DNA of 25,548 nucleotides, taken from NCBI GenBank assembly GCA_947085205.1, contig CAMTVO010000022.1, positions 1 to 25,548 of the forward strand, given 5' to 3'. The DNA is from an uncultured Nitrospiraceae bacterium (GTDB taxonomy: Bacteria > Nitrospirota > Thermodesulfovibrionia > Thermodesulfovibrionales > Dissulfurispiraceae). This document shows positions 1-25,548 of the stretch, piece by piece. Position 1 is the first letter of the stretch, and every line of letters starts with the position of its first letter. The position numbers were made by a program, and so were the translations under genes. The notes under the pieces are model-generated. The model was given only the letters and a program-made list of their open reading frames with translations. It did not search any database and had not been told where the DNA came from.

Positions 1-16
1 CAAAGAAATGATTCAA
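1..16 (-). CDS. 5' end of a gene running off the left edge (TTG-AAT-CAT-TTC-TTT-G, M-N-H-F-F-...); possibly an IS110-family DEDD recombinase
   Basis: SD GGAGGT at 28..23, 6-nt spacer, TTG at 16..14. MNHFF followed by a G-starting codon is compatible with the IS110 N-terminal '..FVGID' pattern. Only 5 codons are visible, so identity rests on the adjacent structured RNA. Confidence 0.35.
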
Positions 17-47
17 AGCAGCACCTCCGTAAAAAGTTATTTGAACA

Positions 48-215
48 AGGCAGGTGAAGCCTCCCGGCCAATCCTCCATGATGACAAGGGTTCAAAGACC
101 CAATCAACCTATTATGGCTATGGGAGGCAGGGAACAGACTCCGTTGAGGGTTCATTGACCCAGGTGATATGGAGTTCTCCTGCCTGTCCACCTTTAACGG
201 GTAAAACCCGTTCAT
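48..215 (-). ncRNA. Putative IS110 bridge/seek RNA (stem-loop plus two internal guide loops)
   Basis: Perfect hairpin AACGGGT-AAA-ACCCGTT (196-212). Loop B: stem 125-135/174-185 capped by GGGTTCATTGACCC (148-161). Loop A: stem 59-70/115-128 capped by GGGTTCAAAGACCC (88-101). Strand inferred from -10 box and gene orientation; a few G-U pairs would fit the + strand slightly better. Confidence 0.55.
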
Positions 216-221
216 ATAAAT

Positions 222-230
222 TTTATAACA
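222..230 (-). promoter_or_regulatory. Extended -10 element (TG-T-TATAAA) pointing into the structured RNA
   Basis: + strand TTTATAACA; would put the start site near 215, just before the 196-212 hairpin. No obvious -35. Confidence 0.4.
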
Positions 231-252
231 CATATTCTTAGTAGGAGGTTTT

Positions 253-414
253 ATGGAAAGGTGGAAATGCAGTGTATGCGGTTATGTATATGACCCGGAG
301 TATGGAGACCCTGATTCAGGCGTTGCACAGGGTACGCCATTTGAAAGTCTTACTGACGACTGGGTATGCCCTGTCTGCGGCGCATCAAAGGATATGTTTG
401 AAAAGGAAGTTTAA
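253..414 (+). CDS. Rubredoxin (53 aa; not in the ORF track)
   Basis: Manual translation [53 protein letters not shown]; two CxxCG knuckles, WxCPxC motif; SD AGGAGG at 243-248. Confidence 0.97.
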
Positions 415-442
415 CTGAGCAGTAAAATATTCAGGAGGATTT

Positions 443-928
443 ATGAATTCGATTGAGATTGCCATAAAAATGGAGACAGACGCCATAAAGTTTTATAACG
501 AGGCTGCTGAGAAATGCAACCATGTGGTAGGCAAAAAAATGTTTTTGTCCGTCGTTGAGGACGAAAAAAGACATCTTGATATGCTTTCGCAGTTACTTAA
601 AAAACTTGACCTGAAGATACAGGATGTCAGTCCCATGAAGAATGTCAAATCGATTTTTGAAGAAATGAAACATGAGATGATGGATCGGGTTGAGGCTACC
701 AAAGACGAACTTGAGGCATTTAATATTGCAATGGATATGGAAAAAGAGGGTATCGAATTTTACAAAAAAGCCGCCTCGGAAGCAACGACAGACAAAGAAA
801 AAAAACTGTTCGAAAGACTCATACATGAAGAAGAACAGCACTATGCTGTCTTTGCAAATACCTATTTCTTCATGTCCGATACTGGAAGCTGGTTTATGTG
901 GGAAGAGCACACCATTGTAGAAGGCTGA
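443..928 (+). CDS. Ferritin-like/rubrerythrin-family di-iron protein without a rubredoxin domain
   Basis: Duplicated helix pairs AIxME...FY...EDEKRH and AMDME...FY...EEEQH; SD AGGAGG. Confidence 0.9.
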   Translation: MNSIEIAIKMETDAIKFYNEAAEKCNHVVGKKMFLSVVEDEKRHLDMLSQLLKKLDLKIQDVSPMKNVKSIFEEMKHEMMDRVEATKDELEAFNIAMDMEKEGIEFYKKAASEATTDKEKKLFERLIHEEEQHYAVFANTYFFMSDTGSWFMWEEHTIVEG

Positions 929-945
929 ACGCCCTGGGCGTGATT

Positions 946-1012
946 TAGCTTATAGCTGATGGCTCTTGGCTCATGGTTTTGCTATGAACTATCAGCTATG
1001 AGCCATGAACTA
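946..1012. repeat. Inverted pair of 7-bp tandem arrays between convergent genes
   Basis: Left TAGCTTA TAGCTGA TGGCTCT TGGCTCA TGG (946-976); right GCTA TGAACTA TCAGCTA TGAGCCA TGAACTA (981-1012), reverse-complementary units. Confidence 0.9.
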
Positions 1013-1813
1013 TTTTAATCCCAATACATCCTGCATGTCATAAAGACCTGACTTTCTATTTGCAATCCACAAAGCAGCCTTTAACGCCCCTCTTGCAAAG
1101 GTATCCCTGCTTGATGCCTTATGCGTAATCTCTATCCTCTCGCCCAATCCTCCGAATAATACCGTATGCTCACCAACTATGTCTCCTGCCCTCACTGTCT
1201 GGATGCCGATTTCCTTTTTTGTCCTTTCACCGATTAATCCCTTTCTTGCATATACTGCAACATCGTCGAGGTCTCTGCTTACTGCATCTGCAATAACCTG
1301 AGCCATCTTCATTGCAGTACCGCTTGGAGCATCTTTCTTTAGTCTGTGGTGTGCCTCTACTATCTCTATGTCATATTCATTGCCAATAACTCTTGCAATG
1401 TCCTGCAAGACTTTTAAAAGGAGATTAACGCCCACGCTCATATTCGGCGCAAGGACAATCGGAATATACTTTGAAGCCACTTTAATTGGCTCTAATTCTT
1501 CTTTTGAAAATCCAGTAGTGCCAATTACCATTGCCTTTTTTCTTTCATGAGCTAACTTTACATGCTGCTGTGTTGCGCTTATGGATGTAAAGTCGATAAT
1601 GACATCGCAGTTATCAATAATATCTTCGAGCTTGTCTGTGAGTTTTATATTTGTCTCTCCAATCCCGACAATTTGACCAATGTCCTTGCCTATTGCATCA
1701 TGTCCTTTTCTTTCAACAGCGCCTGCAAGATTTAAGTCGTGATAATCCTTTGAAAGGGTGGTAATCCTGCTTCCCATTCTTCCTGTTGCGCCTGTAACAA
1801 TAATCTTTGTCAT
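1010..1813 (-). CDS. dapB: 4-hydroxy-tetrahydrodipicolinate reductase
   Basis: GATGRMG nucleotide-binding motif, VIGTTG, EAHHRLKKDAPSGTA, R-AGDIVGEH. Start set at ATG 1813 (SD GGAGGA 7 nt upstream). Confidence 0.97.
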   Translation of the reverse strand: MTKIIVTGATGRMGSRITTLSKDYHDLNLAGAVERKGHDAIGKDIGQIVGIGETNIKLTDKLEDIIDNCDVIIDFTSISATQQHVKLAHERKKAMVIGTTGFSKEELEPIKVASKYIPIVLAPNMSVGVNLLLKVLQDIARVIGNEYDIEIVEAHHRLKKDAPSGTAMKMAQVIADAVSRDLDDVAVYARKGLIGERTKKEIGIQTVRAGDIVGEHTVLFGGLGERIEITHKASSRDTFARGALKAALWIANRKSGLYDMQDVLGLK

Positions 1814-1833
1814 TTGCAAGTCCTCCTTTTATA

Positions 1834-2016
1834 TCAATTATCAGTTTCTTTTTTCTCTTTCTCTTCCTTTTCCTCTGCTTCTTCTCCCGGAACCTTGTAA
1901 TCTTCCGTTGCCCATTTGCCTAAATCAATCAGCTTGCATCGCTCGGAACAGAACGGCTTCCATGTATTTTCTTCCCATATCGTCTTTTTCTTACAAACAG
2001 GACATGTAATTTGCAT
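1834..2016 (-). CDS. yacG: DNA gyrase inhibitor YacG
   Basis: CPVC...PFCSERCKLIDLGKWA zinc-binding signature and acidic tail. Confidence 0.93.
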   Translation of the reverse strand: MQITCPVCKKKTIWEENTWKPFCSERCKLIDLGKWATEDYKVPGEEAEEKEEKEKKETDN

Positions 2017-2041
2017 TACTCCATCGCTCCATCACTCCATT
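2014..2041. repeat. 8-bp tandem repeat at the apbE/yacG junction
   Basis: CATTACTC CATCGCTC CATCACTC CATT (minus strand AATGGAGTGATGGAGCGATGGAGTAATG). Confidence 0.8.
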
Positions 2042-3068
2042 TTATGTTATCTCTTATCCCTTCTGTGACAAGAATTTTACCATCTTTATCCACAATTACT
2101 CCATCAAATCCAAGTCTCTTTAAAACATTCATGCCCTTTTGAGGACCAAGAATAAATATGCCGGTTGCAAAGGCGTCTGTAAACACAGCGTCTCTTGTTA
2201 TTACGGTTACGCTGCGGCATTTATATACAGGATAGCCTGTCTTAGGGTTGAGGAGGTGATGATACATCTTGCCGTTCTTTATGAAAAACTTCTGATAGTC
2301 GCCTGATGTGGAGACGGCCATGTCCGAAAGGCTTACGACTGCAATAATTTCATCCACCCCCCCATTGTGGATAGGGGGGTTAGGTCCCGGATTTTGTATT
2401 CCGACATTCCACAGATTTCCATCAGGTCTTTTGCCAAACACTTTGATGTCTCCGGCAACAGCCACAATGCCTGATTTTATTCCGTTCTTTTTAAGAACCT
2501 CCGCTGCCCTGTCTGCTGCGTAGCCCTTTATAATTCCCCCCAGGTCTATCTGTATTCCTTTTTTTTTCAAAAAGACCGTGGATTTTTCTTTATCTACAAT
2601 TATATTCTTATATCCCACAAGTTTAAGCCTTTCTGTAATTGTTTTTTTATCCGGTAGCACCTTGTTTCTGAAGTTCCACAGACGCACTACAGGGCCGACT
2701 GTAATATCAAAAGCTCCTTCTGTATTTTCCGATACATGCAGCGCCTTTTCTATGATTTCCAATGTTTCCGGCGATACTTTCGCCGGCATGTCTCCTGCGC
2801 TTCTGTTAATCATTGTTACTTCGCTGTCTTCAGAATAGAAGTTTAACAGACCTGCAAGCCTGTCCAGTTCTTTAAAAGCACTGTCAATGGCCTTCTTTGC
2901 TATTTTTTCAGAGTCTGAAGAGACAGTAATCGAGACAATGGTGTACATCGATGTGCGGGTCTCTTTGTATAGCTTTTCTTTGGGTTTGTTATCGCATGAA
3001 AATAAGACCAACGCGGCAAGACAGCATAATAGTAATTTTTTGCCCCGAAAATGTTTTTGTTTTGTCAT
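2016..3068 (-). CDS. apbE: FAD:protein FMN transferase (ApbE lipoprotein)
   Basis: Lipobox LFSC; GAFDITVGP, DLGGIIKGYAAD, STSGDYQ, HHLLNPKTGYP, DAFAT motifs. Confidence 0.95.
   Translation of the reverse strand: MTKQKHFRGKKLLLCCLAALVLFSCDNKPKEKLYKETRTSMYTIVSITVSSDSEKIAKKAIDSAFKELDRLAGLLNFYSEDSEVTMINRSAGDMPAKVSPETLEIIEKALHVSENTEGAFDITVGPVVRLWNFRNKVLPDKKTITERLKLVGYKNIIVDKEKSTVFLKKKGIQIDLGGIIKGYAADRAAEVLKKNGIKSGIVAVAGDIKVFGKRPDGNLWNVGIQNPGPNPPIHNGGVDEIIAVVSLSDMAVSTSGDYQKFFIKNGKMYHHLLNPKTGYPVYKCRSVTVITRDAVFTDAFATGIFILGPQKGMNVLKRLGFDGVIVDKDGKILVTEGIRDNIKWSDGAME
2356..2384. repeat. GC-rich mini-palindrome inside apbE
   Basis: ACCCCCCC-ATTGTGGATA-GGGGGGT; encodes PNPPIHNGGV after GIQNP. Confidence 0.55.
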
Positions 3069-5620
3069 TTCAGTTTGCCTGCCAAAAACCTTCCAGTGTA
3101 CGATTCCTTATTTTTTGCCACTTCCTCGGGAGCGCCCGCTGCAACGACTCTGCCTCCTTCTTCTCCGCCTTTAGGCCCGAGGTCTATAATATAATCTGCG
3201 GATTTTATTATATCAAGGTCATGTTCGATTACTACAACACTGTTGCCCATATCAACAAGCCTGTTTATCACATTGAGAAGTCTCTGTATATCTACGAAAT
3301 GGAGTCCTGTTGTCGGTTCATCAAGGATATACAGGGTGTTGCCTGTAGCCTTTTTGCCAAGCTCCTTTGAGAGTCTTAGCCTCTGCGCCTCTCCTCCTGA
3401 AAGGGTGGTAGCAGACTGGCCTAATTTCAGGTATCCCATTCCCATGTCTTCGAGAATATCGAGGCGCTGCTTGAGTGGAGGGATGGCTGAAAAGAATTCA
3501 AGCGCCTCTGAGATGGTCATTTCAAGGACATCAGAAATATTCTTCATTTTATAAAAAATATCGAGGGTCTCTTTATTGTATCGTTTGCCCTTACATGCAT
3601 CACAGGTTACATATACAGCCGGCAGAAAATGCATCTCTATTTTTTTCAGACCGTCTCCCTGACATGCCTCGCATCTGCCTCCTGGCACATTGAAACTGAA
3701 TCTCGACGGCTTGTATCCCCTTATCCTTGAATCAAGGAGTTGCGAAAAAAGCTCCCTGATAATTGTGAGTATTCCTGTGTATGTAGCTGGATTTGAGCGC
3801 GGAGTCCGTCCTAATGGCGACTGGTCAATGCATATCACCTTGTCGATTTTTTCCATGCCATCTATTTTTTTGTATTTGCCGGGAATCAAACTACTGTTGT
3901 ATATATGCCTTGAGAGCGCTTTGTATAAAATTTCGAAAATGAGCGTGCTTTTGCCTGAGCCTGAAACCCCTGTCACGCAAACAAACAGTCCGAGAGGAAT
4001 TGAGGCATTAATATTTTTTAAATTGAATTCGGATGCTCCTGCAATCTTCAAAAACTCTTTTGGTTTGCGTCGTTTTTCAGGAACAGGTATTGTGAACCGG
4101 CCGCTGAGGTATTTGCCTGTGATTGATGATTCGTCTTTTATAATGTTTGCCGGTGAGCCTGTTGATATAATCCATCCGCCGTTTTTTCCTGCGCCAGGCC
4201 CCATATCGATAACATGGTCTGCGCTCCTTACGGTTTCTTCGTCGTGCTCAACAATGATTACCGTATTGCCTGCATCCCTGATGGAGAAAAGGCTTTTCAG
4301 GAGTTTTACACAATCCTTTGGATGCAGTCCTATGCTCGGCTCGTCAAGGACATAAATGACGCCTGTAAGTGAAGAGCCTATCTGTGTTGCCAGCCTTATC
4401 CTCTGTGCTTCTCCGCCTGAAAGGGTCAGGGAAGGCCTGTTTAGGGTTAGATAGCCGAGACCGACCCTGTCGAGGAATGAGAGCCTGTCTTTTACTTCTT
4501 TAAGAACCCGCTTTGAGATTGCCGTTTCCCTCTCGGAAAGCTTCAATTCATTAACAAAGACCTCCGAACCCTTAACAGACATTGCAGCGAACTCTCCGAT
4601 GCTCACATTATGCAGCTTTATGCTCAATGCCTCTTTTCTCAGTCTCATGCCGCTGCAGTCTTTGCACGGCACAATATGTGTCAATTCCTCTTCGTCAATA
4701 ACTCCGAACCCCGAACGGCTCGACTGAGCTCGCCGAAGTCTCCGAATTCCGAACTCGTCACCTATTCCCTCAAATCCGATTCCATTGCACCTCGGACATG
4801 CGCCGTACTTGCTGTTGAATGAAAAAAGCATCGGCTCGATTTCCGGATAGCTGATTCCGCACTTGGGACATGCGAGCGTTCTGCTGAAAGGGATGTCTCT
4901 GTCTTCATCTATGAGATTGATTATGACCGTATCTGCATATCGAAGGGATGTATCTATCGCCTGTCTTATATGCCTTTCTGTGGAATGCTTTATGATAAAT
5001 CGGTCTATTACTATTTCGATGGTGTGTCTCTGCTGTTTTTTTAACGAAATATCTTGCGTTAAGTCGACCATCTTTCCATCAATCCTCGCCCTGACAAACC
5101 CATCCATCCTCATTTGCTGTAGTTCTTTCTTATACTCGCCTTTTCTCTCGCGGACAATCGGGGCAAGCGCCTGAATTCTTGTTCCAGACGGCAATGAGAG
5201 AATAGACCTTATGATGTTATGCAAGTCCTGTGTTGTAATAACAGAGCCGCACTGATAACAATATGGGATACCGATTCTCGTATAAATTACTCTCATGTAG
5301 TTGTAAATTTCCGTAATTGTTCCCACAGTGGAGCGCGGGCTTCTGGTGACTGTCTTCTGGTCAATGGCTATTGCAGGTGAAAGTCCTTCGATATAATCAA
5401 TCTCAGGCTTCTGCATTTGCTCGAGAAACTGCCTTGCATATGCAGAAAGGCTTTCGACATACCTCCTCTGGCCTTCCGCATAGATGGTATCCATTGCGAG
5501 GGATGACTTGCCTGAGCCTGAAGGGCCTGTGATGACGGTTATTTTATCTCTCGGGATTGTTACGTCTATATTTTTGAGATTATGCTCCCGCGCGCCTTTT
5601 ATGACAATGTATTCCTGCAT
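3065..5620 (-). CDS. uvrA: Excinuclease ABC subunit A (short form, 851 aa)
   Basis: [31 protein letters not shown], two LSGGEAQR signatures, zinc-finger CxxC pairs. Confidence 0.97.
4700..4756. repeat. 7-bp tandem array (AACTCCG) interrupted by a 24-bp palindromic insert, inside uvrA
   Basis: AACTCCG AACCCCG AA[CGGCTCGACTGAGCTCGCCGAAGT]CTCCG AATTCCG AACTC; insert at 4716-4739. Confidence 0.85.
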
Positions 5621-5719
5621 ATAAGCATGGTTCCCTGAATTGGTTTAATTTTTAATATAACTGAAATGAAGCAATTCTTTCATCTTCCATTATGTCCTAA
5701 GTGGAAAGCATGTCTATAC

Positions 5720-5911
5720 CTATCCGGTTTTTAAGCAAAGAATGAGGTTGCAAAAATCCTCAATTCAGTGGATAATCTAAAGCATAAGGCAATTCTAATG
5801 TTGGTATACTCGGCAGGCTTACGAGTCGGTGAAGTGGTAAAATTGAAACCAGAAGACATTGACAGCAAGCGGATGCTGATACATATCAAAGAGGCAAAGG
5901 GAAGGAAAGAC
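5720..5911 (+). pseudogene. Tyrosine recombinase/integrase internal fragment
   Basis: 5744-5911 reads EVAKILNSVDNLKHKAILMLVYSAGLRVGEVVKLKPEDIDSKRMLIHIKEAKGRKD (box I GLRxxE and catalytic Lys region). Upstream LSKE is in another frame; no start codon and no box II. Confidence 0.9.
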
Positions 5912-5914
5912 CCC

Positions 5915-6103
5915 TGTAGATCGTAAAATACAATTGACCCCCTAAAAACCTATAATCTCCTTCCAAAAACATGAAGGAGGAATAAGAAGGGGTGATAAGT
6001 AGGTACAAGGATATACAATGAACTCAAAGAGATAGGCTACACAGGCTCTTTGTCATCGGTGTATAGGTATATAGCCGATGCAAAAGATATGGAAGAAATC
6101 AGG
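5915..6103 (+). mobile_element. IS21-family remnant (left end plus internally deleted istA)
   Basis: Begins TGTAGATCGTAAAATACAATTGACCCCC (IS21-like TGT end); GTG at 5992; from 6002 another frame reads GTRIYNELKEIGYTGSLSSVYRYI, an IstA-type HTH motif. Right boundary approximate. Confidence 0.75.
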
Positions 6104-6120
6104 CACGTTATACGCTCCTG

Positions 6121-7173
6121 TTATTTCTCTTTTTCTGTCTCCATTGTCTTCAATTCAGCAACAACCCTTCCGATAGATACTTCTGTCTCAAGCCGGAGAG
6201 GAACTCTCATGTCATCATCGGAAAGCCAGACAGTTATATTGCCTTTGTTTTCGAAGAGGCCTTCTGATTTGAGTACGGGTTTTACAACCACTGCATCAAC
6301 TTCTTTCTCATCTGTCAGTTTTATTTTATCTTTTCTCAAAATCTGCACTTCAGCTTTATAGAATTTGTTGCTGTCGAAGATATTGATATAAACAGTTTCT
6401 CCGACATTGAGTTCCTGTGTCCTCAAGTAATAAAAGCCTGACATCACATCCCATAAATTCTCTGCATTAATAACATGCTCGTCTTTTGTCCCTTTGATGT
6501 GATTTATATGCGTAACCTTTTTATTGTTAATGTCGAAGAACGTCTCTTTGTCGCTTCTCTTTCGTCCCGCGCGCTGTTTTATTTTAAAGAGAGCAGGCAT
6601 GCCGTTTGTCACACGGCTTTCAGCATAGTCTTCCACCTTATAAAATGCAGAGATTACCGGCGCGGAATGAACCTGTGAAGTAATCTTCACATTGCCGTTG
6701 TCATTGACTGCTTCGAGGACTGCTTTTCCTACATAGACGCCGAGCCAGTAAATATCGAAGTGGAGCTTTTCCTTAGCTGATTTTAATATCTGAAAAGTAT
6801 TCTGAGAGTGTACAATTTCTATTTGTTCTTCTTTCTCTATCAGTTTGGATGTCTGCTGCTCTGTGATGGTATCTGTTTGTTCCTGTTTATGACTGACAAG
6901 AGGTTTTTCTGAAGACATCTCGGATTTCTCTCCAAGAGGTATTTTTTCTTTATGCGGTAAATCAGAGGGAGAAGTTTTTTGAGGCGGTTTGTTTAATTTA
7001 GACTTATGCAACGTCTCGGAGACTATCTTTGCATGAAATGGCTTTGTCGAAAAAAGCTCTTTAAGATTAAAAAAATCCATACCAGCGATGCCTGCGATGA
7101 CAATAATATGCAGTATCACGGACAGAATAACGGCGATTATTATTGAGAGCGATTTTTTATTGATGACCCCCAT
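6121..7173 (-). CDS. Membrane-anchored DUF3108-like protein
   Basis: N-terminal TM (SVILHIIVI), K/S/E/P-rich linker, C-terminal EKLHFDIYWLGVYVG...VWLSDDDMRVPLRLE. Start moved to ATG 7173 because the longer ORF crosses the fhs terminator. Confidence 0.8.
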   Translation of the reverse strand: MGVINKKSLSIIIAVILSVILHIIVIAGIAGMDFFNLKELFSTKPFHAKIVSETLHKSKLNKPPQKTSPSDLPHKEKIPLGEKSEMSSEKPLVSHKQEQTDTITEQQTSKLIEKEEQIEIVHSQNTFQILKSAKEKLHFDIYWLGVYVGKAVLEAVNDNGNVKITSQVHSAPVISAFYKVEDYAESRVTNGMPALFKIKQRAGRKRSDKETFFDINNKKVTHINHIKGTKDEHVINAENLWDVMSGFYYLRTQELNVGETVYINIFDSNKFYKAEVQILRKDKIKLTDEKEVDAVVVKPVLKSEGLFENKGNITVWLSDDDMRVPLRLETEVSIGRVVAELKTMETEKEK

Positions 7174-7179
7174 AGATCT

Positions 7180-7185
7180 ATTATA
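7180..7185 (-). promoter_or_regulatory. -10 box TATAAT 6 nt before the ATG (leaderless candidate)
   Basis: Minus strand GG-TATAAT-AGATCT-ATG with no SD. Confidence 0.5.
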
Positions 7186-7193
7186 CCCGAAAA

Positions 7194-7230
7194 CAAAAAG
7201 GCCTCCAGAATTTCTCCGGAGGCCTTTTTG
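7194..7230 (-). terminator. Intrinsic terminator after fhs (bidirectional shape)
   Basis: CAAAAAGGCCTCC-N11-GGAGGCCTTTTTG, 13-bp inverted repeat with T tracts on both strands. Confidence 0.88.
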
Positions 7231-7248
7231 CATTTCTATGGTTGTTTT

Positions 7249-9012
7249 TTAGAATAAACCTTTTACTTTTCCTGTTGCAGTGTCAACGTCTATTCTTCTA
7301 TATGCTGGATCAGAGGCTGTTCCGGGCATCAATGTAATGGCTCCTGCAACCGGCACAACAAAGCCTGCGCCCTTATATGTGAGGATATCCCGGATAAAGA
7401 GCTTCCATCCTTTAGGAACTCCCTTGAGATTTGGATTGTCGGAGAGGCTAAGATGGGTTTTTACCATGCATGTGCCGAGCTTTGCTGTTTCGGGGTCCGC
7501 CTCCATCTTTTTAGCCTTCGAGAGCGCATCTGGAGAATACTCTACTCCCTCTGCTCCGTAAACTTCTGTTGCTATCAATTCAATGCGCTTGCGGAGAGGG
7601 GTGTCGAGCTCATAGAGGAACTTGAAGTTGTTTTCTTCATTGCATGCATCTACAACTGCATCTGCAAGCTCCAGAGAACCTTCGCCGCCGTACTGCCAGT
7701 GTTTCGAAACGGCAACCCTCGCTCCTGCAGCCTCGCATAGGCGTTTTACTGCCTTTATTTCATTATCGGTGTCCGTGTAAAAGGCGTTTATGCATACAAC
7801 GGGATTTACGCCTGCCTTCTTCACAATATTTATGCAGTGAATAAGGTTTTCCGTTCCTTTCTCGACCCAGCCGACATTTTCTCCCTTGTATTCTGCAGGC
7901 AGCGGTTTTCCGGGAACAGGTATCGGAGCTCCTCCGTGGCATTTTAATGCCCTGATTGTCGCCACGACTACTGCAGCATTAGGCTTGATGCCTGAATAGT
8001 GGCATTTCAGGTTCCAGAACTTTTCAAATCCTATATCAGCCGCAAACCCTGACTCTGTTACATTGTAATCTACAAGTTTGAGCGCCACCTTGTCTGCTAT
8101 AATCGATGACTGGCCTATTGCTATGTTGGCGAACGGCCCCGCATGCACAAAAACAGGCTGTCCTTCTATTGTCTGCATGAGGTTAGGGTTCAGCGCCTCG
8201 ATCATCCATGCTGTCATAGCGCCTGCAACTTCAAGGTCTTCTGTTGTCACCGGATTTCCGTTTTTGTCATAGGCAACAACGATCTTTCCCATCCTCTCTC
8301 TAAAGTCTTTTAAATCCTTAGCCACTGCCAGAATTGCCATCACCTCTGATGAAACTGCAATGGCAAATCCTGAATTCATCATAAAGCCGTCTGTCTTTCC
8401 GCCGAGTCCGATAATGATATTCCTGAGTGACTGCGCACAGAAATCCATTATCCACTTCATCTGGACGTTGCGAGGGTCTATATCAAGTCTTCTTAACTTG
8501 CGTTTTGCAAGTTGCTCATCTGTATAGTTGAATTCGTGCTGCATGCGGGAGGTTAGGGCAACCATTGCCAAATTATGTGAGTTTATGATGGCGTTTATGT
8601 CGCCTGTAAGTCCGAGAGAAAAAGGCGTTAGCGGAATGCACTGCGACAACCCTCCGCCTGCTGCAGAGCCTTTGATATTCATTGTAGGCCCGCCTGAAGG
8701 CTGTCTTATGGCAGCGGCAACTCTCTTGCCTCTCTTACCGAGCCCCTGAACCAGTCCGATTGTTGTTGTGGACTTCCCTTCTCCGAGCGGAGTCGGGGTT
8801 ATGGCTGTTACATCGATATATTTGCCGTCGGGTTTGTCTTTGAGTCTCTCTGTAACCCTCGCATAATCGATCTTTCCATAATAGTGTCCGTAAGGAAGCA
8901 GTTCCTCTTTCTGAAGACCGAGTTCATCTGCAATCTGATAGACGGTCTTCATGTTTTTTTCTGCTGCTTCTGCAATCTCCCAGTCTGCGTGTTTTGTCGG
9001 ATCAAGCGGCAT
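7249..9012 (-). CDS. fhs: Formate--tetrahydrofolate ligase
   Basis: [53 protein letters not shown]; strong SD GGAGGAGGT. Confidence 0.97.
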
Positions 9013-9035
9013 AAAATACCTCCTCCCTTTTTTAT

Positions 9036-9494
9036 TTAATAGTTAACGAGCGCTTTTATAAATTTGTCATTCATGCGCCTGACATTAAAGCCTGCAATTA
9101 GAGCAATGTTTTTGATTATTTTAAGCATAATTAAAGGCTCTTTCTTCTCCAACTCTTCAAATGAATTCCTATGAATTAAGAATAATTCAGACGGCTCGAG
9201 GGCCCTGGCATCAGACGCGTGTTCTGTTTTTTCAATAGCAGCAATTTCGCCCATAAAATGTCCTGCTGTCAGTATGACCAAAGGCTGCCTCCAGCCGTCG
9301 GGTGTAGTTTTTGATATCTCTACTTTTCCGCTTTTAATCATATATATGCCCTTGCATGGCTCGCCCTGCCTGAAAATATTATCATCCTTTGCAACTCTGA
9401 TATTTGATACAACCGGAATAATTTTCTCTATATCAGAGTCATCAAGCCCTTTAAGAAGTTCCTGCGCCTTCAGTTCATTCAAAATATTTGACAT
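9036..9494 (-). CDS. Stand-alone cyclic-nucleotide-binding-domain protein (no HTH)
   Basis: IFRQGEP...[12 protein letters not shown]...GHFMGEIA...HASDARA; 152 aa, too short for a Crp HTH. Confidence 0.88.
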
Positions 9495-9507
9495 TTTACT
9501 TATCCTC

Positions 9508-12201
9508 CTATGCGAAAGTCTCTATTTTTACTGCTGTTACTTTAAATTCAGGCGTTTTTGCATAACTGTCAAGAGCCTTATTGTTTGTCAGTATGTTAAT
9601 GGCAGCATCGGCATAATGCATTGGTATGAATACTTCCCCCTGTTTGACACTGTCAGTAATCCTTGCCTTTATGGTAATGCTTCCTCTGCGTGAGGAAACT
9701 TTTAACATGCTGCCGTTTTCTATATTAAGAACAGCGGCATCGTCAGGGTTTATCTCAATATATGCCTCACCTGCGTGTTTATGGATTGCATGTGCCCTTC
9801 CTGTCATTGACCCCCAATGATAATTAAACAGGTTTCTGCCATTTGTGAGTATAAAAGGGTAATTGTCATCCTTAATCTCTGCGGACGCTTCAAAAGGAAC
9901 AGATGTAAATGATACCCGACCCCTCGGAAAACCGCCTTTATATAAAAACTTTGTTCCCGGATGGTTTTTTGTAGGGCATGGCCACTGTATGCCTTCATTT
10001 TCAATTCTTGAATATGTTATCCCTTCATATGCCGGCCACAGGCTGCCGAGTTCTTCGAGTATCTCCGCCGGAGAATTATAGTTCATCCCGTATCCGAGCC
10101 GTCTTGATAGCTCCGCAATTATCCAAGAATCTTCCCTTGCCTCTCCGGGAGGATTTACAGCCTTTCTTACTCTCTGGACCCTTCTTTCTGTATTTATAAA
10201 TGTCCCGTCCTTTTCCGCAAAGCACGCCGCAGGAAAAACAACATGAGCCAATCCGGCAGTTTCTGTAAGAAAGATGTCCTGAACAAGAAGAAAATCAAGA
10301 TTCTTAAAACCTTTTATAGTATGCTCTGTATTTGGGTCGCCCAACACAGGGTTTTCTCCCATAATATATACTGACCTTACCTTACCTTCCATAATCTTTT
10401 CTGTAATTTCCGATGCCATTATGCCTGGTTTTTGTGAGAGTGTTACGCCCCACGCGTCCTCAAATTTCTTTTGTATATCAGGCAGGTCAACCCTCTGGTA
10501 TCCTGGATAGACGCTCGGGAGGCAGCCGGCATCACAGGCGCCCTGCACATTATTCTGTCCTCTCAATGGAATTATACCGGTAAATTCCCTTCCTATATTG
10601 CCTGTCAAAAGAGCCAGATTAGCTATGGCATTAACATTTTTTGTGCCGTGGGTATGCTGGGTGATGCCCATTGTGTAATAAATCGCAGCCTTTCTTGAGC
10701 TTCCATATGTTATTGCAGCCTTAATAATATCTTCCTTTGGCACGCCTGTTAACTTTTCGCCTGCCTCAGGAGTCGTGAATTCTTCAATGAACTTTTTCCA
10801 TTCTTCAAATCCAGTGGTATGTTCGGCTATAAACTTCTCATTATGAAGTCCTTCCTTTAATATCACATGCGCCATGCTGTTCAAAAGCGCTATATCTGTC
10901 CCCGGTCTCTGCTGCATCTGCATATAAGCGAATTTGCTCATTGATATCTTTCTCGGGTCCGCAATTACAATCTTTGCTCCTTTTCTATATGCCTTTATCA
11001 TCATATTGGCTATAACAGGGTGCGCCTCTTTTGTATTAGAGCCGATTATAAAAATAACCTCATTGCCTTCTATTTCCCTTATAGAATTGGTCATTGCCCC
11101 TGAGCCGAATATTGTAGCCAGACTGGCCACAGTGGGAGCGTGTCAGAGACGGGCGCAGTGGTCAACATTGTTATTGCCGATAACCGCCCTCATGAACTTC
11201 TGGAAGAGGTAATTTTCGCCTGTTGTACACCTTGCTGATGACAGCCCTGCTATTGCCTCAGGACCATAGGTATCCTTTATTTCCCTCAGCCTTTGGGCAG
11301 TATAATCCAGCGCTTCATCCCATGAAGCAGGCTGGAGTTCGCCATTTTTCCTGATAAGCGGCGTTTTAAGCCTGTCCGGACTTGATACAAACTCGTAGCT
11401 AAACCTGCCTTTAACGCAGAGCAAACCATTATTTACAATACTGTCTTCCTTGGATGTAACACGAACTATCTCATTGTCTTTTACATGCAGAGTAATGTTA
11501 CAGCCTACGCCGCAATAAGGGCAGACAGTATCGGTTTGTTTTACACCCTTTTGTCTGCCTTTTCTCTTCCACATCTTGGCTGTCAGAGCAGATGTCGGAC
11601 ATACACTAACACATTGTCCGCAGAATTCGCAGTTCATGTCTTTGCCGTCGTGGGTAGTAATCTTTCCTTTAGGGTCTGTTTTATCAAAAGCCAATGCCTT
11701 AACACCCTGCACCTCGTCACATATTTTTATACATAAACCGCATTTAATACACTTATCAAGCTCCCACTCAATAAAGGGATTATTGTCTTTTCTGTAATCG
11801 CCCTTTTCTGTCTTGAGCTTCGTGATATCAATATCATAAAAATAGGCGAGTTCCTGTAAGGTACACTCTCCTGCCCCTTCACAGGTCATACAGCCATTGG
11901 GATGGTCTGCAAGGATTTTCTCCAGATTGGTTTTTCTTAACTCAAAGAGTTGCGGCGATGTGGCAGTAACCTCCATCCCATCCTTCACCGGTATAAGGCA
12001 TGAATAAACGGGCTTTGATGAACCTTTCACCTCAACTGCGCAGAGTTTGCATCTGCCGGATGGCGAGAGTTTCGGATTATAACAGAGGGTCGGTATATAT
12101 ATATCAAGCATCTTAGCAGCCTTGAGGATTGTAGTCTTTTCCGGGACTTCTATTGGTTTCCCATCTATTGTAACCGTTAACATTTTTTTTCCATCTTCCA
12201 T
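9508..12201 (-). CDS. fdhA: Selenocysteine-containing Mo/W-bisPGD formate dehydrogenase alpha subunit with NuoG-like Fe-S N-terminus (897 aa)
   Basis: Track ORFs 11143..12258 and 9508..11130 are in frame across TGA 11145..11143: DHCARL-U-HAPTVASL. Has [2Fe-2S], HxxxCxxC, two [4Fe-4S] motifs, CPYCGVGC and PLRGQNNVQG. Start ATG 12201 with SD GGAG. Confidence 0.93.
11113..11145 (-). promoter_or_regulatory. Sec UGA codon and bacterial SECIS hairpin
   Basis: UGA, 11 nt (CACGCUCCCAC), then UGUGGCCA-GUC-UGGCUACA; same spacing as the E. coli fdhF SECIS. Confidence 0.85.
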
Positions 12202-12323
12202 ATTTTCTCCATAGATGATAAATATAACAATACCGCTGGCATTATTCCAATAAATCAATGAATGTATTAAAAATTTTAATTTTGGGCATTCAAGATGCTA
12301 TATTTAAATAGAGGGATATTCTA

Positions 12324-14864
12324 ATGAACATTACCGAACTTCTTTGCATCAGGGTTGAAGAGCTGATACAGTCAGGCATGAACGGCATATCCATAGCCCA
12401 TCAACTGGCGGATATGGTGGATGACTTTTTAATTTCAACCTTTCACTCTACTGTCTCTAAACCCCAAACTCAGAACTCTGAACTCCAGATGGCTCTTGTC
12501 GCCATAGGAGGCTATGGGCGCCGGGAGATTGCGCCTTTTTCCGATATAGACATTATGCTCCTTGCAAAAAGCAGGGACGAGGATATTATGGAAACCGCAC
12601 AATCGGCGCTCTATCGCTTCTGGGACATGGGGCTGAACATAAGCCATTGCTTCAGAACCCTGAATGAATGCGTCGAGGATGCGATGAACGATATCCAGAC
12701 AAGGACATCGCTTATTGAGGCGAGATTCCTTGCAGGAAGCGGGATGTTTTTTAATGAATTTAAGCAGGATGTCTATCAGAAGCTCATATTTAAAGGCAAA
12801 AGGGAATTCATCGGAGGTATCATGAGAGAGACAGAGAGAAGGTATAAAGAATACGGCGATTCGGTATACCTCCTCGAGCCCAATGTAAAAGAGGGAAGGG
12901 GAGGTCTCAGGGATATACATGCCGCATCATGGCTCCTAAAGACCGGATTGAGGATAAATAAAATCGAAGGTCTGAGAGAAATATTATTGCCTAACGACTA
13001 CAGCCATTTCATAAAGGCGTACGATTTTATTTTAACGACAAGGTTATGCCTTCATTTCATCGCAAAAAGAAAAAATGACATCTTGTCTTTCGACATTCAG
13101 GAAGAAACAGCAAAGAATCTAGGATTTAAGGACACAAAGAGATTTCTCTCCTCGGAAATACTGCTTAGGCTTTATTACAGGAAGGCAAAGAGTATCGTAG
13201 ATGTCTTAACTCGGCTTATGTATATCTGCAGCCGGCGGTATATACATTTCTATGAAGGCTTTACGCCTGCAAGCGTAAAAAAGATAACAGACGATTTTTA
13301 TCTTTCCAAGAATGAAATAATCGTTAAAGACAAAGGCATATTCAAAAATACGGACAAAATCTTAGAGGCGTTTTACATCTATTCCATTACAGACAGAAAG
13401 TTCAGCTATCAAACAAAAGAGGCTATTAGGCGCAGATTTCTTTTTATCAATAAGAAGACAAGGTCATCGAGAAAAGCGGCAATGCATTTCATCGAGATAC
13501 TTAAAGGAAACAGGGTCTATGAGACCCTTCGTGAAATGCATGATACAGGCATCCTCGACAGATTCATCCCCGAATTCGGAAGATTAAGGCATCTCGTCAT
13601 ACAAGAGCCTTATCACAGATACACGGTGGACGAGCACACCCTTATGGCCGTGAGGAATATAGAAAAGCTGAAGACCACAAAACATAAGAGGCTTTATTAT
13701 CTTGCAGATATTCTAAAAAATGTAAAGCAGGAGATTCTATTCCTATCCATACTCCTCCATGATATAGGCAAGGGGATATGCCCCCCTGCATCCCCCCTTA
13801 CCAAGGGAGGAATTGAAGGGGGGTATAAAAGACATGAGGATATTGGATATAGAATACTTAAAGATATAATGGAGAGATTTCCTATAGAACAGAGCGGCAG
13901 GCAAAAGGTAGAGTTTCTTGTCAGAAACCATATTGTACTTTCAAGGCTTGCGCTGACAAGGGATGTAGATGCCCCTGAAACCGTCATACAGCTTGCAGAG
14001 CTTGTTGAAAACGAAGAAAACCTCAATGCATTGTATCTTATTACCTATGCGGATATGACTGCCGTAAATCCGCACTTCTGGACAGAATGGAAGGCATATC
14101 TCTTTCATGAAATATACTCAAGGACAAGGGACCACCTGCTTGGTATTAAAAGACATTACTCAGAAAAAATAGTCGATACCGGGATTAAAAGTTTTGTTGA
14201 GGATATGCCGCACAGGTACCTTATATCCAGCGCCATTGATACGATTAATGCCGATTTTCAGATGGCGCAGGAGGGAAAAGAAAAAAGACCGCTAATATCC
14301 ATCGAAGAAAAGGCGGCCGGAACAGCGAATGGAACAGCGGAATTCACAATAGTAACCGATGACATGCCGGGCCTTTTTTCACAGATAGTAGGCGTTCTTG
14401 GATTCAGAGGCTTGAATATTCTCCGCGCAAGGCTTTACACCGGGAAAAGTAGTCTTGTGGTCGATAAGATTTTAGTCTCGAACTGGAGGGATATGTGGTG
14501 GCAGGGCATGGAGGAACAGATAAAAGACGATCTAAAAAAGGCAATAGGGGAAAAAGTCTATAACCTATCGCCCTTCGCTCCCTGCCCCTTGCCCCTTCAT
14601 AAGAGATTCGAGAGCTTTATCGAAATAGACAATGAAACCTCAGAAGAATACACAATACTCGAATTGTTTTCGCCAGACAGGCTCGGATTGTTGTATGATA
14701 TATCATCACGGTTTTATGAACATAATGCGGATATTATATCTGCGATCATTAATACTGAAGACGGGGTAGCACAGGATGTCTTCTATTTACAACACAAAAA
14801 CGGCAAGCTTAATGCAGAGATTATAATGAAGGTTTTAAATTCGATTCAGTCAGTTATTTTATGA
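12324..14864 (+). CDS. glnD: PII uridylyltransferase/uridylyl-removing enzyme
   Basis: AIGGYGR...PFSDIDI, LEPNVKEGRGGLRD, YHRYTVDEH, LLHDIGKG (HD domain), two ACT domains (DDMPGLF, PDRLGLL). Confidence 0.96.
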   Translation: MNITELLCIRVEELIQSGMNGISIAHQLADMVDDFLISTFHSTVSKPQTQNSELQMALVAIGGYGRREIAPFSDIDIMLLAKSRDEDIMETAQSALYRFWDMGLNISHCFRTLNECVEDAMNDIQTRTSLIEARFLAGSGMFFNEFKQDVYQKLIFKGKREFIGGIMRETERRYKEYGDSVYLLEPNVKEGRGGLRDIHAASWLLKTGLRINKIEGLREILLPNDYSHFIKAYDFILTTRLCLHFIAKRKNDILSFDIQEETAKNLGFKDTKRFLSSEILLRLYYRKAKSIVDVLTRLMYICSRRYIHFYEGFTPASVKKITDDFYLSKNEIIVKDKGIFKNTDKILEAFYIYSITDRKFSYQTKEAIRRRFLFINKKTRSSRKAAMHFIEILKGNRVYETLREMHDTGILDRFIPEFGRLRHLVIQEPYHRYTVDEHTLMAVRNIEKLKTTKHKRLYYLADILKNVKQEILFLSILLHDIGKGICPPASPLTKGGIEGGYKRHEDIGYRILKDIMERFPIEQSGRQKVEFLVRNHIVLSRLALTRDVDAPETVIQLAELVENEENLNALYLITYADMTAVNPHFWTEWKAYLFHEIYSRTRDHLLGIKRHYSEKIVDTGIKSFVEDMPHRYLISSAIDTINADFQMAQEGKEKRPLISIEEKAAGTANGTAEFTIVTDDMPGLFSQIVGVLGFRGLNILRARLYTGKSSLVVDKILVSNWRDMWWQGMEEQIKDDLKKAIGEKVYNLSPFAPCPLPLHKRFESFIEIDNETSEEYTILELFSPDRLGLLYDISSRFYEHNADIISAIINTEDGVAQDVFYLQHKNGKLNAEIIMKVLNSIQSVIL
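12455..12486. repeat. 7-bp tandem array inside glnD N-terminus
   Basis: CTCTAAA CCCCAAA CTCAGAA CTCTGAA CTCC; encodes SKPQTQNSEL; same family as the uvrA array. Confidence 0.8.
13781..13823. repeat. GC-rich palindromic element in-frame in the glnD HD domain
   Basis: CCCCCCTGCATCCCCCCTTACCAAGGGAGGAATTGAAGGGGGG; encodes PPASPLTKGGIEGG. Confidence 0.85.
14539..14598. repeat. 7-bp array with short inverted partner in the glnD ACT-ACT linker
   Basis: Right arm CCTATCG CCCTTCG CTCCCTG CCCCTTG CCCCTTC (14564-14598); degenerate left arm AGGCAATAGGGGAAAAAG (14539-14556). Confidence 0.75.
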
Positions 14865-14874
14865 AACATTCATG

Positions 14875-14972
14875 CCACTCCTACCCCTCCTTTTGTTATT
14901 AGTGAACAGTGAACAGTTTTCGGCTTACTGTTTACTGCTTACTGCTTTTTTAAAGAGAGGGGTTAGGGGGAG
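14875..14972. repeat. Nested repeat: inverted 7-bp arrays inside a GC-rich palindrome
   Basis: Outer CCACTCCTACCCCTCCTTT (14875-14893) and AAAGAGAGGGGTTAGGGGGAG (14952-14972); inner TTAGTGA ACAGTGA ACAGT (14899-14917) and TTACTGT TTACTGC TTACTGC (14925-14945). Confidence 0.85.
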
Positions 14973-14996
14973 ATTACTAAATAAGGGTATTTTCAG

Positions 14997-17900
14997 ATGA
15001 AAAAGAGAATTATCAGCATAATAGTCTTGGTCCTGATTTTAGGCATATTCTTTTATGCCTTAAGGGGTCCGAATATCTCCAATGCCCTGAAAAAAATTAT
15101 CCTGCCGGAACTGGAACTTATAACCGGGAAAAAGTTTATAGCCCAGAAGATGTATATAAACATTTTCCCGTTATTCATCGAGATGAAGGACGTTAAGGCC
15201 TTCGACGATACCGGCAACAGGATTCTGACAGCGGAAAGGGCCAAAGGTTATGTATCCGTTTCAGGACTGCTCAGAAAGGAAATAATTCTAAAAAGGCTCG
15301 TGATAAAAAAGCCGGATATCAGCTCCAACAGGGAACAGACCGAAGATATAATCGAATCGGTAAATAAATACCTGTCCGAGGCGTCGAAGATGCCCTTCAA
15401 GGTAATTATAAAGTCTGTTGACGTCACCAATGGGGGCATATCTTTCCATTATGGGAATTCTGAGGTGTTGGCTGAAGGATTAAATTCTAATATAATTCTA
15501 TCTCATGCGCCGAGATTCAGGGTGTCCGCAAAGGGCATTAAGGTCGTAAGGAAAGGCATCCCTGAGTTTTCATCAATGCTGGAAACTTTTTTTGTCCTGA
15601 AAGAAAAAGATATAGAAGTGAAAAGCCTGAAGATAATGTCTCACAGCTCTGAAATAAAGGCGTCCGGTATTTTCGGCATCGAAACATTAACGGGTGAGTT
15701 AGGAACAGAGATAAATTTATTAGCAGAATCGATAAAAAGGATATTCGGCCTTAAGAATCCCGGAGAGGGGAAGGTGGTTGCCAAAGGCTCGGTAAAGATC
15801 GATAGCGCTAAATCAGGCATAAGCAAGGTCTTTCTAAATTTAAAGCTAAAGGGAGATATGTATCTCGAAACGCTCATGGAATTGCTTAAAGTCGAAGAGA
15901 CATTAAAAGGGCATCTGAGTTTTTACGGAGAAATTAAAGGAAATCTCAATAATCTTCAAGGCAGCGCAAAAGCCAGGCTCGAAAAAGGCAACCTCTTTAA
16001 CGTTATGATAGACAGTCTAATCTGCAATGTTTTTTACAAGGACGGTGCGATGCGGTTTGCAAACGGCAATGCAAGGCTTTATAACGGCGCTGCTTCTGTT
16101 GAGGCAATGATAAGGCTGCCTGTCGTCGATTATTACAGCCTTAAAGTCAAAGCAAAAGATGTCGGCAGCAAGGGCATATTTAAACTGATAAAGTGGGATC
16201 CCCATATCCCTGAAGGCAGGGTTTCCGGAGAGATGGAGTCATCAGGAAGCGAATTCGAGCCTCATGGAAATTTCTCTTACGTGAGCCTGCCGAGGGGCAG
16301 GGATATACTCGATAGGGTTAAGAAGGTCGATGGCGAATTCAGCATGAAAGGCGATGAGATATATTTCCATGAGATGTTTATATCTACAGACAAATCAAGT
16401 GTTCTCGCTGAAGGAAGTGTTGACCTGAAGAAAAATGCGTTGAGTTTTACCGGCAGCGGCGCCACTGCCGATATAAAGGATTTCTCGTCTCCGTATTTCA
16501 ATGCGCTGTCCGGCCCCGGAAAATTTACATGTGCCGTATCCGGCGTATTTAAAGACCCTATAATAGACATGAAATTCGCATCAAGCAACATGACATTTTC
16601 AACAGGAGAACTTGGAATTTCTGATGTGTTGAAAAACAGGAAGATGCATTTTAATGAAGCGGAAGGCGTCATGTCATACAAAAAAAATCTTCTAACGGTT
16701 AAGAACATCTCTGCGCGTTCTTCCAAAGAGGAATACAAGGCCTCCGGGCATGTCTATTTCAAGAAAGCTCGTGAATTGTTCGAATTAAAAGAGCCGGACT
16801 ATGACCTTAATGTATCGGTAAAAAATATAGACATAAAGACCATTTCCGATATATTTCACGGAGGTCCCCAGTTTGCCGGAACCTTAAATTCGGATTTCAA
16901 ACTTTATGGAAAGCCGGAAGATATAAGGGCCTCGGGAGATGTCCATGCTGAGAAGCTTCTGTTGTACGATACTTATCAGGTCGACAGTGCGAATGGAAAG
17001 GTCTCGTATGCAAAAAAGGAATTCTCATCCACCTCATTGCTTATAAAAAAAGGCGGTTCTGCTCTGAATGCAACCGGAATGATTGCCTTGGATAAGAGGT
17101 TTTTCTTCAACGCCGATGCAAAACAGATAAAGGTTGTTGATGTTATGCCCGAAAAATTTAAAGTTCAGGAATATAAATCCAAAATTCTCGAAGCCCTTTT
17201 ATTGACCGACGCAAATATCAAAGGTAACGGGACATTTGATAATCCGAATATCGAATTAAAGAGCGGAATAAACGGAGGAAGCTACAAAGGCCAGTCGGTC
17301 GGAAAGGGATTTGTCAAAGCCGTGCTGATTAATAAGCACGCAGACATTGATGCGACTCTTCTGGACGGCAAAATTAATATAAAAGGAGACGCAGACCTTA
17401 CCGACTCTCTGCCGTGGTCCGCTGCAATCGAGCTTCAGCCTGCCAGATATGACTTTATCATTACTAATTTTTTGAAAGAGATCCCTGAAGATTTGTTGTT
17501 AAATATGTCAGGCAGCATAAAGGCATACGGAGATCTAAACCATGTTAATGCAATCGCGACAATAAACAGGGTACACCTCTATCTTTACGGCATCGGTTTC
17601 ACAAACAGTTCCGACATTATCGCACAAATGCAAGACAGAAAGCTTTCCATAAGCGCATTATCCATGAAGGGCGACGCTACGGAGTTCAGATTAAGCGGAA
17701 ACATGACAATAGGAAAAAACTACGACCTGCTTCTTGAGGGCTCGTCATCCCTTGCGCCTTTAAAGGCAATATCCAAAACTATTGACGTAGTGAAGGGAAA
17801 TGCCTCTTTTGTCTTTTCGGTATCCGGAGACTGGGATAAGCCTAAGATAAACGGCGGTATGGATGTAAACAACGGCACGTTGGGATTCAAGGATATCCAT

Positions 17901-18992
17901 TATCGCCTTGCCTCGGTTTCTGCCTATTTATATATAGACGAAGACAGGATTACGGTCCAAAGGGCTGCAGGAAAGCTTTCCGGAGGAGATGTAATCATAT
18001 CAGGCACTGCATACCTTCAGAGATTTTCGATAAAGAGGTTTTTCTTGGAGTCCCGGTTAAGCGGCATAACGGCATCCGTATCAAAAGATTTTTGGGTCAA
18101 TTTTGACGGAAACCTATATTACAGGGGCACCCTTGAATCGCAAACCCTGCTTGGCGATATTGCGATAAAAAGGGCAAAATACAGCGAGCGGATAGAATGG
18201 AAGAGCTGGCTTTTAAAAGCGCGTCCGAAGGAGAGACCGAAAATCGAGGCCGCAAAAGTCGATAAAACAAATCTGAATGTAAGGGTATCGGGTGCAAACC
18301 TCTTGATAGACAATAATGTTGCAAGGGCATTAATGAAGATGGACTTGCTTCTTAGGGGAACTATAGGCCAGCCGATAATATTAGGCAAAGTCGAGACAAA
18401 AGAGGGAATCGTCTATTTCAGAAACAATGAGTTTAAGGTGTTAAAGGCAAGCGTGGACTTTTCCAATCCGAACCAGATAAATCCGTATTTCGATATCGTG
18501 GCTGAAACAAGGGTCAGGAACTACAATATCAGACTAAACATGGACGGGTATATCGAGCAATTTAATTTAGCGCTCTCCTCTGACCCTGCATTGGAGGAAA
18601 CAGACATCTTCAGCCTGCTTACGGTTGGTCAAATGGGAAAACATTTGAAGGGACTGGAAGGAGGCATCGGCGCAGGAGAAGCCACGTCATTTATAACAGG
18701 CAAATTACAGGATGTGTTGGAAGAAAGGCTGAAGACCATTACGGGATTTGATCGCGTCCAGATAGACCCTTATGTTTCGAAGTCCACCGGAACAGTTACT
18801 CCGAGAGTGACAATAGCTAAGAGACTGTTGGGAGACAAGCTTTATGTAACCTACAGCACAGCAGTAGGCACCGGAGAAGAGCAGGTATTGAAATTGGAAT
18901 ACACATTGGGGAAAAATACATCCCTTGTAGGATTAAGGGATGAAAGAGGCGGCATAGGTGGAGATATTAAGTTCAGGTTCGGGTTCAAATAA
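14997..18992 (+). CDS. tamB: Translocation and assembly module TamB-like protein
   Basis: 1331 aa, N-terminal anchor, long amphipathic beta repeats, DUF490-like C-terminus (LSSDPALEETDIFSLL...LYVTY); adjacent to an Omp85 gene. Confidence 0.88.
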   Translation: MKKRIISIIVLVLILGIFFYALRGPNISNALKKIILPELELITGKKFIAQKMYINIFPLFIEMKDVKAFDDTGNRILTAERAKGYVSVSGLLRKEIILKRLVIKKPDISSNREQTEDIIESVNKYLSEASKMPFKVIIKSVDVTNGGISFHYGNSEVLAEGLNSNIILSHAPRFRVSAKGIKVVRKGIPEFSSMLETFFVLKEKDIEVKSLKIMSHSSEIKASGIFGIETLTGELGTEINLLAESIKRIFGLKNPGEGKVVAKGSVKIDSAKSGISKVFLNLKLKGDMYLETLMELLKVEETLKGHLSFYGEIKGNLNNLQGSAKARLEKGNLFNVMIDSLICNVFYKDGAMRFANGNARLYNGAASVEAMIRLPVVDYYSLKVKAKDVGSKGIFKLIKWDPHIPEGRVSGEMESSGSEFEPHGNFSYVSLPRGRDILDRVKKVDGEFSMKGDEIYFHEMFISTDKSSVLAEGSVDLKKNALSFTGSGATADIKDFSSPYFNALSGPGKFTCAVSGVFKDPIIDMKFASSNMTFSTGELGISDVLKNRKMHFNEAEGVMSYKKNLLTVKNISARSSKEEYKASGHVYFKKARELFELKEPDYDLNVSVKNIDIKTISDIFHGGPQFAGTLNSDFKLYGKPEDIRASGDVHAEKLLLYDTYQVDSANGKVSYAKKEFSSTSLLIKKGGSALNATGMIALDKRFFFNADAKQIKVVDVMPEKFKVQEYKSKILEALLLTDANIKGNGTFDNPNIELKSGINGGSYKGQSVGKGFVKAVLINKHADIDATLLDGKINIKGDADLTDSLPWSAAIELQPARYDFIITNFLKEIPEDLLLNMSGSIKAYGDLNHVNAIATINRVHLYLYGIGFTNSSDIIAQMQDRKLSISALSMKGDATEFRLSGNMTIGKNYDLLLEGSSSLAPLKAISKTIDVVKGNASFVFSVSGDWDKPKINGGMDVNNGTLGFKDIHYRLASVSAYLYIDEDRITVQRAAGKLSGGDVIISGTAYLQRFSIKRFFLESRLSGITASVSKDFWVNFDGNLYYRGTLESQTLLGDIAIKRAKYSERIEWKSWLLKARPKERPKIEAAKVDKTNLNVRVSGANLLIDNNVARALMKMDLLLRGTIGQPIILGKVETKEGIVYFRNNEFKVLKASVDFSNPNQINPYFDIVAETRVRNYNIRLNMDGYIEQFNLALSSDPALEETDIFSLLTVGQMGKHLKGLEGGIGAGEATSFITGKLQDVLEERLKTITGFDRVQIDPYVSKSTGTVTPRVTIAKRLLGDKLYVTYSTAVGTGEEQVLKLEYTLGKNTSLVGLRDERGGIGGDIKFRFGFK

Positions 18993-21687
18993 AAAACCGG
19001 GCGATAGGCTATGGGCTATAGTTAAATTATTTTTCATTTTGACATTGCCTATCGCCTATTGCCTATCGCCTATCGCAGTTTCTTCTCAGCCTATTGCCGA
19101 CATTGAGGTGACAGGTCTTCATTCCATTTCCGAAGACGAGCTTTTGTATCTTTTAAATATTAACACGGGTAAACCGCTGGATAGGGCTGGTCTAAAGGCT
19201 GGCATCAAAAGGGCCTTTTTAAAGGGCATATTTGAAGACATTGTTGTGGAAAGCATTAATGATGCAGCCCCGAGAATTAGAATAACGGTCAAGGAAAAAG
19301 ATGTTGTAGAGTCGATAAGTATCGAAGGTAACGACTACTTTTCCGCCAGATTTATAAAAAAACAGTTTGGCATAGATAAAGGAGAAAGGCTAAGCGCCTT
19401 AAAGCTGAAAAAGGCCGAAGAATCACTGAAAAGAGAATTAAAGAAAAAAGGGTTCGTCAATGCAGATATTGCGTATAACATAATCCACAAAAAGGATAAC
19501 AAGGTTTCTTTGATTATCAAAGTTACGGAAGGTCAGCCTGAAATCATTAAGAAGATATTAATTTCAGAACCGGAGGATATTGTAAGGTCATATTTAAGGT
19601 TTTCGGAAGGGGACATATTCGACAGTACCGAGATGGAGCGTTTGTCAAAAAAGGTATCTCAATACTATAAAGAGCGAGGATATATTAAGACAGCGCTTGA
19701 GTATTCGTATGAAAACGGAACACTCAATATAAAGCTTTATATGGGCAAAAAACTGGTCATTTCATTTGACGGCAATACTGCCGTGCAATCAAAAATATTA
19801 ATGAAAGAAGCGCCGTTTTTTGAAATAAATGAATTCAGCGATGACCTTGTCGAAGAGACAACAGCAAGGATAATAACCCTGTACCGCCAATACGGCTACC
19901 CTTTTGCTCAAGTTGCACCGGTAATATCCGATTCTGAGGATAGCATCTCTCTGGAATTTTTTATATTCGAGGGCAACAGGCATGTGGTGGATTCCGTTAT
20001 ATTTGAAGGTATTCGAGAGAGTCTTACCATGCCGCAGGAGAGACTGAAAGACATTCTAACATTGAGGGCAGGGGGCTATTATAATCCCGATGTGCTGGAA
20101 TCGGATATGGAGACTATAACAGAATTTTACCATGCCCTTGGCTATCTTTATGTCGAGCTTCAGGAGCCGGAGATAAAAATTACAGACAACAGGGTCGAAA
20201 TAAGATTCTTTATAAAAGAAGGCCCTCAGGTTAAACTGTCCAAAATATCCATAAAAAACAACAAACAGATAAAAGAGAGCGAGATATTAAAAGAACTGCG
20301 TGTAAAAGAAGGGGATCCATACAATGAAGTGGATATATCGGACTCAAGAAGGAAGATACTCGAAGTTTATAACAGACGTGGTTTTCTTGATACTGCAGTC
20401 GCTGTAGAAAGGGAGATATCAGACTCGTCCGCAAATATAACCTTTAGTATACATGAAGGCGATATTACATTATTCGGCAAGTCTATAATCATAGGTAACG
20501 AGCAGACAAAATATCGTGTCATAAAAAGAGAACTCCTGCATAAAGAAGACAATCCGTTAAATTACAGTCTTGCGCTTCAGGAAAGACAGAGGCTTTACAG
20601 ACTGGGCCTGTTTACAGATGTGGAGGCAAGGCTTTCAGACAAAGAAGGCGCTCAAAGGGATGTGCTGTATAAGGTGAATGAGGCCAGCGCCGGAGCGGTG
20701 GAGTTCGGGTTAGGTTATGCAGAATACGAAGGACTGAGGGGCTTTTTCGATGTCAGCTATAAAAACTTATGGGGAATGAACAGGCAGGCATCGTTCAGGA
20801 CAGAATTGAGTACACTGGAAAGAAGGTTCATGCTTTCGTATTACGAGCCGCGGTTCATGGAGAAGGATTTGGCATTCAAGGCGTTGCTCCTCCACGAAGA
20901 CAGGAAGGAAAAAAGCATAGACAGTGGAGATATACGCTATAGGATAAGAAGGGACACGGCAAGCGCCGGAATCGAGAAGAAACTCGGCGAAACCATGAAG
21001 GTCGAACTCTATTACGACCTTTCTATCGTAAAAACAAGAGAGATAAAACCCGACATAGTGCTGAGCAAGGAAGATATAGGCACCCTTATTATAAGCGGGC
21101 TGCGGCCGGGATTAATCTACGACACCAGAGACAATCCGTTTGAACCGAAAAGCGGACTGCTTGCAGGTCTCTCCTTCAAAGTGGCTTCCGGAGCATTATT
21201 ATCGGAAACAGATTTTGCAAAGATATTGATGTATGTAAACAAATATCATAGCCTTAGCAAGAGAGTCGTCCTTGCAGCGTCTTTAAGGGGAGGGGCGGCG
21301 AAAGGATTCGGCAATACAAGAGAACTGCCTATAGTCGAGAGGTTCTTCCTCGGCGGAAGAACTACTATCAGAGGATATGAGCAGGATACGCTTGGACCTA
21401 AAGGAACGGACGGAACGCCGACAGGAGGGAATGCTTTCATAATGGGTAATATCGAATTCAGAAACGATGTTGGGAAAGGTTTTGGATTGGTAGCTTTTCT
21501 TGACGGCGGAAATGTATGGGAAAAAATGGAGGGTGTAGATATAACAAAACTCAAATACACCACTGGTCTGGGATTAAGATATAATACGCCGGTAGGACCA
21601 TTCAGATTGGACTACGGTTATAAACTGGACAGAGAAATAGGAGAAAGCAAGAGTGAAATACACTTCAGCATCGGACATGCGTTTTAA
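18958..21687 (+). CDS. Omp85-family outer membrane assembly factor (BamA/TamA-like) with multiple POTRA domains
   Basis: Repeated POTRA motifs (IEGN...GY/F), YDTRDN, ERFFLGG-TIRGY, GLGLRYNTPVGPFRLDYG, C-terminal SIGHAF. Start codon uncertain (GTG overlapping tamB). Confidence 0.93.
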   Translation: MEILSSGSGSNKKPGDRLWAIVKLFFILTLPIAYCLSPIAVSSQPIADIEVTGLHSISEDELLYLLNINTGKPLDRAGLKAGIKRAFLKGIFEDIVVESINDAAPRIRITVKEKDVVESISIEGNDYFSARFIKKQFGIDKGERLSALKLKKAEESLKRELKKKGFVNADIAYNIIHKKDNKVSLIIKVTEGQPEIIKKILISEPEDIVRSYLRFSEGDIFDSTEMERLSKKVSQYYKERGYIKTALEYSYENGTLNIKLYMGKKLVISFDGNTAVQSKILMKEAPFFEINEFSDDLVEETTARIITLYRQYGYPFAQVAPVISDSEDSISLEFFIFEGNRHVVDSVIFEGIRESLTMPQERLKDILTLRAGGYYNPDVLESDMETITEFYHALGYLYVELQEPEIKITDNRVEIRFFIKEGPQVKLSKISIKNNKQIKESEILKELRVKEGDPYNEVDISDSRRKILEVYNRRGFLDTAVAVEREISDSSANITFSIHEGDITLFGKSIIIGNEQTKYRVIKRELLHKEDNPLNYSLALQERQRLYRLGLFTDVEARLSDKEGAQRDVLYKVNEASAGAVEFGLGYAEYEGLRGFFDVSYKNLWGMNRQASFRTELSTLERRFMLSYYEPRFMEKDLAFKALLLHEDRKEKSIDSGDIRYRIRRDTASAGIEKKLGETMKVELYYDLSIVKTREIKPDIVLSKEDIGTLIISGLRPGLIYDTRDNPFEPKSGLLAGLSFKVASGALLSETDFAKILMYVNKYHSLSKRVVLAASLRGGAAKGFGNTRELPIVERFFLGGRTTIRGYEQDTLGPKGTDGTPTGGNAFIMGNIEFRNDVGKGFGLVAFLDGGNVWEKMEGVDITKLKYTTGLGLRYNTPVGPFRLDYGYKLDREIGESKSEIHFSIGHAF
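19000..19076. repeat. Inverted 7-bp arrays in the Omp85 signal-peptide region
   Basis: GGCGATA GGCTATG GGCTATA (19000-19020); CATTGCC TATCGCC TATTGCC TATCGCC TATCGC (19043-19076). Confidence 0.9.
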
Positions 21688-22222
21688 AGACCGTAATGCG
21701 TTATCCGTAATGCGTAACAAGTTAAAGACACTTCTGATCTTTTGCTCTATTTTACTCATCACTCATTACGCATCACACGTTACGTGTTATGCTGAAATAA
21801 TCGACAGGGTGGTTGCATATGTGGATGATACTGCCATTACATTTTCGGAGTTTCTGGAAAATTATGAAAAAATGAAAAAGACTGTAGCGGATATAAAGAA
21901 AGAAGAGGTTATCAATTCGATGATTAACCGGCTACTCCTCCTGAAAGAAGCAAAGAAGATAAAGCTTGAAGCCCCCACGGATGATGAAGTTCTAAAAGAT
22001 TATATCGACATTAAAATCGGGGCGTTAATCCTTATAAAAGAACATGCTATCGGACAGTTCTATGCCGAGCACATAAATGAATTCAAAGGGCGGAATTATT
22101 TGTCTGTCAGGGATGAGATAGAAAAATACCTATTTGAGATGGAGACGAATAAGCAGTTGAAAAAGCACCTTGAAGAATTAAGGGCAAATGCAGAGGTAAA
22201 GATACAGCTTAAAAATAAATAA
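21677..22222 (+). CDS. SurA N-terminal-domain-like periplasmic chaperone (no PPIase domain)
   Basis: AEIIDRVVAYVDDTAIT, MINRLLLLKEAKK, C-terminal LEELRANAEVKI. Start could be 21653, 21677 or 21710. Confidence 0.8.
   Translation: MRFKDRNALSVMRNKLKTLLIFCSILLITHYASHVTCYAEIIDRVVAYVDDTAITFSEFLENYEKMKKTVADIKKEEVINSMINRLLLLKEAKKIKLEAPTDDEVLKDYIDIKIGALILIKEHAIGQFYAEHINEFKGRNYLSVRDEIEKYLFEMETNKQLKKHLEELRANAEVKIQLKNK
21691..21786. repeat. Inverted 7-bp arrays in the SurA-like signal-peptide region
   Basis: CCGTAAT GCGTTAT CCGTAAT GCGTAAC (21691-21718); TTACTCA TCACTCA TTACGCA TCACACG TTACGTG (21752-21786). Confidence 0.9.
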
Positions 22223-22661
22223 TCACTGCATGCTCGTCGCATTCCGGGAATTTCGGACATCTCAGACAATCGCCCCATATTTTGTGTGGCAGTTTTGTCT
22301 TGTCTATTTCGGAGAAACCAAGTTTTTTAAAGAAATCGGCCTGATATGTGAGGGCGAAAACCCTTTTTATTCCGAGTCCTTTTGCATCCTTTAAACATCT
22401 CTTTACAAGGCTCTTGCCGATCCCGAGCCGTTGGTACTCCCTTTTTACTGCAAGAGACCTTATTTCAGCGAGGTCTTCCCATAAGACATGCAGGGCGCAG
22501 ACACCTTTGATTATTCCTTTTTCTTCATATACAAAAAAATCCCTAACTCCCTCGTATAGGTCATTGAGCGCCCTAGGAAGCATCTCCTCTTTTTTTGCAA
22601 ATTCATTTACGAACTTGTGAATCTGCTTTATATCAGTTATCTTTGCCTTTCTTATCTTCAA
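22209..22661 (-). CDS. argA: GNAT N-acetyltransferase, short amino-acid acetyltransferase (ArgA-like)
   Basis: MLPR, WEDLAEIRSLAV, QRLGIG, VFALTY, LPHKIWGDCLRCPKFPECDE. Confidence 0.82.
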   Translation of the reverse strand: MKIRKAKITDIKQIHKFVNEFAKKEEMLPRALNDLYEGVRDFFVYEEKGIIKGVCALHVLWEDLAEIRSLAVKREYQRLGIGKSLVKRCLKDAKGLGIKRVFALTYQADFFKKLGFSEIDKTKLPHKIWGDCLRCPKFPECDEHAVIIYF

Positions 22662-23190
22662 ATAATAAGTATCCTTTCTTTATCAAGACCTTGTTCATAT
22701 TGGCAGAGTTTTTTCTATGGGAAGGCGTTATCTCATCAATAGCCTGAATTATAGAATCAATGCTCAAGACGCGGGTAAGGCTTGCAAATGCGCCCATCAT
22801 GAACATATTGGAGTATTTTGTGCTTTTTAAAGATGCTGACATTTCTGTTGCAGGAACTCCTACGATTTTAATATCAGTCCTGAGTTCCTTAACATTAATT
22901 AAGGATGAATCATAGATTAATAAGCCGCCCGCCAAAACCCTTTCTGAAAAGCGTTTGTAAGACGCCTCATTCATTGCTATGAGAATATCCGGATTTCTTA
23001 TGACAGGGGAGCCTATCATTTCATCCGAGACAATTACAGTGCAGTTTGCAGTGCCGCCCCGCATCTCTGCGCCGTATGACGGAAAACAGGTAACTTTTTT
23101 GCCTTCAACCATTCCTGAGCATGCTATAAGCTTTCCAAGAAACAGGATACCCTGACCGCCTGAGCCGGCAATAATTATTCTGTTTTCCAT
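22633..23190 (-). CDS. 2-oxoacid:ferredoxin oxidoreductase gamma subunit
   Basis: IAGSGGQG, PSYGAEMRGGTANCTV, NMFMMGA. Confidence 0.93.
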   Translation of the reverse strand: MENRIIIAGSGGQGILFLGKLIACSGMVEGKKVTCFPSYGAEMRGGTANCTVIVSDEMIGSPVIRNPDILIAMNEASYKRFSERVLAGGLLIYDSSLINVKELRTDIKIVGVPATEMSASLKSTKYSNMFMMGAFASLTRVLSIDSIIQAIDEITPSHRKNSANMNKVLIKKGYLLFEDKKGKDN

Positions 23191-23921
23191 CTGTCTTTGA
23201 GAACTCCCAGTTTGTAGACATCCATCATCCTATCTCTCATCCAGTCGATAGCCTTATCAGGAGCCATCCACCAGTCTGTGGGGCAGGGGGATAAGATTTC
23301 GACCATGCTGAATCCTTTGCCTTCGATTTGATATCTGAATGCCTTTTCTATCAATTTTTTTGTGGTTGTAAGATTCTTAAAGGAATCAACAGATGTTCTT
23401 GCAATAAAAGATACACCATCAATAGTGGCAAGCATTTCAGACACATGCAGTGGATAACCTGATGCCTTAATATCCCTACCCATAGGTGTTGTGGTGGTTT
23501 TTTGCTCAAGTAAAGTAGTTGGCGCCATCTGTCCGCCTGTCATTCCGTAGGTGGCATTATTCACAAAAAAGACCGTGATATTTTCACCTCTGTTTGCTGC
23601 ATGGATAATCTCTGCAGTGCCGATTGCAGCTAAGTCTCCATCCCCCTGGTAAGAGAAGACAATCTTGTCTGGAAGGGTGCGTTTCATGCCTGTTGCTGCA
23701 GCAGGCGGTCTTCCGTGAGCAACCTCTATCATATCAATATCGAAATAATCATAAGCGAATACAGCGCATCCTACCGGAGCGATACCTATGGTTTTTCCCT
23801 GAATTCCGAGCTTGTCTATGATCTCTGCTATCAGTCTGTGAATGAGGCTGTGTCCGCAGCCCGGACAATAGCGGAAAGGCGTCTCTTTAAGGCTCTTCGG
23901 CCTTTCAAATACCTTTTTCAT
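23175..23921 (-). CDS. 2-oxoacid:ferredoxin oxidoreductase beta subunit (TPP-binding)
   Basis: YCPGCGH, APVGC, HGR, YQGDGD...NN.YGMTGGQ, SPCPT. Confidence 0.94.
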   Translation of the reverse strand: MKKVFERPKSLKETPFRYCPGCGHSLIHRLIAEIIDKLGIQGKTIGIAPVGCAVFAYDYFDIDMIEVAHGRPPAAATGMKRTLPDKIVFSYQGDGDLAAIGTAEIIHAANRGENITVFFVNNATYGMTGGQMAPTTLLEQKTTTTPMGRDIKASGYPLHVSEMLATIDGVSFIARTSVDSFKNLTTTKKLIEKAFRYQIEGKGFSMVEILSPCPTDWWMAPDKAIDWMRDRMMDVYKLGVLKDRWKTE

Positions 23922-23931
23922 AACAGTTAAA

Positions 23932-23942
23932 ATTATAACACA
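23932..23942 (-). promoter_or_regulatory. Extended -10 element TGTGTTATAAT, 10 nt before the beta-subunit ATG
   Basis: + strand ATTATAACACA; no SD between it and ATG 23921. Confidence 0.5.
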
Positions 23943-23995
23943 TGATAACTTATTATCGCTCCTTCCGATAATAGTGAAGCTAGGCGCTCCTTACT

Positions 23996-25548
23996 TTATT
24001 CTATTTTATGGAAGATATTAACGACTTCTTTGACTGTGTGTTCAATCGAAACCTTTTTAGCCTCTTTGGTACGACGGTTTTTTATCTCGATCTGATTGTC
24101 TTTCAATGCCTTTTCGCCAAGGATAATATGGACAGGTATCCCTACAAGATCTGCGTCTTTGAATTTAACGCCGGGTCTCTCATCCCTATCGTCGATTAGA
24201 ACCTCAATGCCATTTTCCGTAAGGCCTTTATAAAGTATATCCAGAACTTCCATTGTTTTATTGTCATTAACATTCAATGGGATTACTTCTATATCGAAAG
24301 GAGCGATGCTTTTGGGCCATATGATACCGTCCTTGTCGTAATTCTGCTCTATTGCAGCGGCAGCAATCCTTGCAGGGCCGATTCCGTAGCTTCCCATAAT
24401 CATCGGCTTTTCCTGTCCATTTTTATCAAGATATACGGCATTTAAAGGCAAAGAGTATTTTGTCCCAAGTTTAAAAATATTTCCTATTTCAATGACTTTT
24501 TCTATCCTAATTAAGGTGTTACATTGAGGACAAAAATCCCCCTCCTTTGCTATATGAAGGTCATGCCACTCTGCATTAAAGTGGATATCCGGCTTAACTC
24601 CTTTTATGTGATAGTCAATTTTATTAGCGCCTGCCACATAAGCTCCTTCTTTAAGGGAGGAGTCTGCCAATATGCGTATTTTGTGTCCCATAGGGCCTAT
24701 AAAACCCACTTCTACGCCAAGTATGGACAGTACTTCTTCCTTTAAAGCGGTCCTGAATTGCCCGATTATCCTCGTTAGTTTCTTTTCATGAAGCTCCAGA
24801 TCTCCCCGGATAAGTACGAGTACAGGGCCTTCAGCAGCCATAACCAACAGGCTCTTGATAAAATAGGCCGGCTCTATATTCAAGAAATCGGATACCTCTT
24901 TTACAGTCCTTTTCTGTGGCGTATGAACCTCTTCACACTTCCAATCGAGGTTTTTAATTGAGGGCGGAATAGAATGTGCCACTTCAACATTTGCAGTATA
25001 TCCGCACGTGTCGCACAAAACAATATCATCCTCACCAGCAAGGCTGGGAGCCATAAACTCATGGGCAGTTGCTCCACCCATCATACCGGGATCTGACTCC
25101 ACCTGATAAAACCTGAGGCCGCATCTCTTAAATATCCTGTGGTAAGCATCTGCATGGAGCTTATAGTTTTTTTCAAGCGATTCTTCATCTGCATCGAAGC
25201 TATAGCTATCTTTCATTATAAATTCCCTTGTCCTTAAGATGCCGCTTTTAGGCCTTGCCTCATCTCTTAGCTTTGTCTGTATCTGGTACCATATCTGGGG
25301 TAGGTCTCTGTAAGAACGTATCTCCTTTGAGGCAAGCCATGTCATTATCTCTTCATGCGTCATCCCAAGGCACAAGTCTCTATCTGTTCTGTCCTTTAAA
25401 CGAAACATCTCTTCTTTTATGTCGTACCAGCGGCCTGTCTTCTGCCATATCTCAGCAGGGTGAAGGATAGGCATGGATATCTCTTGTGCTCCTATAGATT
25501 CCATTTCTTCTTTAAGTATTCTGTTGATGTTGTTTAAAACCCTCCAGC
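23996..25548 (-). CDS. proS: Proline--tRNA ligase (bacterial type with editing domain), 5'-truncated by the window
   Basis: GMTHEE, QTKLRDEARP, REFIMKDSYSF, IEIGNIFKLGTKYS, MGSYGIG, DDRDERPGVKFKDADLVG; frame open to the right edge. Confidence 0.97.
   Translation of the reverse strand, partial: WRVLNNINRILKEEMESIGAQEISMPILHPAEIWQKTGRWYDIKEEMFRLKDRTDRDLCLGMTHEEIMTWLASKEIRSYRDLPQIWYQIQTKLRDEARPKSGILRTREFIMKDSYSFDADEESLEKNYKLHADAYHRIFKRCGLRFYQVESDPGMMGGATAHEFMAPSLAGEDDIVLCDTCGYTANVEVAHSIPPSIKNLDWKCEEVHTPQKRTVKEVSDFLNIEPAYFIKSLLVMAAEGPVLVLIRGDLELHEKKLTRIIGQFRTALKEEVLSILGVEVGFIGPMGHKIRILADSSLKEGAYVAGANKIDYHIKGVKPDIHFNAEWHDLHIAKEGDFCPQCNTLIRIEKVIEIGNIFKLGTKYSLPLNAVYLDKNGQEKPMIMGSYGIGPARIAAAAIEQNYDKDGIIWPKSIAPFDIEVIPLNVNDNKTMEVLDILYKGLTENGIEVLIDDRDERPGVKFKDADLVGIPVHIILGEKALKDNQIEIKNRRTKEAKKVSIEHTVKEVVNIFHKIE

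Follow-up and report, generated by a model that had tools for sequence, protein, structure and literature searches.

The first 247 positions of the window, by which we mean the whole 25,548-nucleotide stretch of DNA analysed, carry one end of an IS110-group element whose putative bridge RNA appears to direct it into Shine-Dalgarno (SD) sequences. Insertion rebuilds the SD from the element's own end, and on the explanation that we consider likely a frame kept open on the strand opposite the recombinase gene would relay ribosomes across the element to the host gene.

A reading made from the sequence alone had proposed that a gene cut off at position 16 encodes an IS110 recombinase, to be recognized by extending the contig leftwards. 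The window is the start of contig C22, and contig C24 opens with the exact reverse complement of window positions 1-141; the gene starts at window 16 on the minus strand, its remainder lies at C24:126-1316, and translation gives a full product of 396 aa. The product has the architecture of an IS110-group protein (300-460 aa), with an N-terminal DEDD domain (PF01548, E 2.5e-34) and a C-terminal Tnp domain with its conserved serine (PF02371, E 6e-28), and scores 219 bits against NF033542 (cut-off 140). It aligns with the PDB chains of the ISCro4 and IS621 recombinases; D9, E62, D105, D108 and the serine of its FQSG motif align with ISCro4, and the roles of the DEDD residues and the Tnp serine are described in PMC11208158. 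Close relatives that carry names come from Thermodesulfovibrionales and Nitrospiraceae records, which suggests a host from the same groups.

The sequence shows a complete element of the IS110 group, 1,426 bp long with core CT and a 396-aa DEDD/Ser recombinase, and window 247-17 is its left end. The features of this end and of the host locus are:

1-16, minus strand: first codons of the IS110 DEDD recombinase (TTG at 16-14, reading MNHFF), from the exact 141-base overlap and translation
22-28, minus strand: strong SD of the recombinase gene (GGAGGTG at 28-22), read from the sequence and mostly retained in homologues
222-230, minus strand: extended -10 (TG-n-TATAAA), a predicted promoter element; TG-n-TATAA is kept in the close and sister groups
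233-244, minus strand: left arm of a sub-terminal inverted repeat, matching the right-end arm at 9/12
246-247, minus strand: core dinucleotide CT, where the 1,426-bp element has its left boundary; homologue identity ends here and other flanks join here in runs X1 and X3
244-248, plus strand: rubredoxin SD GGAGG, remade from the left end, the core and one host base (sequence; empty allele in X3; empty site in relatives)
253-414, plus strand: host rubredoxin gene (PF00301), separated from its promoter by the insertion
443-928, plus strand: host rubrerythrin gene (PF02915), next in the same direction

Matches to homologues cease at window 247-249, and the core CT lies at window 247-246 and at C24 1321-1322, the latter 4 nt past the recombinase stop codon. 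As in the IS110 group, the left end is long (231 nt, against 4 nt beyond the stop codon on the right) and holds the predicted RNA, and there is a short core at both ends with no further target duplication and a restored empty site; the RNA does not lie in a long right end as in the IS1111 group, which has sub-terminal repeats of 7-17 bp, and the repeat here is an imperfect one of 12 bp (9/12).

A contig of run X3 represents an element-free allele, joining the C24 flank to window 244, and in 11 of 17 rubredoxin loci of relatives (L009-L024, L222) the CNNM/CBS/CorC gene, which here is on C24, lies directly upstream of rubredoxin; on these two grounds we take the C22-C24 join to be real. Without the element the site consists of TTGACA, 17 nt and TACGAT, followed by GGAGG and ATG, which places a predicted host promoter in the right flank. 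The element is thus antiparallel within the SD of the rubredoxin-rubrerythrin operon, between this predicted promoter and the start codon, and its left end, read on the plus strand as GTAGGAG, rebuilds the rubredoxin SD.

Also in agreement with the sequence-only reading, the extended -10 on the minus strand comprises TG at 230-229 and TATAAA at 227-222; the suggestion that a circle junction would supply the -35 fits the computed junction, in which the right end offers TTGACT followed, after 18 nt, by TG-n-TATAAA, a candidate promoter. A promoter scan of window 1-1100 returned none at the left end on either strand at the scan threshold, and no circle joint occurred in the contigs, the material searched, of runs X1, X2, X3 and X16 (20 runs listed). 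In the single RNA run, a relative's contig covers 1-247 at depth 3.3, which reveals neither strand nor expression. Run X1 also contained an additional left-end variant joined to a different flank.

We have next to no doubt, on the comparison of homologous left ends, that the structure is an IS110 bridge RNA, and its predicted parts are:

43-214 (about), minus strand: predicted bridge RNA of ~170 nt, from the alignment and pair counts, its ends estimated from the positions of the -10 and the final helix
196-212, minus strand: 5' stem-loop of 7 bp with a 3-nt loop, absent from one subgroup of sister elements
43-54, minus strand: 3' arm of the outer stem, whose partner is 189-179 and which closes both loops (ensembles, pair counts)
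132-177, minus strand: target-binding loop, with stem 177-174/135-132 and capping hairpin 161-148 (alignment, pair counts)
59-128, minus strand: donor-binding loop, with basal stem 128-122/65-59 and upper stem 118-115/70-67 (alignment, pair counts)
114-102, 101-88 and 87-74, minus strand: left donor guide, hairpin and right donor guide of the donor loop, the guides read by eye against the element ends

Folding energy by itself is weak evidence, and the support for the RNA comes from homologues. The folding z-score was -1.06 for window 1-247 (29/200 shuffles equally good) and, for 40-214, -2.14 on the minus strand (5/200 shuffles) and -2.51 on the plus strand (2/200); since the two strands score similarly, folding energy does not pick between them. 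An Rfam scan of the window gave no match. We therefore relied on an alignment of 47 left ends, 21 of them close (64-100% protein identity) and 26 sister (48-58%), in which two modules of stem, internal loop and hairpin recur. Of their 34 stem pairs, 14 have changed on both sides (shuffle mean 7.1, 0/500 shuffles; kinship uncorrected), stem cells are paired in 92% of cases as against 37-59% when the partners are slid, and the guide columns vary. The stem covariation and loop variability looked for in homologous ends were thus both present, as were the perfect hairpin at 212-196, a length near the 160-170 nt first estimated, and the near-identical capping hairpins at 88-101 and 148-161 (12/14 bases identical, 60 nt apart).

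The structure as first drawn had a target loop at 125-185 and a donor loop at 59-128. These assignments stand in so far as the two loops match the flanks and the element ends, respectively, while the modules overlap at 125-128 and the target stem probably has, at its base, the 3' end of the RNA as pairing partner. The pairing 189-179/54-43 has a probability above 0.5 in 44 of 46 sequences, against 2 of 46 for the target-stem base as first drawn; the fold that includes it is 11.6 kcal/mol lower in this element (-55.9 vs -44.3 kcal/mol), and its own arms pair better than swapped ones (0/5000 for 39 distinct arm pairs; 19/5000 for the close clade alone). The target-stem base of the earlier reading is 99.6% paired in homologues and is RNAalifold's choice, and it conflicts with the donor-stem base. 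We model the RNA as probably a three-way junction, though it may instead switch between two folds. One left end (L189) has lost the donor loop through a 126-nt deletion that preserves the antisense frame described below.

Given its position directly upstream of rubredoxin, and a plus strand that folds too, the structure might have been a leader that regulates the rubredoxin operon or some host gene. The relatives' loci that are without it (the empty sites) contradict such a role, and the structure is found beside many unrelated genes, yet always with the recombinase or its remnant; we give a leader practically no credence.

The bridge RNA reading can be carried to the level of single bases in the target-binding loop, where two segments are of interest:

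162-172, minus strand: left target guide CCAUAUCAC plus core CU, whose reverse complement is the tail of an SD, a spacer and ATG
137-147, minus strand: right target guide plus handshake bases UC (138-137), with AACGGAG at 145-139

Reversed, the target guides spell GGAG-GTGAT-ATG, a complete SD and start codon, and from this and the comparisons below we conclude that the guide almost certainly targets the SD. The left guide with its core, CCAUAUCAC-CU, matches the left flank of this insertion at 7/9 positions, and AACGG-AG (145-139) is the exact complement of the core plus five right-flank bases. Among relatives, left guides matched their own flanks at 5.39 of 9 positions against 3.63 after permutation (49 insertions), and right guides at 4.65 of 7 against 2.33 (37 insertions), with 0/5000 permutations in each case; 10 loci in which no guide or terminus was found by patterns were skipped, and two sister rows (L216, L220) are seemingly misplaced by a few bases, which lowered their match. 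The match holds inside each clade (9/5000 for the close clade's left guides, 0/5000 for all others). The target-loop guides of this RNA therefore covary with the flanks, and this, with the element ends and the core CT, bears out the sequence-only reading of an IS110 left end with a bridge-like RNA. For a variant guide, GAAGCAG, which occurs in L117 and L128, a flank that fits (AAGCAG) is present in L030, from the same assembly as L029.

On the donor side, the donor agrees with the first handshake base in 40 of 41 cases, the match between left donor guide and right end contains one bulge and one wobble, and GGAG pairs with the core plus CC; this complementarity of the donor-loop guides to the element ends was read by eye, from a donor that barely varies.

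The flanks themselves separate the two clades. The right flank ends in GGAG in 31 of 34 distinct close-clade insertions as against 0 of 28 sister insertions, and a start codon 3-13 nt from the core opens a frame of at least 40 codons in 17/21 close but 4/28 sister cases; a motif search across all loci found a start codon and frame downstream of the left end in 25/29. Because the distance from core to start codon varies (5-12 nt), the SD side is the strict part of the target. The genes that follow the insertions are diverse, 16 of 23 having a Pfam family (HU, ribosomal L28 and shikimate dehydrogenase among them). In two close-clade elements (L120, L127) the right flank resembles coding sequence of another insertion sequence, not an SD; we take these insertion sequences to be of the IS3 family.

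By their published description, the seekRNA elements ISEc11 and ISEc21 have a non-coding region that guides target choice and a circle junction that creates a promoter, and ISEc21 targets IS3-family genes (PMC11187229), as L120 and L127 seem to do by their flanks. ISEc11 differs in being of IS1111 type with its RNA downstream, and that description gives no SD target for either element. The model element of the family is IS621, for which an excision circle, a junction promoter and RNA-guided recombination at CT are described (Durrant 2024, PMC11208160; Hiraizumi 2024, PMC11208158). In common with IS621, as described there, our element has a DEDD plus Tnp-Ser recombinase, a long left end, a 5' stem-loop followed by a target and then a donor loop, a CT core, a junction promoter (predicted here), handshake bases and a short sub-terminal repeat. 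The protein, however, is distant (396 aa; phmmer E 3e-13 over residues 229-386), the target is an SD plus start codon and not the REP described for IS621, the outer stem probably closes both loops, and the right end lies just 4 bp past the stop codon. This element also differs in its conserved antisense frame; the word 'antisense' is absent from the main text of PMC11208160.

That frame enters the window as a short open reading frame:

2-244, plus strand: 3' end of an antisense frame of 469 codons, which runs across both recombinase gene and bridge RNA, with stops TAG TAG at 239-244

A 77-aa ORF in this interval had been set aside as spurious, rightly as regards the minus-strand ORF from 233, which we rejected as a gene (ATG in 3/22 homologous flanks, open length 4-80 codons). 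The plus-strand 77-aa ORF at 8-241 is, though no gene itself, the tail of the conserved 469-codon frame and lies in register with the recombinase. The frame begins after the recombinase's last codon, and its terminal TAG TAG touches the rebuilt SD.

Codon counts indicate that the frame is very probably kept open by selection. TTA, CTA and TCA, the codons that place a stop in the antisense frame, were counted among all Leu and Ser codons with the last codon dropped. They number 1 of 1,834 in the 22 close genes that remained after dereplication and 250 of 1,566 in 22 genes of sister elements, whose targets differ, at similar GC (close 38-54%, sister 42-57%). Among 797 host frames of at least 300 codons the recombinase is the lowest in these codons, the median being 11.8 per 395 codons, and the chance of an open frame in this gene is P 1.6e-8 under host usage and 1.9e-5 under its own rate of A-ending codons. 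Of 24 left ends, 20 carry the frame through to the terminal TAG, at left-end lengths of 105, 231, 234 and 237, all multiples of 3; two further left ends had no findable terminus. In the remaining four (L105, L106, L121, L192) the frame breaks 50-157 nt early, and all four have a left target guide 1 nt shorter; L191 has one internal stop, and L123 and L124 one extra stop each.

It was reasonable to consider that the open frame is an untranslated by-product of selection on composition, for a purine-rich, C-poor RNA that avoids Rho. The antisense strand does resemble host mRNA (purine 0.55, C below G, against 0.47 in the sisters) and has fewer C-rich windows (3.7% vs 14%), although T-runs were not seen to be depleted on the read-through strand. 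A- and G-ending codons are all reduced in the close clade, which favours T- and C-ending ones, and the antisense frame lacks a clear initiation signal: its first in-frame ATG, kept in 35/36 right ends, is 40 nt beyond the host SD, and no clear SD precedes it. (An ATT 13 nt past the host SD was rejected as a start codon, its conservation being accounted for by the inverted repeat.) Composition does not explain, however, why only the three antisense-stop codons drop to zero while other A-ending four-fold codons remain at 5-23%; TTA and TTG stand at 0:113, with AAA (485) and AGA (349) abundant and GAA and CAA likewise common. Nor does it explain why changes in left-end length are multiples of 3 in 20/24, or why the two His codons that give an antisense ATG are CAT in 23/23 and 26/26 cases, when the sisters have CAT in 19/33 at one of them. 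We regard a by-product of composition as quite unlikely.

That the frame encodes a working protein we regard as still less likely. In intact copies the length, counted from the first ATG, is steady at 459-462 aa, which would suit a protein, as proposed for IS900 Hed. The antisense protein sequence, on the other hand, is not conserved beyond what the recombinase forces: amino-acid divergence in matched bins, frame-bearing elements against frameless sisters, was 0.35/0.28, 0.41/0.42, 0.49/0.52 and 0.60/0.67. Three of three antisense proteins belonged to no NCBIfam or Pfam family, save one match at E 0.058, and an Atlas search with one of them gave no usable match.

IS900 of Mycobacterium avium subsp. 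paratuberculosis is nevertheless instructive. It is described as an IS110-family element of 1,451 bp with target CATG-N6-TCTCCTT, whose hed, an opposite-strand ORF spanning the element, is a gene of unknown function (PMC8141618). Compared by description, the two elements share a similar size, a target made of a start codon and an anti-SD, and an element-spanning opposite-strand ORF, here of 469 codons in an element inserted antiparallel at translation initiation signals. The host of IS900 is GC-rich, and open antisense frames arise easily there. Here, by contrast, such frames occur at GC 28-54% with a sister group as control, there is no constraint on the protein, and the frame has its stop at the rebuilt SD. 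By analogy, hed may be a functional precedent for the antisense frame.

By the steps known from IS621, excision would give a circle whose junction unites -35 and -10, the RNA would be made, and the recombinase would put the circle into a new SD. Once the element is in place, transcription from the host promoter would cover 1.4 kb of its antisense strand; ribosomes would run along the open frame, shield the RNA from Rho, halt at the TAG next to the rebuilt SD and begin again on the host gene. The selected property would be translatability, not the antisense protein. Polarity through Rho is established, and the host carries a Rho-N match. If the host gene is still expressed, insertion at the very abundant SD sites would cost little. 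More speculatively, the antisense transcript, lying opposite the bridge RNA and the recombinase mRNA, may damp transposition. We think it fairly likely that the function of the frame is such a ribosome relay, keeping the host gene expressed; counting against it are the want of a good start signal, the 4 of 24 left ends that break the frame, and the small number (2-3) of independent switches.

The main rival is an ordinary IS110 element that targets SDs merely as abundant sites, the host gene being lost or transcribed from an outward-facing promoter within the left end, with some other role for the frame. In the SD clade a plus-strand TATAAA (here at 215-220) and AT-rich stretches close to the terminus are common and could belong to such a promoter, and remnants with ~25-35 nt of left end (L246, L253) persist before genes. 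The scan found no plus-strand promoter at its threshold in 1-1100, the -35 for the TATAAA is 3/6, and an outward promoter leaves unexplained a frame that ends exactly at the rebuilt SD, so that we hold this rival to be unlikely.

If relaying ribosomes is what keeps the frame open, frame and target should change together, and SD targeting and the open frame do appear to have switched in step, 2-3 times over the tree. The close group forms a single branch, with support of 92 on a quick tree and weakly (83/77) on a careful one. A phylum-wide search, in which 70 loci were examined and then 10 more, brought four deeper elements (L302, L303, L304 and L325; 35-43% identity, GC 28-40%) with SDs in their flanks and 0 antisense stops among 60-79 Leu and Ser codons, L304 being without its right end and L325 without its left; L324 (28% identity, GC 64%) has the same appearance. 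Sisters that do not target SDs fall between these deeper SD elements and the close group, and AU tests reject a single clade for either state (p 0.005 and 0.007; 26 rows). The best tree needs 3 trait changes, of which strong branches force 2, too few for a sign test and with long branches present. Trait labels were assigned after earlier trees had been seen, and the count of independent pairs used one combined label for both traits and so yields only a number of contrasts.

Other elements bear on the association. Four copies on one contig (L285-L288, G008:C1) are IS1111-like with a long right end, which rebuilds GAGGAGG ahead of the host ATG; they are co-oriented at gene starts and their frame is closed, with 19 antisense stops, as the relay model expects of co-oriented insertions. 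L322 and L323 may resemble them. Open antisense frames also occur where no SD target was shown, at GC 52-68% (L256, L266, L269, L297, L298). Two of these elements, L297 and L298, are IS1111-like (26% identity, GC 52-56%) with element-spanning antisense frames of 479-482 codons, and their relative L301 lies near an SD with its frame closed. Distant IS110 elements (24-33% identity, mostly Bacillota) had no SD target among the flanks listed and 3-46 antisense stops, and no relative of L303 was found in viral contigs.

The bridge RNA and recombinase described here thus belong to a known class, from a distant lineage, with guides that can be read. What is added is a case on statistical grounds, made in low-GC elements against a sister group that has been retargeted and so serves as control, for a transposon antisense frame kept open for itself, which makes the long-open role of IS900 hed testable. 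In the literature searched, no paper connected the guide of a bridge RNA with SD targeting or with an antisense frame that counters polarity; SD-type targets may be listed in supplementary material, for instance in the target-motif table of PMC11208160. We lean towards the view that some IS110 lineages are translationally transparent insertions, with a frame that would be junk but obligatorily open, gained or lost as the guide is retargeted. Such a property would suggest how an RNA-guided element uses thousands of gene starts without silencing them, and would be useful for expression-neutral insertion. If true, a few guide bases would be coupled with codon usage throughout an entire gene, and IS900 hed, whose function is unknown, would have an explanation.

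Several further observations concern smaller or decayed elements and the rest of the window. A second, partial recombinase copy (3' end; G000:C10 104580-104982) is cut off at the contig end and again has an SD as its right flank, and G000:C20 80999-81229 gives a weak PF01548 match (E 4.7e-5), probably a decayed IS110. L007 (G008:C1, about 1907075-1907320) is a 241-bp element that has left end, bridge RNA and right end but lacks a recombinase; it lies in front of a ferritin-like gene, at that gene's SD, and is a non-autonomous miniature with no start-to-end relay frame. The remnants L246 and L253 keep only the part of the left end with the rebuilt SD, before long host genes. Repetitive inverted sequence (TCATGG/CCATGA and AGCTAT/ATAGCT units) fills window 929-1012 between the convergent rubrerythrin and dapB genes, with a terminator-like hairpin at 929-941. 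Housekeeping genes occupy window 1010-25504: dapB, yacG, apbE, uvrA, DUF3108, formate-tetrahydrofolate ligase, molybdopterin oxidoreductase, glnD, tamB/Omp85, 2-oxoacid oxidoreductase subunits and a prolyl-tRNA synthetase-like gene.

Follow-up and report, generated by a model that had tools for sequence, protein, structure and literature searches.

An IS110 element ahead of a rubredoxin gene

The window, by which we mean the whole 25,548-nt stretch of DNA that was analyzed, is the start of contig C22 in a source assembly of 1.89 Mb and 65 contigs. On its minus strand, an intact IS110 element has its left end at positions 17 to 247, while its recombinase and right end lie on contig C24; window positions 1 to 141 and C24 overlap exactly. 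The element measures 1,428 nt with both cores counted. As in the IS110 group, the core CT is present at both ends, at window positions 246 to 247 and after TTGA on C24, where the right end reads TAG TTGA, followed by the core CT and the flank CCGTTA. The earlier note had predicted CT-CC(G) past the right end, and C24 reads CT-CCGTT. Judged from its sequence, this CT-core IS110 element sits antisense between the Shine-Dalgarno (SD) sequence and the start codon of the rubredoxin gene, and its left end restores the SD. The features of the locus are as follows.

1 to 16, minus strand: start of the recombinase (TTG at 16 to 14), continuing on C24; from the sequence
2 to 244, plus strand: final 79 codons, with the TAG TAG stop pair (239 to 244), of a hed-like antisense frame; from the list of open reading frames (ORFs) and the comparison of elements
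17 to 245, minus strand: noncoding left end with the predicted bridge RNA; from fold and alignment
24 to 28, minus strand: SD of the recombinase gene; from the sequence, conserved in the alignment of relatives
74 to 78, minus strand: predicted right donor guide TGGAG; matches the left end CTCC and covaries with CA-core and CTTC-end relatives
102 to 111, minus strand: predicted left donor guide GTTGA-TT; matches the right end GTTGA-CT
126 to 184, minus strand: predicted target-binding loop with closing stem, left guide, central hairpin (148 to 161), and right guide; stems kept, loops variable
139 to 147, minus strand: predicted right target guide; its reverse complement, CT-CCGTT, agrees with the right flank found on C24
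162 to 173, minus strand: predicted left target guide TCCATATCAC-CT (anti-SD-like plus CAT); covaries with left flanks
196 to 212, minus strand: 5' stem-loop of the predicted bridge RNA; from the fold, missing in some relatives
222 to 230, minus strand: extended -10 box TG-n-TATAAA; read by eye at the computed junction, TG.TATA conserved in the alignment
243 to 248, plus strand: rebuilt SD, AGGAGG; 243 to 247 are element end and core, 248 is host
246 to 247, minus strand: CT core and left boundary (AG on the plus strand); from the right end TTGA-CT, contig ends, and the same boundary in relatives
253 to 414, plus strand: rubredoxin, an intact host gene directly behind the element; from the ORF list and profile scan
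443 to 928, plus strand: rubrerythrin-family gene, likely in the same operon; from the ORF list and profile scan

The boundary at 246 to 247, proposed in the earlier note, is confirmed by the CT core found there, by relatives that share it, and by the loose ends of contigs from public runs, which fall at 244 to 251, with one contig ending at 247. A metatranscriptome contig of a relative (X13; depth, 3.3), which as a contig cannot show transcription, spans 1 to 247, ends at 247, and differs by 10 letters. No joints of an empty allele or a circle junction occurred among the contigs of four runs, where, with contigs alone, such an absence is uninformative. The insertion site of the source strain was reconstructed from the two contigs together with synteny. 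The flank on C24 is the end of a CBS-domain gene. Among 16 rubredoxin loci examined in relatives, 9 have a CBS-domain gene upstream of rubredoxin, which makes it very likely that C22 and C24 are the two sides of one insertion.

The recombinase is a 396-aa IS110 protein that begins with TTG on the minus strand and continues on C24 from position 126 to 1316. Both PF01548 and PF02371 score over their cutoffs, corresponding to DEDD RuvC and Tnp domains, and residues D9, E62, D104, D107, and S315 align with the catalytic residues given for IS621. In the IS1111 group, the RNA lies downstream of the recombinase gene, whereas here the RNA region is upstream and the recombinase stop codon stands 4 nt ahead of the right core. 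An IS1111-type reading, with the RNA on the plus strand and the right end near 217, was rejected because the minus-strand recombinase begins at position 16. The seekRNA elements of the IS1111 group belong to the same recombinase family, with an RNA-selected target and subterminal inverted repeats (Siddiquee 2024, PMC11187229).

The predicted bridge RNA and its target sites

In minus-strand order, the left end runs from the core through the extended -10 box (230 to 222), a 5' hairpin (212 to 196), a target loop (184 to 126), and a donor loop (about 117 to 68) to the SD and start of the recombinase gene. This long noncoding left end thus holds two internal loops with central hairpins, as in the IS110 group, and in keeping with that group the guides of the target loop covary with the target and those of the donor loop with the element ends. 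In an alignment of 20 elements, the stems are conserved and the sequences of the guides differ. The consensus fold has 32 pairs, 7 of them with two-sided change, and 3 of these 7 represent covariation between donor guide and DNA end. In relatives, the right donor guide changes together with the left end (GGAG/CTCC, GGTG/CACC, and GAAG/CTTC). At the computed circle junction, the right-end -35 box TTGACT sits 17 to 18 nt before the left-end TG-n-TATAAA, and, by analogy with IS621, the joined ends would form a promoter for the bridge RNA. An Rfam scan of the window gave three chance matches, none near the gathering score and none in positions 1 to 300.

The strings on which the earlier note had based its guide reading are all in place. 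Positions 162 to 173 (AGGTGATATGGA) match positions 246 to 257 (AGGTTTTATGGA) at 10 of 12 letters, CTCCG lies at 139 to 143 within the opposite loop strand (136 to 147), CCTCC lies at 73 to 77, and CCTATTA lies at 108 to 114. Its use of CCTATTA as a donor match to the left end did not hold up, since the left donor guide is GTTGA(TT), at 102 to 108 on the minus strand, and matches the right end. The flank on C24 agrees with the right target guide at 7 of 7 nt. When the left arm in the window (TCCATAAAAC) and the right arm on C24 (CCGTT) are joined around CT, 15 of 17 positions match the target read from the guides. Elsewhere in the 1.89-Mb assembly, matches of at least 15 of 17 occur at just two other CT-core sites (15 or 16), both of them SD-ATG sites. 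The guide reading common among the elements equals the 3' tail of the 16S rRNA of one relative, G008 (ATCACCTCCTTT; tail located by an Rfam model). No 16S gene was found in the source assembly, and an exact 16S-tail pattern was found in 0 of 5 relatives.

Two side observations concern the guides. The SD region of the recombinase gene itself (window positions 14 to 31) looks like an inverted version of the target (CAC-CT-CCGT). Within one transcript, moreover, the recombinase SD could be paired by the left guide, which is anti-SD-like, so that self-insertion or self-repression is possible. Two relatives (L075 and L156) occupy a near-identical insertion site with right guides one base apart (reading CTGC versus CTCC), possibly a guide mutation after insertion.

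Relatives with the same element came mostly from metagenome-assembled genomes (MAGs) of Nitrospirota and Thermodesulfobacteriota; viral contigs searched for the element gave no matches. We collected 96 loci in genome contigs with a guide-neutral pattern and 56 in metagenomes with a pattern that demanded a GGAG right guide. Including the window, there were 153 matches, of which we kept 127 whose left flank was distinct and no shorter than 60 nt and dropped 26 (duplicates, or no flank or boundary). A gene start was called when a start codon lay 3 to 12 nt from the core on the opposite strand and opened an ORF spanning 50 codons or more (a minimum of 30 where a contig end truncated it). Gene starts were called at 53 of 68 sites with a GGAG right guide, a class over-sampled by design because the metagenome pattern demanded that guide, but at just 2 of 59 sites with other guides. 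At the remaining 15 of these 68 SD-guide sites, no start was called. One Nitrospirae MAG supplies 13 of the 68 sites, and 11 of these 13 were called. As a motif-only null, the same caller fires in the source assembly at 15% of GGAG sites and at 39 to 43% of AAGGAGG(T) sites. The right flanks, most of them shorter than 300 nt, begin with CTCC in 29 of 32 SD-guide cases versus 0 of 21 others. The cores of the relatives are CT or CA.

We scanned 52 of the 53 called ORFs with NCBIfam profiles (rubredoxin was scanned separately); 27 match, in several cases beginning at the very first residues. Among the genes that follow the element are atpB, mreB, aroE, wrbA, yefM, and flgG, along with genes for HU and a hydrogenase large subunit. 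One SD-guided copy (L064) immediately precedes the major tail tube gene of a phage. The contrast in gene-start placement supports the idea, put forward in the earlier note, of an RNA-guided IS110 recombinase aimed at translation initiation regions, and we regard targeting of SD sites by a bridge RNA as highly probable. The claim that an SD is rebuilt behind the element is likewise borne out, by AGGAGG at 243 to 248 here and by a rebuilt SD at 62 of the 68 SD-guide sites. The left end that does the rebuilding, CTCCT, also starts 49 of the 59 non-SD relatives and is therefore a preexisting end sequence of the family, not a special invention of SD-targeting elements.

The earlier note had read the target as an SD plus an ATG, of which the ATG part holds only loosely. 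The start codon falls in the guide register (+5) at 12 of 53 called sites (background, 15.6%; P = 0.12) and otherwise floats from +3 to +12. At positions -4 to -2, the left arm matches at 0.43 to 0.53 in SD elements versus 0.83 to 0.92 in non-SD relatives. Because these register and left-arm matches are low, it is the SD that is recognized, and any reading of the ATG is loose. On average, an observed site agrees with its own guide at only 11.6 of 17 positions. The same values favor an alternative in which the element inserts at any GGAG(G), with gene-start placement arising mostly from selection against intragenic insertions and with the CAT of the guide doing nothing; the insertion at half-matches reported for IS621, in the part of a preprint available to us, points the same way. 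Against that alternative, left flanks fit their own guides better than shuffled ones (4.85 versus 4.32, with 0 of 2,000 shuffles as high). Starts at +5 or +6 are enriched (26 of 53, against a background of 34%; P = 0.014), and of the 68 different guide pairs from the neutral scan, 14 have both GGAG and CAT, 50 have neither, and 4 have just one of them. Moreover, non-SD relatives are under similar selection, yet they lie away from starts. We consider insertion at any GGAG(G) rather unlikely, and it is in part compatible with the pass-through explanation given below. Under guide-directed targeting of the SD, the right guide, the core, and the adjacent base would do most of the work, the left guide would pair loosely, and AT-rich DNA and the loss of gene-breaking insertions would sharpen the outcome. 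The CTCC shared by the donor and target right arms could favor half-match insertion.

A stop-free frame antisense to the recombinase

A stop-free antisense frame of 469 codons covers the length of the element, in phase with the codons of the recombinase. Its window part is plus-strand positions 2 to 241, and its TAG TAG stops (239 to 244) overlap the rebuilt SD. Before its last codon, the recombinase gene contains no TTA, CTA, or TCA, where 16 are expected (P about 1e-8), and it is the only one of 313 source-assembly frames of 350 to 450 codons with at most one such codon. We compared 49 full-length elements, of which 30 are SD-guided and 19 are not. Antisense stops number 5 in 11,765 codons of the SD-guided elements versus 195 in 7,374 codons of the others. 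After exclusion of 7 broken genes, from this count and from the trees, an antisense frame of at least 400 codons was present in 23 of 27 intact SD elements but in 0 of 15 intact others; 4 of the 27 carry one antisense stop. The element length is a multiple of three in 21 of 30 SD-guided elements versus 3 of 19 others, and no stop interrupts the frame across the bridge-RNA region in 31 of 44 SD left ends versus 6 of 50 others. The 27 intact SD genes contain no TTA, no TCA (0 of 1,001), and four CTA codons, while GCA, ACA, ATA, and GTA persist, with GCA at 13% and ACA at 21% of their boxes.

The composition and edges of the frame differ between the classes as well. Third-position G in the recombinase is 3 to 7% in five of eight codon boxes and 14 to 19% in two others in SD elements, versus 17 to 35% in non-SD relatives. 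Because of this depletion, the antisense strand is poor in C (17.7% versus 24.4%). Rho prefers C-rich RNA, the opposite of this strand, and the source assembly encodes Rho. On the entry side, all three frames stop within 28 to 49 nt in 30 of 30 SD elements versus 1 of 19 others. Full-length elements have an in-frame TAA at nt 10 to 12 and their first ATG at nt 16 to 58, which places that ATG too far inside for the host SD. An in-frame ATG lies 43 or 46 nt inside the right end in 23 of 27 SD elements. The SD pairing ahead of this start is weak (-3.0 kcal/mol in the source element and positive in several others), and the host SD is about 40 nt upstream.

Several mini-elements, which are nonautonomous, keep the left end and the bridge RNA: L098 (244 nt), L184 and L025 (243 nt), and L044 (451 nt). 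Although their genomes differ, L098 and L184 have the same variant right end, in which an ATG follows the core by 8 nt, a spacing ideally suited to the host SD. The frame from this ATG is open to the left-end stop in L098 and shifted in L184.

In the best tree, which includes seven Bacillota outgroups, SD elements form three groups, and the guide label switches three times, with the open frame following each time. Neither a single non-SD clade (AU P = 0.34) nor a single SD clade (P = 0.057) is rejected (without the outgroups, P = 0.36), and long branches are involved. The number of independent guide and frame switches is thus 1 to 3, and because a single switch is not rejected, the P values of our comparisons overstate independence. 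The frame has been kept over 40 to 100% protein identity with third positions near saturation, which shows that purifying selection on it continues. Two plasmid-borne elements count against a universal rule. A distant IS110 element on a Lactococcus garvieae plasmid (L197) has CCTCCCACC on both sides, lies beside the start of a sortase gene, and is apparently at an SD, with 24 antisense stops. An outgroup element on a Sulfobacillus plasmid (L201; 62% GC) has no antisense stops and a 465-codon antisense frame.

We propose that the host gene behind the element is reached by transcription and translation that pass through it. By inference from IS621, the element would excise or be copied as a circle, a bridge RNA made from the junction promoter would pair with the target, and strand exchange would take place at the CT core within AAGGAGG sites, leaving the element antisense to the host gene. 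Transcription from the host would from there on run across 1.4 kb of element. Incoming ribosomes would stop in all three frames near the entry and restart at the conserved ATG 43 to 46 nt inside the right end, and their translation would shield the antisense RNA from Rho. At TAG TAG the ribosomes would stop and reinitiate at the overlapping rebuilt SD. The stop-free, C-poor antisense frame thus likely lets the gene behind the element stay expressed, and an anti-polarity, pass-through function for the frame seems likely to a similar degree. The earlier note expected insertions to separate genes from their promoters; because features of the element hint at a design for read-through, that expectation is probably too pessimistic. 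We hold with less assurance, but still on the favorable side, to the broader idea of a translational "stealth insert," in which the guide copies the anti-SD tail of 16S rRNA, ribosomes stop at entry, the C-poor frame carries them 1.4 kb past Rho, and tandem stops pass them on to the rebuilt SD. Genes would then survive insertion even when essential or placed in mid-operon, guide and frame would be gained and lost together, and the hed frame of IS900 would be explained.

An alternative that keeps SD targeting as described holds that the antisense frame encodes a protein with a job of its own, either a transposition regulator or a host factor. Third positions of the recombinase lean toward pyrimidines, so that the first positions of antisense codons are purines, a pattern seen in real genes. 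In addition, the ATG at 43 or 46 recurs, and four-fold sites are somewhat more alike among SD elements (0.38 to 0.44) than among others (0.28 to 0.31) at equal protein identity; against this, a two-letter bias alone yields the extra identity. The product would be dictated by the recombinase codons and the RNA, it has no Pfam match at an E value of 0.1, and the 244-nt L098 keeps an open frame without a recombinase-length product. We therefore find a dedicated antisense protein improbable.

Weaker still, and in our view very improbable, is the reading that an outward promoter in the left end drives the gene behind it and the open frame is no more than an accident of inheritance: insertion sequences often have promoters that point outward and positions 213 to 240 are AT-rich, but no outward promoter or terminator was found in window positions 1 to 300, and an inherited accident is excluded because antisense stops are so few (against 16 per gene expected in the source assembly) and third positions are saturated.

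If pass-through works, it offers a natural design for nonpolar insertion of cargo ahead of any gene, and the element would be a natural case of a bridge recombinase depending for the most part on a single guide arm. One pair of DNA strands here carries three codes, namely, a recombinase, a predicted structured guide RNA, and an antisense open frame, and a controlled, testable function can be proposed for the hed type of antisense ORF.

Relation to known elements and further copies

The bridge recombinases IS621 and ISCro4 belong to the IS110 group (Durrant 2024, PMC11208160; Hiraizumi 2024, PMC11208158). As far as the portions of these papers available to us describe it, IS621 shares with the present element the DEDD RuvC and serine Tnp domains, the CT core at both ends, the long left end with a 5' stem-loop, the order of target loop then donor loop, and the covariation of guide and target; IS110 circles carry a promoter across the junction of right and left ends (PMC11208160). 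IS621-type proteins are distant from the recombinase here (E values of 1e-14 to 3e-13; 328 to 341 versus 396 aa). According to the same portions, IS621 enters REP repeats, whereas the present element enters SD sites, with CTCC common to the right arms of target and donor, and the element-spanning antisense open frame distinguishes it from IS621. The words "Shine" and "start codon" are absent from the Durrant text (PMC11208160).

Another close likeness is to IS900 of Mycobacterium avium, for which the available part of one account gives the target CATGNNNNNNTCTCCTT and an ORF on the complementary strand, hed, that spans the element and had no known function in 2021 (Conde 2021, PMC8141618). Insertion of IS900 and IS901 between SD and start codon is cited in the part available of another (Plague 2010, PMC2942039). 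The SD specificity, which the earlier note took to be undescribed, was thus on record (PMC8141618, PMC2942039). According to these partial accounts, IS900 and the present element have in common the IS110 family, a length of about 1.45 kb, insertion in one orientation between SD and start, a nearly identical target (CAT-N-CTCCTT), and a complementary-strand ORF spanning the element. They describe IS900 without a guide RNA, whereas here a predicted guide can be read. The present frame opens behind an in-frame TAA that is conserved, and it contains an internal ATG, while hed is described there as lacking its own ribosome-binding site and start. On these grounds, we class the element as a member of the IS110 bridge-RNA group that, by a likeness drawn from descriptions of IS900, appears to work as IS900 does.

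The elements analyzed here have 37 to 53% GC and sister lineages without the frame, unlike the setting of IS900. Mycobacterial DNA is GC-rich, and open antisense frames arise easily in it. Earlier work on IS900, IS901, and hed is reportedly that of Doran in 1997 and of Inglis in 2003, with the IS900 target habit said to date from 1997. The searches brought up no IS900 sequence, and no mycobacterial record was found among the matches listed (60 of 215 plasmid records).

A link between bridge RNA and SD targeting was absent from the literature searched and from the texts of PMC11208160, PMC11187229, and the bioRxiv preprints 10.1101/2025.10.25.684509 and 10.64898/2026.10.21.760802; supplements or ISfinder may list such targets. 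The only preprint joining the terms uses Shine-Dalgarno for a riboswitch. What was already known, as far as the sources seen go, is the SD target habit and the element-spanning antisense ORF, published for mycobacterial IS900. We found neither the guide basis of SD targeting nor the controlled comparison with sister lineages in any paper. The target habit of 1997 is hereby tied to a readable guide RNA.

Further copies were seen in passing. The source assembly holds a second one (C10:104686-104972), represented by its right part only, at a contig end, 97.9% identical and with the flank CT-CCTTT. A public run (X1) contains another left junction, from a second copy, with no ATG within the 30 nt shown. 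In G008, a left-end remnant at an SD-ATG site (L206/L027; G008:C1:1093404) is cut after the -10 box by what appears to be another insertion sequence. A 1,563-nt "plasmid" record with an IS110 gene only (L198; NZ_OY725734.1) is probably an insertion sequence circle filed as a plasmid. Elsewhere in the window, a 52-aa fragment on the minus strand (5768 to 5926), between a uvrA-like gene and the next gene, resembles what we take to be a piece of a tyrosine integrase.
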